From assembly GCA_963845665.1 (NCBI GenBank), contig CAWJTA010000003.1, positions 767,518 through 831,517 on the forward strand: DNA of 64,000 nt, given 5' to 3'. Origin of the DNA: an uncultured Verrucomicrobiae bacterium (GTDB taxonomy: Bacteria > Verrucomicrobiota > Verrucomicrobiia > Limisphaerales > UBA11358). The notes beneath the pieces are model-generated. The model worked only from the letters and a program-made list of their open reading frames with translations, was not told the origin of the DNA and made no database searches. Position numbers and translations under genes: made by a program. Shown here one piece after another: positions 1-64,000 of the stretch. Within the stretch, counting starts at the first letter, position 1; the number at the start of each line of letters is the position of its first letter.

Positions 1-90
1 ACAGCTACGAGTGGTCTATTTTTCATGGTGTGCCGTCATCCCTTCCATTGGCCGAACGGGGATCCGCAAAAAACACACTGAATAGGCCAA

Positions 91-894
91 ATGCACCCTA
101 AGAAGAGCCGAATTGCTTTCACCCTGATAGAGCTATTGGTGGTGATCGCCATTATCGCAATTCTTGCGGCAATTCTCTTGCCGGTGTTGAGCAAGGCAAA
201 GTTAAAAGCACAGCAGGTTTACTGTCTCAACAACCTCCGACAGCTGCAATTGGCGATCGCTATGTACACCAGCGACAATCACGAAATGTTTCCCGAGAAT
301 CCGGGCGCCGGCACGTCTTTGCATGCCTGGGCGGCTGGTGTGATGACCTGGGACAACGCCGTCCAACCCAACCTGGAGAACACCAATACCGCGCTGTTAA
401 CCGGCGCCGAAATGGGTCCCTACATTTCACAATGCGTCGGCATTTTTAAATGTCCCGCCGATACCATCCCCGGCGCGAAAGGTCCGCGCGTGCGAAGTGT
501 CTCGATGAACGGTTTTGTGGGCGACGTCAGCAACGTTGCCAATTATATTTCCGGCCAACTTTCCCATAATTGGATCAGAATATTAAAGACCAGCAATCTT
601 AAGCTTGGGCCGGCCAACACGTGGGTTCTCCTGGATGAATGTCCCGACAGCATCAACGACGCTTTTTTTGCGGTCCAGATGCAGTCCGGCGGATCGGCAG
701 TATGGACTGATGTGCCGGCGTCCACCCATAATGGCGCCGGCGGTTTTTCTTTTGCGGACGGACACGTCGAACTCAAAAAATGGCTCGATGGAAACAGCAA
801 AGCGCCCGTCCGGCGGTTGTCTCCGTGTCCCGATAATAACTTGCATTCACCAGACGACTTGACATGGTTGCAACAGAGAACGACCTCCCAGTAA
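91..894 (+). CDS. Prepilin-type N-terminal cleavage/methylation domain protein (DUF1559-like, H-X9-DG C-terminal motif)
   Basis: N-terminal AFTLIELLVVIAIIAILAAILLP type IV pilin-like signal, CLNNLRQL motif, and C-terminal HNGAGGFSFADGHVE; typical of PVC-superphylum pseudopilin-like families. Confidence 0.9.
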   Translation: MHPKKSRIAFTLIELLVVIAIIAILAAILLPVLSKAKLKAQQVYCLNNLRQLQLAIAMYTSDNHEMFPENPGAGTSLHAWAAGVMTWDNAVQPNLENTNTALLTGAEMGPYISQCVGIFKCPADTIPGAKGPRVRSVSMNGFVGDVSNVANYISGQLSHNWIRILKTSNLKLGPANTWVLLDECPDSINDAFFAVQMQSGGSAVWTDVPASTHNGAGGFSFADGHVELKKWLDGNSKAPVRRLSPCPDNNLHSPDDLTWLQQRTTSQ

Positions 895-914
895 CGAGAA
901 TTTGCATCCTGAGC

Positions 915-3900
915 ATGAAACTGCTGCAAAAAATCGCGGCCTTCGTTCTATTACTGGCCGCTGGGGTCCTTGGGGAAACCGCTTCGGCGCAAGTAACCGT
1001 TGACGGGACTTTGAATTATTCCGAAGGCTACGGCAGCCCACTGACCATTCAGACTATAAACACCGGGTTTGGCGATAATAACTCCGATACCAGTGGTCAA
1101 TCGAGCGGTGGTTCGGAATTGGACGGCCTTTATGGCGTCGTGTACAACGGATATCTTTATTTATTCGTAACGGGAAACGTCCAGGCTAACGGCAACAACA
1201 TCAATATTTTTATCGCCGACGGCCAGCCCGGCGGCCAGCAGACTCTCGAGATCGGAGGCTCTGCCGCTGAACGAGTCATGAATGGTTCAACATTCAGCCC
1301 GGGCTTCAATGCGAACCTGATGTTTACATTTACGAACAGCGCCACGGTCCTTTCCGTTGACGAAGCAATATTGAATGGGAGTTCCGGCACAGAAACACAT
1401 TTGGGCAACGTTACCCTAAGCGGCGGGATTGGAAGCGCGGGGATTCCTGGCGGAAGTGGAATCGCCGTTGGTTTTAATAATCTGAATATAATCGGAGTCA
1501 ATGGGAACAGCGGGACGGCCGCCAATCAGGCTTACGCGAATGAAGTGACTACCGGCCTTGAACTTGGTATTCCACTCTCAGCGCTCGGCAATCCGACCGG
1601 TTCTATTGGAGTTTTGGTTGATATCAACGGGGCCGGCTTCGCCTATCTCTCCAATCAGTTTCTTCCCGGATTGCCCGCAGGCACCGGCAACCTGGGCGCC
1701 GGCGGCTCTTACGGTCCAGGAGGAGGCGTATTTAATTTCAGTTCTACTCCCGGAGAGTACCTTGCCGTTCCGGTTGGACCGCCAGTTTTAACCGTTAACG
1801 GCATCAATGCGGATTTTGGCACCGCCCATGTCTTCGTCAACGAAGTCTCCAATGACGCCGTGCCATTGAACATTATCTTCACTCCCGGTACTTCCAGCAA
1901 CGTTGTGGAGGCTGACATCTATTCAAATTTGAATCGGCGCAACTACGCCACGAACGTTGCCGCGGACGGAATTGAAGAAGGCATTATACCGCCCGACGGC
2001 AACACCATCGCCACTGGAGACACGAACCATTATTACGAGGCGTACGCGATGTCACCGACGGGCACGCCCGGGCGATACTCCTTGACGCTTTACGCGTGCA
2101 AGACCGGAGTTTATCGCCTGACAGCCCGTTGCCGCGTGGCGGGCAGCACCAATTGGCTTTGGTACAGCACGAATGCCCCCTACGACACCGGCCAGCACCG
2201 GGATTTTATGGTTGTGGTTTCGCCGAAGAAGGCGCAAGGCATGGTCATTTATGAGCTGGCAGTCAATAATATTGATGCGCAAGGTGATGCCGCGGACGGC
2301 TCCCAGCGGAGCACTTTTGTTGACCTTTATAATGGGCCGGGGTCCTATCCTTCAAATCCGGTGTACAACCGGTTCAATCTGAATTACGTGACCAATCTCG
2401 GGGTCAACTGGCTCTGGCTTGAGCCGATCCATCCCCGAGGCATCCAGAGCAGCATCAACAGTCCCTACTGTGTTAAAAATTTCTTCCAGGTTTCGCCGTG
2501 GATGAGCAAGGCCAATAGCCGGCCCGCTGCCATGGAGGAATTTACCAATTTTGTCGCCGCAGCGGATGCCGCCGGGGTCAACATCATGATGGACGAACCC
2601 TTTGACCACACGGCCCACGATGTTGAATTGGACAACGAAGGCGTTGCAGATTTTGGCGGCGCGGGAAATCCAGGGAATTGGCAGCCTACGGACTTGATTC
2701 CGGAACGTGTGCCTGAATTTTTCTCCCAAACAAACGCGTGGTGCAGCCGCGCCACCAGCCAGGGCAACATCGCGATTGCTCCCGATATTGATATTCCAAA
2801 ATGGACCGATGTGGATGATGTGTTCTACGGAGTTTATGCGTCGCTGGTCTGCGAAAACCCGGAGGACGACGATAACGATCTGAGCTCAGACGACTGGTTC
2901 GATTACAGCAGCAGTACCGGGAATTTTGATAACACTACACAAAATGTTTGGAGATATTTTGCCAATTCTATTCTCTACTGGCTCAATCAAACGGGCTGCA
3001 CCAACGGCACGCCGGAAAATCAAAGTTCCGTGGGCATCGACGGTATGCGCGCGGACTTTGCCGATGGATTGCCGCCGCAATGCTGGGAATACATTATCAA
3101 CAAAGTGCGCTCGCAGAAATGGGACTTTGTTTTTCTGGCCGAATCGCTGAGCTGGCCTCCCCCCAGCGCGACGACTTACCGCTCCTGCCGAGATTTTGAC
3201 ATATTATGCGATAGCGTTTACAGCGCGTTCCGCACGGTCGGCACGGCCACGAATTATCAAAGCATTTTCGACGCGGAGCAAAGCAGCTATGGCCAGTCTC
3301 TAATGCTTTGGAATGCCACATCGCACGATGCCGGATTTTATTACACCGATCCTTATCAGGCTCTGGTACGCTACATGGTCTGCGGAACCATCTTCGGCGC
3401 GCCGCATATTTTCTATGGCCAGGAAGCAGGGACGACCGCAGGATTTGGCTTCAGCCTCTATACGACGAGCGGTGCGGAAGAGGTTCCCGACCTTTATAAC
3501 TTCAATTCACTGCAACCTGCCTATGCCGCGACTGTCAATAACGTCAGGGTAGACCAACTCTATCCGCTCTACGCCTCCGTGAGCGTGGCCCGCCAATCCA
3601 GTCCTGCATTACAAAGTCCCAACGACGTGTTTCTGACTCCTTCCACGTCGCAACCAAATATCTACGCCGTCGCCAAGTTCACGGCGACGAACGGCTCGCC
3701 GAATTTCAATGACGTGGTCTTTGCCTTTGTGAACCTCGATGTCACCAACAGTGAACAGGGCAATTTCAGTGTCAATGTCTCCGCGAATGGCACAAACCTT
3801 TTTGGAATTCAGCCGGATCGGTTCTATAACGTAAAAAACATCGCCGCCGATTTGAGCGCCGATCCAAATCGTAACAACTACTGGCTATGGGCCACCGGTG

Positions 3901-4529
3901 GAATTGCCGGCAGCGCTCTATCAAACAACGGGATTTCAGTTTCACTCAATGCTGTGCCGACCACCGGCGCGGGTTGGACAAACGCGCCGTTTGAAGCGCA
4001 ATATTTAAAATTATACGACGTCACGCCGCCGGCAACCCTCGCGGCCCCAACAACGACGAACGCATTTGTCCTGGGAAACATCGTAACCTTTAATTGGGCC
4101 GGCGTGAACGACCCGATCGGCGGCGTGTCAGGTTACGAAGTCATCATGGGAACGTCGCCGGGAGCGTCGAATGTCTTTGATGGTGTTGTCGAGGGCACAA
4201 CATTGACTATTACAAATACCTATGGCTCGACCCTCTATGCCGAAGTGAGCGCAATCAATAACGCCGGGATCGCCGGTCCGCTCAGTTCCAGCAGCGCGGG
4301 AGTAGTATTATTGAACCCGAATTGGGTTCCGGTATTGAGCATGCAGAGTCGCAACGTTCTGGATTGGACGAGTGTTTCGGGCTTAACGTACCAGGTCTGG
4401 TCAACGACCAATCTCACCATTCCCTTCACCACCCTCGGAGGGATCCAGACAGGCGCGGGGCCCGTACTCCAAATGACCAACAATCTGCCTGATTCACAAA
4501 GATTTTTTCGCGTTCAGCTTTTCCCTTGA
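915..4529 (+). CDS. Secreted GH13 alpha-amylase-family glycoside hydrolase with an uncharacterised N-terminal beta domain, an FN3-like domain and a C-terminal module
   Basis: Signal peptide from ATG 915 (MKLLQKIAAFVLLLAAG..ASAQ). GH13 regions: DEPFDH (I), GIDGMRADF (II, nucleophile D), FLAES (III, E), ATSHD (IV, D). FN3-like FNWAGVNDPIGGVSGYEV near the C-terminus. Confidence 0.8.
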   Translation: MKLLQKIAAFVLLLAAGVLGETASAQVTVDGTLNYSEGYGSPLTIQTINTGFGDNNSDTSGQSSGGSELDGLYGVVYNGYLYLFVTGNVQANGNNINIFIADGQPGGQQTLEIGGSAAERVMNGSTFSPGFNANLMFTFTNSATVLSVDEAILNGSSGTETHLGNVTLSGGIGSAGIPGGSGIAVGFNNLNIIGVNGNSGTAANQAYANEVTTGLELGIPLSALGNPTGSIGVLVDINGAGFAYLSNQFLPGLPAGTGNLGAGGSYGPGGGVFNFSSTPGEYLAVPVGPPVLTVNGINADFGTAHVFVNEVSNDAVPLNIIFTPGTSSNVVEADIYSNLNRRNYATNVAADGIEEGIIPPDGNTIATGDTNHYYEAYAMSPTGTPGRYSLTLYACKTGVYRLTARCRVAGSTNWLWYSTNAPYDTGQHRDFMVVVSPKKAQGMVIYELAVNNIDAQGDAADGSQRSTFVDLYNGPGSYPSNPVYNRFNLNYVTNLGVNWLWLEPIHPRGIQSSINSPYCVKNFFQVSPWMSKANSRPAAMEEFTNFVAAADAAGVNIMMDEPFDHTAHDVELDNEGVADFGGAGNPGNWQPTDLIPERVPEFFSQTNAWCSRATSQGNIAIAPDIDIPKWTDVDDVFYGVYASLVCENPEDDDNDLSSDDWFDYSSSTGNFDNTTQNVWRYFANSILYWLNQTGCTNGTPENQSSVGIDGMRADFADGLPPQCWEYIINKVRSQKWDFVFLAESLSWPPPSATTYRSCRDFDILCDSVYSAFRTVGTATNYQSIFDAEQSSYGQSLMLWNATSHDAGFYYTDPYQALVRYMVCGTIFGAPHIFYGQEAGTTAGFGFSLYTTSGAEEVPDLYNFNSLQPAYAATVNNVRVDQLYPLYASVSVARQSSPALQSPNDVFLTPSTSQPNIYAVAKFTATNGSPNFNDVVFAFVNLDVTNSEQGNFSVNVSANGTNLFGIQPDRFYNVKNIAADLSADPNRNNYWLWATGGIAGSALSNNGISVSLNAVPTTGAGWTNAPFEAQYLKLYDVTPPATLAAPTTTNAFVLGNIVTFNWAGVNDPIGGVSGYEVIMGTSPGASNVFDGVVEGTTLTITNTYGSTLYAEVSAINNAGIAGPLSSSSAGVVLLNPNWVPVLSMQSRNVLDWTSVSGLTYQVWSTTNLTIPFTTLGGIQTGAGPVLQMTNNLPDSQRFFRVQLFP

Positions 4530-4543
4530 AGATGAATACCTGA

Positions 4544-6826
4544 TTGAAGCAAAAACTCCGAAAGACGAGTACTGATAGCCGGTCAAAAGGCGCTTATCGC
4601 ATTACGACCGGGCGCAAGTGGGTTTTTCGCGTTTTGGCGATGGTTGTCGTACCGCTGGTTCTGTTGGGAGGAATGGAATTGGCCTTGCGTGTTGCCGGTT
4701 ACGGGTATCAAACGAGCGTTTTCAAACCGCTGCAAATTGGAGATAAAGTATTTCTCGTAAACAACGACGATTTTAGCCTCCGCTTTTTCCCGCCGGAGGC
4801 GGCCCGATTTCTCGGGCCTATTCGAATGGATGCACAAAAGGCGCCGGACACTTATCGGATTTTCATTCTCGGTGAATCGGCGGCCATGGGCGATCCGGAC
4901 CCTTCCTATGGCGCAAGCCGCTACGTTGAAGCCATGCTATCCGCGCGCTTTCCGCGGGCCCATTTTGAAATCATCAACCTGGGCATCACTGCCATCAACT
5001 CCAATGTCATCTTGCCTATCGCGCGCGATTGCGCGGCGCAGAAGGGCGATCTCTGGATCGTATATATGGGCAACAATGAAATGGTGGGGCCATTTGGCGC
5101 GGCGACGGTATTTGGCGCAAAGGCCCCGCCGGTTACGTTGATTCGTTTCAATCTGGCGGTCCAAAAGACACGGCTGGGGCAACTGCTGACGAACCTCTCC
5201 CGGAAGCTTCGCTTTACCCGAGGCGAAAAGACGTCCTGGGCTGGCATGGAGATGTTCGTAGGAAACGAACTGGCGGCTGATGATCCACGCAAATCCGCCG
5301 TCTATCAAAACTTTTCCAAAAACCTGGACGATATCATCAAGGTCGCCCTGGACTCCGGCGCAAAGGTTTTGCTCAATACCGTGGCGGTCAACCTCAAAGA
5401 TTGCGCACCGTTTGCCTCGGTGACGGACAGCAACCTCCCGGCGATCGATCGAGTCCATTTCAATCAATTTTTCACGGACGGAATTCGCCTTGAAGGCAAC
5501 GGCGACTTTGGCCGGGCCATTCAGGATTTCGAGCAGGCAGCGGCGTTGGATGCCAACGTGGCGGAATTGCAGTTTCGATGGGGCAAATGCCTTCTCTCCC
5601 TGACGAATTCTGGAGAAGCAGAAAGACACCTTCAATTGGCGTGTGACGACGACGCACTGCCGTTTCGCGCGGATTCGAAAATCAACAGTATTATCAGCGA
5701 TGAATCAAAGAGAATAGACAGCACGAATCTGATATTCATGGATGCGCCGGCGACGCTTGCCACCGATGTCTCTGGAAATGTCCTGGGCCGGGAAACATTC
5801 TACGAGCACGTGCATTTCAATTTTGACGGCAACTACCGCCTGGCTCGCGCCTGGGCTGATAAAATTAAAGACGAATTGCCGCCTGGAATTTTACAAGACG
5901 CCGGCACGAATGGGTGGGCAAGCCAGGACGTTTGCGAACGGCGACTGGGGTTATCGGACTGGAACCGTTGTTTGGTGATGGAAAGTGTGATTCAAAGGAT
6001 GCAAAAGCCGCCGTTGAGCAACCAGTTGGACAACGACCTGCGGACCAGGGAATTGAACAGCGACATCAACCAATTGATCCCCGGAATGACCGTGCGCGCC
6101 GCGGCGCAAAGCGCTCAGAATTTTGTGAATTCGGTCACGCAGTGGCCGGATGATTATTATTTGCACGGAAATTTCGCTTTGTTTCTCAAGTCGACAGGCA
6201 ACGCGGCCGGGGCGGTTCAAGAATGGCAGCGGGTGTGTGGCCTCATCCCGCAGGACTGCTTTGCCTGTTACCAGCTTGCACGCGCGCTTGAAACCCAGGG
6301 GCGGGCACCGGAAGCCGAATCGTGGGTGCGCAGGGCCCTGAAGATGCGGCCCACGATGACGGACGCCTGGGTTGAATTGGGAAACGTTCTGGCCTCACAA
6401 ATGGAGCCTGAAGCAGCTTTAAACGCCTATCAACAAGCCCGTCAACAGCGCCCGCAGGACCCGCAGGTTATCTTCCTTATCGGCAAAACGTTGGCCGGGC
6501 TGGGCCGCCATGCTGAAGCAGTTCATGATTATGGCGAAGCGATTCAGTTGAATCCTTCCGACTGGGAACCTCACTATGAGTTGGGCGCCGAACTGGACGC
6601 CGCCGGGCAGGAGAGCGAAGCGCTTTCCGAATTTGCCGAGGCGGTAAATCTAAATCCGAATTATTCGCGGGCGCACTTCAACTACGGAGTCGTCCTGGCC
6701 AGGTTGGGCCATTTGGATGATGCCCGCCGGGAGTTTGAAAAGTCGTTGCAATTGGAACCAGGATATCAAAACGCGCTCGACGGCCTGGCTAAAATCCGGC
6801 TGCTGCAACGGGCGCGCCAAAATTAG
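4544..6826 (+). CDS. Membrane-anchored SGNH/GDSL-like domain protein with tetratricopeptide repeats
   Basis: N-terminal TM helix; SGNH-like blocks LGESAAMG, INLG, YMGNNE, YEHVH; several C-terminal TPRs (e.g. AHFNYGVVLARLGHLDDARREFEKSLQLEP). Confidence 0.8.
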   Translation: MKQKLRKTSTDSRSKGAYRITTGRKWVFRVLAMVVVPLVLLGGMELALRVAGYGYQTSVFKPLQIGDKVFLVNNDDFSLRFFPPEAARFLGPIRMDAQKAPDTYRIFILGESAAMGDPDPSYGASRYVEAMLSARFPRAHFEIINLGITAINSNVILPIARDCAAQKGDLWIVYMGNNEMVGPFGAATVFGAKAPPVTLIRFNLAVQKTRLGQLLTNLSRKLRFTRGEKTSWAGMEMFVGNELAADDPRKSAVYQNFSKNLDDIIKVALDSGAKVLLNTVAVNLKDCAPFASVTDSNLPAIDRVHFNQFFTDGIRLEGNGDFGRAIQDFEQAAALDANVAELQFRWGKCLLSLTNSGEAERHLQLACDDDALPFRADSKINSIISDESKRIDSTNLIFMDAPATLATDVSGNVLGRETFYEHVHFNFDGNYRLARAWADKIKDELPPGILQDAGTNGWASQDVCERRLGLSDWNRCLVMESVIQRMQKPPLSNQLDNDLRTRELNSDINQLIPGMTVRAAAQSAQNFVNSVTQWPDDYYLHGNFALFLKSTGNAAGAVQEWQRVCGLIPQDCFACYQLARALETQGRAPEAESWVRRALKMRPTMTDAWVELGNVLASQMEPEAALNAYQQARQQRPQDPQVIFLIGKTLAGLGRHAEAVHDYGEAIQLNPSDWEPHYELGAELDAAGQESEALSEFAEAVNLNPNYSRAHFNYGVVLARLGHLDDARREFEKSLQLEPGYQNALDGLAKIRLLQRARQN

Positions 6827-6842
6827 ACATCGAGATGATCTG

Positions 6843-8573
6843 TCAATCGTCGGACATCAATGTTCCCTGCGCAGGTACTATGGGCTTTTCACCCGGCAGT
6901 TGCCGGAACGGGACGACGTTGCAGCGCTGCGCCCAGGCATCGTACATGCCCGACAAATCCCTGACTTTCTCCGGATAGAGCGCGGCCACGTTGGTCAACT
7001 CGGTCCGGTCGGTTTTCATATCGTAAAGTTCCCAGGGATGACCCTGGAGGGCGACGAGTTTCCATCGGTCCAATCTCACGGCGCGATTTCCCTCGTGCTC
7101 CCAAAAAATCGGGGCGCGATCCGGGCGATCGCGTCCCTCGAAAATGGGGAGGAGACTTTCGCCCTCGAGGGGCAAGAGGATATTACCCTGGTAACTTTCG
7201 GGATGCTGAATGCCGGCCACTTCCAGCATGGTGGCTTTGATATCGGTCACGTGGGCGAGTGCGGTGGACATGGCGCCGGTATTTTTAATCACCGTTGGCC
7301 AGCGCGCGATAAAGGGCACGGCGATGCCTCCTTCATGAGCAAAATGCTTGTAGAGCCGAAACGGCGTGGCACTGACGTTTGCCCAGGGGATGCCGTAGCT
7401 TTGCCATACATCGTTGGGACCGGCGAATACGGAATGGTTCTCGTTACCCGCCCATACACGCCTTCCGTCACGTGTCAGGCTGGGGACGTCATACCATTCA
7501 GGCATGATGTCCTCCGCACAAGCGCCGTTGTCTGAGAAGAAGATCACAAGCGTGTTGTCATCAATGCCCAATTCTTTTAATCGAGCCATGATTTGGCCAA
7601 CGCCGTCGTCGAGGTGTTCGACCATGGCGGCGTAGGTGGCCATGCGATTGGCCTGCCATGCTTTGTCCACGACATTGGTCCAGTCAGGCACGCGCGGGTC
7701 GCGTGGCGACAACCGCCAGGATTTGTCGATGATGCCCATCTTGATCTGACGCTGATAACGTCGGGCCCGAATGATGTCCCAGCCCGCCAGATAACTGGCA
7801 CGATATTTGGCGATGTCCTTTTCTGGAGCCTGCAGCGGCCAATGTGGAGCGGTATAAGCCACATACAGAAAGAATGGTTTGGCCGCTCCGGCATAGTGAT
7901 CAAGGTCGCCCAGGGCGTGATCCGTGATGACATCGGTATAATAGAAATTTGTGCCCGGCGCGCGAGTGGGCGTGTTGCCGTCCACGAGCGAAAACGGGTC
8001 ATAGTAGCTGGTCACGCCGTGGATGCTGCCGAAATAACTTTCGAAGCCACGCTGCATGGGCCAACTGTCTTTGGTGTCCCAGAACGGCACGTGGGACTGG
8101 AAATTTAACTGTTTCTTCCCGTCGAAATAGATGTGGCTGAGATGCCATTTGCCGACCATGGCGGTGTGGTAATCGCCGAGCCGCAGTTCCTCGGCAACGG
8201 TCAGGCAATTTCGATTGAGTTCGCCGCGATATCCGGGGATGCCACGGTCCTCCATCATGTCGCCCACACCGGTCTGTTGAGGATATAACCCAGTCAAAAA
8301 CGCGGCGCGGGAGGGACAGCAGCGCGGAGTCGTATAAAATTGCGTCAGCCGCAATCCCTGGGCGGCCATGCGGTCGAGGTTCGGCGTTGGGATTTCAGAA
8401 CCGTAACAACTCAAATCCGAATATCCGAGGTCGTCGGCGAGAATCACCACAATATTGGGCCGTGTCCTGACGGCCTCCGCCGCCCAGGTCCTGAGTGTCA
8501 ATCCAACGAATAAAACGAGGAACAATATCCATTTCCTGGCAAACGATAAGAGCGCGAACATTTCCTCAAACAT
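6843..8573 (-). CDS. Arylsulfatase (Cys-type formylglycine sulfatase, family S1)
   Basis: RPNIVVILADDLGYSD, CCPSRAAFLTG (CxPxR), GKWHL, FFSDNG, WEHEGNRAVR; signal-like N-terminus. Confidence 0.93.
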   Translation of the reverse strand: MFEEMFALLSFARKWILFLVLFVGLTLRTWAAEAVRTRPNIVVILADDLGYSDLSCYGSEIPTPNLDRMAAQGLRLTQFYTTPRCCPSRAAFLTGLYPQQTGVGDMMEDRGIPGYRGELNRNCLTVAEELRLGDYHTAMVGKWHLSHIYFDGKKQLNFQSHVPFWDTKDSWPMQRGFESYFGSIHGVTSYYDPFSLVDGNTPTRAPGTNFYYTDVITDHALGDLDHYAGAAKPFFLYVAYTAPHWPLQAPEKDIAKYRASYLAGWDIIRARRYQRQIKMGIIDKSWRLSPRDPRVPDWTNVVDKAWQANRMATYAAMVEHLDDGVGQIMARLKELGIDDNTLVIFFSDNGACAEDIMPEWYDVPSLTRDGRRVWAGNENHSVFAGPNDVWQSYGIPWANVSATPFRLYKHFAHEGGIAVPFIARWPTVIKNTGAMSTALAHVTDIKATMLEVAGIQHPESYQGNILLPLEGESLLPIFEGRDRPDRAPIFWEHEGNRAVRLDRWKLVALQGHPWELYDMKTDRTELTNVAALYPEKVRDLSGMYDAWAQRCNVVPFRQLPGEKPIVPAQGTLMSDD

Positions 8574-8799
8574 AGCGATTCAAGGAATGTTGAACTTTTG
8601 CGGCGTCCCTGCCAAGAACTGCGTTAAGACGCCAATGGACAGGGTTGCCTGAGCCCAGCGACACCTATTAAGCCCGAAACGTCAATAGGGAAAAAAAGAG
8701 GGGCACGGAATCTTTTGGAAACCGCGTAGCGGACTTCAAAACGGGAACTCCGACTTAATTTCGGTTTGCAGCGCGGATGCAGGGCATCCGGCTAAACAC

Positions 8800-9270
8800 C
8801 TATTGGGACTCAATCGAGCCGGCCAAAGTTCAAAGGGAACCTCAGCCGACTTTCCAGTCCCCTGATCGAACGCCAGGGGACGGTCCAGAAACACACAGCA
8901 GTAAACCCACGCGCTATCCAGGCACATTGGCCGACGGTTGCCCGATGTTGATTGTCCAACCCGGGACTCCAGTATTTTGCGGACGTGCGAATGGGGCGGA
9001 TGCTCCAAAGGTAGAACGTTCTGAAGTGATGCGACCGCAAGCTAAAAGGAGCCGGGGCCGATAGCAAGCCATCACGCTCGCGGCCCCGGCGTCGAAGGCG
9101 TGCGATCAACGACCGCTGGCGAGCTGGCTCAATCACATTTAGGGAGTCCTGGTGGATCCAGCTCAGACCGGGGTGTTCAAAACACCAGGGAATATGGTCT
9201 GGGTTGAATGAGGATCTCACGATTGATCGGCTCCAGTCGCAGCGCAGGCTCAGGTCGCCAGGGTCGAAAT
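8800..9270 (-). ncRNA. Candidate bridge/seek RNA region (structured 3' non-coding end of the IS110 element)
   Basis: 471-nt region downstream of the transposase with no convincing ORF and several perfect stems: 9051-9060/9081-9090 (10 bp), 8857-8864/8874-8881 (8 bp), 9121-9127/9158-9164 (7 bp), 9172-9177/9181-9186. Expression and boundaries not shown. Confidence 0.55.
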
Positions 9271-10347
9271 TTAGTTGCGTGTTATCGAAGCAGCCAGGCG
9301 CTGGGGATCAAAGACGGTTTTGCTCTTAAGCATGTAGTAAACCGAACGGGCCAGCTTGATGGCCAGAAGGGCGTTGGCCTTGAACTTGTTGCCGCCCATG
9401 CGGACCAGGAGGCGTTGATAGAGCGGGCCCATGAATGCCTGATCGCGTTTGGCAATGATGGCCGCCTCACCGAAGGCCCAGCGCAGATAGGGATTGCCCA
9501 GCTTATGGCCGCGCAGGCCCTTGATCTTGCCGGCTGAAGCGACGGTGCCCTTGACCAGGCGACAATAGCTCAGGAAGTCTTTGACTGTGGGGAATCGGTC
9601 GATGTCGCCAATTTCGTAGAGGAGCGTCAGACCCAGGTGCTTGCCAATGCCGGTGATGGTTTGCAGTAAAATATAATCGCGCTGAGCATGGACTTTGGTC
9701 AACCGTTCCAATTGATCATCCAGGATGGCGATTTGAGTATCGAAATGGCGGATGAGGGCGAACTGATTTTGGAGAGCTAGCTGGTAAACGCGGTTGGGTT
9801 CCTGAGCCAGCGCATGTTCCTGCCAACGGTCGCGGTTGGAGCAAGAGTTGGGGATGCGGTTGTGAGCCAGTTGATGGGATTGGACGCGGGTAATGAGTTC
9901 AGTACGGTCCCAAACGAAATGGAGACGCTGGCGCAAGAGAGCTCGCAGAGGCCGCTGGGCGGCGGGATAGACGTAGCTGGGTGGAATGAGATTGACACGC
10001 AGCAGTTGAGCGAGTTTTTCGGAATCAATGCGGTCATTTTTGTTTTTGCCGCCATGAATGGCCTTGAGGTAGAGGGCGTGAGCCAGGACGAAATGGATGC
10101 CGGCCTGGGCACAGGCGTCGGCGAGCCAATACCATCCGAACATGCATTCGGCACAGACGGTTAGGTCGTGGCGATAAGGGGCGACCAACTGCAGGAAAAA
10201 GTTGAAGTCATTGTTTCGGATATTGGTGTGGACCAGGATTTTTCCGGAACGATCCATGAGACAGACATACATTTGCCGGGAATGGAGATCGATTCCGCAG
10301 TTGAATTCGGTGGTGGAGGTGTAATACTTCATAACGTAATACTTCAT
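9271..10347 (-). CDS. IS110-family transposase/recombinase (DEDD RuvC-like domain plus C-terminal Tnp domain)
   Basis: GIDLH, CAEC, KNDRID (D-E-D-D); C-terminal ITGIG..EIGDIDRF..VASAGK (conserved Ser)..GNPYLRWAFGEAA. Start at ATG 10347 or 10332. Confidence 0.95.
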   Translation of the reverse strand: MKYYVMKYYTSTTEFNCGIDLHSRQMYVCLMDRSGKILVHTNIRNNDFNFFLQLVAPYRHDLTVCAECMFGWYWLADACAQAGIHFVLAHALYLKAIHGGKNKNDRIDSEKLAQLLRVNLIPPSYVYPAAQRPLRALLRQRLHFVWDRTELITRVQSHQLAHNRIPNSCSNRDRWQEHALAQEPNRVYQLALQNQFALIRHFDTQIAILDDQLERLTKVHAQRDYILLQTITGIGKHLGLTLLYEIGDIDRFPTVKDFLSYCRLVKGTVASAGKIKGLRGHKLGNPYLRWAFGEAAIIAKRDQAFMGPLYQRLLVRMGGNKFKANALLAIKLARSVYYMLKSKTVFDPQRLAASITRN

Positions 10348-10462
10348 GGTTGATGGGGTCGTCAGACCCCGTTGATTATGTTTACGCGGGGAGTGCTGGT
10401 AACACTCCCCGCCCTTCACCCAAGATGATAGCTCAAACCACCAAGGGCTTAACTGGGAGGAT

Positions 10463-10572
10463 CACATTTTATTTACATAGCATGCGCAACGCGCAACGAG
10501 ATTTGATTTTAGGGCGAAATGTGTGGTTTTATTGGTTTTTTTGAAGAGTTTACCGGTAGCGATGCGCAACGA
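10463..10572. repeat. 110-bp direct repeat, copy 1 (interrupted at its left edge by the IS110)
   Basis: Ungapped alignment to 10990-11099 with 10 mismatches; contains three gcgcaacg units. Confidence 0.9.
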
Positions 10573-10750
10573 GACGCGGTATTAGATTGGTGAATTTTTG
10601 GATGGGCGGACTTGTCGGAGCGCGATTATCCCGCAGTCGGGCATAGGCGTAAAGTTGAGCGCGTCGTGTTGGCAATGCTGGAAGATGCCGCAGATCAGTT
10701 TCGCGCTATCGCGCGGCTTCGCAGCACGCGGCTGAAATTTATCGGCTATC

Positions 10751-10813
10751 AACCCAGGGCGGCGCTCGCAGACTCGCTTGCCCTGGGCTATTACCTGTCG
10801 CCCTTCACAGGGC
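10751..10813. repeat. REP-like double hairpin (cccagggc...gccctggg, then gccct-tcac-agggc)
   Basis: 8-bp stem 10753-10760/10780-10787 followed by a 5-bp stem 10800-10813; intergenic. Confidence 0.6.
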
Positions 10814-10989
10814 TTTCAGTTTGCGGCGTCGCCGACAAATGAGTTACGGCACATAAAAAAAGAATGATAATTTTTAATCCTTTGCTGTTTTCACGCGAAC
10901 CAAAGCCTTGACTTGACGCGGCTGCGCAGTCACGGGACTGCTACGATGGGTGAGGATGAAAATGACTCCGCGCACCCCTGGGGGCTATA

Positions 10990-11099
10990 CACATTTTATT
11001 TACATAGGATGCGCAACGCGCAACGAGATTTGATTTTAGGGCGAAATGTATGGTTTTATTGGGGTTTTTGAATATTTTGGCGGCAGCTATGCGCAACGA
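10990..11099. repeat. 110-bp direct repeat, copy 2 (intact)
   Basis: About 91% identical to 10463-10572; immediately downstream of the A2M stop codon. Confidence 0.9.
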
Positions 11100-11103
11100 A
11101 GTC

Positions 11104-14100
11104 TTAAGGCGCCTTGTCTTCAACATTGACCCGAATTTCCGCGCTGTTGCAGCGAATTTCGGGCACGTACATCGCCCCGCCTACGACTGGCAGGGCATGG
11201 AATCGTCCAGGGGTTTCCGCGCGCATGTCATAGCGAAGCTCCCAAATTCCCTGCGGCAAATGATCCAGGAACAGCGCGACCTGCCGGTCGCGCAGTTCCT
11301 GATAGACCCAACTGGTGCGGCCGGTGTAATCGGAATCCTCTTGCGGTCGCGGCGCGGGAATTATGGGAATCAGCAATTCCTGGCCGATTTTCAATCTGGA
11401 AGGCATCACCGAGACGTTGGCTTCCTCGATGGCGCGCACGGAAATCGCATATTGCTTCGAGATCGCGGCGAGCGTATCGCCGGCCCGGATAACATAAAGC
11501 TCGTTCGTACCGGAAAGCCGTCTCGCTGCGGCTGCGGATTTAAGCTCGCTGGCATAGAGCGATTCGCCGCTGCGGATTTCGACCGTCTCGAATCCAGCGG
11601 GCTTTAAATCTTCAAACATGAGATAATCGTAATCGTTCTTTGCCTCGAGGGTCAGCACGGTTTCGATACGCTCGCCGCTTTTAACGGTCCCGCCGTCCGG
11701 GAGCGGTTCGCGGTCGTCCACGTATCCCTTAAGCAATGTTGGGCGCGGAACGAGCTTGTAATATTCGCGTTTTACGAAAATCTCGTTCCCGGCGGGTGCG
11801 ATCGGCTCTTCGGTGCTGAAAAAGGAGGCGTTAGCGGAAAAATACAACGGCCGGTCGCCGGCAGCCTCAACGATGCGAATTTCATTTGAGTCCTGAATCC
11901 ACTTTGGATCAATGGTGAACCGGCTCGGCGCGTTGAAAACGTCAGCGGGGCTAATGTGCTGTTGGGCTATTCGGGTGCCATTGACGAAAAGGCTGAATGT
12001 TGTGGCGCTTTGCAGCTCTCCGCTCACACGCAGGTAATCGTTCAGCGCCAGCACAGCGATGGCTGTATCGCGGGTATTGTTCCATTGCGCGCCGCGACGA
12101 TTTTTGACGAGCCAATTGGCCACCGGCTCAATCAACGCATTCGTCGGGTCAATCGCCAGGAGCGCGCGCAAGGCAAAGGCCGTCGCCTCAACGCCGCTAT
12201 CAGACCAATGCCAAAAGACGCCGTCATTGCCCCAATGCGCCGTGGCCATGACGGTTGGCGATGAGTTGGTCGATGACGAAGCATTCCCCATGAGGATGGA
12301 TTGGTCCGGATGCTCGTCACGAATGACGCCGTTTTCGAGATTGGCCGCCAGGATTTTGGCGCGGTCATCAAATCCGTACTCGTGTGCGCTCAGCGCGAGC
12401 AGGGCGCGCGTATAGGCATTGAGTTGGTCGCGGTTTTGCCAGAGGTTATCAAAGGCGGCCCGTTGAAATTTGTTGATTTTGCGCGAATGACACGACGCCA
12501 GCGCGTGCAGCATAAATGCCTGCATATCGTAATTCTCCTTTTCATCCACCAAATGCGAGTCGAGATACCTAATCCCACGCTGCAAGACATTGGGTTTGAG
12601 TTGAACGCCCGCCTCACGCGCCAGCGCCAGGCCCCAGAGCACATATGCGGTCATCCAATGGTCGCTGTCGTCGTCCTTCCACCAACCCCAACCACCGTCG
12701 TTATGTTGAAAATCATACAAACGATCCAGGCCGGCCCGGGTCATTTCGTCCATTTCATCAAGGCTCTTTTTGCCTTCCGGATGGGTTGCCGCAGCACTGT
12801 TGGTTTCAATGCCGCCGAACACGCGATCCATGGCGTCACCCGGCTGCAGGCCAAGATCGCGGAGTGTTTTGGCGGTGATCACCGTCGGCAAAAACCGGCT
12901 CATGGTTTGCTCGGTGCAACCGTAAGGATAATTGATTAAGTATGGCAACGCATCGAGCATCGTCACGGCCATACTGGGCGTGACCTGGACGGCAAGCGAA
13001 GTGGAATTCGGTTTGCGTTCGTCAGGCAGGACCAATTCCACCGTCGTTTCGTCGCATCGAGTCTTGCCGGATTTCGAGATGAATTTTTCGATGCCATGCT
13101 CGTATGCCGTGAACGAATTCTCCATCGCGTCCGCGTACTGATCACTTCGCGCCGTGACTTTTAAATTCACATCGCCGGGCGATTCAACCCTGGCTGTCCA
13201 ATCAGCGCGCGCCTGGCCATTGGGAGGAACGTCAAGTGTCTGGGTGTGAGTGGCGGACCGGGAGGTCCGCCCTACCATGCCGGAATCCTGCGCTACGTCC
13301 AGGCCACTGGCGTCGAGGGAGACTTTCGCTTCGAGTGGTTTGTCTGTGTTGTTGTTGACGACTGCGGAAATCGTGACCGTGTCGCCTGCCACAAAAAAGC
13401 GGGGTCCTTCAAGGCGCACGATGAGCGGTTTCCGCGTGCGAGTAGTCGTTTGGGCGATGCCAAATTGATTGGCTGTCGTCACCGCCCGCGCTGTGGCCCG
13501 CCAACTCGTGAGCGAATCCGGATAGGTGACCTTCACCATCGCCTCGCCGTTTTTATCTGTCATGACGTCCGGCTGCCAGAAAACCGTGGAACGGAAATCA
13601 CTGCGCACGACCACGGTTGGCTGTTCGCGTTCGTGTCCACCAGCGCCGCCAAAGCCGTTGTCAGCCAGTTTTTCCCTAAATAAACTGCCCATGACGGGGA
13701 TCCCCTCGACCATCGGCGATACAGGGCTGCCAGCCATCGCCCCATACGTTGTTTGGCGCCCCGCAAAGGAGCGTGTCGTGACATAGTCAAGTCCGATTGC
13801 AGACTGGCCGGGTTGCGGGGCCATCTTCATGTTCACATAGCCAACCACGCTTATATGTGGTTCGCCAAACGACATATCTTGCGCGCCGCCGCCGCCGCCA
13901 CCGCCTCCGGCATTTCCGGCAATGCCCGGCGTCATTCTCCCCAAGCGACTTTGTTCCTCCAGCCGTTCCTTCTCTTTGTCATCGATTAACTGGTTTTTCC
14001 ATTTCACGAGCCGTGTATAAGTCTTTTGGTTCATCGTGGACTGCGTTTGGATCTGCTGGTTGCGCTTGGTCCCAAAGAAAAACTCCCGGGGATCGCCCGC

Positions 14101-17100
14101 ATAATCGTCCTGGATGTAGAAAACGGATTCATCCGCGAGACTGAGCGCCACTTCAGCGGGAACCGGTTTGCCCTGATCATCGCGCGTGGTGACCTTCAAC
14201 GTGCCCTCGTCACGCGGCTCGTAGTCGTTGCGGTCGGCCTTAACCTCCACGTTCAGGAAGTTTTTCACCGGCGGCACAACAATTTGTTTTTCATCCGTGA
14301 AAATCTGACGGTCGCTCACCAGCGTCGCATCCAGAAAAATATTGGGCACATCACTTTCATCTATGGGAAGATTGACGAGCTTTACCGTGCCGTCCATGTA
14401 AACGAGTTGGTAATGATAGATGCCCTGCCCTTCAACCGTGAACAGGACATAGCGGTCCGCCGATGGCGCCACCAGCATCACGGGCGCGGTTCCTCCGGCG
14501 TGGAATGTGTCTTTGTCGGCGATGATTTCGATGCCACCGGTGCGATAGCCCAGCTCCGTGGTGCGGTTATTTACGGCCCAAATTGTGGCATCAGCATTGA
14601 TCGGCTGCGGCAGATGGTTGGCAGGAGCATCGCGACCCGACCAGGTAATATGATAATAACCTTTGCGCTCGGGCTTGAAAGTCAGCTCGGCATCGCCATT
14701 GGTGTCTGTGGTCAAATGCTGTGTCAGAATATTGTCATGCTCATAGCCGCGGAATTTTAACTCCCAATCCCTTTGATCCGGGCGCGCGGGCGGAGGCGGC
14801 CATGTTTTGTATTTGGCCTGAAGGGCCTTCAACTCGTCGCCTTTTACCTCATGGCCATCGGGCGCGAGCCAGATCTCGTACCAATAATCGCGCGTTACCT
14901 TCACGTCACCGTCCACCTGCACCGGCTGGTCATTGGCATCCAGCGCCTTGAAATTCACGGTCACTTTGTCGCGCGGCAAATAGAGATTATGGGCGGGTTT
15001 GGCATAGACGTAATATGATTGGCGCGTCACCCGCACTGATCCGTTCCCGGTGATTTCGCGGCGTGACGCATCGGTGACGCGCGCTTCAATGTCGTACTCA
15101 AAATCACTGCCTGCATTTTGCGGCGTCCCGAATGTCAACGTCGCCTTGCCGGTTGCATCGGTTTTGAGCGTGGCATTGGTAATGATTTGCTCTCCGCCAT
15201 ACCAGCCGCCATTAGGCGAGGCCGTATCCATGTCCTCATAGAGCCACGGATAATCCCGCGACTCAAACCAGGAATGGACAAACGGTTTCTGGTGAACGAC
15301 AACGTTCACATCCGCATTGGCCACCGGCGCGCCAAAGTAATAATCCGCCTGTATCGTGGCCGCGACTGTATCGCCCAGCCGAAATGTTTTTCGATGGCCA
15401 TTTTCCTCCGGGGTCTGGACTGTTACTTTGAACTCCGGCAGCTTGTATTCTTCGAGTCTGAATAGAGTGGCGTTGCCGATGTTGCGATGATGCCCCACGT
15501 TCCAAAACCGCACCTGATATTCACCCAACGGCATTTGCTCCGTGAGATCAAGCGATCCCCATGCGCTGCCAAATTCGTTAAACTTGATTTTCCCCGATTT
15601 CACCTTCGTCCCGCGCGGATCCCAAATTTCATACTCGATCGCGCGTCCGGAAGGCGTTGAATAAACCGAGCCATCGTAGCTGCGCGCGATAAACTTCCAG
15701 TTCACCGTTTCTTTGGGGCGATATGCCGGACGGTCCGTGAAAGCGTAAATGTGCCAGCCTGCCGATTCGTCGTCGCCGCCGCCATAGCTATAATTATCCC
15801 CGGTCACGAACGCCTGCCGGTTCCCACTTCGAGCCGTGGCGTAAAAAGTCGCGCCATTGTCCATTTTTTGGGCCAAGGGAATCTCCACGATACCATTTGA
15901 ACCGGTGACGCCATCATACGAACGCGAATGCCATCCGTTGTCGTTCCAAAGCATCCAAAGTTTGACGGGGGCGTTTGTGATGGGCGCACTGTTCAGGGCG
16001 TCACAAAAATAAGCCAGCGCCGAGCGATTAGATGTTTTCAGGACCAAAGCGGCATCCGTCACCAAAACCAAATCCCGGCTGCTTTTCCCGCCGCCTTGCG
16101 CCTCAAGGATATATGCGCCTGGTTTCAATTTTCTGTCCAACCGCACCACAGAGCCGGTTGGCGCATAATCACCCGGATAGTCCACTTTCCGTGTCCATCG
16201 TTTCATCGCCTTGAGCGATTTCAAATCAATGGTTTGAATCCAGTCGCGTTGGTTGCGAAGTTGCCGGGAAATTCACCGCTGCATTTAAATCCGCCGAATA
16301 CAACGCCAGCCGTATCTGCTTTACGTTTCGCGAAGTAAGGGAATATTGAATTTCCGAATCCGGCAGAAAGATACTGTCCGTGCCCACCGTGATTTGCGGG
16401 CCGGTGATGTTTCCAATTTCATTTGTGGCTTGCTCCCAAAAACGGGACTCTCCCTGGGCAAACGATTGGTGAGCTGGCGGAAGAGCGCCAGGGCCCGGGC
16501 ATAATCGGGTTGCGACGACCAATTGCCATCCTTGTCCATCACGGCCCGGCCGTTTTGTTCGAGGAATTGGCCGTAGTTAAAGAGCGCCGCGTCATACCAA
16601 TCGGTCTTTTTGCCGGCGCTGAGGGCCGACTCGAATTCCTGCGTCATGCGGGCGGCTTGCGCCCAATCATTCCATTGCACCCGCAATGTCATGGCCATGA
16701 GATAATGCGCGTGCGCCTTGTCCTCATCCGTTTGCGCGATTTTGGCCGCGTTTTCCAGGACGTCCGGTGGAATCTCAAATCCCCAATCGCCATAGCTGAA
16801 TTGCGCGTTTACGCCCGGTGGACGCGCCATCTTCCAAACGATGTTCAGATAGCGAGTGCGGGCCATATCCAAGTCGCTCTGCCCGGCCCACCAATCGAGC
16901 GCCGACTGAAAATGGGGAAACGCGCTGCTCCAATCGGTGTTTTGGGCGCGCCAAAAAAAATCTCCAAGCGATTCCTCGACCTCGGCCCAAATCCGATCAT
17001 GCTGGTCTTCACGCGTCAAATCACGGACTTGGTTCTCGAGACTGTCGCGGGCCGCGTCCAATTCGCTCGTGTCCGGATTGCCGGTAGCCGCGGCGGAACG

Positions 17101-17403
17101 CCATCGAGTGTCCGCCAATCGAAACTGGACCCACCGCGCGTCTTCTTTGGGCAACGAAGAAATGTCCATGCTCGCATAAACGTCATGAGCTTTGGCATAG
17201 GAACCTTCAGCATAAAATGTTTCGGCATTGGCTTTATCCGCGGCATAGTCCGGCGATTGGCTGAAGGCAGCAGTCGTGGATGCGAGGAACGCGATCGCGA
17301 AGAGGAGATAGAAGAGGAATGGAAGATGGGGTTTTGCCGCCGGACCTTCCTTGTTTGCCTCTTGAATGTTGAAAAGCCACGGGTACTGGACAAAGGTTTT
17401 CAT
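11104..17403 (-). pseudogene. Bacterial alpha-2-macroglobulin (MG domains, thioester, internal LysM) split by two frameshifts; pseudogene or assembly indels
   Basis: ORFs 16321-17436, 16226-16522 and 11104-16224 read as one protein. Motifs TDRPAYRP (MG2), EYKLPEF, VRSDFRSTVFW, PDSLTSW, YPYGCTEQ thioester (CTEQ 12907-12918), LysM at about 11365-11496. Signal-like N-terminus from ATG 17403. Confidence 0.85.
13250..13277 (-). repeat. GTAG-type REP-like element inside the A2M coding sequence
   Basis: Exact 28-bp reverse complement of 56400-56427 (tggtagggcggacctcccggtccgccac): GTAG followed by a ggcggac/gtccgcc hairpin. Confidence 0.85.
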
Positions 17404-17605
17404 GTTCAGAAACACAATTTGTACACATTCCGCCATGGTATATCAGACGGAAAGCGATGCGGGATACTCCCGCATATTCAATTTCAACACCACCCGAAAA
17501 AAACGGTGGCAGCATCACTTACATTCACTTGGAATCGCGCGCGGCTCTCTTCGGAGTCGCCCTTGTAATATTTTATTTTGTTATTTAGGCAAGATGCAAC
17601 ATTGG

Positions 17606-17757
17606 CTAACTGTCCCGCCATCAATCGGGAATATTTTTGGCCCTCCTTTGCCAGGGCTACGGCGGGCGGACAGTAGCAAGTCATTGTTGTTCATCTTGTT
17701 GTGCCGTGTTGAAAGTCCTGCCCGTTATTAAGTGCGCAAAATATGCGGGACAGTTAG
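17606..17757. mobile_element. Possible MITE-like 152-bp element bounded by 13-bp perfect inverted repeats
   Basis: ctaactgtcccgc (17606-17618) and gcgggacagttag (17745-17757); no target duplication or transposase seen. Confidence 0.35.
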
Positions 17758-18081
17758 AAAAATTTATGATGTTGAATTTGTTCTAAAGTTTTGAATCTGA
17801 GAGTTGACAAGCGATTGAGGGCATGAAGGTTTTTATCCGCAGGCGAGGTGTTTTCTCCCTTAGTCCAAAATTCCATCTTGTCGCGCCAAATCTTCCGAGC
17901 GACGGCGAATAATCCAACCAGCCAAAATCCGTTCATGGCAGCAGTTTCTCACAGTGTTTTGGTGATTCAAGAGGCGGAATTTATGACCTTTTATGACCCG
18001 GCTTCGTCCGCTCCGAGCGGGACTACGCAGCGGCAGGCCCGGCTTCGTCAATGCTACCAGGGCCGGGCTCTCCGACCGAAG

Positions 18082-18765
18082 TCAACTGGACTGAGATTCA
18101 ATGGGAGGGGCGAATTTTGCGCCGGTATGGCGGATATTCTTCGCCTCGCAGAGATAGACAACATCTTCTGCGATATTGGTCGCATGGTCGGCAATTCGTT
18201 CAAGGCTCTTGGAAACGACCATCCAATGGAGGCAGCGCCTGATCGTGTCGGGATGCTCCACCATGAATTGCGCCAGGAGACGGTGAATTTGCGTGTTGAA
18301 CAGATCCACTTCTTTGTCCCGGGGCAAAACGCTACGAGCGAGGGCAGGATCGCCATCGCCAAAAGCCTTTATAGCGGTATCGAGCATGTCCAAAGCCAGG
18401 CTGGCCATCGCCGGGACGTCGAGTTGGATCGGGATGGCCGGCTCGCGAGCCAAATCTGCCGCGCGCCTGGCAATTTTTGCCGCTTCGTCTCCAACGCGTT
18501 CAAGATCGTGGGCGATTTTTGTGGCAACTGTGATCAAACGCAAATCGCCTGCAAGCGGCGCTTTGGCGAGCTGCTGAATTCCCAGGTCATCAATTTCGAG
18601 CTCAAGCCGGTCAATGACGCGGTCGCTGTCTTTGACCTGCAAGGCCAGGCCGTCATTGCGTTCCTGCAATGCCTGCGACGCGCGGCTGACTGCAGCCCTG
18701 GCGCAGTTTGCCATGACGGTAAGCCGCCGTTTTAACGCATCCAGCTCTGTTTCAAAATGATCCAT
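18082..18765 (-). CDS. phoU: Phosphate signalling complex protein PhoU
   Basis: Two PhoU repeats with DLERVGD and SLERIADHATNIAEDVVYL. Confidence 0.95.
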   Translation of the reverse strand: MDHFETELDALKRRLTVMANCARAAVSRASQALQERNDGLALQVKDSDRVIDRLELEIDDLGIQQLAKAPLAGDLRLITVATKIAHDLERVGDEAAKIARRAADLAREPAIPIQLDVPAMASLALDMLDTAIKAFGDGDPALARSVLPRDKEVDLFNTQIHRLLAQFMVEHPDTIRRCLHWMVVSKSLERIADHATNIAEDVVYLCEAKNIRHTGAKFAPPIESQSS

Positions 18766-19083
18766 CGGACAATATAATCAAATTAACCGGGTCTTACACT
18801 CATGCTTAAGCTTTAACCATACCAAAAAAGTGCTTTTCCGTTCGACTTGCCGGAAAGCCAATTGCACCTTGCCATTGTTACACACCTGGACAATCACAGG
18901 CCGCCCGTATTTTTCTTCACTGCGCTGGCATTATTTCGGGTGTTTTGGTGCTTTGTAAATTAAATGTTTCCAGAATGAGTGGGTTGGCAGGAGTTGGCTG
19001 AAGTCTTCCAGCGCGGATGCCACTGAACGGCTCAGCGGTCCGGCCGGGCAGTGCGGGATTCCGATCCAAAGCTTTTTCTGAAG

Positions 19084-20532
19084 TCAAACCAGCTGTACGT
19101 CGCGGATGACGAAGCCGTCCTGAATCATTGCAGGCAGCCGCCTGAAATTGATTTCAAGATTTTGTCCCGGCACGGAATAGGACAAATGACGGGTGAGAAA
19201 TTTAACGGCGACTTTCATGAGTTCAACTGCGGTGACTTCGGCCGGGCCGGGATGGCCGGCGGCGGCGTCCCCTTCTGTATGCGGAACACAATCGAGTGGA
19301 GTCACGCGCGTGTTATCGAACCGTTCCGGAAGAAATATATCGGGCGCCGCCCATACCCCGGGATCGTGATTGGTCCCATAAATATCAAGCAGTGTGCGCG
19401 TGTGAGCAGGAAACGCGAAACCGTTCCACTCAAAATTCCGCGCCGTCCTTGCGATGAGCGCGGGAATAAATGGATAAAATCGCCGAACTTCCTGGACGAA
19501 CATTTCATCGTACCCTTTTTTTCCGTTCTGGAGCAGGATTTGGCATTGGGGGTTTTCGTGCAAGGCGTGGGCAAGAAACGTGACGAGAATTGCGACACCC
19601 ACAGTCGGGCGCAGGACATTAAGCAATTCTACGCCCGCCGTATAAGGATCCGGTTGTTTTCCGTTTAATTCCCGATATCGAGCGATTACCAAAGCCGCGC
19701 TGGATTCAGGGGCCTTTAGCTGGGAGCGACGAATTCGCGTGATGACCTGCCTGGCCCAGCGTTCCGCTCGTTTCCGGATGATTCGCGCGCGCCAGTACGC
19801 CGGCCCGAAACGCCGTCCGGAATGAAATTGCACGATTAATTCTTCCGTGCGCCCGGCGACTTCAGATTCATCCAGAGGAACGCCAGCCCAGTTGCAGACC
19901 GTTTCTGTCAGCATCCTGCATAGTTCGGGATACAGAACGGTCTGGTCCTGTAATTTCCATTTCTCCGCATAAACGCGCCATAATCGCCGGTTAATTTGAG
20001 CCAGGTTCTGGATTCGTTCCGGAGTCATGAGCGACAAGAGCATTTGCTTGCGGCGCCGGTGGTTCTCTTCATCGACTTGTTGCACGCCGGTTTTGCCAGA
20101 AAGAATCTTTTGAGTGCGAGCGGGTTGCGCCCCGGCGCGTTGAAAGTATTCCGGGTTGTCAAAAAGGCGGGCGGCTTTGGGCCCGCTCATGCAAATGGCT
20201 GGTTTGAGCGAGAGGCGCGTGCGAAAGACATCGGTTTTCAGACGGGAACACCGCTTGGCAATAAACCCGTAGGGATCACGGGCAAGCGCCAGAGTACTGT
20301 CAATACAGCCGTCATTTGGGACCGAACGCGCGTTTTCAAAAAGGGCGACCTCTTGATCCGCTTCTGCCACGCGCGAATGCGCAGTCCCGTTCCCGGCGTC
20401 GTTCCGGGTCCGGCGCCGCAAGTCCCCGCCTCCAGTGGCGCGGCGGCCTGGACGTTCGTATCCGTCGTTTTCGCCCCGCCAACCGTGGCCTTCATCTTCT
20501 TTACCGGTTAAACGTCCGCGCATGTCATCCAT
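19084..20532 (-). CDS. Cytochrome P450 of CYP152 (fatty-acid peroxygenase) type, lacking the axial Cys
   Basis: ELLNVLRPTV (Arg-Pro), FVQEVRRFYPF (ExxR), LDIYGTNHD and FLPERF are present, but the heme loop reads GHPGPAE instead of GHRCPGE. True start may lie downstream of 20532. Confidence 0.8.
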   Translation of the reverse strand: MDDMRGRLTGKEDEGHGWRGENDGYERPGRRATGGGDLRRRTRNDAGNGTAHSRVAEADQEVALFENARSVPNDGCIDSTLALARDPYGFIAKRCSRLKTDVFRTRLSLKPAICMSGPKAARLFDNPEYFQRAGAQPARTQKILSGKTGVQQVDEENHRRRKQMLLSLMTPERIQNLAQINRRLWRVYAEKWKLQDQTVLYPELCRMLTETVCNWAGVPLDESEVAGRTEELIVQFHSGRRFGPAYWRARIIRKRAERWARQVITRIRRSQLKAPESSAALVIARYRELNGKQPDPYTAGVELLNVLRPTVGVAILVTFLAHALHENPQCQILLQNGKKGYDEMFVQEVRRFYPFIPALIARTARNFEWNGFAFPAHTRTLLDIYGTNHDPGVWAAPDIFLPERFDNTRVTPLDCVPHTEGDAAAGHPGPAEVTAVELMKVAVKFLTRHLSYSVPGQNLEINFRRLPAMIQDGFVIRDVQLV

Positions 20533-20742
20533 GGAACTTCCTTATTCTCGACGGCATAGCCTCCCTTTCGGTTGCTCGTTTTGGTCACGTGGTTGGTTGC
20601 AACTGCAGTCCAATCGTTTTGGGAATATTGCGGGCGAATGATGCTTTAGCTGGCGCCGTGCCATTGGCGAAAAGCCGGAAGACGGGCTCGTTCGAGCGCA
20701 TTTACGGGCCGTTTTCTTGCGTTTTGCAATTCAAATTTGCAT

Positions 20743-21240
20743 TTAGTTTGAAAACATGGGTTTGTATTTCTGTTGTCGTTTTTTAGAAATACCTTCACGA
20801 GTCCGCCGCAGTCCCTGCATGATCGCATCCAGGTCCTCGAGTTTCATTGCGGCCTCATACAATGCCTTCTTTCCTTTTTCGATTTGGTGCCCGAGACGAA
20901 CCAACTCGTCCTTGAAACCAACAACGGGCGACCGAACCTCGACGAACGTTGAAGCCCGGGTATCTCTATGCGGCGAGACTTCCGGCCGGTTCGCTTTAAC
21001 CGATGAACACTGCAATTTTTCATCATCGGGCTCGGATGAATTTCTTCGCGGAGATTTATTCGTAAAAATGTGAACGCGGCTCGGCGCTTTGGACGACGAC
21101 ACGTCCGCCTCATCCACGCGAGACTGATCGGAGGAAACAGGTTTTTTCTCAGCCGCCTTCCCGCGTTGATTGTCGTCTCCTTTAGAAGTGCCCCTCGCCA
21201 TAAATGCGGATTTAACCTGCGACGACTGACGGGTCAACAT
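20743..21240 (-). CDS. Hypothetical protein (charged, low complexity, C-terminal coiled coil)
   Basis: 165-aa ORF with no recognised motif; start uncertain. Confidence 0.4.
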   Translation of the reverse strand: MLTRQSSQVKSAFMARGTSKGDDNQRGKAAEKKPVSSDQSRVDEADVSSSKAPSRVHIFTNKSPRRNSSEPDDEKLQCSSVKANRPEVSPHRDTRASTFVEVRSPVVGFKDELVRLGHQIEKGKKALYEAAMKLEDLDAIMQGLRRTREGISKKRQQKYKPMFSN

Positions 21241-21456
21241 TATTCATCAATCGTTAAGGCATCATTAATATTTCTTTGATTATTTAATAACCAGAACCGG
21301 GTAAGTTTTACTTTTTAAAGAAAGTAATCATTCGGCGTGCCAGGGTTCGGCGGGGCGTGAGTGACGTGTTCCCAATAATTGGCTTGGAGTAGAAAACCAG
21401 CTCATAGCGTCATACACTCCGAATGAAGCGCGCGGACCATGGCGGTAGTGGAAAAA

Positions 21457-21534
<78 letters not shown>

Positions 21535-21740
21535 ATACCATGATTTACGGTGCTTTTACTGCCTTTTGACTCCAATGCCAGAGGCATCAGTTATGAACAC
21601 TTGCTTTATGGGCGATGTGCGCATGAGGCAGCTCACCATGAAAGTGCCTACGTTTGTTCCGCAATTCAAGCAAATTCGTCGACCGAGACGTTCGAATTAA
21701 AGCTTGTCTTTGACTAGAAATCGACGGACATTCTTTAAGT

Positions 21741-21778
21741 GGGGATTATCTTCTTAAACGGGGATTATCTTCTTAAAC
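21741..21778. repeat. Perfect 19-bp tandem duplication (ggggattatcttcttaaac x2)
   Basis: 21741-21759 equals 21760-21778; ends 13 bp before the cheB-cheR ATG. Confidence 0.95.
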
Positions 21779-21791
21779 GGAGAGTGTCTTT

Positions 21792-24700
21792 ATGGCGAAA
21801 AAACCCGGACAGTCTTCGCTGCGTTTGAAAAATACGGCGGCAGACGCGCAAGAATCGATGGAAAAATCGCGGCTCCTGACGGAAGCTGCGGATCTCGCCG
21901 AACAGAAATCCGATGATGTCCATCGGGCGATAGAACGCACGCACAAAGACCTTGAGAGTGTCCACAAAAAGGTCCGTGAACGAAGAACCAGCGGTCCTTC
22001 GCTGAAACCATTTCCGATCGTAGGCATTGGGGCGTCCGCGGGCGGACTGGAAGCGACGACCCAACTGCTGGAACGCCTTCCCGCCGATACAAACATGGCC
22101 TTCGTCCTGGTGCAACACCTGGACCCGAAGCACGATAGTTTGTTGACACAATTGTTGTCGCGCGCGACCCAAATGCCGGTCGTTGAAGCGAAAAACAATT
22201 TACAACTCGAACCTAATCGCATCCACGTCATTCCCCCCAACAAAATCATGGGACTTTCCGGGAAACGGCTGAAACTCTATCCCCGGTCGGACGGGAAAGA
22301 CGACCGAATGCCGGTGGATTATTTTTTACGGTCACTTGCCCGGGAAGAAGGAGACCACGCAGTGGGCGTTGTTTTATCGGGCAGCGGTTCGGACGGCACC
22401 CAGGGCTTGCAGGCGATAAAAGCAGGGGGTGGAGTCACCTTTGCGCAGGACGAAGAATCCGCCAAATACACTCCAATGCCCGCAAGCGCCGCGGCGGCGG
22501 GTTGCGTGGATTTCGTTTTGCCGCCGGCAAAAATTGCCGACGAGCTGGCGCGCATTTCCGGTTTTTCACGCAGGACGCCGGCAATGAACACTGAAAAGAG
22601 GCCTCAACCATCCAGTGACGAGAAACACTATGACGAAATCCTGCGTTTGCTGCGCCAGCGGATGTCCGTTGACTTCACCCATTACAAGCACGCGACGATT
22701 CGACGGCGGCTGCAGCGGCGAATGACCCTGCAAAAATTGGATTCGATGACCGATTATCTCGCATACATGCGCTCGCATCCGTCGGAGGCCAGGGAATTGT
22801 TCAACGATATTTTAATTCACGTGACCGGGTTCTTTCGCGATCCGGCGGTGTTCAAAGTCCTGCGAAAGAAAATCTTTCCGCGCCTGCTCCGCGGGAAACC
22901 GCGGGAAGGGGCGGTCCGGGTTTGGGTTCCGGGCTGCTCGACCGGCGAAGAGGTTTATTCAGTGGCCATTTCGCTGCTTGAGGTGATGAACGAAAAGAAA
23001 CTGCATCATCCGGTGCAGATATTCGGAACGGACATTGACGAGGCCATTTTGGAGAAGGCGCGAACGGCTGTTTATCCGGACAGCATCGAGGCCGATGTTT
23101 CGGCGGAACGGCTCCGGCGCTTTTTCACGCGCGCGGACGGCCGTTTTCGCGTGAATAAAACTGTTCGTGAAATGTGCATTTTCGCGCGGCAAAACCTGGC
23201 CGTGGACCCGCCGTTTTCAAACCTGGACTTTATCAGTTGCCGCAATGTGCTGATTTACCTGGGCCCGGCGCTGCAGCGCAATGTCATGCCTGTGTTTCAT
23301 TATGCTTTGCGCTCCGCCGGACTGCTGATGTTGGGCGCGTCGGAAACCGTCGGGAGCGTTTCCGATCTATTTTTGCTGAAAGACAAAAAAACCCGGATTT
23401 ACAGCAAAAAGGCGGTGCAGACGCCGGCGGTGAAATTTTCGGCGGCCATTTCGAAGATTTCCGGCAAAAGCGAAGAAGCCACGCCCATGCCGGTGGCTCC
23501 GGCCGTTCCCGACTTGCAAAGGCAAGCCGACCGGATTGTGCTTTCTGGCTTCGGCCCGGCGGGCGTCATTATCAACAAACGATTGAAAGTGTTGCATTTT
23601 CGGGGACGGACGGGGCTATTCCTGGAGCACCCGCATGGCGAGGCAAATTTCGATTTGCTGAGGCTGGCGCGCGAAGGACTGGCGATGGACCTGCGCGGAA
23701 CGGTTTCCAAAGCGATCAAGCGCAATGCCCGGACTCGGTGTGGGCACGCGCGGGTCAGACAGAACGGCCATTGGCTTGAATGCAGCATCGATGTCATTCC
23801 CTTTAATGCGCCTCCGGTCCCGGAAACATTTTATCTTGTGCTGTTTGAGCCGGAAGCGATTTCTGACCGGAAAGAAAAGAAGGGCAAAAAGTCCCGGGAA
23901 GAAAAACCGTCCTCACGCCGCGCCGATGAGCATGAATTGGAACATCTGCGCGAGGAACTGGCCGCGTCGCGCGAATCGTTGCAATGCGTGATTGAAGAAC
24001 AGGAAACGACGAATGAAGAATTGCGTTCGGCGAACGAGGAAATCATGTCATCGAACGAGGAATTGCAGAGCACGAATGAGGAATTGGAAACGGCCAAAGA
24101 GGAATTGCAATCCACCAATGAAGAGTTGACAACGCTCAACGATGAACTGGAAGGCCGCAATGTAGAATTGGGAGAGGTCAATAATGATCTTCACAACCTT
24201 TTAACCAGCGTAAATATTCCGGTGATTATTTTGAATTCAGATTTGCGCATCCGCCGATTCACGCTCACGGCGGAAAAACTGTTCAAATTGATTCCCAGCG
24301 ACATTGGCCGGCCGATCACGGACATCAATTTGCCGCTGGACATACCCGACCTGGACGGCCAGGTGCGCGAAGTTTTGGATTCGCTCACGCCAAAGGATTT
24401 GGAGTTGTGTGACAAGCAAGGCCGATGGTGGTCGGTGCGGATCCGGGCATACAAAACGATGGACCATAAAATTGACGGCGCCGTCATCGCGCTGATGGAC
24501 GTCCATGTGCTCAAGATGGCCATGGACAAAATCGGCCAGAGCCGGGATTTCGCCGAAGCGATCGTCAATACGGTGCGCGAACCGTTGCTTGTTCTTGACG
24601 AAAAACTGAACGTGAAGTCGGCCAACCAGAGGTTTTATAAAATGTTCAAGGTCAAGCCCGAGGAAACGGCCGGCCGGCGCGTTTACGAATTGGGCAACGG

Positions 24701-24905
24701 ACAGTGGGACATCCCAAAACTTCGCTCGCTGCTCGAAGACATTCTGAGGCAAAATGCCAATTTCAACGATTTTGAAGTCGAGCATCATTTCCCGAATATC
24801 GGCAGAAAGAGAATGCTGCTCAATGCGCGGCGCCTGAGGTTCGCGGGCGATGATGGCGAAATGATATTGCTGGCGATTGAAGACCTGTCGCACGAAGCGA
24901 GTTAA
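21792..24905 (+). CDS. CheB methylesterase-CheR methyltransferase fusion with coiled coil and PAS domains
   Basis: CheB: GASAGG, VQHL, LSGSGSDG. CheR: VTGFFRD, RVWVPGCSTGEEVYS, ISCRNVLIY. Coiled coil NEELQSTNEELET; C-terminal PAS domains. Confidence 0.93.
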   Translation: MAKKPGQSSLRLKNTAADAQESMEKSRLLTEAADLAEQKSDDVHRAIERTHKDLESVHKKVRERRTSGPSLKPFPIVGIGASAGGLEATTQLLERLPADTNMAFVLVQHLDPKHDSLLTQLLSRATQMPVVEAKNNLQLEPNRIHVIPPNKIMGLSGKRLKLYPRSDGKDDRMPVDYFLRSLAREEGDHAVGVVLSGSGSDGTQGLQAIKAGGGVTFAQDEESAKYTPMPASAAAAGCVDFVLPPAKIADELARISGFSRRTPAMNTEKRPQPSSDEKHYDEILRLLRQRMSVDFTHYKHATIRRRLQRRMTLQKLDSMTDYLAYMRSHPSEARELFNDILIHVTGFFRDPAVFKVLRKKIFPRLLRGKPREGAVRVWVPGCSTGEEVYSVAISLLEVMNEKKLHHPVQIFGTDIDEAILEKARTAVYPDSIEADVSAERLRRFFTRADGRFRVNKTVREMCIFARQNLAVDPPFSNLDFISCRNVLIYLGPALQRNVMPVFHYALRSAGLLMLGASETVGSVSDLFLLKDKKTRIYSKKAVQTPAVKFSAAISKISGKSEEATPMPVAPAVPDLQRQADRIVLSGFGPAGVIINKRLKVLHFRGRTGLFLEHPHGEANFDLLRLAREGLAMDLRGTVSKAIKRNARTRCGHARVRQNGHWLECSIDVIPFNAPPVPETFYLVLFEPEAISDRKEKKGKKSREEKPSSRRADEHELEHLREELAASRESLQCVIEEQETTNEELRSANEEIMSSNEELQSTNEELETAKEELQSTNEELTTLNDELEGRNVELGEVNNDLHNLLTSVNIPVIILNSDLRIRRFTLTAEKLFKLIPSDIGRPITDINLPLDIPDLDGQVREVLDSLTPKDLELCDKQGRWWSVRIRAYKTMDHKIDGAVIALMDVHVLKMAMDKIGQSRDFAEAIVNTVREPLLVLDEKLNVKSANQRFYKMFKVKPEETAGRRVYELGNGQWDIPKLRSLLEDILRQNANFNDFEVEHHFPNIGRKRMLLNARRLRFAGDDGEMILLAIEDLSHEAS

Positions 24906-24945
24906 ACTGTTTGGAATATGTAAATGCGAAAGCTGGATTGAAATT

Positions 24946-26988
24946 ATGGCGACAAGAGTTTCCAAATCCCGCCTGCGAAGGGCGGGTCGAAATAAAAGAA
25001 CGGTCAAACTCCATTTTGACCGTGTCCGAATCCGCCGCGCAGAGCCGGAATCGGAATATCGAACATTACTGGAAGATCAATCGAAACTTGAAATCTCCCG
25101 GGCGCGTTATGTGGAACTTTACGACGCCGCGCCGGTCGGCTACGTGACCTTGAGCCGTTCGGGCCTCATCGAGGAAGTGAACCTGATGGGGGCGCAACTT
25201 TTGGGGCTCCCCCGTTCGCAGCTATTTGGCAGTCCGTTGGCGGTCTTTATCGCCAAGGCGGACCAGCCGAAGTTTTTGCGATTTCTATCATCCATGCGCC
25301 GCAGGCCGGAGCGTCGCAGCGCGCACCTGGAATTGCAGGGCAAGGCCGTCCGGCCGGCCTGTGTCGAACTGATTGCCATCCCATCCGTCGTGGAGAAAAA
25401 CCGGCCGGACCGGTTTCAATGCGCATTGGTCGACATCAGCGCAAGACGGAAGGCGGAAAACGATTTGCGCGCCAGCGAGGAAAAATTCCGGACCCTCGCC
25501 AGCCATGCGCCCGTGGGAATTTTTCTGTGCGACAAAAACGGCGACAATATTTACGTGAACGAAACGTGGTGCGCGATGGCGGATTTTACCAGTGAACACG
25601 CTCGCGGCAAAGGCTGGCTTAGAACAGTGCATCCCGACGACCGTGAACGGGTCACGTCCGGTTGGGACAAAGCCGTTCGCGAAGGCATGTCCTCAAGCGC
25701 CGAATTTCGCTGTGTCCGTCCGGACGGTGGAATCATTTGGGTTCACGGCCACGCGGTCCGGCTTAAAGATGCCGAGGGACAATTTGCCGGTTATATCGGC
25801 ACCGTGGCCGATATAACCGAACGCAAACGGGCCGAGGCGGGGTGGAGGCATATTCATGAGCAAACGTTGATCGCATCCCGCGCGAAAGACGATTTTTTGG
25901 CGGCGCTTTCGCATGAATTGCGCACGCCGCTCAATCCCGCGCTGTTGGTGGCCAGCGAAGCTGCGGGCAATCCCAACCTGCCGCCATCGGTGCGGGCCGA
26001 CTTTGAAACGATTCGAAAAAATGTCGAGTTGGAGGCGCGCCTCATTGATGACATTCTCGATATCACGCGGATTTCGCACGGAAAACTCAAGATCGATTTA
26101 CAGCCTGCCGGGATTCACACGATTTTAAGCGATGCGATTTCCATCGTGCAGGATGAAATGAAACGGAAGAGGATAACATTGACGCTGAAATTGACCGCCA
26201 AAAAGCAAATCGTCCTTGGGGACGCCACCCGGCTGCAACAGATTTTTTGGAATATCTTAAAAAATGCCGTGAAATTTACGCCGGAAAATGGGGCTATATC
26301 CGTTAAAACTGAAACGGGAAATTCCGGCCTGATCGTTAAAATCGCTGACACCGGCATCGGAATGAGTGTAGAGGAAATCAACCGCCTCTTCATGGAGTTC
26401 TCGCAGGGCGCGCATGCGGGCTTCGGAGGATTGGGGCTGGGGCTGGCGATTTCACGCAAACTGGCTGAATTGCATAACGGCTCAATTCGCGCATCCAGCC
26501 AGGGTAAAGGCCGGGGCGCAACATTCACCATCGAATTGCCGCTTGCGCGAAGGCCAGGGAGAATTTCGCCGGCTGCTGAACACATTTCGTCCGGCCGCGT
26601 GGCATTGCCATTGCCTGAAAAACAGGCACAGTCCGTCTCCATTTTGCTGGTAGAAGACCATGAGCCGACGCGCGCGACATTGGCGCGTTTACTTTTGCGC
26701 CGGCATTTCCAGGTGAAAACCGCGGCTTCATTGGCTGAAGCGCGCACCCTGGCAGGCAAGCAGGATTTTGATTTGCTCATTTCCGACCTTGGTTTGCCCG
26801 ACGGCAGCGGATACGATTTGATGATGGAATTTCAACAGCAACATCCTATGAAAGGGATTGCATTGACAGGCTACGGAACGGAAGGAGACATTGCCCGCAG
26901 CGATAGCGCGGGCTTTATCGCGCACCTGACCAAGCCGGTGAATGTCGAATCATTGGAAAATGCCCTCTCTCGCGCCCTTCAAAAATAG
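24946..26988 (+). CDS. PAS-PAS hybrid sensor histidine kinase with receiver domain
   Basis: PAS domains; H-box SHELRTPL, N-box NAVKFT, DTGIG, GGLGLGL; receiver ILLVEDH..LISDLGLPD..LTKP. Confidence 0.93.
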   Translation: MATRVSKSRLRRAGRNKRTVKLHFDRVRIRRAEPESEYRTLLEDQSKLEISRARYVELYDAAPVGYVTLSRSGLIEEVNLMGAQLLGLPRSQLFGSPLAVFIAKADQPKFLRFLSSMRRRPERRSAHLELQGKAVRPACVELIAIPSVVEKNRPDRFQCALVDISARRKAENDLRASEEKFRTLASHAPVGIFLCDKNGDNIYVNETWCAMADFTSEHARGKGWLRTVHPDDRERVTSGWDKAVREGMSSSAEFRCVRPDGGIIWVHGHAVRLKDAEGQFAGYIGTVADITERKRAEAGWRHIHEQTLIASRAKDDFLAALSHELRTPLNPALLVASEAAGNPNLPPSVRADFETIRKNVELEARLIDDILDITRISHGKLKIDLQPAGIHTILSDAISIVQDEMKRKRITLTLKLTAKKQIVLGDATRLQQIFWNILKNAVKFTPENGAISVKTETGNSGLIVKIADTGIGMSVEEINRLFMEFSQGAHAGFGGLGLGLAISRKLAELHNGSIRASSQGKGRGATFTIELPLARRPGRISPAAEHISSGRVALPLPEKQAQSVSILLVEDHEPTRATLARLLLRRHFQVKTAASLAEARTLAGKQDFDLLISDLGLPDGSGYDLMMEFQQQHPMKGIALTGYGTEGDIARSDSAGFIAHLTKPVNVESLENALSRALQK

Positions 26989-27186
26989 ATGAATCCACGT
27001 GAATAAAAACCTTCGAAACTTGTTGCTATTTCATGAAAATGTGGCAGCCTTGACGGGTCTTAAGATCGCTTGTCTTTTGAGGCATGGTAAATCTTCAAAT
27101 GAACGTTGTTCAGTGATGATTTGAAATCCGATGAACGGAAACAGTCTATAGAAAGTAGAGTTTAATCAAGGACGTTAGAAAATCAC

Positions 27187-27519
27187 ATGAATAACAAACT
27201 ATTTGTCGGGAATCTTTCCTTCGACACCACCGAGAATAACCTGCAGGACGCGTTTGCCGCCCATGGCACTGTCACTGAAGCCAATCTGATGATGGATCGC
27301 GCCACCAACCGCCCCCGCGGTTTCGCTTTTGTCACCATGAGCACGGGCGAGGAGGCGCAAAATGCGATCGCCGCCCTGAATGGCACACAATTGGACGGGC
27401 GCTCGATCACCGTCAATATCGCCAAGCCGCGCGAAGAGCGTCCGGCGGGACGGCGCGAATACGGCAGCGGCGGCGGCGGCGGCGGCGGGCACCGGGGCGG
27501 TGGTCGCGGTCGTTACTAG
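27187..27519 (+). CDS. RRM (RNP-1) RNA-binding protein with Gly-rich tail
   Basis: RNP2 LFVGNL, RNP1 RGFAFVTM, C-terminal [16 protein letters not shown]. Confidence 0.95.
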
Positions 27520-27540
27520 TCGTTACGCCATATTTTGGCG

Positions 27541-27579
27541 ACGGAGTCCGGGCGACCGGACTCCGTTATTTTACTTTTT
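27541..27579 (+). terminator. Intrinsic terminator-like hairpin between the RRM gene and infA
   Basis: Perfect 11-bp stem acggagtccgg-GCGA-ccggactccgt followed by tattttacttttt. Confidence 0.7.
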
Positions 27580-27793
27580 GAAAGAACAGCCCATCGAAGT
27601 GGAAGGCACCGTGAAAGTGGTCCTGCCGGGGACTATGTTTCGCGTGGAACTGGATAACAAACACCTGGTGCTGGCTGTCATTTCCGGAAAAATGCGCAAA
27701 AAATTTGTCCGTCTCACGGCCGGCGACCGTGTGAAAATGGAAATGTCCCCCTATGATATAGACAAGGCCCGGATCACGTGGCGCTTGCGCTGA
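27578..27793 (+). CDS. infA: Translation initiation factor IF-1
   Basis: TTG start; [56 protein letters not shown]; 71 aa. Confidence 0.93.
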
Positions 27794-27835
27794 CCCGTAC
27801 GGACACATGCCATTGCCTTTTGAAATCTAACCTTT

Positions 27836-28117
27836 ATGAACGCTGAACTTCTGAAACGAGCACTCGAAAAAGTTGGCAACCCGGGTGTTTTGGTCAACCT
27901 GGTTTCACGCCGTGTCCGGCAGTTGAGTTATCGCGACAGTTATTCAAGCCGCGACCTGCTGGCCGGGGGCCTTTTAGGAGCAGCGGACATTGCGTTGCGA
28001 GAAATTATTGAAGAAAAGATGGGATGGGAAATGCCGGAAATAGTGAAATTAACACGTCCTGCACCCGGGAGATTCAAGAACCGCTTCAATATGCACCCGT
28101 CCCCCGTCAAATCATGA
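27836..28117 (+). CDS. rpoZ: RNA polymerase omega subunit-like protein
   Basis: ALEKVGNP.VLVNLVSRRVRQL...DIALREIIE omega-like pattern. Confidence 0.75.
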   Translation: MNAELLKRALEKVGNPGVLVNLVSRRVRQLSYRDSYSSRDLLAGGLLGAADIALREIIEEKMGWEMPEIVKLTRPAPGRFKNRFNMHPSPVKS

Positions 28118-29088
28118 CCGTTTCTGACAGACTCTATATCCAGACCAAGCCGTATGCTCACGATTCGTCCGGCAAGAGCTGGTGGTATATAGTCTCCGCG
28201 ATCGTTTTCCTTGGCGCAGCCGTGACCGGAACTTTTCCCGTTTTCCCGATGTGGCTGCGCATTGTTTGCAGCGGACTGACAGGGCTGTTGATGGTTCGGC
28301 TCTTCGTGATTTATCACGACCAGCAGCACCGGGCCATACTGCCCAAGTCGCGCTTTGCGAGACTGTTGATGCGCCTGCTGGGCATTTGTCTGCTTTGTCC
28401 CAGCGCGATCTGGCGCAGTTCACACGACTACCATCACAGCCATAATTGCAAGTTGCGCAGCGCCAATATCGGATCTTTTCCCATCATGACCCGCGAACAA
28501 TATCGGCAAACTCCCGCCGGGGAACGTTTTCTTTACCTGTTCATGCGCCACCCGCTCACCATTTTGTTCGGTTACATCACGGTGTTCCTTTTTGGCATGG
28601 TAATCCTTCCCTTTTGCAATTCGCCGCGAAAGAATTTCGATTCCATTCCAACATTTCTCCTGCATGGGGCCATTGCGGTTTGGCTGGCCATCCATTGTGG
28701 GTTGCCGGGGCTGGTATTGACGCTACTCCTGCCCTTTTTTATTGCCAGTGCTCTCGGGGCCTATCTCTTCTACGCGCAGCACAATTTCCCGGGAGTCATT
28801 CTTAAAGACAAGGAAGGCTGGACCTTTGAAGGCGCGGCGCTTGAATCCTCCAGTCATTTGAAAATGAATCCGGCGATGGCATGGTTCACGGGCAACATTG
28901 GTTATCACCACATTCATCATCTCAACCATCGAATCCCTTTTTATCGGCTGCCTGAAATTTATCGCGCCGTCCCTGAACTGCGTCGTGCCAGAACTACTTC
29001 ACTTCATCCGCTTGAAATCCTTCGCTGCCTCCGCCTGAAAGTCTGGTGCGTAGAAACCCAGCGAATGGTGGGGGTTCGCGGGCTTTGA
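28114..29088 (+). CDS. Membrane fatty acid desaturase (Bacillus Des-like)
   Basis: His boxes HDQQH, HDYHH, HHIHH; QHNF; RIPFYRL. ATG overlaps the rpoZ stop (ATGA). Confidence 0.9.
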   Translation: MTVSDRLYIQTKPYAHDSSGKSWWYIVSAIVFLGAAVTGTFPVFPMWLRIVCSGLTGLLMVRLFVIYHDQQHRAILPKSRFARLLMRLLGICLLCPSAIWRSSHDYHHSHNCKLRSANIGSFPIMTREQYRQTPAGERFLYLFMRHPLTILFGYITVFLFGMVILPFCNSPRKNFDSIPTFLLHGAIAVWLAIHCGLPGLVLTLLLPFFIASALGAYLFYAQHNFPGVILKDKEGWTFEGAALESSSHLKMNPAMAWFTGNIGYHHIHHLNHRIPFYRLPEIYRAVPELRRARTTSLHPLEILRCLRLKVWCVETQRMVGVRGL

Positions 29089-29163
29089 TTTCCACGGGAC
29101 GCGCCTCAAATCGATGGCCGTCAATGGTACGGAAAAGTTTCAGGCGCCGTTTCCCACGCTGAA

Positions 29164-29766
29164 CTATCGCGGCATTCCATTTTGGGTAAAAATGTTCGCC
29201 GCACTCTCCTTTAATGCGGCCGCGAGGGCGTTCTCCAGCGATTCGATGCGAACCGGTTTTGTCAAATGTGCGGTAAAGCCCGAAGACTCGCTCTTCGCCA
29301 GATCCTGTTCTGAGCCGTAACCAGTCAGGGCAATTCCTTTTCCGCCAAATTTTCTACGAAACTCGTTCATCAAATCATAACCTCTGCCATCGGGCAAACC
29401 GATATCCGAAATGAGCAATACAAAATCTTTGTGTTTCTTCATCAAGGAAAGTGCCTGAGCGAAGGAAGCGGCGCTGGACACCTTATAGCGCCGGTGACGA
29501 AGCGATTGCGCCAGCGCCAGACGCGTTGGTTCGTGGTCTTCCACCAGCAAAATATGGCGGCGTTGGCCGGACTTCTTTCCAGGACCAGCCGTCGGAAGAT
29601 GTTTCGTTTTCCTGTTGTCGGACGGTGTAACCAAAGACTGACTTTTTAATTTCAGTCCCTCCTGGCTTGTTTCCGGGACGCGCCCCATTTCGCTTCCTGG
29701 CCTTTTTGCCAAACCCCCGGTCCAAAGCCAGTCTCTGCGCGCGCAGTTTGATTCCATACCTTTCAT
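29164..29766 (-). CDS. Stand-alone response regulator receiver domain protein
   Basis: ILLVEDHEPTR..LISDIGLPDG..IALTGYG..LTKP; N-terminal extension and start uncertain. Confidence 0.8.
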   Translation of the reverse strand: MKGMESNCARRDWLWTGGLAKRPGSEMGRVPETSQEGLKLKSQSLVTPSDNRKTKHLPTAGPGKKSGQRRHILLVEDHEPTRLALAQSLRHRRYKVSSAASFAQALSLMKKHKDFVLLISDIGLPDGRGYDLMNEFRRKFGGKGIALTGYGSEQDLAKSESSGFTAHLTKPVRIESLENALAAALKESAANIFTQNGMPR

Positions 29767-30219
29767 CTATATCACCATTTTTCAGTACGAGAGCCAGACG
29801 AAGCGGGAAATGGCGAGGCGCATCGTTGAAACTTTCGTTTACAAGTTACACCGCAACCAGAGAATATTCCATCCCTGGTGTTTGCAAAGTCAGCTCGCGG
29901 GAAGATTCATTCGGGACGTTTGATCCACCAGAGACGGCCGATAGCTTAAAGTGAGATTTCATTTTCACTTAAAGTTGCCGCACTAATCGTCGTAACTTTT
30001 GCGGTTCCAGGACTTCCAAATCCTTTACTTTGTCTTATTGTGACAAATCTGCCCCGCCCCTTTGCGATCGTTGCGCAGAATGCAACAGTTTTAGAAACAT
30101 TTTGCATAAAGCAAATAACGTCATTGAATTGGCCGAGCAACGCTTGTCGAAAAAGGGCGTTTTAACCCTTTTCCTTGTGGCACAATGTCAGCTTCAGAAG
30201 TTACCAGACAAACAACAAT

Positions 30220-30753
30220 ATGATTATGAAAAAGACACTTACACTTATTTGTGGGATCTCGCTGGCTCTTTGCCTTTCCAGTTCCGTCCGGGCGTCGGAC
30301 ACCGGCAGATCGGGACAATTACCGTCCATTGACATGAAATTCGTCAACAACGCGACGGAAGGCGGAAGAACGGAGGTTCAGCTTGGACAAATGGCCTCTG
30401 AAAAGGCGGCAGACCCCACGGTGCGGGACTTTGGACAGCGCATGGTTCTGGACCATCAGAAAGCCAATGACGAGTTAAACCGAATCCTCACTGAAAAGGG
30501 AATCACCATTTCCCCTGCGACTGCCAAGTCCACGCGAATGAGCGACCGCATGCAAAACATGAATGGGGCCGACTTTGACCGGGCGTATATGCACGACATG
30601 GTCAAAGATCACAAAAATGACCTCGCCAACTTCAAAAATGAGGCCGCCAATGGCAGAGATCCGGAGATTAGAAGCTTTGCCGCGCAATCCGTGCCCATGC
30701 TCGAGGAGCATTTGCAAATGGCCGAGCATACCCAGGCGAACCTTCCTAAATAG
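30220..30753 (+). CDS. DUF4142 ferritin-like secreted protein
   Basis: Signal peptide; EVQLGQMA, FGQRMVLDH, FDRAYMHDMVKDH, LEEHLQMA. Confidence 0.85.
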   Translation: MIMKKTLTLICGISLALCLSSSVRASDTGRSGQLPSIDMKFVNNATEGGRTEVQLGQMASEKAADPTVRDFGQRMVLDHQKANDELNRILTEKGITISPATAKSTRMSDRMQNMNGADFDRAYMHDMVKDHKNDLANFKNEAANGRDPEIRSFAAQSVPMLEEHLQMAEHTQANLPK

Positions 30754-30767
30754 TGACGCCGATTCAA

Positions 30768-30797
30768 GCCCTTTTGTCCTTGTCAGGATGAAAGGGC
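30768..30797. terminator. Hairpin between convergent genes (possible bidirectional terminator)
   Basis: gcccttttgtcct-tgtc-aggatgaaagggc. Confidence 0.5.
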
Positions 30798-30801
30798 AGG
30801 T

Positions 30802-31152
30802 TTAATGGGGAGTGGGCGGAGGTACAGCGGCGGCCGCCCGCTTTGATTGTTGCGCCCTGACCCGCAACCAGATCTTCCACCCAATCAATAGCACGACCTC
30901 GCCCAGAATCGCCGGCCAGAATCCGGACAGACAAAATGCGCCGAGCCATACCGCAATGCCAATGATGGCGAGCCACGCGCCCGAATACATCCAAATTCCC
31001 GAAAGAAGGATGACGGGAACGAAGACAAACCGAATAGCGCCGGCATACTGTTGGACCTCCGAAATTGGTCCGTAGATGTAGCTCAATATTGGGATGCTCA
31101 GGACAAGGTGAATCCAGCGGAGGATAGACCGTTTGGCTGCGTTACTGATCAT
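30802..31152 (-). CDS. Small membrane protein
   Basis: Several hydrophobic helices; RWIHL motif; overlaps the upstream ydeI-like stop. Confidence 0.65.
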   Translation of the reverse strand: MISNAAKRSILRWIHLVLSIPILSYIYGPISEVQQYAGAIRFVFVPVILLSGIWMYSGAWLAIIGIAVWLGAFCLSGFWPAILGEVVLLIGWKIWLRVRAQQSKRAAAAVPPPTPH

Positions 31153-31735
31153 TTAATCCCTTTCCTTTGAGAATTTGTGGCATCCATTTTTCAATTCTGG
31201 ATTGGCGGGTTTCGGATTGTTTGGCCCCGGAAAAATAAAGAATGTATGCTCTTTGCCGTCCGGGTGTTAACGCATTAAAAGCGGTTTTCAAGGCGGGAAT
31301 TTCGTCTAATTTATTTTGCAGTTCTTCAGGAACTGGCTCCGGGTTCCTTTTAAAATTCACGACCCGGCCGGCCTTTTCCACTTCAATGGCCTGATGGACG
31401 TATTCCTTCAGGATGCTTTCCTTCCCGGCGATTTCCCGGACGCCGGCAAAGCGCATCTGACGAGCCGCCTGCGAATGTTCGCCAGGCTTGACCAGGATGC
31501 CGTGCGTGTCTTTTAACAAAGCGCCTTTGAAAAACATAACGGCGCACCGTTCCTTGAATGGTTGTATGATAACCACGTTATTCCCCTGAAATGCGTAACA
31601 AGGTTTGCCCCACTTCAAGTCTTCCGTGAGTTGACAGTCAAGAAGGATGCTTCTTAGCCTGGCCATTTCCTCCCGCCAGTTCTTCGCCTTTTTCAGAAAG
31701 CCGTCAACCCTGGGATTTGTTCCGCTGTCTTTCAT
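31142..31735 (-). CDS. YdeI/OmpD-associated (DUF1801) family protein
   Basis: KWGKPCY, FFKGALLKD, LTPGRQRAY, AKQSETRQSRIEK. Confidence 0.9.
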   Translation of the reverse strand: MKDSGTNPRVDGFLKKAKNWREEMARLRSILLDCQLTEDLKWGKPCYAFQGNNVVIIQPFKERCAVMFFKGALLKDTHGILVKPGEHSQAARQMRFAGVREIAGKESILKEYVHQAIEVEKAGRVVNFKRNPEPVPEELQNKLDEIPALKTAFNALTPGRQRAYILYFSGAKQSETRQSRIEKWMPQILKGKGLNDQ

Positions 31736-31740
31736 GGGTG

Positions 31741-32205
31741 TTACTTTAATTCGGTTGCAAGGTTTTGTAGTCGGTTATGCGCCATGTTTATACCTTGAGC
31801 AAAGGGCAATTTCAGCACCTGGTCTCTTTGCGCAACCGATTCATAGATGACGTGCATATTGAGCCGGCTGGCATCGTCGCTGAGTTTTTCAAATTCCAGA
31901 ACCTCAAGTTGAACTCCAAAAGGTGTGTTCTCCCTTTCGAATGTCCGGATAATTTTCCGGTTTGGGCTGAACTCATGGATGACCCCGTGGAACACGTATT
32001 TGTTCCCCCGGGGATCTGTCGATTCAAATTGGTAACTGCCATGCTTCTTGCTTTCCAATTTGAGCACGCGCGTTCCCATCCATTGTTCGACGAGGTCCGG
32101 CTCGATGTGCGCTTTGAAAAGCAATTCCAGCGGCAAATCGAATTCCCTGGTAATCGCCAATTCCTGCTTGCCGTCCTCCGCCTGGATTTTTGTCTTTTGT
32201 TCCAT
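31741..32205 (-). CDS. SRPBCC/AHSA1-domain protein
   Basis: ITREFDLPLELLFKA..LVEQW; located in an ArsR-led operon. Confidence 0.85.
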   Translation of the reverse strand: MEQKTKIQAEDGKQELAITREFDLPLELLFKAHIEPDLVEQWMGTRVLKLESKKHGSYQFESTDPRGNKYVFHGVIHEFSPNRKIIRTFERENTPFGVQLEVLEFEKLSDDASRLNMHVIYESVAQRDQVLKLPFAQGINMAHNRLQNLATELK

Positions 32206-32211
32206 GGTGAT

Positions 32212-32532
32212 CTATTTGGATTTGTATTTTTTCATCAGGGTTTCCAGTTTATTAAACCGGTCATCCCACAGTTTGCGGAAAGGTTCAATAAATTCGGCGA
32301 CTTCGGTCATTTTTTTCGCGTTGATGTGATAGTAAATCTCCCTGCCGTCCTGCTCCGGTTGAAGCAGCTCACACTCGGCGAGTATTTGAATGTGCCGTGA
32401 AATGGTCTGACGTGACGACGGAAAATTGTCGGCAATCGCACCCGGCGTCAACGCCTGCGCCGCCAGCAACGTGAGAATCGCCCGGCGCGTTGGATCCGCA
32501 ATGGCCTGAAACACATCTCTTCTGGATTTCAT
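32212..32532 (-). CDS. ArsR/SmtB family transcriptional regulator
   Basis: [27 protein letters not shown]. Confidence 0.92.
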
Positions 32533-32535
32533 TAT

Positions 32536-32577
32536 GCAGTTATTTGACTGCGAATATATACGCAGCTACATGGCTGC
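32536..32577. promoter_or_regulatory. Two tandem palindromes GCAGY-N6-RCTGC, probable ArsR operators
   Basis: gcagt-tatttg-actgc (32536-32551) and gcagc-tacatg-gctgc (32562-32577), directly upstream of the arsR ATG in a divergent promoter region. Confidence 0.6.
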
Positions 32578-32637
32578 GCAAGTGTTTTTCAGAAAAAGTT
32601 TTTCGGAATCTTTCGAATTTAGGCTAACGTCGCATCC

Positions 32638-33054
32638 ATGCAACTTCCCATCACTGGCGGATGTGTTTGCGGTGAAGTCCGTTACGAATGCAATTCCAAA
32701 CCCCTAATGATGCTCAAATGTCATTGCCGGGATTGCCAGCAGGTCAGCGGCGGCCCCTATATCCCGGCGATTGTCGTGCCGTTGGAGCATTTCAAAATTA
32801 CCAAAGGGACTTTGCAGCGTTATGCGACGCCGAGCCTTGCCAGCGGACACCACGTCCGCGGCTTTTGCGCCAAATGCGGTTCACGCCTGACCGGCGCGGA
32901 AAACCCGGAGCGCGGCATCATTGGCATCACCGCCTCCAGCCTGGATGACGCGAGTTGGTTTAAACCGACGATGGATATTTTCGTTTGTGACGCGCAGCCA
33001 TGGGACCTGATGGACCCCGACTTGCCGAAACATCAGCAATATATGCCGCGGTGA
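32638..33054 (+). CDS. GFA/CENP-V family zinc-binding protein
   Basis: GGCVCG, CHCRDCQ, FCAKCGS. Confidence 0.9.
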   Translation: MQLPITGGCVCGEVRYECNSKPLMMLKCHCRDCQQVSGGPYIPAIVVPLEHFKITKGTLQRYATPSLASGHHVRGFCAKCGSRLTGAENPERGIIGITASSLDDASWFKPTMDIFVCDAQPWDLMDPDLPKHQQYMPR

Positions 33055-33171
33055 GTAATTGCCGGGGACTATCGGCGGCGCCCTGGATTGAGATTATCCA
33101 AGATGAGTTACAAAAGTTTCAAACGATACAATTTACTGGAATAGAACCCGGTGACGTGCGAATATTCTGAC

Positions 33172-33615
33172 ATGAGTGAAACGGCAGTGATTACATTGCG
33201 GTTGCCCAAAGGTGTCAAGCGCGGGGTAGAACGGTTAGCCGCGCGTTTTGGCCATAAGCCCGCGCAATTGGGAGCGCGTTTGATCGAGGAAGGATTGCGC
33301 CGCCGGGATTTTCCACAAATTGATCTGCGTGAAACGGCGGCAGGACGGGTGGCTTATGTCGCTGGAACGCGTTTTGCGGTTTACTGGGTTGCAGAAATCG
33401 TTCCAAAAAAAATGAGCGTGGAGGCGTTCGCCAATGAATACCGGCTGTCCGTCGAGCGCGTCCGCGCCGCGCTCGTTTACGCAAAAGCGTTTTCCAAAGA
33501 AATTGAATCAGACCAAATACATGCGGAGGCAAACCGCCAATGGATCGAAGCGGCTGACACGGCAGTGCGCGGAGGCGCCAAAACCAATTTCCGCAGCAAC
33601 GCTAAAGCAAAATAG
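33172..33615 (+). CDS. Putative antitoxin (RHH-like N-terminus plus DUF433-like domain)
   Basis: ITLRLP ribbon strand; AYVAGTRFAVY..LSVERVRAALVY. Confidence 0.7.
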   Translation: MSETAVITLRLPKGVKRGVERLAARFGHKPAQLGARLIEEGLRRRDFPQIDLRETAAGRVAYVAGTRFAVYWVAEIVPKKMSVEAFANEYRLSVERVRAALVYAKAFSKEIESDQIHAEANRQWIEAADTAVRGGAKTNFRSNAKAK

Positions 33616-33624
33616 GGCTTCCGC

Positions 33625-33999
33625 GTGAAATTGCTTTTTGACGTGCACGTTGCCAAGGCAACCATTGCCGCATTGCAAAAAATGGCTCCGCAGATTCAAT
33701 CGGTTCATATTGCAAGCTGGCGCGATGGAGCGCTGGTCCACGCCGACGATCAGGAAATCCTCACCGCGTGCCGGGCTGAAAAGCGTGTTCTCGTCACATA
33801 CGATATGGCCACCATTCCTGATTTGTTGAAGCGCTGGGCTTCGGAAGAGCGTTCACATTCGGGTGTCTTTTTTGCCGATGAAAACACGATTAGGCCAAAT
33901 TCTCCGCAGGAAGTAGCGTCCGCCGTAGCCGCACTTGCAAAAGAGATCGGCAATGCGAACACGACAAACCTAGTCCGATTTCTGCGTCCCGTGAGTTAA
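33625..33999 (+). CDS. Putative PIN-like toxin (DUF5615 / Mut7-C-like)
   Basis: MKLLFDVH, ADDQEIL, RVLVTYD, HSGV; directly follows the DUF433-like gene. Confidence 0.75.
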   Translation: MKLLFDVHVAKATIAALQKMAPQIQSVHIASWRDGALVHADDQEILTACRAEKRVLVTYDMATIPDLLKRWASEERSHSGVFFADENTIRPNSPQEVASAVAALAKEIGNANTTNLVRFLRPVS

Positions 34000-34003
34000 A
34001 CCC

Positions 34004-34807
34004 TCACTTTCGCCTGAATTGCGGTCGGATTCGCGCCTGGAGCGGAATTTTCGGCGGCAGCGCCTGTTTTGCCGCGGCTTCCGCGGTTCGCACCTCCTGC
34101 TCCGCCGCCAATTTCAATCGCTCTGTATTCGCAGAAATCCATTCGCCGATTTTGCCAGCGGGAAATTTCATCTCGCCCATTTCGAAATCCTTGAGTGCGC
34201 CGAATTCGCTCAAGGGCGGCATGGCGGCCGAAGGTTGGGGCTGTGTTTGCGATTGGTTCAGCTTTTCGTAGCCGTTTACGATCCAATCCAGTTTTCCGGT
34301 TTCGATGTCGGCCAGAAGTCCATGAACGGGAATTTTGGGGGGAATAAGCGGGCTCTGGCGCACGATATCGCAGGCTTTGATGACGTTTTGCCGTTCCGAG
34401 GCGAACATCCCAAAAAATTCGTTCAGATTGTCCGGCAAGCGGCTGCGGTCCACCCCCAGGGCCCTCAGTTTCTCCAGCAATTCCATGGCCGTGGTCCGGG
34501 CCACCTGACAATCAGAGTGACCGATGATGGCGATTTCTTTGCCGCCTTTGACCGCGCAAGCCAAGGCGAGTGAACGCACGGTGCTGCTCATGGGACCGGT
34601 GATGATATTACCCGCGTTGCGCAGCCAGATGAACTGGTCCGCCGGAATACCAAGAATATTCGGGAAAAAGGCATTGAGCCGCGGATCAATGCAGGTGAGC
34701 GCGATGATCGGCAGCGCCTCCGCGAACTCGTCCGGGTGCAAGCCCGCCGCAGTGTCGCCTGCCACCGCTTTGTGGTTGGCTTCGATGATGGATTCGAACA
34801 AACGCAT
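34004..34807 (-). CDS. Beta-class carbonic anhydrase-like protein
   Basis: TCIDPR (CxDxR), RNAGN, GHSDC (HxxC). Confidence 0.85.
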   Translation of the reverse strand: MRLFESIIEANHKAVAGDTAAGLHPDEFAEALPIIALTCIDPRLNAFFPNILGIPADQFIWLRNAGNIITGPMSSTVRSLALACAVKGGKEIAIIGHSDCQVARTTAMELLEKLRALGVDRSRLPDNLNEFFGMFASERQNVIKACDIVRQSPLIPPKIPVHGLLADIETGKLDWIVNGYEKLNQSQTQPQPSAAMPPLSEFGALKDFEMGEMKFPAGKIGEWISANTERLKLAAEQEVRTAEAAAKQALPPKIPLQARIRPQFRRK

Positions 34808-34809
34808 CG

Positions 34810-34837
34810 GATTTACGATTTACGATTTACGATTTAC
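34810..34837. repeat. Heptamer tandem repeat (gatttac)x4
   Basis: Four perfect copies ending 2 bp upstream of the carbonic anhydrase ATG. Confidence 0.95.
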
Positions 34838-34869
34838 GCGCGTGAAATGCAATTCTTATCCAGAATATA

Positions 34870-35202
34870 CTAGTCAAAGACTTTTTCCCCGCAGAATGCA
34901 CAATTGCCCGTTGCAACTGAGATTTGCCCAGCCACTCCGAAGAGATTCTTTCTGCAATGTGGGCATTTTACGCCGCGCTGACAGCCAAGGACGACAAGCG
35001 TCACTAAAAAGGCTCCAAACAAAATCGCCCCCATTATCACATAGCTCTGACCGATGACTTCGTTTTCTCTAAAATTCAGAAGATGGTCCAATATGGGGCC
35101 GCAGGTCATCCAAAGCCCCAAAACCGTGAGTGCCGCGAAAACTCCTCGCTTGAAGCGGCTCTCTCGAAGTCGAATTTGACTAGCAAATTCCTTCTTTTTC
35201 AT
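34870..35202 (-). CDS. Hypothetical two-TM protein with C-terminal zinc ribbon
   Basis: Two hydrophobic helices; CPHC...CAFC; paralog of the neighbouring gene. Confidence 0.65.
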   Translation of the reverse strand: MKKKEFASQIRLRESRFKRGVFAALTVLGLWMTCGPILDHLLNFRENEVIGQSYVIMGAILFGAFLVTLVVLGCQRGVKCPHCRKNLFGVAGQISVATGNCAFCGEKVFD

Positions 35203-35208
35203 GGGGCT

Positions 35209-35580
35209 TTACGATTTTGACATCTGATCCAAAACTTTTTCACCGCAATAGCTACAATTGCCAGTCTTTAACGCAAGTTGGGCGCTGATCCCGCAAAGAA
35301 TTTTGCCGCATTGCGGACAAGCGACGCCATGCGGCGCGCCGACGCGGCGCAGGCCAAAGACGAAAATCAGCAGAACGCACCCCAGAAAACCGATAATCCA
35401 ATAACCATCAAATGAAGCCGCCCAGTCAAAATAGCCGGATTGCGCAAGCCTGGGAATATCGGGCACGAAAAGCACGAAGGCGGCGACAACACTCAGCATA
35501 ATCGGCAAGAGAATCCGGGCTCGCCGACCTCCGACCCGCCGCGAAATTCGGTATTGATCGATAAATTCCTCTTTCGTCAT
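35209..35580 (-). CDS. Hypothetical two-TM protein with C-terminal zinc ribbon
   Basis: Two hydrophobic helices; CPQC...CSYC; MTKEEF start aligns with the paralog's MKKKEF. Confidence 0.65.
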   Translation of the reverse strand: MTKEEFIDQYRISRRVGGRRARILLPIMLSVVAAFVLFVPDIPRLAQSGYFDWAASFDGYWIIGFLGCVLLIFVFGLRRVGAPHGVACPQCGKILCGISAQLALKTGNCSYCGEKVLDQMSKS

Positions 35581-35732
35581 ACGATTAAAATCGAGCGCAC
35601 TCATATAATGCTCAACTAAAAGAGTGAACTTGCGACTTTCGCCCAACGAACACTCATCGCCTTAGTCCTGCCAGATTTCACGCCCATCCGACATTGCCCA
35701 GCGGTATTCACTGCAACCGCGTGAATCGTAAA

Positions 35733-37244
35733 TTACTTCTGCTCGTCCTTATCCATCGATTTCTTCAGCGCCGGGACCTGTTCCAGCAGTTTTTCAAATT
35801 TCACGCCGGTCAGGCTTTCGAGTATGGGCGGCAATTGGCTGATGATGGTGGTGACATCGCCGGTTAGTTTGCTGGCGCCGCCGCCTGGACCGTTGCCGGA
35901 ATTGATGATGACCATTTTTTCGGTTTTGGACAGCGGTTCGCTGATCTTGCCCGCCACTTCCGGCAACACCCGCACAATCATCTCGATCACCGCGGCCTCG
36001 TTGTATTGCTTGAACGAATCGGCCTTGGCGAGCATCGCTTCGGCGGTCGCCTTGCCTTGCGCTTCGATCACGGCCGCTTCGGCCAAACCGCGCGCTTTGT
36101 TGGCTTCGGCCTCGGCAATGCCCGTTGCCTTCGCCACGTCCGCGCTGGCGAAGCCGGTCGCCTTGGTCGCGGATGCTGAGCCCGCTGCTTCCGTTTCCAA
36201 TTGGAATTTCTTCGCGTTCGCCAGGGTCTCGACGCGATAGCGTTCGGCGTCGGCCGGTTTTTGGACGGTCGCTTCCAGTTCGCGTTGTCTGCGCAGAATT
36301 TCCTGTTGTTGCAATTCGATCTGTTTCTGCTTCTCGATGATGCTGACCTGCACTTCTTCGGCTTTGACGAGCTGGCCGGTCTTAAATTTCTGCAAATCGT
36401 AAGCGAGGTCCGCCTCGGCTTTTTTCTGATTCACGGCCGCCTGATATTGCGCCACGTTTGATTGATAATCCCGTTGTGCTTCGGCGATTTTTGAATCGGC
36501 CTGAAATTTCGCTTCCTGTCCGGCCTGGTTAGCCGCGGCGGAGCGGATGGTGGCGTCGCGGTCCGCTTCGGCCTGGGCGATCTGCGCGTCGCGTTTGACC
36601 TGGGCGATGCGCGGCTTGCCGAGCGCGTCCAAATAGCCCTGCGAGTCCCGGATATCGCGGATTGTGAAGCTGACTATGGTCAGACCCATGTTTGCGGTGT
36701 CGCCCGCGGCGACCTCTTGAACCTTTGAAGCGAACGCGTCGCGGTTCTGATAAATTTCTTCAACGGTCATGGTGCCCAGGATGGCGCGCAAGTGTCCTTC
36801 GAGCGTCTGCGTTGCGATATTGCGGATTTCATCGGTTTGCTTGCCCAAAAACTGTTCCGACGCCGTCCGGATTGAAACGTCATCTCCTTTGACCTTGATT
36901 TGGGCGACGCCGTCCACCTTCACCGGCACGCCTTTGCTCGTGTAGACTTCCGGCGTTTGCACATCGATCGTCAGGAGTTCGAGCGACAGGATGTCCACCT
37001 TTTCAAAAATCGGAATGACGAACGTGCCGCCGCCTTTGACAATTCGGAAGCCGACCCGCGTGCCGTCTTCGGCCTTGTGCTTGATACCCGAGACCACCAG
37101 CACCTGGTTTGGCCCCACTTTGGTGTACCGGCTCAACACCATAACGACAAGCATGAAAAGAATTAAAAAGCCGACGACCGCGGCGACGATAATGGTGAGG
37201 TCGCGTCCGGTGGTCATTTGAGCCAAAAGGGGTACGAATTGCAT
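35733..37244 (-). CDS. Flotillin (SPFH domain) protein
   Basis: N-terminal TM; SPFH segment TLEGHLRAILGTMTVEEI; AEA-rich coiled coil. Confidence 0.93.
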   Translation of the reverse strand: MQFVPLLAQMTTGRDLTIIVAAVVGFLILFMLVVMVLSRYTKVGPNQVLVVSGIKHKAEDGTRVGFRIVKGGGTFVIPIFEKVDILSLELLTIDVQTPEVYTSKGVPVKVDGVAQIKVKGDDVSIRTASEQFLGKQTDEIRNIATQTLEGHLRAILGTMTVEEIYQNRDAFASKVQEVAAGDTANMGLTIVSFTIRDIRDSQGYLDALGKPRIAQVKRDAQIAQAEADRDATIRSAAANQAGQEAKFQADSKIAEAQRDYQSNVAQYQAAVNQKKAEADLAYDLQKFKTGQLVKAEEVQVSIIEKQKQIELQQQEILRRQRELEATVQKPADAERYRVETLANAKKFQLETEAAGSASATKATGFASADVAKATGIAEAEANKARGLAEAAVIEAQGKATAEAMLAKADSFKQYNEAAVIEMIVRVLPEVAGKISEPLSKTEKMVIINSGNGPGGGASKLTGDVTTIISQLPPILESLTGVKFEKLLEQVPALKKSMDKDEQK

Positions 37245-37272
37245 AATGATGATTTTGGAATAGTGATTGAGG

Positions 37273-37824
37273 TTACCTGACTACTTTCACGTAAAATTGA
37301 GTGCCAACGATGCGAACAATTTTGACCGTCTGGCCGTTGGCAATCAAAAAGCCGTCTTCGGCGCGGGCTGGCGCAGTATAACGCGTTCCGCCCACAACAT
37401 AGGCGATTTCACCGACGCCGTTTTGTGAAATCGGCGTAATGACGGTAGCCTCGGTGTTGACAAGCGCCGCAATCTGGGACTCGCTGGAACTTTGAGTGTG
37501 CCGAAAGAGAGCGCCAAAGAACGTATACATCGCTCCGGCCACGATCACACCGCCGAGAATGGAAAGCGGTGCGCTGATAATGCCAGGCCTGGTCGCCGGA
37601 AATTGCGAGAGAATCATCCCAAAACACCCGAATGCCGTGACAAAGGAGGCGATCACAGTCGGGCTAAAAATGGAAAACCCCGGCGCATCGCTGCTGTCGC
37701 CGCCCGCCTCAACGTGCCCGCCACTTCCCGCCACGTGGCCGCCGCCGCCAAAGAAATGACCGAGAAATACGGAGACAACGGTAAAAAGCAACCCGACCAG
37801 CAGACAGATGGTGTAGATGATCAT
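37273..37824 (-). CDS. NfeD-like membrane protein (flotillin partner)
   Basis: Three TM segments plus C-terminal OB fold (ATVITPI..GVGEIAY..ARAEDG..GQTVKIV); immediately upstream of flotillin. Confidence 0.85.
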   Translation of the reverse strand: MIIYTICLLVGLLFTVVSVFLGHFFGGGGHVAGSGGHVEAGGDSSDAPGFSIFSPTVIASFVTAFGCFGMILSQFPATRPGIISAPLSILGGVIVAGAMYTFFGALFRHTQSSSESQIAALVNTEATVITPISQNGVGEIAYVVGGTRYTAPARAEDGFLIANGQTVKIVRIVGTQFYVKVVR

Positions 37825-38046
37825 AAAATCGTTCCGATTGCCTGTTAGATGAAGTAAAAACCCGCAACTACCCGGAAGCAAGCAGGAACTTATACTTCAA
37901 CCGTCGTCATACCAACAACAAACACCATTTTCCAAAACGCGTCATTTATAATTTGCCGCGAAATTTGGAATCGGGAACCAGACACAAGGGAATTCTTGAG
38001 CCACAGATTTGCACAGATGAAACACAGATTCCCCCTTGCCCAGGTT

Positions 38047-39123
38047 TTACACCACCTTCGCGTTGCCTTTGCCCTTAACAATTTCTCCGATGACCCACGC
38101 ATCATGCTTGCGCCCACGAATAAACTTCAAAACGGCATTCGCCTTGTCCGCCGCTGCAATGGCCACCATGCCTACACCCATATTGAAGACTTGATACAAT
38201 TCCTCATTCGGCACGCCGCCCTTGCTTTCGATCCATTTGAATATCGGCAGCATATCCCAAGAACCTTTGCGAATCACCGCGTCACACTTCCCGGGCAGCA
38301 CGCGCGGAATATTATCCACAAACCCGCCGCCGGTAATGTGCGCAAAGGCCCGGATGGGCAGTTTCGAATTTTGTCCCGCTTTCCGGGAGAGTTGCGAGTT
38401 GAAGCGCTTTACAAGCGCCTGCACGAGTGGACCGTAGCTTACGTGAACTTTCAGAAGCTCATCTCCGATGGTGTTGTTTAGCTCCGGAACGCGGCTATCA
38501 AATTTCAGGCCCATTTGCTCGAAGAAAATCTTTCGCGCGAGTGAATAACCGTTCGTATGCAGTCCGCTGGACGCGATCCCTATGATGGCATCGCCAGGAC
38601 TGACGGTCTTTTGTCCGTTCAGCATCCGAGACTTCTCGACGACCCCGACAATCGTGCCGCTGACGTCATATTCACCGGCCTGATAAAAGCCGGGCATCTG
38701 CGCCGTCTCGCCGCCGATGAGCGTGCAATGATTTTCCGCGCAGGCGCGCGCAAAGCCCTTAATGACTTCTGTAAAAACGTGGGGCTCCAATTTACCCGTC
38801 CCGAGGTAATCGAGGAAGAATAACGGCTCGGCCCCCAGAACGGCGATGTCATTGACGCAATGGTTCACCAAATCTGCGCCGATGGTGTCGTGCCGGTTCA
38901 TTGCGAAAGCGATTTTGAGTTTGGTGCCCACGCCATCCACTGACGATACCAGCACCGGCTCGCGATATTTCCTGACGTCCAGCGCAAATAATCCCCCGAA
39001 ACCACCCACTTTGCCGAGAACTTCGCGGCGATGCGTCGAAGCCAGCAATTGCGGCAACGTGGATTTGACCTTATTGCCCAAATCAATGTCAACGCCGGCG
39101 GCGGCGTATGCTTTTTGTTTCAT
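38047..39123 (-). CDS. purM: Phosphoribosylformylglycinamidine cyclo-ligase (AIR synthetase)
   Basis: YAAAGVDI, GGFGGLF, DGVGTK, GGETAQMPG, SSGLHTNGYSL, AHITGGG, VFNMGVG. Confidence 0.97.
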   Translation of the reverse strand: MKQKAYAAAGVDIDLGNKVKSTLPQLLASTHRREVLGKVGGFGGLFALDVRKYREPVLVSSVDGVGTKLKIAFAMNRHDTIGADLVNHCVNDIAVLGAEPLFFLDYLGTGKLEPHVFTEVIKGFARACAENHCTLIGGETAQMPGFYQAGEYDVSGTIVGVVEKSRMLNGQKTVSPGDAIIGIASSGLHTNGYSLARKIFFEQMGLKFDSRVPELNNTIGDELLKVHVSYGPLVQALVKRFNSQLSRKAGQNSKLPIRAFAHITGGGFVDNIPRVLPGKCDAVIRKGSWDMLPIFKWIESKGGVPNEELYQVFNMGVGMVAIAAADKANAVLKFIRGRKHDAWVIGEIVKGKGNAKVV

Positions 39124-39277
39124 GCCCGGGAATTATAGCTCAGTCCACCGTCATCAGTCCACAGTCCTTACGATTCGGCTGTCACAACAGTGGGCCCTGA
39201 ATTGTGGATTCCACCGGTCAAATTTGTAAATCCAGCAGTATGAGTTATACTGTCGCCTTAAGGAGGTTTAATATCAT

Positions 39278-40420
39278 ATGCCAAGTCAGGTCTGGACAAA
39301 ATGCCGCTACCAAATTGTTTGCGTGGCATTTATCGGTTTGGTGTTGGTCGTTGACGGCTGCGAAAAAAAGCCGGCGCCGCCGCCACAGGAAGTCCTGACT
39401 ATGACTACCACACCCCGAAATGTGGCCATTACCGACGAATGGATTGGCACGCTTACAGGTTTTGTAAATGCGCAGATACGCGCGCAGGTGACCGGCTATT
39501 TGCTTACCCAAAATTATGCGGAGGGCAGCATCGTTAAGCGGGATGACGTGCTGTTTCAAATTGATCCACGGCCCTTTCAGGCAACGCTGGACCAGGCACT
39601 GGCAAAATTGGCGCAGGACCAGGCGCAGCAGGGCGAAACCGAGCTGAATGTGAAGCTCTACACACCGCTGGCAAAGGAACAAGCCATTAGCCAACAGGAG
39701 TTGGGCGACGAGGTCCAGGCGGACCTCGCGGCGAAGGCGCAAATCAAGGTGGACGACGCGAACATTGAGACCGCACGGATCAATTTGGGATTCACCAAAA
39801 TCAAATCACCGGTCGCCGGCCTCGCCGGCCTCGCGCTTGGACAAATCGGCGATTTAGTCAGCCAATCAGGTCCGCTCCTGACGACTGTTTCACAGATCAA
39901 TCCCATCAAGGTCTACTTCCAGGTCAGCGAACAATCATATCTGACTTTTTGGCGGCGCTATATCACTGCCGCCGGTTCGGCCAATACCAATGCCGGTCTT
40001 CCGCTGCAACTGGTTCTTTCGGACGGTTCACTCTATCCCGAAAATGGAAGGGTTTTTTTCGCCGATAGACAAGTCAACCCCGATACCGGCACATTGCAAA
40101 TGGTGGGCCTGTTTTCAAACGCGGACTTCATTTTGCGGCCCGGCCAATATGGGCGCGTTCGCGCGCAGACGCACGTCGAAACCAACGCCATCGTCCTGCC
40201 ACAACGGGCGGTGGACGAATTGCAGGACGCCTATCGGGTGGCCGTCGTCGGGCCGACCAATACCGTTCATATTCAACGGGTAACCGTCGGACCGCAGATC
40301 GGTTCAGACTGGATCATAGAGGGCGGCCTTAAACCCGGCGACCGCGTCGTCGTGGAAGGTATGCAAAAATTAAAGGAAGGGATGCTCGTCAATCCCAAAC
40401 CTTTTTCAGACCAACCTTAA
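39278..40420 (+). CDS. RND efflux periplasmic adaptor (MFP)
   Basis: Lipoprotein-like Cys; IRAQVTGYL, LFQIDPRPF, IKSPVAG, GLKPGDRVVVEG. Confidence 0.93.
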   Translation: MPSQVWTKCRYQIVCVAFIGLVLVVDGCEKKPAPPPQEVLTMTTTPRNVAITDEWIGTLTGFVNAQIRAQVTGYLLTQNYAEGSIVKRDDVLFQIDPRPFQATLDQALAKLAQDQAQQGETELNVKLYTPLAKEQAISQQELGDEVQADLAAKAQIKVDDANIETARINLGFTKIKSPVAGLAGLALGQIGDLVSQSGPLLTTVSQINPIKVYFQVSEQSYLTFWRRYITAAGSANTNAGLPLQLVLSDGSLYPENGRVFFADRQVNPDTGTLQMVGLFSNADFILRPGQYGRVRAQTHVETNAIVLPQRAVDELQDAYRVAVVGPTNTVHIQRVTVGPQIGSDWIIEGGLKPGDRVVVEGMQKLKEGMLVNPKPFSDQP

Positions 40421-40446
40421 CCAACCCGGCTTCACAACCACGACAC

Positions 40447-43400
40447 ATGTATCGCTTTTTCATCAATCGCCCGATTGTTGCCATGGTTATCGCCATCTTA
40501 ATGGTTATCGTCGGCGCGGTCTCCATGACGACCCTCCCGGTCGCCCAATTCCCGCAAATCGCTCCTCCCGAAATGAGCATCCGAACCACCTACGTGGGCG
40601 GAGACGCAAAAACGGTCACCGATTCCGTGGCCGAACCCATCGAGGAACAAATGGCCGGTGTGGACGACATGAACTACATGTATTCCATCAACGCCAACAA
40701 TGGCTCCGTGCGCATGGGCGTTAATTTCGACGTCAAGACTGACCCGAACATTGATCTCGTCCTGACGCAACTGCGCGAAAAACAGGCCGAAGACCAATTG
40801 CCCATTGATGTGCGCAACTTCGGAATCACCATTATAAAGTCACCCACGACCCCCATGATGATTATTGGGCTCTATTCGCCCAATGGGACGCACGATTCGA
40901 CGTTTCTCGCCAATTACGCCTACATCAATCTGGTCGACCAAATCAGCGAATCCAAAGGCATTTCCAATGTCCAGGTCTTCGGCGCCGGACAATATGCGAT
41001 GCGCTTTTGGGTCAAGCCCGACCAACTCGCGAAACTAAACATTACCGTCAACGACATCATCAACGCCATCAACGCTCAGAATACCGTCAATCCAGTCGGC
41101 CAGGTCGGCGGCCCGCCCACGCCAGCGGGACAGGAATACACCTACACGGCCCTTGCCCAGGGGCGTCTGGTCTCTGAAAAAGATTTTGAACAGATCGTCA
41201 TCCGTGAAAACTCGGACGGCTCGGTCGTCCGTCTCAAAGACATCGCCCGCGTCGAGTTGGGCGCGCAAGTTTACACCTTTAGCGGCCACTTGAACGGAAA
41301 GCCTTCGGCCATTCTGGCCATCTATCAATTGCCCGGTTCAAACGCTCTTGATGCCCAGCGCGGCGTTACCAAGCTCATGAAGGAATTCAGGAAGCGATTT
41401 CCGCCCGACCTGGAATACGTCGTTTCGCTCGACACGACACTTGCCGTTTCCGCAGGAATCCACGACATCATGCGGACCCTGATTATCGCGTTGATCCTGG
41501 TCATCATCGTCGTCTTCATCTTTCTCCAAGGTTGGCGGGCGTCACTCATTCCCCTGTGCGCCGTACCCGTCTCGCTCATTGGCACGTTTGCGATCTTTCC
41601 GCTCTTTGGCTTTTCCATCAATACCCTCTCGCTTTTCGGATTGGTCCTGGCCATTGGCCTGGTTGTGGACGATGCCATTGTCGTCGTCGAAGCCACCGAA
41701 CGGCACATTGAAGAAGGATTTCCGCCCAAAGACGCCGCCCTCAAAGCCATGCATGAAGTGGCCGGCCCGGTGGTCTCGCTCGCCCTGATCATGGCCGCTG
41801 TTTTTATTCCGACCATTTTCATTTCCGGAATTACGGGCCGCCTGTACCAGCAATTCGCGCTGACGATGGTTATTTCGGTCATGCTCTCGGCGTTCAACGC
41901 GCTGTCGCTCAGTCCGGCGCTCGCCGCGAAACTGCTCAAGCCCAAGCCAAAAGATGAACCGCGCGGCCCGTTGGGAAAGTTCTATGCCAGGTTCAACAAA
42001 ACGTTTGATAGAACCCGCGACCATTACACCAGCCTGACGGACCGGCTTATCTGCAGGAGCGCTTTCGTGCTGGTCTTTCTGGCCGTTGTTGCCGCGGTCT
42101 CGCTCCTCCTGGGGGCGCATTTGCCATCGTCATTTTTGCCCCAGGAAGACCAGGGCTACATCTACGCCGTGGCCCAGTTGCCATATGCATCGTCACTGAA
42201 TCGGACCGACGGCGTCTGTAAAAAGATCGAAGACATTGTCCAAAAGACCCCCGGCGTTCAATATTGCACGACGGTGGAAGGATTCAGTCTGCTGAGCCAA
42301 TTGCAGGCCACCTATAACGCCTTCTTTTTCATCACGTTTAAACCCTGGAACGAGCGCAGGAGAGGCAGCGAGCAATTCGATGGCATTTTAGCGCATCTGA
42401 ACGCCGAATTCGCGAAATTGCCAGAGGCCAACGCCATCGCCTTTCCACCCCCGGACATTCCGGGCGTCGGCACAGCCGGTGGAATCACCTTCATGCTCGA
42501 AGACCGGTCGGGCAGGCAGGACCTCAGCTTTCTCACGCAAAATGTCAATCAATTCATGGATGCCATCCGCAAGCGTCCCGAACTGACCGGCGTCAATACG
42601 ACCTATTTGCCGGAAGTCCCGCAGATTTTCTTCGACGTCGACCGGGACAAAGTGTTGAAGCAAGGCGTCGCGGTGAATGACGTTTATCGCACGTTGCAAA
42701 CATTTATGGGCGGGTATTTCGTCAATTATTTCAACCGTTTTGGACGCCAATGGCAGGTCTATATCCAGGCGGAGGAGCAATACCGCGCGGACGCGAGTTC
42801 CATAGGACAGTTCTACGTGCGCAACAATCAGGGCCAGGCATTGCCCCTGACGGCCTTCACGAACGTCCGGCACATCACCGGTCCAGAATACATCCTGCAC
42901 TATAACGAATATCCCTGCGCGCAAATCAATGCCACAGCAGCCCACGGCTATAGTTCCGGACAAGCCATGGCTGCCCTCCAACAGGTCTACGCGCAAACGA
43001 TGCCCAGTGGCATGGGCTACGATTATTTCGGCATGTCGTATCAGGAACAAAAGGCGGCGCAAGGGACCTCGCCCGGCCTGGTGTTCGGTCTCTCCGTCAT
43101 TTGCGTCTTCCTGATCCTCGCCGCGCAATTCGAAAGCTGGACCTTGCCTGTGAGCGTTCTCCTGGGAACGCCGCTGGCCGTCATCGGCGCGTTCCTGGCG
43201 CTGTATGCGCGCGGTTTTCAAAATACCGTCTATGTGCAGATCGGCATGATCATGCTCATCGGCCTGGCCGCCAAAAATGCCATCCTCATCGTCGCCTTTG
43301 CCAAAGCCGAATATGAAAAAGGAGAAACCGTTACCGAAGCTGCGCTCAACGGCGCGCGTATCCGCCTGCGCCCTATTCTTATGACCTCATTTGCGTTTAT

Positions 43401-43614
43401 CCTCGGCTGCGTCCCGCTCTGGATTGCGTCTGGTTCCGGCGCAGCCTCGCGCCAGGTATTGGGAACGGTCGTCATTGGCGGAATGCTGACCGCAGTATTT
43501 TTCGGCGTCTTTTTCACTCCGGTCGCGTTTTCACTCGTCGAACAGGGAATTGTGCGCTGCAGCAAAACAGCCAGGGAAAAACACGAGAATATTCCGCCCG
43601 AACCCACTGGATGA
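40447..43614 (+). CDS. RND efflux permease (HAE1 / AcrB family)
   Basis: FFINRPIVA, GLVVDDAIVVVE, AKNAILIV, RLRPILMTS; 1055 aa. Confidence 0.96.
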   Translation: MYRFFINRPIVAMVIAILMVIVGAVSMTTLPVAQFPQIAPPEMSIRTTYVGGDAKTVTDSVAEPIEEQMAGVDDMNYMYSINANNGSVRMGVNFDVKTDPNIDLVLTQLREKQAEDQLPIDVRNFGITIIKSPTTPMMIIGLYSPNGTHDSTFLANYAYINLVDQISESKGISNVQVFGAGQYAMRFWVKPDQLAKLNITVNDIINAINAQNTVNPVGQVGGPPTPAGQEYTYTALAQGRLVSEKDFEQIVIRENSDGSVVRLKDIARVELGAQVYTFSGHLNGKPSAILAIYQLPGSNALDAQRGVTKLMKEFRKRFPPDLEYVVSLDTTLAVSAGIHDIMRTLIIALILVIIVVFIFLQGWRASLIPLCAVPVSLIGTFAIFPLFGFSINTLSLFGLVLAIGLVVDDAIVVVEATERHIEEGFPPKDAALKAMHEVAGPVVSLALIMAAVFIPTIFISGITGRLYQQFALTMVISVMLSAFNALSLSPALAAKLLKPKPKDEPRGPLGKFYARFNKTFDRTRDHYTSLTDRLICRSAFVLVFLAVVAAVSLLLGAHLPSSFLPQEDQGYIYAVAQLPYASSLNRTDGVCKKIEDIVQKTPGVQYCTTVEGFSLLSQLQATYNAFFFITFKPWNERRRGSEQFDGILAHLNAEFAKLPEANAIAFPPPDIPGVGTAGGITFMLEDRSGRQDLSFLTQNVNQFMDAIRKRPELTGVNTTYLPEVPQIFFDVDRDKVLKQGVAVNDVYRTLQTFMGGYFVNYFNRFGRQWQVYIQAEEQYRADASSIGQFYVRNNQGQALPLTAFTNVRHITGPEYILHYNEYPCAQINATAAHGYSSGQAMAALQQVYAQTMPSGMGYDYFGMSYQEQKAAQGTSPGLVFGLSVICVFLILAAQFESWTLPVSVLLGTPLAVIGAFLALYARGFQNTVYVQIGMIMLIGLAAKNAILIVAFAKAEYEKGETVTEAALNGARIRLRPILMTSFAFILGCVPLWIASGSGAASRQVLGTVVIGGMLTAVFFGVFFTPVAFSLVEQGIVRCSKTAREKHENIPPEPTG

Positions 43615-45095
43615 GCACAGAATTGGAAGATAAAAGACGGAAGATGGCAGATGGAAGTCGGCTGCACGCTCGACCGTCTTCTATCTTCTATCTACTATGT
43701 TCTATCCTCGTCGTCGCAGGCTGCGCCGTCGGCCCCAATTATCACCGTCCGCCGGCAAACACGCCCGCGATATTCCGTGGCGAGACCGAAATTTCAACCA
43801 ACACATTTGCGGATTTGCCGTGGTGGCAGGTTTTTCACGATACCAATTTGCAAAGCCTCATTGGCATCGCCTTGACAAACAATTATGACTTGCGAATTGC
43901 GTTTTCCCGCGAGGAACAGGCCCGGCAATTGGTTTTTGAAACACGCTCCGAGCTTTTCCCCCAGGCCAATTACGACGGAACCGCCGCACGCGGCAAAAAT
44001 GTCATCAATACCACTCCCTTCCCTTCCGCCCCGGGGGGCGCAAGGAGCGCAGAGAACGGTTATTTTGTTGGCTACCTCGAAGCATCGTGGGAAGTGGATT
44101 TGTGGGGACGGGTCCGCAGGCTGACCGAGTCGCAACGAGCCCAATATTTTGCCGCCCGGGAGGCCCGACGTGACATTACCATTTCGCTCATTTCCCAGGT
44201 TGCCCAGGACTATTTCCAGTTGCTCGCCCTGGACCGGCAACTGCAAATCGCCCGCGATACCACAAATTCCTTTGGCCAAAGTCTCAAGCTCTTCAATGAA
44301 GAATTAAAGGGCGGCGTCGCCTCGAGATTGGAAACTGCGGCAGCCGAAGCGCTTATGGAATCTGCCGCCGCGACCATTCCGGACTTTGAACGCCAGATTG
44401 TTTTGCAGGAAAACCAACTGAGCGTCCTGCTCGGACAAAACCCCGAAATCATTCAGCGGACCAGTTCCTCGTTGGAAAGTCAGGGGGTTCCGGCCATTCC
44501 CGCGGGTCTGCCATCGGCCCTGCTGGGGCGGCGTCCTGATATTCGCGAAGCCGAACAGGAATTGCGTTCGGCCAACGCGCAAGTCGGCGTCGCCATCGCC
44601 AATTTCTTTCCGCAAATCAGCCTGACCGCCCTGTTCGGCCAGGCCAGTCCGGCATTGACCGCCATTACCGCTGGTACCGGTCGTGCCTGGGGCTGGTCCG
44701 CGGAATTGGCGGGACCGCTCTTCCGCGCCGGTCAGTATAAGGCGCTGTATCGGGAAGCCAAAGCTGCCCGCGAAGAATCTCTTCTGCAATATGACCTAAC
44801 CATCCTCAATGCCTTTCAGGAAGTGTCCGACGCCATTATATCGTTCCAGAAATACGGCATCGCATTTTCGGAACAGGCCCGAGCCGTATCCGCCTATCAG
44901 GACGCGGTCCACGTGGCCACCGAACGTTATCGCCTGGGTAATGCCAATTACTATGAAGTCCTGCAGCAACAACAGGAATTATTTCCGGCGGAAAACACGC
45001 TCGTGCAAACACGGCTCAATCAATTGACTGAGGTTGTGCAACTCTACCGCGCTCTCGGCGGCGGTTGGAGTGATCCGCTGCCAGGGATGCATTGA
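43611..45095 (+). CDS. Outer membrane efflux lipoprotein (NodT/OprM family)
   Basis: VAGCAVGPNY lipobox, SWEVDLWG, RRPDIREAE, LYRALGGGW. Confidence 0.94.
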   Translation: MSTELEDKRRKMADGSRLHARPSSIFYLLCSILVVAGCAVGPNYHRPPANTPAIFRGETEISTNTFADLPWWQVFHDTNLQSLIGIALTNNYDLRIAFSREEQARQLVFETRSELFPQANYDGTAARGKNVINTTPFPSAPGGARSAENGYFVGYLEASWEVDLWGRVRRLTESQRAQYFAAREARRDITISLISQVAQDYFQLLALDRQLQIARDTTNSFGQSLKLFNEELKGGVASRLETAAAEALMESAAATIPDFERQIVLQENQLSVLLGQNPEIIQRTSSSLESQGVPAIPAGLPSALLGRRPDIREAEQELRSANAQVGVAIANFFPQISLTALFGQASPALTAITAGTGRAWGWSAELAGPLFRAGQYKALYREAKAAREESLLQYDLTILNAFQEVSDAIISFQKYGIAFSEQARAVSAYQDAVHVATERYRLGNANYYEVLQQQQELFPAENTLVQTRLNQLTEVVQLYRALGGGWSDPLPGMH

Positions 45096-45133
45096 ACTCA
45101 TGCAAAGGCCCGGCCGCCTTGTATATTCTTCCA

Positions 45134-47941
45134 TCAAGGCGTGATAATCCGATAATACCCACGTGGATTGGAGCCGATGGTGGTGGTCACGCTGAGGGTT
45201 GGCCCGGTGGCCGTATTTGTTGACAGGTTAATCCAATCGGGTGAACGCAGGCTTGTGGAATATTGGACCTGATACACCTGCCCGGAGACGGTGTTCCATG
45301 TCAACGCAATGGTATTCGGACTCGCCTGAGCGATGCTCAAGTCGATGTTCGGACTGTTGACCGATCCGGTCGGCATAAGCGTTATGTCGTCCAGAGCAAA
45401 AAAGTTGCCCCACCCGAGCAAACTATTGTTGAGGGTGTCCGCGCTTTGGTCGCTCCGGGCGCCAAATTGGAGGATTGTATTAGTGCTGGAGGCGGTCAAA
45501 GACACAACCACGTTGGACCAGTCAAAGCCTTCGGTGTCTGAAAAACTATAAACCGTGTTTGGCGTACCGCTGTTTGCGTTCCAATTGACAAGGAATCGCT
45601 CGGTCGGTGTCCCATCCGGGGCGTTCCACAGCCAGAATGAAAGCGTGTAGCTCTGTCCCGGGACGGTCGCAATGTTTTGTGAAATGTAGCCATACGTTCC
45701 GGGGGTACCAAAAGCACAAAAATTGGTGCCCGAATGGGGAGAGGGGGCAGCAGAAGCAAAGCTGGTAAGCGTGCCATCATCAACAAAATCGAAATTGAAA
45801 GTGGGATATGGTATCTCATCATACATTCCAATGCCGCCGGTTTGCACCCAGTTCGGCAGCGCGGCTGGATATTCTTCGAAGCCGCCGTTCAGGACCAAAT
45901 TCTGCCCGGCCACCAGGACAAATTCACGGGTGCGCGCGGCGTGGCTGGTTTGATTCGAGAACCACACGCCTGCGGTATAGGTGCCGGGAGGCAGGGAGTT
46001 GGCTGAGGCATTCAAGCTTACCGTCGCGTGAGTGCCTGAATGAGAGGCCAGCGCGCCACTGGACGCAGAAACACTGAGCCACGAGGATGTATTTATGAGG
46101 GACCAGTTCAAGGAGCTGGCGCTGGAATTCGTTAGTGAAAATGTCAGGGTGTTGGCGCTAAAAGCCCCGTTCGTCGGGCCAATTGCGACGAATCCTTTGC
46201 CGGGCGAAATCTGCAGTGGATCTGCCACTCCGGCCAGCATATCAATCAGGTTGTCGCCCGACGGCGTTCCCCACCCGGTGCACAGGTCATAGCCGGGGAT
46301 AGCGGGAAAACTGGTCACGTTGTAAGCCCAAAAATTGTTGCCCGTCGTAATATCGTTGAAATCGGAGAGATAGCTGGCGCTTTTGCCCGCAGCATAGATT
46401 GCCGGAGCGGCGAACCCAACCGACGGCTTGCTATAGGCCGTGGCTTGCTCGTTTGCCAGCGCAGTGAAGGCAGCCCATGCGGGCGCCGCGCAACTGGTGC
46501 CGCCAACGGTTTCATCCGTGCCATCTTCGGCCTCTACAAAAACGTTGTCCGCCGTCATGGCCACGTCCGGAACGTTCCGCATCGTTGTCGAACCTGCATT
46601 CGCCGTCATGCTGATGTTCGTTTGCCAGCTCGGAATGGAATAATTCACACTGACACCGCCGGAACTGCCGATGCTGTTGTCGGCCAGGCCGGAGCCGCCC
46701 CAGTCCCAGGTGGTTTCACTCACCCACGCGCCGCCCGGCCCGCTGGTATTGACAGTTGTGCCGCCGACTTCGGTGATGTTGGTGCTCTCGGATGGAAACG
46801 GTATACCGCCCACGAACGAATCGCCGTCGCCCGAGGCGTTGTAGAACGACTGCCCTTGCGCATCCATCTGTTTGAAAATGTTTTCGGCCGTCACGTTTGG
46901 GACGTCCGGCGATGAATCGCCCCATGAACAACTGAATTGTTTCGGTGAATTCACCGTATCATTTGCCATGGCATCCAGGAGGTCTTCCCAACTGGCCGTG
47001 GCCGGAGCTTCATAAACGACAATTTGGGTCAAGCCCGGCGCGATGGACATGGCGACTTCAATGTCCAGCGATACTTCGTCGTCGCCGGATCCGGGAGTGT
47101 TGACGCCACCATCCACGTTAACGACAGTTTGCGGAACAGACACTCCGGCAAGACTTTCGTAAGTAGAAATGTCGCTCGGATAATAGCCGTCATATTCCAG
47201 CAATCCCACCGTCTGTCCCGTCCCGGTCAGCGACACGCCAGGAATGTACGAAGCCCTGAAATCGTTTCCCATATAACCGCCCTCCGGTCCGGAACCAGGC
47301 CCGAATTGATGGCTTGTCGCACGGGACGCTGTATTCGCCGGCCGTTTCAAAGAGGTCATTTTCCTTATTTTCGACTGCTTTACCGCGTAATTATCCAGGC
47401 CGCTGATATGAAGGATGGGGACGCTCAAATTAAGTGATGGGACCGTGTCCGGCGCAAAAAAATTCCGGTTTTCCCTCGGATGCCGGTAAGTACGCATCGT
47501 CACATGAAAAACCCGCTCCACGTCCGCGACCGGGGCGCTAACGTCCAGGACCATGCGGGAAGAATGCTGCACCACCGTAAAACCGTTAGTGCCGAAGAAA
47601 TTCGCGACCGTTTGATAATCGGACGCCGCCGGAGCGAATTGTTCAACGAATTGCTGCCGGGTCAAGTAGTGGCGATAGTTGGGACTTGCCGGGTCGTAAA
47701 GCTGACTGAGCAGGTTGTTGAGGGCATCTTCATTGCGCAAGGGCAGGCCGATAGAAAGGTTCACGCGTGTTTCCGCAGGGAGCCGGCCGTTTGCGGACAA
47801 GTGCGGAACCGCCGAAGGAAGCGAATCTTTAAAAGATTGCGGACCTGTGTTTTGTGCGCGTGCAGGGATGGAACAAGCAACCGCAAGGGCAACAGCCATG
47901 GTCCATTGCGCGCCATTGATAAAAAGCGGGTGTTTATTCAT
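45134..47941 (-). CDS. Secreted S53 (sedolisin/kumamolisin) peptidase with prodomain, BACON-like and carbohydrate-binding-like domains and a C-terminal module
   Basis: Prodomain LYDPASPNYRHYLT; catalytic EVSLD (E-x3-D), ASGD, GGTS; Ca-site GYDLCTGWGTP. Confidence 0.9.
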   Translation of the reverse strand: MNKHPLFINGAQWTMAVALAVACSIPARAQNTGPQSFKDSLPSAVPHLSANGRLPAETRVNLSIGLPLRNEDALNNLLSQLYDPASPNYRHYLTRQQFVEQFAPAASDYQTVANFFGTNGFTVVQHSSRMVLDVSAPVADVERVFHVTMRTYRHPRENRNFFAPDTVPSLNLSVPILHISGLDNYAVKQSKIRKMTSLKRPANTASRATSHQFGPGSGPEGGYMGNDFRASYIPGVSLTGTGQTVGLLEYDGYYPSDISTYESLAGVSVPQTVVNVDGGVNTPGSGDDEVSLDIEVAMSIAPGLTQIVVYEAPATASWEDLLDAMANDTVNSPKQFSCSWGDSSPDVPNVTAENIFKQMDAQGQSFYNASGDGDSFVGGIPFPSESTNITEVGGTTVNTSGPGGAWVSETTWDWGGSGLADNSIGSSGGVSVNYSIPSWQTNISMTANAGSTTMRNVPDVAMTADNVFVEAEDGTDETVGGTSCAAPAWAAFTALANEQATAYSKPSVGFAAPAIYAAGKSASYLSDFNDITTGNNFWAYNVTSFPAIPGYDLCTGWGTPSGDNLIDMLAGVADPLQISPGKGFVAIGPTNGAFSANTLTFSLTNSSASSLNWSLINTSSWLSVSASSGALASHSGTHATVSLNASANSLPPGTYTAGVWFSNQTSHAARTREFVLVAGQNLVLNGGFEEYPAALPNWVQTGGIGMYDEIPYPTFNFDFVDDGTLTSFASAAPSPHSGTNFCAFGTPGTYGYISQNIATVPGQSYTLSFWLWNAPDGTPTERFLVNWNANSGTPNTVYSFSDTEGFDWSNVVVSLTASSTNTILQFGARSDQSADTLNNSLLGWGNFFALDDITLMPTGSVNSPNIDLSIAQASPNTIALTWNTVSGQVYQVQYSTSLRSPDWINLSTNTATGPTLSVTTTIGSNPRGYYRIITP

Positions 47942-48259
47942 AGATTTGGGGTGATTGTAGAGCCTCAAAGTAGCAGACATTGTCCGGTCGCTCAATGTGA
48001 AAGAAAGCGAAAAACCATTAATGATGGGCGCTCGTGTGTTCCCTTTGTCGCTTGGATTTTAATCGCTTACCACTACACTTCAGCGGATGCTGTCGCTGCG
48101 AAAACGGCAAACATGAATTTGGACGCAATGTGGGAACAGTCACCTGCTTCCAGCGAAGTCGGCGGTTCGAAATTGTGAACCGGTCAAAGCGGGTCGGCTT
48201 ACGCTCATGTGTTGCCCACTGGCAGCCTGACAAACTGACGAATTGCTGTTCCCGATTCT

Positions 48260-49156
48260 TCAACCCACCAGGGTGAGAATGATGCCGATCAGGATTCCCA
48301 GGACGGCGGGAAGTTTTCGCCAGCCGTTGGCTTCGCGGAAAAAGTACAGGCCGCCCGCAAACGCTACAAGGGTACTGGCGCGCCGCAGGCTCATGACCAC
48401 GGCCACCAATGCCGCAGGGTGTCGCAAGGCGCTGAAATAAAGATAATCCGCCACCAGCAGGGCCAGGGCAATTGCCGGGATACTCCAGCGCCATTGAAAT
48501 TTGTTTCGGGGCCACCAGCGCAATTTCCAGCCCAGGGCGAATGGCGCAAAGAGCGGCACCAGATAAATCGAGAACCAGCATTGCACCGTCGGCACGGAAT
48601 ATTTCAAAGTGCCCAACAGGTATTTGTCATACAGCGAGCTGACCGCCCCCAACAATACCCCGGCGATCAAAAACCAAAACCATCGATTGCGATGGAAGTG
48701 GAAACCCTCCCGGGCACCGAGCAGGGACAATCCTACGAAGGAGGCCAGCGTAGTCAGAATCCCAACGCTCTCCAAAAATGTTGGACGTTCGCCAAGGATC
48801 AAAACCGCGCCAAGGAAAGTGAACAATGGGCTCATCGCACGGATGGGACTGGCGAGCGAAATGGGGAGATGTTTCATGGCAAAATAGGTGCCCACCCATG
48901 ACGCGGCCACGATAGCCGATTTCAAAACCAGTTGCAGGTGCTGTTGCCAGGTCAGGGGATCGGTCACCAGCGAGGATGGCAGGATTCCTGGATGAACGCT
49001 TTGGATTAGATAGAGGACTATCCAGACGGTCCCACCCGTGACCGTGCTGAAAAACAGGACGGGCGTCACGGCATTCTCGCGTACGGCGTGTTTGGTGCAA
49101 AGGTCGTAAATTCCCAGGAAGACTGCGGATGCAAGGATCTCGAAAACCCAGTTCAT
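48260..49156 (-). CDS. EamA/DMT family transporter
   Basis: About 10 TM helices in two repeats; LILGER and FFREAN motifs. Confidence 0.85.
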   Translation of the reverse strand: MNWVFEILASAVFLGIYDLCTKHAVRENAVTPVLFFSTVTGGTVWIVLYLIQSVHPGILPSSLVTDPLTWQQHLQLVLKSAIVAASWVGTYFAMKHLPISLASPIRAMSPLFTFLGAVLILGERPTFLESVGILTTLASFVGLSLLGAREGFHFHRNRWFWFLIAGVLLGAVSSLYDKYLLGTLKYSVPTVQCWFSIYLVPLFAPFALGWKLRWWPRNKFQWRWSIPAIALALLVADYLYFSALRHPAALVAVVMSLRRASTLVAFAGGLYFFREANGWRKLPAVLGILIGIILTLVG

Positions 49157-49185
49157 TTAAGGATGCGGGTTACCCAATGAAAAAG

Positions 49186-49262
49186 TGGAGCGAGCGAAGG
49201 GATTCGAACCCTCGACATTCACCTTGGCAAGGTGACGCTCTACCAGACTGAGCTACGCTCGC
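49186..49262 (-). tRNA. tRNA-Gly (GCC)
   Basis: Minus strand gcgagcgtagctcagtctggtagagcg-tcacc-ttGCCaa-ggtga...ggttcgaatccc...ctcca. Confidence 0.96.
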
Positions 49263-49491
49263 ATCCAAAGTGGAACATCAATTTAGAAAAACCTTCGGGA
49301 ATAGCAAGCGGATTATTTCGATCCGGAGTTGTTTAAGCAAGTGGGCGGGGACGGCTCGTCCCCGTAAATTCAACTAATTATGGTGATATCGGTCCGCTTC
49401 CGGTGAGTTTAGGCACATCGGGCCGCTCCTTCACGAACTCCACAAACCCCCATCCAATTAACCCATCAATCCACTCATCCATTTATCGAGT

Positions 49492-49923
49492 TTACTTGAC
49501 TGGATTGGCGACGGGCATCCCGAGCGTCGCGCGAACGAGCTTGAGCAATTCGTCATGGTCGAGAGGTTTGTATAAAAATCCGACGGCTCCCGCAGCCAGG
49601 GCGCGTTCCTTGTCCTTGTCTCCGGCTCCGCCAGTAATAACAATGATAGGGAGCTTGCGTGATTCGTCCACGCGGTGAAGCCATTCCATAATGCGGAAAC
49701 CGTCCCAGGGCACACCGCCAATATCGGGAGGAAAACTAATGTCCAGGACAATCAAATCTGGTTTCTGTTTACGGACCAGGCCGACGGCCTCTGTGCCATC
49801 CGAGGCCGTAAATACTTCGAAGCCGGCGTTGGTCAATTTGACCGCGATAGTTTTAAGTATTACGTCGTTGTCATCCACCACCAAAAGCCTTTTGCGTGGC
49901 GCGGCATTTTCAGTTTTCGTCAT
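49492..49923 (-). CDS. Single-domain response regulator
   Basis: LLVVDD, PDLIVLD, IIVITG, FLYKP. Confidence 0.9.
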   Translation of the reverse strand: MTKTENAAPRKRLLVVDDNDVILKTIAVKLTNAGFEVFTASDGTEAVGLVRKQKPDLIVLDISFPPDIGGVPWDGFRIMEWLHRVDESRKLPIIVITGGAGDKDKERALAAGAVGFLYKPLDHDELLKLVRATLGMPVANPVK

Positions 49924-50041
49924 AAATTCTTATTTCGACCTGTTTTAGGCGTGAAAGAGCTAAATCCATACCAATATCGGGCTTTTTATCATTTAATTTA
50001 TGGGCTTTGATTCGGGCATAGGCGCAGTTTAGACTGGCACC

Positions 50042-50776
50042 GTGAGCAATATATTCTACGCGCAGGGAGAGCGGCGGGCCCAGAGGGTGGACGACCTGTT
50101 TGCCACGATTGCGCGGCGTTACGATTTACTTAATGATTTGCAGAGTTTTGGGCTGCATCGTCTTTGGAAACGCCAGCTTACGGCCCTTGCAGCGGTCAAG
50201 CCCGGCGACCGTGCCCTGGACCTGTGCTGCGGCACCGGCGACATCGCCTTTGCCCTGGCGGGTCAGGGCGCCGAGGTCACGGGTTTAGATTTTAGCGAGA
50301 AAATGCTCGAAGTGGCCGGTCACCGCCTCGAAAAATCACATAACTTTCGTCTGAAATTTATGCAGGGAGACGCCCAAAACCTTCCCTTCGCGGATAATTC
50401 ATTTGACGCCGTGACCGTGGGCTACGGATTGCGCAATTTGTCCAATTTAGAGACAGGCCTGCGCGAAATGGTGCGCGTGGCCAGGCCGGGTGCTCGGATC
50501 GTGGCCCTGGATTTCGGCAAACCAGCCAATGCCCTCTGGCGGACTCTTTACTTCACACATTTGAGATGTTCCGTACCGATCGTCGGGCTGCTCTTTTGCG
50601 GCAGGGCGGACGCTTACGCCTATATCTTCGAATCCCTGAAACATTACCCGGCGCAATGGGGCGTGGCCGAAAAGATGCGGGAACTGAAGCTGACCAACGT
50701 CAGGATCATCAATCTGGTCGGCGGGGCGATGGCGATTAATTTTGGAGAAAAAGCGGCCGATCTTAAAAAGGTATAA
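50042..50776 (+). CDS. ubiE: Demethylmenaquinone/ubiquinone methyltransferase (UbiE/MenG)
   Basis: FATIARRYDLLNDLQSFGLHRLWK, LDLCCGTGD, GYGLRN. Confidence 0.88.
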   Translation: MSNIFYAQGERRAQRVDDLFATIARRYDLLNDLQSFGLHRLWKRQLTALAAVKPGDRALDLCCGTGDIAFALAGQGAEVTGLDFSEKMLEVAGHRLEKSHNFRLKFMQGDAQNLPFADNSFDAVTVGYGLRNLSNLETGLREMVRVARPGARIVALDFGKPANALWRTLYFTHLRCSVPIVGLLFCGRADAYAYIFESLKHYPAQWGVAEKMRELKLTNVRIINLVGGAMAINFGEKAADLKKV

Positions 50777-51010
50777 GGCTGTCAGCCGGCAGTCATTTGT
50801 CCCGCCGTTCGTTTATAAGTCATCCACCGCATTTTGACACGACGTGTGCAGATTACTTTCGGCGCCCTCAATCCACTTTGACTGCCGCAATCCGCAACGA
50901 GCCAGGCGGTTACGATTGCCCAAAAGTGAACTGGAATGTCCTGCGATTACATTGCGCAAATCACCTTCAGGCGCGATTTTCATAGGTGCGGTAACGAAAT
51001 TGAAATTAGC

Positions 51011-51211
51011 ATGAGAACAACCCAGGAACTGCTTGAGTACGTTGATCGGATGATTCACATCGGTGTCGACAAAATGGAAATGCGAAGCCAATTCGCGCTT
51101 ATCGATTTGCAACCAAAAGCGGCCGAAAAGGACGAAATTTGCGGCAAAATGCTGGTCCCATTGGTGGTAAATGCAGAGGACCTTGAGGGCACATGTGGCG
51201 ACGGAATTTAG
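51011..51211 (+). CDS. Small hypothetical protein
   Basis: 66-aa ATG ORF convergent on purU; no recognised motif. Confidence 0.45.
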   Translation: MRTTQELLEYVDRMIHIGVDKMEMRSQFALIDLQPKAAEKDEICGKMLVPLVVNAEDLEGTCGDGI

Positions 51212-51223
51212 AACGCAGCACGT

Positions 51224-52057
51224 TCAGATCTCCTTCACCACACCCCAATACACATCCAGCCGCTTTCCCAGGTAAAGCTTCACGGCCTTGACCAGCACCG
51301 CGGCTTCGAGTTGTTGTCCACGCGTGACGATGTCCTTGAGCGTCATGCGGGGGCGGATTTGGAAACTGCCCTGGGCAATGATCGGTCCTTCATCGAGCCG
51401 CATGGAAACAAAATGGGCAGTGACTCCGGCGATTTTCACTCCCTGCTCATAAGCCTGCCGATACGCCTGAGGGCCGGGAAAACTGGGCAGGAGAGAGGGG
51501 TGAATATTGATAATTTTGTTTTTGTAACGCCACACGAAGTTTGGTGAAAGGATTTTCATGAAGCGCGCCAGCACAACAAAATCGATCTCATGTTTTTCCA
51601 GCACTTCAAGCGCTTGCGCCTCGGCTTTGGCGCGGTCGTTCCATGAAACGGGAAAGAACGGCAATTTTAATTTTTCTGCGTTGGGTGCGAAACCGGGATG
51701 ATTTCCAATGACCAGCGCCGGCTCAGCTTTCAGCCGAGCTTTTGTAAGGGCTTCGAAGCAGTGGGTTTCCTTTGTCACCATGATTGCGTAGCGCTGGCGC
51801 CGATTGTATTCGCTGAATCGGATTTTAATTTCCATTCCCAGTTGCGCGGCGAGCTTTGCCAGGCCGGCCTGAAGCGAACTAGCTTTAAGGGCGTCCTGTT
51901 TCCACGAAGCCTGAAGGGTCATGCTGAATTGCCCGCGCGTCACCTGTTCCTCCAGCGCCTCGATGTTCGCGCCCTCTTCAAAAAGCAGGTTGGTTACCCG
52001 GGCAATGACACCCGTTTTATCGCGGCCAATCACAGTGACTGTGGCAAATTGCTTCAC
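51224..52057 (-). CDS. purU: Formyltetrahydrofolate deformylase
   Basis: N-terminal ACT domain; LARFMKILS, INIHPSLLPSF, LDEGPIIAQ. Confidence 0.92.
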   Translation of the reverse strand: MKQFATVTVIGRDKTGVIARVTNLLFEEGANIEALEEQVTRGQFSMTLQASWKQDALKASSLQAGLAKLAAQLGMEIKIRFSEYNRRQRYAIMVTKETHCFEALTKARLKAEPALVIGNHPGFAPNAEKLKLPFFPVSWNDRAKAEAQALEVLEKHEIDFVVLARFMKILSPNFVWRYKNKIINIHPSLLPSFPGPQAYRQAYEQGVKIAGVTAHFVSMRLDEGPIIAQGSFQIRPRMTLKDIVTRGQQLEAAVLVKAVKLYLGKRLDVYWGVVKEI

Positions 52058-52288
52058 TGGCCAATACCGATGGCAGGAACCGGCGCTGTGAGCAAGTTTT
52101 GAAATTTTAAATTTTGGTTTCGATTGTGTGCCAGAAGGATTCCCAAAAACGAAAAAGCTTTACCAGCCCGGTACATAAATGTTTAAAATCATGGCAGATA
52201 TTCCAATTTGAAAATGCGAAGTGTTTCCAATTTGTCAGGCCCGGCCAACACGAAACTTTAAGGGAAGTTCTCAATATCCCGTCTGAAA

Positions 52289-53056
52289 ATGAGCAGTGTT
52301 TTTAAAGATGCCCGCCTTGCGGGTTGCAGCACGGCCAAGCCGGTCACATTAGACAGACGGCTCACCATCATTTCACGGCATTTGGCTCCCGGGGGCGGGC
52401 GTATGCTGGATTGCGGTTGCGGCATTGGCCAATATGTTCGACCGCTATGCGAGCGACTGGGTCTGGACGCTTACGGCATTGAGTACGAACAACAGGCAGT
52501 GGACAAAATTCAGTCGGATGACTTCCTGAGAAAACGGGTTGTCCAGGGCGACTTGCAAAATCTGAGCTATTCCAACGACGAGTGGGACTATGCTTTGCTC
52601 AACGAAGTTTTGGAACATGTTGGCGACGATGAACAAGTCCTGCGTGAAGTTCATCGTATATTAAAACCAGGAGGTCTGCTTTTTGTCTATTCGCCTAACC
52701 GCTGGTTTCCTTTCGAGACCCATGGCATCACCTTGAAGGTAATTAATCGGCGTGTCTATTGGTTGCCATTTGTCCCCTACCTGCCTGTCAAACTGGGCGA
52801 ATGCTTCTATGCCTCCTATGCCAGGAATTATTGGCAAGGGCAGTTGAGAAAAATGTTGGAGCGGACCGGTTTCACAATTGTTGAGCGAACCTTCATTTGG
52901 CCGACCTTTGAAGGTATTTCCGGCAGGCTTCCTGGCATTTTTAAGCCTTTTCGGCCGCTACTGAGATTTATGGGCCGTACCCTGGAAAATACATTTTTCC
53001 TAAAGAGATTCGGCGTCTCACAGGTTTTTGTCTGTCGCAAAAGACCGACCGCTTGA
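52289..53056 (+). CDS. Class I SAM-dependent methyltransferase
   Basis: MLDCGCGIG, EVLEHV, RILKPGG. Confidence 0.88.
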   Translation: MSSVFKDARLAGCSTAKPVTLDRRLTIISRHLAPGGGRMLDCGCGIGQYVRPLCERLGLDAYGIEYEQQAVDKIQSDDFLRKRVVQGDLQNLSYSNDEWDYALLNEVLEHVGDDEQVLREVHRILKPGGLLFVYSPNRWFPFETHGITLKVINRRVYWLPFVPYLPVKLGECFYASYARNYWQGQLRKMLERTGFTIVERTFIWPTFEGISGRLPGIFKPFRPLLRFMGRTLENTFFLKRFGVSQVFVCRKRPTA

Positions 53057-53102
53057 AACACATTCTTCGCGGGGGTCGCAATAACTACCGACCGGCGGCG
53101 GA

Positions 53103-53474
53103 TTATCCTGTAGCAAGCAATTTTTGCAACTTCCTCCACTGCGGTTGGACCGATTCCAGGCACTTTTCATCCATCTGCCGATACAGTTCCAGGACCTGTC
53201 GGCCCGCTGGCGTCAGGCGCGCCCCACCACCTCCGCGTATGCCCCCGCGCACCGCTTCCACCAGCGGTTCGCAAAAGCACCGGTTCATCGTCCGAATGAG
53301 CGTCCATGCCCGCATGTAGGACATACCCAGCTTGTCCGCCGCCCGAGTAATAGATCCGGATTCTTCCAGTGCCTCCAAAAGGTCGGCTTTGCCCGGACCA
53401 AACGCGATATTTTTACCGGCAACAATCCTCAAGCGCGGTCGAATGTCGGGTTTGATGATTGCACGCTGTGGCAT
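53103..53474 (-). CDS. ModE-type winged-helix regulator (N-terminal domain only)
   Basis: FGPGKADLL..GSITRAA..GMSYMRAW..RGG..GGGARLT; no molybdate-binding domain. Confidence 0.88.
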   Translation of the reverse strand: MPQRAIIKPDIRPRLRIVAGKNIAFGPGKADLLEALEESGSITRAADKLGMSYMRAWTLIRTMNRCFCEPLVEAVRGGIRGGGGARLTPAGRQVLELYRQMDEKCLESVQPQWRKLQKLLATG

Positions 53475-53649
53475 GTTCGTTGACAGTTTGCAGATCGCAG
53501 GCTGTGTCCATCCAACCGGTTTGTCAATTCGCAATCCCGTCACCGGTTTTTTTGAAAGAATTGTCCCGGGCCGCCTGTTAATTTAATGCCTGAGTTTTGA
53601 GGTGCGGGCGAACTTTTACTCGCCCTGTTTTGAACACGCCTTTTTTGTT

Positions 53650-55233
53650 TTAATTTCCAGTTCCAAGCCGGTTCGGTGGCAGGAACCGGGGCGCGGACGC
53701 GGGCCGTAACGCCCGCGCGCGTAGCGGGATGGAGAAAGGAATATTCCTTTTCTGTTCCACAGGTTGGCGACGAACCCCGCGATTAATCGCCACACTCAGC
53801 CCCAAAAGGCCGGTAAAAGCGCTCATAACGGATGCCAGAGCAGTCCCATAAAAGTTGATGACCAGCCAAATGAATGTGCCAAATAGAAACGCGTTGATGG
53901 TTTGCAATTCCGGGGGACTGTAACGATAGTTTCGATACGTCACCCATAGACCGCTCGCCAGGAACCATACAACCGCTATCACACCCCAGATGCCAAACGG
54001 CAAAACCACCGAAAGCGGGCCATTGTGGTAATCGCTTGAAAGCGCCAGGGCCTGTTGCGCGGGATCCGCGGACTGTACCGCTGCGTTCCCACCCATTTCA
54101 GTGTTAAAATCTTCCACCGAAATAGCATAGCCTTTTCCCAACAAAAGGTGTTCAGGGATCTGCGGCAGGAGTGCCTTCCACATGTTAACCCGCCACTCCC
54201 AGCTTTCCTTTGCGTCCAATCGCGCATCCGACCTCACCTGCACGATAGACGGTGGCAATATGGTAAGAACCCGTTGGAACGTAAATGGCAAGTGCGAAGC
54301 CAGTGGAATGACGAGTCCGGCGATGAGCAGCCCGAATATGACCAGGACCGGAAGCATTCGGGTCCGATGCATTCCTTCCAAAAAGAAAACAATTAAAAAC
54401 GTTGCCGTGGCTCCAATGATCGCGGACCGGAAACCGCCGAGGAAGATCAGAATGAATGCAATGCAGAAGACGACCGGCCGCCATAGTTTTCCCGAAAGGA
54501 AAATGCCGCGAAGACCGTAACACGCGATTAGAACGTTCGTCAAGGCCACCCCGGCAGCGCCAGTGCCCGCCAGACGTGTCGTTCCCCCCTCGAATTCGAC
54601 GCTATAGAACGAAGGGGGAATCAGCCAAAAGAGTGGATGAAGAAAGCCGGGCGCAAAAGGGTAAAGGTCCTGGATAAAGCATAAAGTCCCGCCCGCAAAA
54701 TATAAGGCCACGTATTTTCGCGCCTTTTCCGGCGGTATCGGCACTGAGGCAATCGCAAAATAACCCAAAATGGCAACGATCAAGAAGATGTACTTTTTGC
54801 CGCCGTAAACTTCCGAACCAAATGCCCTCAAACCCAGGCCGCCCGTGAACTTGGCGGTGATCAACACAACGCCAATCAGGCAAATCAAGGGCCAGGTAAT
54901 CTGCGGCACCTTGAAGAACCGCTTTTGGCCTATGGCGCGTTCGACAACCGTGGCAGTCAAACTCAGCGTAATCATTACCAGGAACAGGTTGGGATCCCCT
55001 TTGATGAAAAACATCATGACCGGCATGCTCCAACAGAACAGCATCAGAGGACGATGCCACTTCATAAATACGGGAATCAACAATACTGCGCACAAAATCC
55101 CGATAAAACCCAGGGCCGAGTACGTCAGCGGATTGAGCATCAGGACGCCGATTATAATCGCGAGGCCCGCGCACGCTGCGTACACAACGAGAGAGCGCAG
55201 GGCCGCAGCTACATTGGCGGGATCATTGTTCAT
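53650..55233 (-). CDS. O-antigen ligase/polymerase (Wzy/WaaL-like) membrane protein
   Basis: About 12 TM helices; GGFRS, W-R..MW, LLGKGY, YHNGPL. Confidence 0.75.
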   Translation of the reverse strand: MNNDPANVAAALRSLVVYAACAGLAIIIGVLMLNPLTYSALGFIGILCAVLLIPVFMKWHRPLMLFCWSMPVMMFFIKGDPNLFLVMITLSLTATVVERAIGQKRFFKVPQITWPLICLIGVVLITAKFTGGLGLRAFGSEVYGGKKYIFLIVAILGYFAIASVPIPPEKARKYVALYFAGGTLCFIQDLYPFAPGFLHPLFWLIPPSFYSVEFEGGTTRLAGTGAAGVALTNVLIACYGLRGIFLSGKLWRPVVFCIAFILIFLGGFRSAIIGATATFLIVFFLEGMHRTRMLPVLVIFGLLIAGLVIPLASHLPFTFQRVLTILPPSIVQVRSDARLDAKESWEWRVNMWKALLPQIPEHLLLGKGYAISVEDFNTEMGGNAAVQSADPAQQALALSSDYHNGPLSVVLPFGIWGVIAVVWFLASGLWVTYRNYRYSPPELQTINAFLFGTFIWLVINFYGTALASVMSAFTGLLGLSVAINRGVRRQPVEQKRNIPFSIPLRARALRPASAPRFLPPNRLGTGN

Positions 55234-55430
55234 TAAGGCGCGTATTCTATCATCGTTTCCGGGTTCCGCAACTAGCTCTTTGTTGAATTAACAATTAAAA
55301 ACGTTAAAGTCCGAGCTGGCGATTGCTTTTAGATGCCTTGAGGCACTCAGACGTTCAAAAACAAGGAATTTGATTTCCGACATGGCGATTATGATTTACT
55401 GCCGGTTCGACTTTTGGAATCGTAATTTGC

Positions 55431-56390
55431 GTGAACCTGAACAACAAGAAAGTATTAATTTTGGGAGGCGCGGGTTTTATTGGAAGCCATTTGACGGAGC
55501 GGTTGATCCAGCAGGGCGCATCCGTGACGGTATTCGACAACCTGCAAACGGGCCGTATGGCCAACCTGCAAGCGGTCTTAAAGCACCCCCATTTCCGTTT
55601 CATCCAGGCCGAAGTCCGCGACCGTAAAAAAGTGAATGAGGCCGTGCCCGGACACGAAATCATTTTTCATTTTTGCGATGACAGCGACATTCGTTCCGCG
55701 GCGGAGCATCCGGACAGCTACGTGGAACAGAACATCATGGGATTGTTTTACGTTTTGGAATCCATGCGCCGGAACGGCATCCGCAACATATTATTCCCGA
55801 GCAGCACGACGGTTTTTGGCGAGATGGGCAAAGCGCCCGCTTCTGAGTCACACGGCCCCATGATCCCCTTGAACCTTTATGGAGGGGCGAAGCTCGCGGC
55901 TGAGGGCCTGATCTCCGGCTGGGCGCACACCTATGATTTTCACGCGGTTTTATTTCGGTTTGTAGGCATCATTGGCGGGCGCATGGACCACGGCGTGGTG
56001 CACGATTTTGTCAGGAAACTGCAAAACGATCCAACTCAGTTGGAAATTCTGGGCGACGGCTCGCAGAGACGCTCTTTTGTCCTGGTGGATGATTGCGTGG
56101 AGGCCATGCTATTTGCGATGGCCAGTACGGAAAAGAACTACAATCTTGTCCATATCGGCAACCAGGACGCGATCTCCGTGAATGAAACAGCCACGGCCAT
56201 ATTTGAGGTCATGGGGTTGCAAGGCGTCAAACAGAACTATACGGGCGGCAAAGTCGGCTGGAAAGGGGACGCGACTTCAAATTTTATTGCTACGGAGACC
56301 CTTACCGCACTGGGATGGAAACCGCGCTATTCCAGCCGGGAAGCTGTGGCCGAAGCGGCCCGTCGTATCTCATCTGAGCCACGCCGATGA
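55431..56390 (+). CDS. NAD-dependent nucleotide-sugar epimerase/dehydratase
   Basis: GGAGFIG, YGGAK (YxxxK), GDGSQRRSFV. Confidence 0.9.
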   Translation: MNLNNKKVLILGGAGFIGSHLTERLIQQGASVTVFDNLQTGRMANLQAVLKHPHFRFIQAEVRDRKKVNEAVPGHEIIFHFCDDSDIRSAAEHPDSYVEQNIMGLFYVLESMRRNGIRNILFPSSTTVFGEMGKAPASESHGPMIPLNLYGGAKLAAEGLISGWAHTYDFHAVLFRFVGIIGGRMDHGVVHDFVRKLQNDPTQLEILGDGSQRRSFVLVDDCVEAMLFAMASTEKNYNLVHIGNQDAISVNETATAIFEVMGLQGVKQNYTGGKVGWKGDATSNFIATETLTALGWKPRYSSREAVAEAARRISSEPRR

Positions 56391-56399
56391 CTCAAACTG

Positions 56400-56427
56400 T
56401 GGTAGGGCGGACCTCCCGGTCCGCCAC
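56400..56427 (+). repeat. GTAG-type REP-like element (intergenic copy)
   Basis: tggtagggcggacctcccggtccgccac; identical to the reverse complement of 13250-13277; lies between convergent genes. Confidence 0.85.
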
Positions 56428-56464
56428 CCCACGAGTCGACATCAACTTCGTGAAGTTGCTCGCC

Positions 56465-57628
56465 CTATCCCTTGCTTTTCGCTTCCTCAATCACCTCCTG
56501 GTAAATCTCGATGTGCCGTTTTGCCAGGACGATAGGGCTGCGCCTCTCGCGGACGAGGGCTGCCGCGCCGCTCGGCCGCGGATGGCCCTGCGCAATCCAA
56601 CACGCGATGGCCTCTGTCAATCCAGCCCAATCGTTGACGTCAAAAAGCTCCACGCCCGGCATATCCTGCGTGATTTCAATGGCCCCGCCTTGCCGCGCGC
56701 CGAAGAATTTCAATTCACGCCCGATTCCCTCCAGTACTGTCATGGGCGCCGCGTCCTCCGAGGCGAAATGGACCATGGCTGCCGCTGAATCGAATTGCCG
56801 GAGTAGTTCATCATCATCCGGCGCGCCCACATAACGCGCATAGCCGGCAGCCTCCATTGGCTGGATGCGCTTCTTAAATGCTTCGCCGTAGGCGATGCCG
56901 GGGGCGGAATAAATGTAACCAATAAAACGAAATTCAAATTTCAATCCCCGGCGGTGGAGCGCCTCGGCCACATCGAGCAGTTCCAACTGCCGCTTTCTTG
57001 GAGAAATCATCCCAACGTTTAACAAAACGCAACCGCGCGAACCGGACGCCGGAGGCGGGTCGATAAACGATTGCCGGAGCGGATGCGGCATCAACCAGGT
57101 TTTGCGAGAGCGGGAACGGACCAGATTCTCGGTATAGGAGGAATTGCAAAGCACGCCATCCGTGCGAGGAAGGACGAAATCTTCAATTCGTTTCGTCAGC
57201 CAGAGATACGAGCCAATCCGGGGGGAATTCAAACGCGCCTGCTCGGACATGATGCCTTGCATCGCAACAACATTGGGAAAGCCCGAGAAAGCGGCACTGA
57301 TGGCGCATTCCCGTTCTGTCCCATCCCCTTGCACGATGTCCGGTTGCAACTCCAGTAATTTCCGGCGAACGGCCCGGACGCATCCTTGATAACCTGTGCG
57401 AAGCCAGCCGAATTTGGGCACCAGAAGACTGTGACACCAAATATTGTCCGCCAGTTTTTTCGGCGCCTGCATGGGCTTTTGGATGCAGGAAATTACGTGC
57501 ACCTCCGCTTCCGGCAGTTTAGCAAAACCGTCAAGAAGGGAAGCGGACCCGCCGGGATAGCGAGGCATGGTTTCGCCGTAACTGCGTTGAACCTCGCGCA
57601 TGTCCATGATCAGGTTTGCAATTCTCAT
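56465..57628 (-). CDS. GT4-like (GT-B) glycosyltransferase
   Basis: VGMISPRKRQ; ASEDAAPMTVLE (E-x7-E). Confidence 0.8.
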   Translation of the reverse strand: MRIANLIMDMREVQRSYGETMPRYPGGSASLLDGFAKLPEAEVHVISCIQKPMQAPKKLADNIWCHSLLVPKFGWLRTGYQGCVRAVRRKLLELQPDIVQGDGTERECAISAAFSGFPNVVAMQGIMSEQARLNSPRIGSYLWLTKRIEDFVLPRTDGVLCNSSYTENLVRSRSRKTWLMPHPLRQSFIDPPPASGSRGCVLLNVGMISPRKRQLELLDVAEALHRRGLKFEFRFIGYIYSAPGIAYGEAFKKRIQPMEAAGYARYVGAPDDDELLRQFDSAAAMVHFASEDAAPMTVLEGIGRELKFFGARQGGAIEITQDMPGVELFDVNDWAGLTEAIACWIAQGHPRPSGAAALVRERRSPIVLAKRHIEIYQEVIEEAKSKG

Positions 57629-57773
57629 TCCTGACAGAAATATCAGCTTCTGCAACGAGCGACAAGCACGGCGGTAGCGCGTACGATTCCTTTGGCAGGG
57701 CGGAACTGCCGGTCCGCCTGCCGGCAATCATGATCAAAATTAACTTTTTCGTTCGCCGAATTTCAGGTAGTCA

Positions 57774-58403
57774 GTGACCATGCCGCAGCGAAGTTGGTCG
57801 GAACGAATCGGAAGCCTCCTGCAATTCGGACGCGAGTCCGTTTCCGTGCTATGGATGGCTGAAGCCCGTCTCAAAGGATGCTCCCTGGGGCATGGAACGG
57901 GGTTTGCCGGCCGCCCCATCATCAGTATCGCGAAGGGTTCGCGAATGGCTCTCGGGGATGGCGTCAGAGTTTGCAGTGCGCTTCGCTCAAATCTAATGGG
58001 TTGTTTCCAGCCCTGTGTCTTAAGAACGCTTTCGAATCAGGCGGAATTGATTCTTGATTCTGGCGTTGGAATCAGTGCAACCGTGATTTGCGCTGCCGTT
58101 TCGGTTCGCGTGGGCGAAGGCACCATCATGGGTTCCGGAACGGTGATTCTGGATACAGATTTTCACCTGCCCGAGGGAAAGTGGGGCTGGGGGCTCGACC
58201 CGGCTTTCCGCGCCAAACCGGTCCGCATCGGCCGTGGGGTATTCATTGGAGCTCGTGCTACCATCCTGAAAGGGGTCACTATCGGAGACCGAGCTGTCGT
58301 CGGAGCGGGTGCGGTCGTGACAAAAGATGTGCCTGACGGCTGTTTGGCGTTCGGCAATCCGGCGCAGGTGCGCCCACGGAAAAATGCTCAGCCAATGATT
58401 TAA
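57774..58403 (+). CDS. Hexapeptide-repeat (LbH) O-acyltransferase
   Basis: DTDFH; [38 protein letters not shown]. Confidence 0.9.
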
Positions 58404-58475
58404 ACCGCAGGTTTCACCGCCATTAAATGCCCTGGCCCTCAGTTGGCGGGTCGCTTTAATCGCTCTTCCGTCATT

Positions 58476-59441
58476 TTAACGGCGGAAGCGCCAGGAAAGA
58501 AGCCAAAGGGCTTTTTCCCCGAAAAATCGCACCAGCCATTGCAAAACGGCGTAGCGAAAATGAGGCGGTTTGCTGTGCGTGAACAGCCATGCGTTGTATT
58601 TTAAAATCCGGCGCGAATAATTCCTTGCGTTCTGTAGCAACAACCGGGACGGGATCGGGCTTTTATTCAAATGTTTGACACGGTCAAATCGAACATGAAT
58701 GTCCTTCTGAGTTGCGAGTAATGCGAGATCCCGTTTGCGTTGAGCATTTTCAAGTGCCCAGCGCCAGCCCATTCGGTCCACGCGCGTTGTGCCGCGTTCC
58801 GGGCCGAAGTGCACCCGTGTCATTGCCACCACCGTCGCTGTTCGCGCTCCGCCGGAATGCAAAGCCAGCCTGAACCAAAAATCCCAGTCGCCGGAATAGT
58901 AGGAATTAGGCCGAAATCCCCCGATCTCCTTCGCCGCCTCGATCGAAAATAAATTTCCGGCAAAGTACATAAAAAAATCCTGATCGGCCATTTCAAGCAA
59001 ATCAATTTCGCGCCAGCCTTTGTCCCATGTCACCGACGGCATTGAGACGGTTTTTCCATTTTCATCAATGATTGAGGCGTGGCTATGGTATAACGCCCGG
59101 TCGGGCGCCGCTTCCGCGAGATGAAGCATTTTTGCCACAAAATTGGGAAGTAATAAATCATCGTCGTGCAGGATCGACAGCCAGGGAGTCCGACAGATTT
59201 CGACACACGCGTTCCAGTTGTCGAAGAGCCCCCGATTTTTTGAATTGCGGAAATATTCAATCCGGTTGCCGAACTTTTTTAGAATAAAATCCCGCAAACC
59301 AGGATCCGGTCCGCAATCTTCAACAACAATCACGCTGACCGCAACGGACTGCGCCAGTGCGCTCTCAATGGCGTCCAGGACAAAATCGCGGCGATTATAA
59401 ACGGTGACAGCTATCGTGATGTCCTGAGGGCGCAATATCAT
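58476..59441 (-). CDS. GT2 glycosyltransferase
   Basis: TVYNR, VVED, ILHDDD, GDWDFW. Confidence 0.9.
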   Translation of the reverse strand: MILRPQDITIAVTVYNRRDFVLDAIESALAQSVAVSVIVVEDCGPDPGLRDFILKKFGNRIEYFRNSKNRGLFDNWNACVEICRTPWLSILHDDDLLLPNFVAKMLHLAEAAPDRALYHSHASIIDENGKTVSMPSVTWDKGWREIDLLEMADQDFFMYFAGNLFSIEAAKEIGGFRPNSYYSGDWDFWFRLALHSGGARTATVVAMTRVHFGPERGTTRVDRMGWRWALENAQRKRDLALLATQKDIHVRFDRVKHLNKSPIPSRLLLQNARNYSRRILKYNAWLFTHSKPPHFRYAVLQWLVRFFGEKALWLLSWRFRR

Positions 59442-59735
59442 TCAGCAGTTTTTCTGTTCGAGCGTTGAGCTTATGAATTTTTATATTTCAGAGCAACTGT
59501 TGCGCGAAAATTCGGCCGTCCCGCAAGCCGTTCGCGGGCGGTAATCCGTTCTCGACAAAGGAACAACAATTGCGAAAATGGTGGGCAAATATCGGACGCC
59601 TTACGAAGCTATTTCGTATTCGCAATAGTTGTGGAAGAACAAATCAGAAAACGGGTCAGAGGGCCTTTGCCACGCTGCCGGGCAATTCCAGGTCCACGCC
59701 CAGGCAATGTCGCGGCTCGGCAAGAGGACTAATCT

Positions 59736-60911
59736 GTGGCAGAAGGTCCAGGACAATCAAGCCCGTTCGTCGTTGCCACGCCGATTCGCACCAGTTGTGA
59801 TGACATGGCGCGCGCTTTGGACCAAGTTGGGAAACTGCGATTCATTGCCTTGGGCACGCGGCGTGGCATCGCACGGGTCCCACCGGAAAGGACGCGGTTG
59901 AATCCGCTCATCGGTCTGTCTGCTTACATCGCTGCACAAACAATGTCGCCATTCAAGGCCGAATCTTTCCGTTATCGGTTGCTCCCGTGGTTCGACCGTT
60001 GGGTGCTAAGGCAACTCCAGCCCGGGGGCCATATTATTTCAGGCTCCGGTCTTGTGAACGAATGTTTCCGGTTTGTGCGCCGTTATGGGGGCAAGACGCT
60101 TCTCGAAGCCGGAAATTCTCATATCGAAAATTTTTTCAAAATCATCAGTGACGAACATCGTCGCTGGAAATGTCCCTTGCCGCCGGGTCCGACCTACTGG
60201 TATGGGCGCGCCAGAACAATGCTGGAAGAAGGAGTGGATTACGTGCTTTCGCCAAGCTCGTATGTAACCAATTCATTTCTCGCACGCGGATTCAAGCCGG
60301 AACAAATATTGAAAGTCGTTTTCCCGCCGTTTAATTTTTCGCTCTTTCACCCTGCAAAAGAACCGCGCCCGAAAAATCGACCTCTGACTCTCATCAACAC
60401 TGGCAGCCTGTCATTGCGCAAGGGCACGCCGTATTTGCTGGAGGCGTTCCGCATCGTGCGAAACAAAATTCCCAACGCTCGTCTGCGACTAAGGCGGAAC
60501 ATCGAGGACAGCATGCGTGACATTCTGCCTAAATTTGGCGATTTGCCGATTGAATGGCTGCCCGCGATGCCGTACGCCCAATTGGCGGAACAACTCCGCG
60601 AGGCCGACATTTTTATTTTGCCTTCGCTGGAAGAGGGACTGGCGCGGGTGACTTGCGAAGCGATGGCATGCGGTTTGCCAATTATTGTAACGCCCCATAC
60701 CGGCGCGGATGATTTTGTCCAACCCGGCCTCAGCGGGGAAGTCGTGCCCATTCGTGACGCGCAAGCCACTGCGGATGCAATCTTAAAATGGGCCGATAAA
60801 ATTCTTTCGCCGGGCTGGCAGCCGCGCGTCTTGGCCAATTTGGAACCGCTCTCGCTTGATTATTTTGAGAAAAATTTTATCACACAGCTTCAAAGCATTG
60901 GCCTCGCATGA
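59736..60911 (+). CDS. GT4 glycosyltransferase
   Basis: SLRKG; PSLEEGLARVTCEAMACGLP. Confidence 0.9.
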   Translation: MAEGPGQSSPFVVATPIRTSCDDMARALDQVGKLRFIALGTRRGIARVPPERTRLNPLIGLSAYIAAQTMSPFKAESFRYRLLPWFDRWVLRQLQPGGHIISGSGLVNECFRFVRRYGGKTLLEAGNSHIENFFKIISDEHRRWKCPLPPGPTYWYGRARTMLEEGVDYVLSPSSYVTNSFLARGFKPEQILKVVFPPFNFSLFHPAKEPRPKNRPLTLINTGSLSLRKGTPYLLEAFRIVRNKIPNARLRLRRNIEDSMRDILPKFGDLPIEWLPAMPYAQLAEQLREADIFILPSLEEGLARVTCEAMACGLPIIVTPHTGADDFVQPGLSGEVVPIRDAQATADAILKWADKILSPGWQPRVLANLEPLSLDYFEKNFITQLQSIGLA

Positions 60912-60977
60912 AACAGCTTGATAATCCAAAAACGCTTTTTTCTAATTAGACCAGCCGGTCACGATGTTTAAAATATT

Positions 60978-61772
60978 ATGAATAGTTTTATTCGTGGTTT
61001 GTACCAAAGAGATTATCTTCGAAAAGCCTATAGAAGATATGTCCCGGAGTTTGTCAAAGCGCCAGTGTACAAGACTCTGACTCGAGTATTTCCGAATGAT
61101 TTTAGCCGCGCGGTGGAAGTAGATGCGGCATCAAGCCGTGAGTTTATGCGGAAGGCCTTCAGCATATTGGGGAACAACGGAATTACAGGAGACTATGCTG
61201 AGTTTGGCTGCGGCCGAGGTTCTTTTATTCCGGCGTACCAGGAGTCCCGGAAGGTCAAATTTAATTGCAACATGTGGGCCTTTGATTCATTTCGCGGTTT
61301 GCCTGCGCCCTCAGGGGCGGAAGACCAGCATCCCCGCTGGGTCGAAGGTGCCTACAAAACCGGCGTGGAAGAATTCAAGCGCTTCTGCAAAGAGGCCGGA
61401 TTATTGGAGTCCGAATACCATGTCGTTGAAGGTTTCTATGAAGAAACATTAATGCCGCCAAAACAGGCCCCACAGGGCGTAAAACTTCCCGAATCCATTG
61501 CGTTCGCCTATATTGACTGCGATTTGTACAGCTCGACCAGGACGGTTTTGAATTTTCTCGCCTCGCGGATTAAGCATGGAACGATCCTCGCGTTTGACGA
61601 CTATTTTTGTTACTCGTCCACCGCCCTCGCGGGCGAGCGGCTCGCTTGCGCTGAGTTTCTGAAAGAAAATCCGGATTTCCACCTTTCGCCTTATTACCAG
61701 TTTCATTGCGCGGGCATGTCATTCATCGTTGAGGACAAAAAATTGTGGAAGACTGTTGACCCGCGCCCTTGA
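60978..61772 (+). CDS. TylF/MycF/NovP-type sugar O-methyltransferase
   Basis: GDYAEFG, FDSFRGLP, IDCDLYSS, FDDY. Confidence 0.88.
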   Translation: MNSFIRGLYQRDYLRKAYRRYVPEFVKAPVYKTLTRVFPNDFSRAVEVDAASSREFMRKAFSILGNNGITGDYAEFGCGRGSFIPAYQESRKVKFNCNMWAFDSFRGLPAPSGAEDQHPRWVEGAYKTGVEEFKRFCKEAGLLESEYHVVEGFYEETLMPPKQAPQGVKLPESIAFAYIDCDLYSSTRTVLNFLASRIKHGTILAFDDYFCYSSTALAGERLACAEFLKENPDFHLSPYYQFHCAGMSFIVEDKKLWKTVDPRP

Positions 61773-61898
61773 ACTTCCTTCCAAAAACTTTCATGATGTG
61801 GCCCGTGCCGAATACGCGCCATTTGACGATCCTCAGGCGGAATTCATCAGCCGATTGACTGAGCTTGAACTGATCTAATAATCTCCGAGAGATATTTT

Positions 61899-62579
61899 GT
61901 GCTCAAACTCCCAAAGTCCATTAGAGATCTGCGTTACCGGCTTTTTTTTGGCCTGATATTGAGCCGCCGTTTCGAACTGGCCACTCTTTGTGCGCCAGGC
62001 TCCGTTTGCCCGTGGACGATCTGTCCGGATGGATTGAATGCCAACAGTGTCATTTACAGCGGCGGCGTCGGCAGTGATATTTCATTCGAACATGAACTTG
62101 TCCGGCGATTTGGCTGCGAGGTTGTACTTTTAGATCCGTCACCCATGGGGCTGAAAACGATGGCATTGCCGGAAAATAATATTCCACAATTTCATTATTT
62201 CCGATTGGCCCTCTCTGGACGCACAGGCACGCTGGAACTAGCGTCGCCGCTTCAGGGAGATTGGTCTGCGAAACACAATTCCAGTGTCAAAATTGAGGTG
62301 CCTTGCACAGATTTGCTCTCACTCATGCGTCAAAACCACCATGATCATATCGATTTCCTCAAGCTGGATATCGAGGGCAGCGAATACGAGGTGATTGACG
62401 ACTTTCTGAAGCGCCGAATACCCGTTCACCAGCTCAGCGTGGAGTTCCATCATTCTATCATACCGGGCATCCGTCGTTCCCAGACCATCCGCGTCATATT
62501 CAAATTAATCGCCCGTGGTTACAAATCGATCTGCCTGGAAGGGGAGAATTACACGTTCATCCTCAATCAAAAGGTCTGA
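61899..62579 (+). CDS. FkbM-family methyltransferase
   Basis: YSGGVGSDISFE, LKLDIEGSEY, VEFHH. Confidence 0.85.
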   Translation: MLKLPKSIRDLRYRLFFGLILSRRFELATLCAPGSVCPWTICPDGLNANSVIYSGGVGSDISFEHELVRRFGCEVVLLDPSPMGLKTMALPENNIPQFHYFRLALSGRTGTLELASPLQGDWSAKHNSSVKIEVPCTDLLSLMRQNHHDHIDFLKLDIEGSEYEVIDDFLKRRIPVHQLSVEFHHSIIPGIRRSQTIRVIFKLIARGYKSICLEGENYTFILNQKV

Positions 62580-62699
62580 CAAGCTGCTCAATAGCGTGAG
62601 CGTGCTTATGGCTAGATTCCTTGATTCCTTTTTGAACATCGACAAAACGGCCAACAAAATGTTAGACTTGTGGGATGTGCCCGGAATCTCAGAAATAAT

Positions 62700-63395
62700 A
62701 TGGAGCGAGTAAATATAGAAGCTTGCGAAGATTCTTTTCAAGTTGTGATGCATCGGGCTCGATACGATTTTGTGCTTGATCGTTTGCCAGCAGGTGAAAC
62801 CATTCTCGAAATTGGCGTTGGCGCGGCGGTCTTCAGCCAGGAACTGATCGCCAAAGCTGCAAGCTATAATGGTATTGACTACGACAAGGATACCGTAGAT
62901 GCGGCGCGCCGCCGAACTGACGGCAAGGCTGACATTATCCAAGCCGATGCGCGAAAGCTTCCGTTTAATGACGACCAATTTTCATTTATCGTTTGCCTGG
63001 AGGTCCTGGAGCACCTTGGAGATTGGCAGGCGGGTGTCCGCACCATTCACCGCTGTCTTAAGGCTGAAGGAAAGGCGATCATTTCAGTTCCATATCGGCG
63101 CGTCGGCGGCAAAAGCGAAAGCAATCAATACCATCTTTACGAGCCCGGAGAACGGGAACTGGTTTCATTGTTCAGGGATCTTTTCAGGGACGTTGAGGTC
63201 TACTACCAATTTTTCACTGAGACACGATTGATGACCGCCGCCAGGCTGCTTCACGCCAGGCGTTTACTCGGCCTTCACCGAATTTATGCCGAATTATCGG
63301 CAGGTGAACCTCGGGCTACTTCGAGGTTAAAAATTGCACAGGAATCGGAAGGAATGACGATGGGAGTGCTCCTGGTTGCAGAAGGAAAGAAGTAA
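62700..63395 (+). CDS. Class I SAM-dependent methyltransferase
   Basis: HRARY, LEIGVGAA, EVLEHL, NQYH. Confidence 0.85.
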   Translation: MERVNIEACEDSFQVVMHRARYDFVLDRLPAGETILEIGVGAAVFSQELIAKAASYNGIDYDKDTVDAARRRTDGKADIIQADARKLPFNDDQFSFIVCLEVLEHLGDWQAGVRTIHRCLKAEGKAIISVPYRRVGGKSESNQYHLYEPGERELVSLFRDLFRDVEVYYQFFTETRLMTAARLLHARRLLGLHRIYAELSAGEPRATSRLKIAQESEGMTMGVLLVAEGKK

Positions 63396-63430
63396 ACGGT
63401 TGATTGGTTTTACCTTGTCTCCATGTGCAT

Positions 63431-64000
63431 TCAGCGGTCCCGGTTTTTGAACATGGACAAAAAGATATCCTTTTCCTGTTGAAAATCCTTCAATCGGATT
63501 CCGATGATTCGCAGGACAATCACGAGGACACCGGTGTCCGCTGCAATCAGCAGGCTGATGTTGGCAAGATTGTGCGGTGGTACGAAAGTTCGGATTAAAA
63601 GACCGAAAGCGAGCGTCGCCATCGCCAGCAGCCAGTGTTTTACCGACACTTTCCACCAGGATAGGCCGAGTTGCCGCGCTGCATACCGTCCCAGGGCAAG
63701 TTGATAGACCGTTTGGATCATGACTGCCGACAGGGCTACCGCAAAAATGGAGCAGTTCATCCCCAGGAACGAACTGGATTTCACCGCGGCGAAAGCCAAT
63801 CCAAAGTTTATCACCGAGGCAAGCAGCGCGACCACGCCGCTATATCGGATTCCGCCTTCGCAGCAGCGATAGGCAAGGACCGTGCCCATCAATCCAGCAC
63901 TGTTTACGGCCAGAAGTCCACCAAATGCCGCCTGCCAATATAGCGGCACCAAAAAATCCCGCCCCAGCCAGAGCTTCATAAAGGCGTCGTTTCCCTGCAA
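63431..64000 (-). CDS. C-terminal part of a polytopic membrane protein, probably a Wzx-type polysaccharide flippase (truncated by the window edge)
   Basis: Consecutive TM helices; FMKLWLG motif; polysaccharide-locus context. Confidence 0.6.
   Translation of the reverse strand: MQGNDAFMKLWLGRDFLVPLYWQAAFGGLLAVNSAGLMGTVLAYRCCEGGIRYSGVVALLASVINFGLAFAAVKSSSFLGMNCSIFAVALSAVMIQTVYQLALGRYAARQLGLSWWKVSVKHWLLAMATLAFGLLIRTFVPPHNLANISLLIAADTGVLVIVLRIIGIRLKDFQQEKDIFLSMFKNRDR

Follow-up and report, generated by a model that had tools for sequence, protein, structure and literature searches.

The best explanation of the data, and a highly probable one, is that the window (the whole 64,000-nucleotide stretch of DNA analysed here) carries an IS1111-type element of the IS110 family that is present in seven copies, is guided by an internal loop (loop 1) of its non-coding region and has been retargeted from attC to the head of a 110-bp repeat.

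Ends, core and copies of the element

The genome of the window is labelled G000; other G numbers denote genomes or lineages of the same genus. Seven near-identical copies of the element are present in G000 (99–100% identity over 1,670 nt). They have a common sequence from 8662–8664 to 10462–10465, and the flanks beyond these points are unrelated.

8664..10462, minus strand: body of the insertion sequence (IS), 1,799 bp, based on the seven copies, their diverging flanks and metagenome relatives
10462, transposase strand: left end, begins ATCCTCCCAG
8664, transposase strand: right end, closes ...GGGCTTAATAGG
10463..10464, minus strand: left-junction copy of the core, TG (in G000 GTG, 10463–10465)
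8662..8663, minus strand: right-junction copy of the core, TG (in G000 GTG, 8662–8664)
10445..10452, minus strand: left subterminal inverted repeat, TTAAGCCC, 10 nt inside the body end
8668..8675, minus strand: right subterminal inverted repeat, GGGCTTAA, 4 nt inside the body end and conserved in relatives

On the right-hand side of the window, the seven copies part directly after ...GGGAGGAT-CACA|TTT, with flank identity reaching to about 10466. The similarity of 13 metagenome contigs to the 110-bp repeat starts exactly at 10463. This junction lies where the initial annotation had mapped it.

The same annotation placed the left end at 8797–8799 and let the element interrupt the 110-bp repeat, which would continue at 8790 (ggctaaa, compared with ggctata in the twin copy of the repeat). 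Positions 8790–8799 and 10983–10992 indeed match at 10/11, and CAC is present at 8797–8799. However, all seven copies are identical for 136 bp beyond 8797 and diverge only left of 8661/8662, so that 8662–8796 is common to all of them, with unrelated sequence further left. These final 136 nt, including the subterminal repeat and a -35-like box, are also found in relatives from other genomes. Metagenome relatives with 90–95% identity have their ends at 8661/8662 and about 10470, and related elements from two soil metagenomes stop at 8661/8662. Furthermore, the repeat family begins abruptly at CAC on its 5' side, and the sequence left of this edge is not conserved in the 65 head-containing matches that were aligned. 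The supposed continuation, ggctaaa-cac, is internal to the element and part of a motif found in 16 of 17 aligned lineages. An end at 8797–8799 has next to no probability; the true end is at 8662–8664. CAC/GTG does occur at both junctions, as had been claimed, with the left one at 8662–8664 instead.

TG is the only sequence common to both junctions in G000 and the relatives (GTG in G000), and there is no long target duplication. Base 8661 belongs to the flank, being A in all seven G000 copies and G in the X2 contig.

An orthologous empty site was sought with the left flank (8250–8660) in 163 genomes of the genus, and no empty allele was readable. The best matches, in G015 and G078, are confined to a sulfatase gene; in G015 the neighbour is a different one and the head motif is absent. 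Unoccupied paralogous heads served as a substitute for the empty site. The restored empty site would read ...AAAATGTG-T....

Transposase and family placement

9271..10347, minus strand: transposase gene, 358 aa from the ATG at 10347, stop codon 9271–9273
8664..9270, minus strand: non-coding region, 607 nt downstream of the transposase gene, presumed source of a guide (seek/bridge) RNA

The initial annotation correctly recognised an IS110-family transposase between 8797 and 10466. The reading frame is open in all seven copies, and a second ATG at 10332 corresponds to a protein of 353 aa. The protein matches PF01548 (64.7 bits, cut-off 29; N-terminal DEDD, RuvC-like), PF02371 (63.7 bits; C-terminal Transposase_20) and the NCBIfam model NF033542 'IS110 family RNA-guided transposase' (205 bits, cut-off 140). 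Its C-terminal region aligns weakly with the IS621 transposase (36 bits). In this alignment the Ser of ...VASAGK is located under the Ser of ...YESGSS (the ESG serine), and we take the aligned residue to be the catalytic serine. The closest plasmid-borne transposase in PLSDB is merely 46% identical.

Subterminal inverted repeats of 7–17 bp are described for the IS1111 group (excerpt of PMC11208160), and those of the present element are 8 bp each. The group also has a longer non-coding region downstream of the transposase gene (excerpt of PMC11187229); here, 607 nt downstream compare with 115 nt upstream. According to the same excerpt, IS1111-group transposases have 330–350 aa and a GL-P----S(t)G motif with occasional TA variants. 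The corresponding region of the present protein (358 or 353 aa) reads RLVKGTVASAG, where the Ser is retained with an A behind it, but not the G-L-P positions. Judged by its transposase domains, subterminal repeats and downstream non-coding region, the element is a complete IS1111-type member of the IS110 family with a DEDD transposase. It is an intact, recently active IS, and its copies look active.

The target is the head of a 110-bp repeat

10463..10572, plus strand: occupied copy of the 110-bp repeat, whose first 19 nt (CACATTTTATTTACATAGC) are the head and supply the left target arm
10990..11099, plus strand: unoccupied twin copy of the repeat

The two copies form a direct repeat with 91% identity over 110 nt, as noticed in the initial annotation. 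G000 contains 74 matches to the repeat and 104 to the head motif. All seven copies of the element are inserted in one orientation directly outside ...AAAT-GTG|. Six of them are located at heads of 110-bp repeats, two of which are interrupted by a second IS, and one is located at a head followed by other sequence. The initial annotation is supported in describing a complete element that selects a repeat family, uses a short core and leaves no long duplication. The insertion is not inside the repeat, as had been assumed, but at its outer edge, with only the left target arm coming from the repeat and the right arm consisting of variable flank. From the target proposed earlier, aaataaaat-GTG remains as left half and core, and the right half TWTAGC is element sequence. 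It had also been stated that other copies with different ends would speak against the proposed map, and at the left end the copies do differ from it.

The base after GTG is T in 7/7 occupied sites compared with 48/97 unoccupied heads, and TCG follows GTG in 4/7 occupied sites. A crude pattern search for attC arms in G000 gave 13 matches and no paired core sites, and none of the seven copies is in an attC.

The 110-bp repeat itself was considered as an attC and rejected: inspection by eye revealed no inverted core-site pair, and the G000 target folds no better than shuffles (z +0.34 and -0.40). A search of the repeat for a sigma-70 promoter or a terminator yielded nothing above shuffles.

Fold and internal loops of the non-coding region

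Homologs of the non-coding region are present in 40 of 163 genomes of the genus. Whole-region RNAalifold folds contained unstable long-range pairs, and the helices used here are those that were checked by hand and tested for pairing and against shuffles. They comprise 35 pairs in five helices, which are 95.6% paired, and 13 of the pairs are changed on both sides. None of 500 shuffles reached any of the five measures, and slid controls were 29–47% paired. G-U pairs that are invariant in 17/17 lineages identify the transposase strand as the RNA strand. Two internal loops are closed by stems with compensatory changes. Rfam gave no match for the non-coding region at E ≤ 1; the sole match within 8000–12000, Acido-Lenti-1, is outside the element.

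9236..9242, minus strand: loop 1, 5' strand, CTGCGAC, complementary to core G and right target arm (GTCGCAG)
9132..9142, minus strand: loop 1, 3' strand, CTAAATGTGAT, equal to AAATGTG-AT (left target arm with core, then the two outermost nt of the left end)
8972..8980, minus strand: loop 2, 5' strand, GCAAAATAC
8921..8932, minus strand: loop 2, 3' strand, GGCCAATGTGCC, a second match to left arm plus core (AATGTG)
8689..8700, minus strand: run of T behind a degenerate hairpin, candidate 3' end of a guide RNA

At the last of these positions, the hairpin of the relatives is clean (ACGGAAAG...CTTTCCGT) and also precedes a run of T. The 5' strand of loop 2 is GCAAAAAAC in 15/17 lineages, GCAAAATAC in G000 and GCAAAACAC in G059. 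Its 3' strand tracks loop 1, with TGGTG in G141, AAATG in G059 and ACTTG or ATTTG in the attC types, and the score of loop 2 on the own target is not the top one in every lineage.

Loop 1 and target sites vary together

Relatives from the same genus (73–84% protein identity) are located in classical attC hairpins at ...TTG|TTAGGC. Their right-end junctions read TGTTAG in 25/30 cases. The left junctions read GCGAYTTG|ATAC and are situated within hairpin repeats beginning GCCTAAC, and intact attC sites read ...TTG|TTAGGC. This site presumably lies no further than 2 nt from the G|TT point of the attC core.

In loop 1, CTGCGAC is the top-strand match and AAATGTGAT the bottom-strand match, and core bases are included in both. 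The 3' strand of G000 matches the left junction of all seven copies with 9/9 nt, compared with 5–6 on the targets of other lineages. For the 5' strand the values are 6/7 on the own target and 2–3 on others. The 3' strand of the relatives is CGATTTGAT or CGACTTGAT, matching their attC arm, and their 5' strand is GTCTAAC or GCCTAAC, matching GTTAGAC or GTTAGGC. In no lineage do the loop-1 strands match a foreign target better than the own one, and ties are confined to the attC-type lineages. Independent switches are found in G145 (right arm TCTGTCC; guide GACAGAC matching GTCTGTC, 7/7, three copies) and in G141, where the left arm is GCGAGGTG and the guide GCGCGGTG. Relative to the attC types, G000, G145 and G141 have guide segments that vary with the target on conserved stems. 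Because the lineages are related, the independent retargeting events are few (about four). The top-strand match lies 5' of the bottom-strand match, which is the order reported for IS1111 seekRNAs (excerpt of PMC11187229).

The right arm is matched less uniformly within G000. At least five contiguous pairs with the 5' strand are possible in 4/7 occupied and 15/97 unoccupied sites. The match is weak in the other three copies (2–3 contiguous pairs), and the 15 well-matching heads stay unoccupied.

Since attC sites are hairpins (the site of the relatives folds with -25.9 kcal/mol, z -3.0), protein or DNA structure might pick the target, with the loop-to-target matches resulting from coincidence or from shared ancestry; the lineages are related, so the matches are not independent. 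Yet the G000 target, without a fold above shuffles, is used seven times. The guide strands of G000, G145 and G141 are altered at exactly homologous loop positions in step with the flanks, and the IS110 family is experimentally RNA-guided (excerpts of PMC11187229 and PMC11208160). Selection of the target by the protein or by DNA structure, with chance or inherited matches, is therefore quite improbable.

In the preferred reading of a loop-1-guided, retargeted element, the 607-nt region downstream of the gene for the DEDD/serine recombinase would be co-transcribed with this gene and fold into stems around internal loops. The 5' strand of loop 1 would pair with the top strand of the target (core and right arm) and the 3' strand with the bottom strand (left arm, core and the two outermost nt of the left end). 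Recombination would take place at the TG core (shared stretch GTG in G000) without further duplication. Most members of the clade in the genus use attC hairpins of integrons, with insertion at ...GCGAYT-TG|TTAGRC. In G000, both loop strands are altered, and the insertion site ...CTATGYAAATAAAA(T)-GTG|T is the repeat head at its outer edge. An encoded RNA that does the targeting, as suggested in the initial annotation, is plausible and probably exists.

A separate observation concerns G059 and G060, in which the guides CACACAC and TAAAAATG can be set beside the G060 flanks TG-TGTGGGG; with two genomes and cut contigs this is a hint only.

Internal motif and circle junction

8790..8804, minus strand: internal motif, AATAGGTGTTTAGCC, right-end tip plus core plus TT, candidate donor-side guide
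8680..8685, minus strand: outward-facing -35-like TTGACG, as read from the sequence

The conserved motif ATAGGTGTTTAGCCGG contains GTG-TTTAGCC, the reverse complement of ggctaaa-cac. G115 is the single lineage without it and has a deletion at that place. The internal motif is identical to right end plus core over 8 nt in G000 and G017 and over 7 nt (ATAGGTG) in G142, G004b and G145. Its AATAGGTGTT part (8795–8804) may act as a donor-side guide.

Alternatively, AATAGG-TG-TTTAGCC (8790–8804) could be a fossil right-end junction left by an ancient tandem or nested attC-like insertion, with the last 136 nt recruited later, and not a donor-side guide. The motif reads as right end, core and attC-like right arm (TTAGGC compared with TTTAGCC), but it lacks the subterminal repeat GGGCTTAA of the true end. 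Contigs of G060 break exactly at the motif, and in one G060 copy a short stretch of the right-end tip is duplicated. On the other hand, the motif is invariant over 16 lineages in surroundings with a mean column identity of about 65%, which therefore argues for a present function. Fossil origin and present guide role are compatible with each other; a fossil without a guide role is unlikely.

For the left end, an exact-match search for a donor loop gave nothing convincing, only short or non-conserved matches (GATCCTC within a G000 stem, ATCACC in part of the lineages).

In the circle form, the junction would read ...GGGCTTAATAGG-TG-ATCCTCCC..., with ATCCTCCCAG as left end. The junction given in the initial annotation, cccaatagGTGatcctccc, was nearly right by coincidence; the true right end is cttaatagGTG. 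TTGACG would stand 17 nt from GATCCT (core G plus left end) in the circle. The relatives conserve TTGACN, and their partner hexamer is GATACT. The circle junction may thus function as a promoter.

Comparison with known elements

Like the IS1111-attC elements ISKpn4, ISPst6 and ISPa25, the element has a DEDD transposase, a long downstream non-coding region and subterminal inverted repeats, and its relatives in the genus sit in attC in one orientation. Unlike these, the window element makes no use of attC. The sites of ISKpn4 and ISPst6 read TTGAA*CG, about 10 nt upstream of GTTAG (excerpt of PMC13604230), which is a different attC position from the ...TTG|TTAGGC of the genus relatives.

Natural redirection is described for ISEc11 and ISXne4, which have 72% transposase identity and RNAs with the same stems, other target-matching segments and other targets (Siddiquee et al. 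2024, excerpt of PMC11187229). Likewise, the genus elements with 73–84% identity keep the stems and differ in target-matching segments and targets. In contrast to that pair, several switches occurred within one genus (from attC to an attC variant, the G145 repeat and the 110-bp repeat head). Additionally, the matching segments of the window element, which are putative guides, are situated in a far longer multi-loop region.

As in the IS621 bridge RNA (Durrant et al. 2024, excerpt of PMC11208160), the strands of an internal loop match opposite target strands around a short core. In contrast to IS621 as described there, the RNA region is downstream and not upstream of the transposase gene, the subterminal repeats are long, the left-arm match is present in two loops and there is no clear left-end donor loop.

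ISPa11 inserts in REP repeats (excerpt of PMC11187229) and ISPpu9 is a REP-targeting IS110-family element (excerpt of PMC12288879). The multi-copy, single-orientation insertion into a dispersed intergenic repeat resembles both. Unlike their palindromic REP, the head of the 110-bp repeat is rich in A/T and folds no better than shuffles, and insertion is at its outer edge. With 607 nt, the non-coding region is far longer than the seekRNAs of 82–172 nt in the excerpt of PMC13604230.

A joint reading can be offered tentatively, at somewhat less than even chances. The element would produce a large multi-loop guide RNA in which one loop covers both target arms, the guide for left arm plus core recurs in a second loop and the conserved AAUAGGUGUU recognises the right end of the element itself. 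The genus would represent a natural reprogramming series (attC, attC variant and two non-attC repeats), with the attC types inserting no more than 2 nt from the integrase crossover point. Two unrelated IS110-family elements would have converged on the repeat head as a 'safe harbour'.

The corrected element map matters for any PCR or assay design. The seekRNA/bridge RNA principle and natural redirection are already published, and the gain is a new, well-resolved case and no new mechanism. It would be a clean natural example of an RNA-guided IS changing its landing site: close relatives share the protein and the RNA stems, and the few loop bases that set them apart correspond to their different sites. 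Since one soil-bacterial genus contains several of these switches, the pairs would provide ready tests of how loop positions read target positions in the less-studied IS1111 branch.

Ends and copies of the element

The stretch 8797-10466 is present in seven copies in the genome holding the window (G000), with identities of 99-100%. On the right side (plus-strand view), ...GGGAGGAT-CACA is common to all copies, which continue into similar but non-identical A/T-rich heads, in agreement with the right-hand junction of the initial annotation. On the left side, the identity of the seven copies runs 136 bp beyond 8797 and is lost only left of ...|ACACCTATTAAGCCC, at 8661/8662. The left end formerly placed at 8797 is thus internal. 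Contigs with related elements (90-95% identity) from two soil metagenomes terminate at 8661/8662. Base 8661 is assigned to the flank because one metagenome contig has G, not A, before 8662. The order along the transposase strand is left flank-(G)TG-ATCCTCCCAGTTAAGCCC ... GGGCTTAATAGG-(G)TG-right flank. TG is common to both junctions (GTG in G000), and TTAAGCCC and GGGCTTAA form 8-bp subterminal inverted repeats.

Element body and transposase gene
8664-10462, minus strand: element body, limits common to the seven copies and the metagenome relatives
9271-10419, minus strand: open frame of 382 aa (ORF listing)
10347, minus strand: likely start ATG, giving 358 aa; second ATG at 10332 (sequence)

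The product contains both Pfam domains of IS110-family transposases (PF01548, 64.7 bits; PF02371, 63.7 bits) and matches NCBIfam NF033542, "IS110 family RNA-guided transposase", with 205 bits (cut-off 140). Its C-terminal part aligns weakly (36 bits) with the solved IS621 transposase, where Ser in ...VASAGK is aligned with Ser in ...YESGSS. The best match among PLSDB plasmids has 46% identity. The frame is open in all seven genomic copies. The complete IS110-family element proposed initially is real, of the IS1111 type and probably active.

The target in G000

The direct repeat formed by 10463-10572 and 10990-11099 was confirmed (91% identity over 110 nt). The element does not interrupt this 110-bp repeat, as had been assumed, and instead lies at its edge: the repeat supplies only the left target arm, whereas the right arm is ordinary flank. 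The sequence ggctaaa-cac, first taken for target at the left junction, is the reverse complement of GTG-TTTAGCC inside the element, and the resemblance of the unoccupied twin's flank ggctata to this internal motif is no evidence of a target.

There are 74 blastn matches to the repeat in G000, often in same-strand clusters with a spacing of 220-530 bp. The 65 matches that contain the head, the motif opening the repeat, share in an alignment a sharply defined 5' edge at CACATTTTATTTNCNTAGG, upstream of which they are unrelated, and fall into two subtypes that differ in concert at two or three internal direct repeats (GCGCAACGAG or GTGTGAACGAG). The repeat ends in AACGAGA. Since a pattern search for the head alone found 104 sites in G000, the head also opens other sequences. 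Seven of these sites are occupied and 97 are not.

All seven copies have the same orientation, with the left end against a head, and the insertion site on the transposase strand is CTAYRNNNARNAAAT-GTG | T.... Four copies adjoin uninterrupted repeats, two adjoin repeats broken by a second insertion sequence 24 bp further in, and one adjoins a head followed by different sequence. The first base of the right arm is T at 7/7 occupied versus 48/97 unoccupied heads; in four of the occupied sites the right arm opens with TCG.

The clustering of the repeats looks cassette-like. Alignment and folding of the repeat disclosed no attC features, neither strand folds better than shuffled controls (z +0.34 and -0.40), and an Rfam search of 8000-12000 of the window returned no match for it. 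The spacer between the two repeat copies of the window contains a match to the Acido-Lenti-1 RNA motif (RF01687; 10753-10814, plus strand; 34 bits, just under the gathering score of 37). G000 has 47 such matches at E <= 0.01; seven exceed the cut-off, and some fall between the repeats of other clusters. Of 162 other genomes in the genus, two contain the 110-bp repeat (one of the two flagged unpublished), so that it is nearly lineage-specific. In one soil metagenome the repeat is abundant, and 13 contigs there begin to resemble it precisely at 10463.

The second insertion sequence is an unrelated IS110-family element of ~1.6 kb with three identical copies in G000 (C2:1670375-1671914, C1:1655401-1656940 and C1:1053215-1054754). 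Its 375-aa ORF (PF02371, 44.7 bits) lies in locus L002:3189-4313. The second element is inserted inside the repeat head, with 24 bp between it and the first element (...TTTACATAG|ATAACATGAG...CTCTCATAG|CAGGGAACGC), and at two loci one repeat is occupied by both. These sites suggest convergence of two different RNA-guided elements on a single repeat.

Relatives that target attC sites

Of 24 genomes sampled from the genus, 4 encode transposase relatives (73-84% identity); homologues of the downstream non-coding region are present in 39 of 162 other genomes. The left junction of these elements reads GCGAYT-TG|ATACTCCC...TTAAGCCC and their right junction GGGCTTAATAGG|TG-TTAGRC, with TGTTAG at 25 of 30 right ends. 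The sequence they interrupt is a classical attC, an imperfect hairpin of ~100 nt starting with GCCTAAC and ending with GTTAGGC (-25.9 kcal/mol, z -3.0). As the junctions sit in such hairpins and ...CCATTG|TTAGGC is found in intact copies nearby, the clade targets attC sites. Its TG core is at G|TT of the attC core, the presumed integrase crossover point, or no more than 2 nt away. Such attC sites are nearly absent from G000, where a crude pattern search gave 13 arm-pattern matches and no paired core sites. The ...TTG|TTAGGC of these relatives differs from the insertion point TTGAA*CG listed for IS1111-attC elements in Table 1 of PMC13604230.

Within a single cassette array, relatives fill several attC sites in a row (loci L039/L046 and L053/L056 on two contigs of genome G017, C4 and C9; L040/L047/L054 on G011 C3), at intervals of 2.5-2.7 kb in G017 and of 6.3 kb in G011. 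On G004 C10 (L041 / L066) a right end is followed by CACAGCCACC, not TGTTAG, ~110 bp upstream of the left junction of another copy; this arrangement is tandem or damaged.

Putative guide loops of the non-coding region

An alignment of 17 lineages covered the non-coding region between the stop codon and the right end. The helices closing two internal loops were defined by hand and then tested. Their 35 pairs are 95.6% paired, and 13 show changes on both sides; none of 500 shuffled controls reached any of the measures and slid controls were 29-47% paired. Invariant G-U pairs in the helices identify the transposase strand as the strand of the putative RNA.

In loop 1 of the attC types, the inner stem is preceded by 7 nt (GTCTAAC or GCCTAAC) that can pair with GTTAGAC or GTTAGGC. 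The 9 nt following the stem (CGATTTGAT or CGACTTGAT) reproduce the left arm of attC, then the core, then the opening 2 nt of the element's left end. The top-strand match of IS1111 seekRNAs described in section 9 of PMC11187229 likewise precedes the bottom-strand match.

Putative guide strands and loops in G000
9236-9242, minus strand: loop 1, 5' strand CTGCGAC (homologous position in the alignment)
within 9132-9142, minus strand: loop 1, 3' strand AAATGTGAT (homologous position in the alignment)
8921-8980, minus strand: loop 2, second left-arm-plus-core match

AAATGTGAT matches the left junction in 9/9 nt in all seven G000 copies, and CTGCGAC matches the right arm of the window copy in 6/7 nt. 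At least five contiguous pairs with CTGCGAC (wobble allowed) are possible at 4/7 occupied sites versus 15/97 unoccupied heads. The match in loop 2 also varies with lineage (AATGTG in G000, TGGTG in G141, AAATG in G059, ACTTG/ATTTG in attC types). When guides were scored against targets in a matrix, no loop-1 strand did better on another lineage's target than on that of its own lineage, and ties were confined to the attC-type lineages. The G000 element is a case in which an attC-specific clade has been retargeted naturally, and the changes that match the new target are visible in its loops.

Three copies in G145 (L077, L094, L095) have the right arm TCTGTCC and the loop-1 5' strand GACAGAC, a 7/7 match. 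They lie in a different, non-attC repeat (...GTTCAGTTMAGAGGCGATTTG|TCTGTCCGG). In G141 the left arm is GCGAGGTG and the guide GCGCGGTG. G145 and G141 changed independently, and in G145 the retargeting is confined to the right arm.

Further predicted features

The internal motif AATAGGTGTTTAGCC (8790-8804, minus strand) is present in 16 of the 17 aligned lineages. In G000 and G017 it opens with 8 nt that are the same as the right-end tip together with the core; in G142, G004b and G145 exact identity extends over 7 nt (ATAGGTG). This identity is best read as a candidate donor-side guide mimicking the right junction; the rival reading of the same match is a fossil junction kept for another reason. 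Two G060 contigs (L092, L093) break exactly at AGTCCCAATAGG, which is the internal motif. One G060 right end has a 20-nt duplication of the tip, GGGCTTAATAGGTGACGATTCGGGCTTAATAGGGG, and the right flanks in G060 read TG-TGTGGGG.

If the element forms a circle, TTGACG (8680-8685) and GATCCT (GATACT in relatives) would be spaced 17 nt apart and make up a predicted junction promoter of the type described for the family (PMC11187229 section 8). Just upstream of the TTGACG-like box, relatives have a clean hairpin and a T-run, plausibly the 3' end of the predicted RNA; the hairpin is degenerate in G000.

Neighboring genes (by eye)
6843-8573, minus strand: sulfatase-like ORF, 576 aa
11104-16224, minus strand: ORF resembling alpha-2-macroglobulin, 1,706 aa

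The element and the 110-bp repeats lie between the start of the former and the end of the latter. The insertion is ~90 bp upstream of the sulfatase-like ORF and may affect its promoter. A search of 163 genomes of the genus yielded no orthologous empty site.

ISEc11 and ISXne4 are a published case of natural redirection among related elements (PMC11187229 section 10). The class of mechanism is already known, and the element of G000 is not a new kind but a well-resolved further member.

Follow-up and report, generated by a model that had tools for sequence, protein, structure and literature searches.

A large structured tail downstream of an IS110-family recombinase gene in a Verrucomicrobiae bacterium probably encodes an IS1111-type bridge RNA

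Results

The insertion sequence, its ends and its copies

The window, the whole stretch of 64,000 nucleotides that was analysed, comes from an uncultured Verrucomicrobiae bacterium and contains an IS110/IS1111-type insertion sequence at 8664-10462, with its transposase gene on the minus strand. The element encloses the region 8800-9270, which an earlier note on this DNA had described as a structured, non-coding 3' end of about 470 nt with a boundary near 8797, and had read as a candidate guide RNA. A search of the same genome with 8700-10560 returned 57 matches: seven full-length copies (99-100% identity) and 50 short ones confined to the final ~100 query bases. Since every full-length copy was matched from the query's first base onward, the element reaches further left than the earlier note assumed. 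When the seven copies and their flanks were aligned, the ends fell at 8664 and 10462 in 7/7 copies. Each copy is 1,799 bp without the core, and the copies differ from one another at 0-17 positions. With these ends the 3' non-coding region (9270 to 8664) measures 607 nt, against 115 nt on the 5' side; as in the IS1111 group, the longer of the two follows the transposase gene. The neighbour on the left is a sulfatase-like gene (6843-8573, minus strand); now that the element ends are defined, the insertion 90 nt upstream of this gene is explained.

The earlier note had seen no sub-terminal inverted repeats, but an 8-bp pair is present, TTAAGCCC at the left (10452-10445) and its reverse-complement match GGGCTTAA at the right (8675-8668), both given on the minus strand, at distances of 10 and 4 nt from the ends of the element. 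The length falls within the 7-17 bp of the IS1111 group, and the repeats of relatives L086, L092 and L087 are 9-12 bp long. AAGCCC of the left repeat occurs in 30/30 aligned relatives, and the GGGCTT columns of the right repeat are invariant in alignment A1 (described below).

A core dinucleotide TG, read in the transposase orientation, stands at the left-end junction (10463-10464, minus strand) and at the right-end junction (8662-8663, minus strand). It was fixed by comparison with relatives, whose junctions read ...T^TG^ATACTCC at the left and ...TAGG^TG^TTAGG at the right (a caret marks a junction or cut), so that TG alone is common to both. In the window's genome TG is found at both junctions, with AAATG^TG adjoining, in 7/7 copies; relatives have the same TG, and GG stands at the right in a few copies. 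Site-specific insertion at a short shared core, without a long target duplication, is characteristic of the IS110 family. A -35-like TTGACG, read from the sequence on the minus strand (8685-8680; TTGAC in 20/21 aligned sequences), would in the joined circle stand 17 nt from GATCCT (10463-10458), and the two form a candidate junction promoter. Such an arrangement has been reported for the IS1111 family (PMC11187229).

The target is the left edge of a repeat of ~89 bp (CACATTTTATTT...) at 10463-10551 on the plus strand, with 50 further matches in the genome. An intact, unoccupied copy lies at 10990-11078. Sixty-three repeat copies align at the same first base, CACATTTTATTT..., and the element sits exactly at that edge; these copies come from 68 BLAST rows, five of which were left out for a match that started too far inside the repeat. 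In the transposase orientation the seven copies read ...AAATG^TG^element...^TG^T..., and the right flank starts with TCG in four of them, TAT in two and TCA in one. The full repeat adjoins 4/7 copies, and only a short repeat-like stretch is found at the other three. Seven near-identical copies at the same kind of site are a sign of activity.

The recombinase

The DEDD recombinase/transposase gene occupies 9271-10347 on the minus strand. Counted from its first ATG the product has 358 aa; translation may instead start at another in-frame ATG, at 10332, so the protein length is put at 353-358 aa. The product matches PF01548 (E 9e-18, 64.9 bits, cut-off 29), PF02371 (E 2e-17, 63.8 bits, cut-off 21.3) and the NCBIfam model NF033542, 'IS110 family RNA-guided transposase' (205 bits, cut-off 140). 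It combines a DEDD/RuvC-like N-terminal domain with a C-terminal Transposase_20 domain, the hallmark of the IS110 family in the broad sense. Its only relatives of solved structure are the transposases of IS621 (E 3.6e-8) and ISCro4 (E 2.8e-6), and similarity to the IS621 transposase is confined to the C-terminal half. Its sequence identifies the protein as an IS110-family RNA-guided recombinase.

The subgroup is less simply read from the protein. At the position of the C-terminal motif G(L)-P....S(t)G, given for both the IS110 and the IS1111 families (PMC11187229), the recombinase has RLVKGTVASAG: L and S are kept, and the G and P of GL-P....S(t)G are absent. The RLVK....SAG variant recurs in 8/9 relatives examined, down to 40% identity; for the ninth, L039, another part of the protein was compared. 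The 353-358-aa recombinase thus lacks the combination that marks IS1111 transposases (330-350 aa, GL-P....S(t)G, relatedness over the full length). Its best plasmid relatives, at 44-46% identity, are annotated only 'IS110 family', and searches of plasmids and PDB placed it in neither the IS1111 nor the IS110 subgroup. The element appears to work like an IS1111-type one, an assignment made by the location of the tail, the sub-terminal repeats and the guide order.

Relatives

Scanning one genome per species with the recombinase protein yielded 67 loci. Most are in Verrucomicrobiae/Limisphaerales MAGs and share 64-90% protein identity with the query; a few distant ones, at 40-46% identity, come from genomes labelled Gemmataceae, Hahellaceae, Krumholzibacteriia and Aegiribacteria. 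Among relatives the DNA of the whole element, non-coding tail included, aligns at ~70% identity. Forty distinct full copies were aligned with the window, 33 of them with distinct tails. L059, L062 and L068, which are divergent or truncated, were left out of folding, and alignment A1 combines the window with 20 representatives that share less than 95% identity (21 sequences).

A covariance model of the target module described below (R1) matched exactly the seven copies of the insertion sequence in the window's genome. At E ≤ 1e-14 it also matched 51/67 related loci, in each case immediately past the gene and on the strand of the transposase, and it matched L092-L094 at 2e-5 to 9e-5. R1 gave no match at 13/67 loci, most of which hold only part of the transposase gene. 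With filters off it matched L085-L087 weakly (E 0.005-0.08), and the modules are visible there by eye. In a class sample of 151 genomes, two contain an R1 match, G000 among them, a patchy distribution that fits the expectation for a mobile element. Long tails also occur in distant members: ~480-490 nt in L086 and L087, and ~1,060 nt in L092, where the target module begins ~540 nt past the stop codon.

A conserved RNA fold of two modules

Read on the minus strand, 8734-9266 is predicted to form a structured RNA of ~533 nt, made up of a target-binding module, a linker hairpin and a donor-binding module. RNAalifold on A1 gave 119 pairs, 58 of them with a compensatory change on both sides, so the structural conservation among homologues that the earlier note had named as a check on its proposal is present. 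For comparison with controls we scored 124 pairs over the whole tail, the 119 predicted and five out-of-register pairs of P5, the latter 42% paired. Of all cells, 92.6% are paired against 82.9% in shuffles, and 61/124 pairs show changes on both sides, where shuffles give 33.8 +/- 2.8 (0/500). Slid controls, in which partners were moved by 1-3 columns, gave 14-30 such pairs against the real 61. All five measures lay above 500/500 shuffles and every slid control. Paired cells on the transposase-sense strand include 302 G.U and 38 A.C; this ratio points to the sense strand as the one that would fold, although the count favours that strand to some extent because the fold was predicted on it.

The target-binding module (9109-9268, minus strand) has 43 pairs in alignment A2, 94.8% paired; 24 of them changed on both sides (10.8 +/- 1.8 in shuffles), and the single-sequence fold has z = -3.3. 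The closing stem P1 (9266-9245 with 9131-9111) and P2 (UGGAGCC with GGACUCC, 9235-9229 with 9149-9142) enclose an internal loop that holds both target guides. Beyond P2 follow P3 (9220-9207 with 9163-9152; 11 pairs, seven with compensatory change), P4 (9201-9196 with 9169-9164; five pairs, 97% paired, three changed on both sides) and P5 (9186-9182 with 9177-9173; five pairs, 91% paired, four changed on both sides). P4 and P5 had both been picked out in the earlier note, the latter as 9172-9177/9181-9186. A third stem that it had drawn here, 9121-9127/9158-9164, supposed to close the guide loop, fails the comparison: it is a perfect 7 bp in the window, is 35% paired across the 21 sequences with no compensatory change, and each of its arms pairs elsewhere in the conserved fold.

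The linker hairpin between the modules (9048-9094, minus strand) has compensatory changes and contains the stem 9051-9060/9081-9090, another of those proposed earlier and likewise conserved. The whole hairpin is missing in L053, L055 and L056, and is dispensable in some relatives.

The donor-binding module (8734-9026, minus strand) comprises P6 to P12 and a short GGAC/GUCC helix. Two long-range stems close it, P6 (9026-9017 with 8743-8734; 5/6 pairs with compensatory change) and P7 (9006-8996 with 8754-8744). They are followed by the P8/P9 branch (8995-8906), the GGAC/GUCC helix (8886-8883 with 8809-8806), which encloses hairpins P10 (8883-8854) and P11 (8851-8817), and hairpin P12 (8794-8769). 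The GGAC/GUCC helix is 100% paired, with double changes to GGGU/ACCC in L049 and GGAG/CUCC in L038. The stem 8857-8864/8874-8881, also anticipated in the earlier note, is conserved (nine pairs, 89% paired, nine changed on both sides). The donor domain mirrors the target module in its layout: guide, UGGAC ... GUCC, NN, guide + UG. Throughout the close family the modules are adjacent and their order is constant.

The region holds no credible ORF, as had been noted before. Three open frames in it have no Pfam match at E ≤ 1, and the longest stop-free stretch is not constant among the 21 aligned sequences, shifting strand and frame. An Rfam scan of 8500-11200 at E ≤ 1 gave no match in the element; an Acido-Lenti-1-like match lies outside it. 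The presumed 3' end of the RNA has no terminator-like site.

Target guides follow the flanking DNA

The right target guide, GCGAC (9240-9236, minus strand), lies directly 5' of P2 and is the complement of the top-strand G^TCGC, made up of the G of the core and the right flank. In relatives the same column reads CCTAAC or TCTAAC, with flanks G^TTAGG or G^TTAGA, and in L071-L073 the guide CGGACAGAC faces the flank GTCTGTCCG, a 9/9 match.

The left target guide, AAAUGUG (9140-9134, minus strand), lies on the 3' side of the internal loop (CU-AAAUGUG-AU, 9142-9132). It equals the top strand, would pair with the bottom strand, and includes the core UG. AAATGTG is left flank plus core in 7/7 genome copies, and in two of them 8 nt match. 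The earlier note had proposed atcacattt (9132-9140), identical to 10461-10469, as a guide. This segment sits exactly where relatives match their own left flank, so atcacattt consists of the true guide and two further bases, which match the first two of the element as well. Most relatives have GATTTG here (own left flank GCGATTTG), L053 has CGACTTG (flank GGCGACTTG), L078 has CGCGGTG (flank AGCGCGGTG) and L037 has GCGTCTTG (flank AGCGTCTTG).

Every sequence quoted in the earlier note is present at the position it gave, and its two other junction matches fall away as guides. The segment gaggatc (9210-9216) is one strand of P3, and in relatives it fails to change with the element end. The match of gctaaa (9041-9046) to a supposed target flank at 8791-8796 compared two internal sites, because the boundary was wrong and 8791-8796 lies inside the element.

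The right guide matches its own flank over at least 5 contiguous bases in 34/39 copies, and the left guide over at least 6 bases in 14/39. In 13 more of the 39 one C/T mismatch, between guide GATTTG and flank GACTTG, interrupts the left-guide run; the remaining copies match less closely. In the window element the left guide has 7-8 matching bases and the right guide 4-5, and pairing with the right flank is just 2-3 bases in 3/7 genome copies. Matrices of guide against flank are diagonal across six target classes. Most copies belong to one class, so the 39 are not independent and the informative cases are the few retargeted lineages (~five events). In relatives inserted elsewhere, both target guides change in step with the flanking DNA when the sequences are compared. 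The loop thus carries guides to both strands that overlap the core, as a bridge RNA does, and the right guide (9240-9236) lies 5' of the left one (9140-9134), which is the IS1111 order.

Donor guides and the element ends

The left donor guide, AAUAGGUG (8804-8797, minus strand), lies in the multi-loop 2 nt after GUCC and equals the right end plus core (AATAGG^TG). Its ATAGGTG and the element end are both invariant in the 21 aligned sequences, which makes the close family uninformative either way. The distant relatives are more telling. L087 has ATATGTG with the right end CATATG^TG, L085 has ATAAGTG with CATAAGG, L092 has TTGAGCTG with ATTGAGC, and L086 has ATAGGTG with CATAGG^TG. These alignments give good support for a left donor guide that tracks the right end through four different forms, among relatives sharing 40-46% protein identity. 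Covariation of loops with target and donor was another check named in the earlier note, and the target guides and the left donor guide do track the DNA.

A candidate right donor guide, GUGUUUC (8894-8888, minus strand), lies directly 5' of GGAC and is by position the counterpart of the right target guide. Most relatives have GAGUUUC against G^ATACTC (6/7 pairs, one U.T), and L092 has AUGAUUUUC against G^ATAATCAT (8/9 pairs, with the same U.T). In the window, where the left end is ATCCTCC, the candidate pairs at only 4/7 positions, and for this reason we grade GUGUUUC as the probable right donor guide. It shows no covariation within the close family, and mutual information between left-end and RNA columns, dominated by relatedness, did not locate a right donor guide. 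A pairing of GUUUC with GAAAU (8762-8758) in invariant columns appeared in the first fold and is absent from the second.

Two other segments were considered and rejected. GAGUCC, beside the left donor guide, was tried as the right one and turned out to form the 3' strand of the GGAC/GUCC helix. AUUAAGUC (8760-8753), tried as a guide to the sub-terminal repeats, shows no covariation with either end and is partly paired in P7.

Discussion

The conserved, compensatory structure of the tail, together with guides that change with target and donor DNA, leads us to read it as a bridge/seek RNA. The 607-nt region very probably encodes an IS1111-type bridge (seek) RNA transcribed in the direction of the gene. 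We infer that the RNA is made, that it is a single molecule with the ends given here, that the recombinase binds it and that GUGUUUC acts as the right donor guide. The central idea of the earlier note holds, namely that a guide RNA encoded after the transposase gene has loops for recognising target and donor; the interpretation given there is partly supported, right in kind and corrected in the details.

The RNA may work as follows. In the target module (~9268-9109), GCGAC (9240-9236) would pair with the top strand right of the cut and AAAUGUG (9140-9134) with the bottom strand left of it. Together the two target guides would read ...AAATG^TG^TCG..., the sequence at the edge of the repeat, of which the genome has ~60 copies. 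In the donor module (~9026-8734), AAUAGGUG (8804-8797) of the multi-loop matches the right end and core, and the same multi-loop probably also presents GUGUUUC (8894-8888) for pairing with the left end. The RNA-bound recombinase would bring the joined ends of the circular element to the target, with recombination at the TG core.

There are several other ways to account for a tail of this kind. The two modules may be made as, or processed into, separate RNAs, a natural split bridge RNA in place of one molecule of ~530 nt. The stretch that joins them is variable, its hairpin is absent from L053, L055 and L056, and in L092 the target module starts far from the stop codon. Short and long forms of seekRNA co-exist in the known elements described in PMC11187229, and engineered split guides are reported as functional in a review (PMC13604230). 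In the close family, however, the two modules invariably lie side by side in one order, and we consider separate RNAs unlikely.

We find it rather less plausible that the first module alone (~160 nt, 9268-9109) is the guide, a narrow seekRNA. The distal 290-nt domain would then be otherwise employed, as a 3' UTR structure, an element of processing or stability, or a protein scaffold, and the element ends would be recognised by the protein through the sub-terminal inverted repeats. The text of PMC11187229 describes an 82-nt seekRNA of ISEc11, with target matches only, that sufficed for movement, and leaves the role of the long form open. The weakness of the right donor guide and the deletable linker hairpin would also suit a guide that ends with the first module. 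Against this, the distal domain mirrors the layout of the first module, AAUAGGUG and the equivalent segments of distant relatives track four right ends, and AUGAUUUUC of L092 matches its own left end at 8/9 positions. A conserved structured 3' UTR or DNA-level feature that guides nothing, with junction matches due to chance, is strongly disfavoured and hardly credible: matches of 5-8 nt do arise randomly, and two-thirds of those in the earlier note were not guides, but the matches found here stand at fixed alignment positions, change with the flanks in several lineages (one of them 9/9), and the element ends covary with the donor guide over four states.

A single bridge RNA of two modules, our preferred reading, can be set beside systems already described. 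Recombinases whose insertion site is set by a bridge or seek RNA have been known since 2024 (PMC11208160, PMC11187229). The seekRNAs compared here are those of the IS1111-family elements ISEc11, ISKpn4, ISPst6, ISPa11 and ISPa25, as far as the text of Siddiquee et al. 2024 (PMC11187229) describes them. Like them, the RNA proposed here is encoded in a long non-coding region downstream of the transposase gene, and its two target matches overlap at the insertion point. The complement of the top strand lies 5' of that of the bottom strand, as stated for IS1111-type seekRNAs (PMC11187229), and close relatives have been naturally retargeted by changes in the guide segments only. Sub-terminal inverted repeats, an inferred junction promoter, and repeats or attC sites as targets are likewise shared with the elements of that account. 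In many IS1111 orthologues donor-binding nucleotides lie in a multi-loop (Durrant et al., PMC11208160), as do the donor guides here. Its features of IS1111 type are the position downstream of the gene, the sub-terminal repeats and the order of the guides.

The differences from those seekRNAs lie in size and in added helices. The lengths quoted in these texts are 70-100 nt (short) and 145-170 nt (long) for seekRNAs (PMC11187229) and ~150-250 nt for bridge RNAs (PMC11208160); judged by them, a span of ~533 nt would be two to three times that of characterised guide RNAs. Here the target module alone is ~160 nt, and ~95 nt of conserved helices stand between the two target guides, unlike in the seekRNAs described there. 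In the donor loop ~85 nt of conserved helices separate the two guides, the right one being probable. The recombinase also differs, with RLVK....SAG where those IS1111 elements are given GL-P....S(t)G. Since location, repeats, guide order and logic are shared with the published RNAs as their texts present them, the RNA is not distinct in logic, only in size and helices. The earlier suggestion of a distinct guide architecture stands in that sense: the size (~533 nt) and the added helices bear it out, and the logic does not, as the guide order and multi-loop donor guides are known.

The core here is TG, and that of IS621 is CT. The IS621 bridge RNA is reportedly also the subject of a study by Hiraizumi et al. 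in 2024. From the account in PMC11208160, the RNA proposed here is like that of IS621, an IS110-group element, in having a target and a donor module, with a guide per strand in the former and probably in the latter, in guides that overlap the core dinucleotide, and in its partner, a DEDD recombinase with a C-terminal serine. The IS621 RNA is encoded upstream of the gene and is ~150-250 nt long, whereas this one lies downstream and spans ~533 nt. In each loop of the IS621 RNA the left guide precedes the right one in the 5'-to-3' direction (PMC11208160), an order that is reversed here, and the placing of donor guides in a multi-loop is unlike IS621 as described there. The element represents no new mechanism: the system has been known since 2024, and this is a large variant of it that is well resolved.

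The sites of most relatives are attC-like, with GCCTAAC, an imperfect palindrome of ~85 nt and G^TTAGGC, and their reading as attC sites relies on the consensus boxes. The IS1111-attC group has reportedly been studied by Tetu and Holmes in 2008 and by Post and Hall in 2009. Compared with that group, the window element has left an attC-like target for the edge of a different repeat, with its guides changed accordingly. The attC-targeting relatives insert at the G^TTAGGC box, while ISKpn4 and ISPst6 are tabulated at AA^CG in PMC11187229.

The positions of all four guides can be read from comparative data alone, the right donor guide only as probable. The family also offers a clear case of natural retargeting, with relatives at attC-like sites, the window element at a genome-specific repeat, and the changes confined to the guides. 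In programmable recombination, the RNA scaffolds used to date are much smaller than the one proposed here.

It is tempting to speculate, tentatively and with some doubt, that the RLVK....SAG recombinases form a deep-branching clade with a bipartite guide of ~0.5 kb, its loops interrupted by helices of 85-95 nt and its modules perhaps separate RNAs. The loci of this clade come from genomes labelled Verrucomicrobiota, Planctomycetota (Gemmataceae), Hahellaceae, Krumholzibacteriia and Aegiribacteria. If this is true, the extra helices would be a layer of scaffold or control that is absent from IS621 and the characterised IS1111 elements. If the added helices are functional, they would bear on how such RNAs are divided between scaffold and guide, and on the natural separability of the target and donor modules.

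Target sites of the element and its relatives

The target repeat of the element is about 89 bp long (CACATTTTATTT...AAAATGTG...) and occurs in the window at positions 10463-10551 and 10990-11078. Genome-wide alignment found about 60 copies, which fall into two sequence subtypes. Across the genome these copies are often arrayed on the same strand, 250-400 bp apart, as at 752348-753191 and 914978-915621 of the sequence labelled C2.

Most relatives of the element (those at loci L039, L043, L055, L053, L090 and others) are inserted at another kind of site: GCCTAAC, an imperfect palindrome of about 85 nt, and G/TTAGGC, the slash marking the insertion point. These sites resemble integron attC sites, with boxes that we take to be those of attC, and in the relatives that use them the insertion point is exactly G/TT of the last box. 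Four element copies lie inside 21 kb of one contig (the context of L041-L044).

The closest relative, L046, has 90% protein identity and sits on a 1.6-kb contig without flanks. Its guides (L046:1121-1274) differ from those of the window element, reading CACACAC (followed by CUGGAGCC) and AAAAAUG (followed by AUUGGG). Judged from these guide sequences, the predicted target is AAAAA/TG/TGTGTG. This predicted target is similar to the window's own target repeat, specifically to its other arm.

In some copies (L038, L040, L041, L044 and L092-L094), the right junction carries GG, whereas TG stands at the left junction and in the left donor guide. The first core base is thus not the same at the two junctions.

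Recombinase and non-coding regions

The transposases of IS110 and IS1111 elements have been described as sharing a G(L)-P....S(t)G motif. The recombinase clade studied here instead has SY(C/S/A)RL(V/I)(K/R)....SAGK at this position (window 9440-9480, residues about 290-305), and this variant persists across relatives from 90% to 40% identity.

Just upstream of the recombinase start codon, the 5′ leader contains a hairpin (GCGGGGAGTG...CACTCCCCGC, window 10386-10412). The hairpin is kept in relatives, with what look by eye like compensatory changes (AGTG/CACT versus AGCGC/GCGCT), and may control translation. In a Gemmataceae relative (L092:3545-4082) the 3′ region is about 1,060 nt long, and the target module starts about 540 nt past the stop codon.

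Two of the seven genome copies of the element, L004 and L007, share a cluster of substitutions (window positions 9211-9224 and 9097-9100) in the 5′ strand of the target-module helix P3, with the partner strand unchanged. This cluster may reflect decay or alternative pairing. Further along the candidate guide RNA, the segment AUUAAGUC (window 8753-8760), which reads AUUAAGCC in most relatives, is similar to the sub-terminal repeat on the left and complementary to its right-hand counterpart. Covariation of this segment with either element end was sought in the relatives, and none was found.

Genomic surroundings

Between the two target-repeat copies of the window lies a motif resembling the Acido-Lenti-1 RNA (RF01687; 10753-10814). 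It shares sequence with the end of an open frame of 76 aa and scores 34 bits, short of the gathering score of 37. The genome holds 40 RF01687 matches at E<=0.001. Seven of them exceed the cut-off, and for several a target repeat is no more than 1 kb away.

A gene of 576 aa starts 90 nt downstream of the right end of the element (window 8574-8663). Its translation contains a CxPxR motif, and we take the gene to be sulfatase-like. The element and this gene have the same orientation, so that read-through from the element or its outward-facing TTGACG could influence the gene.
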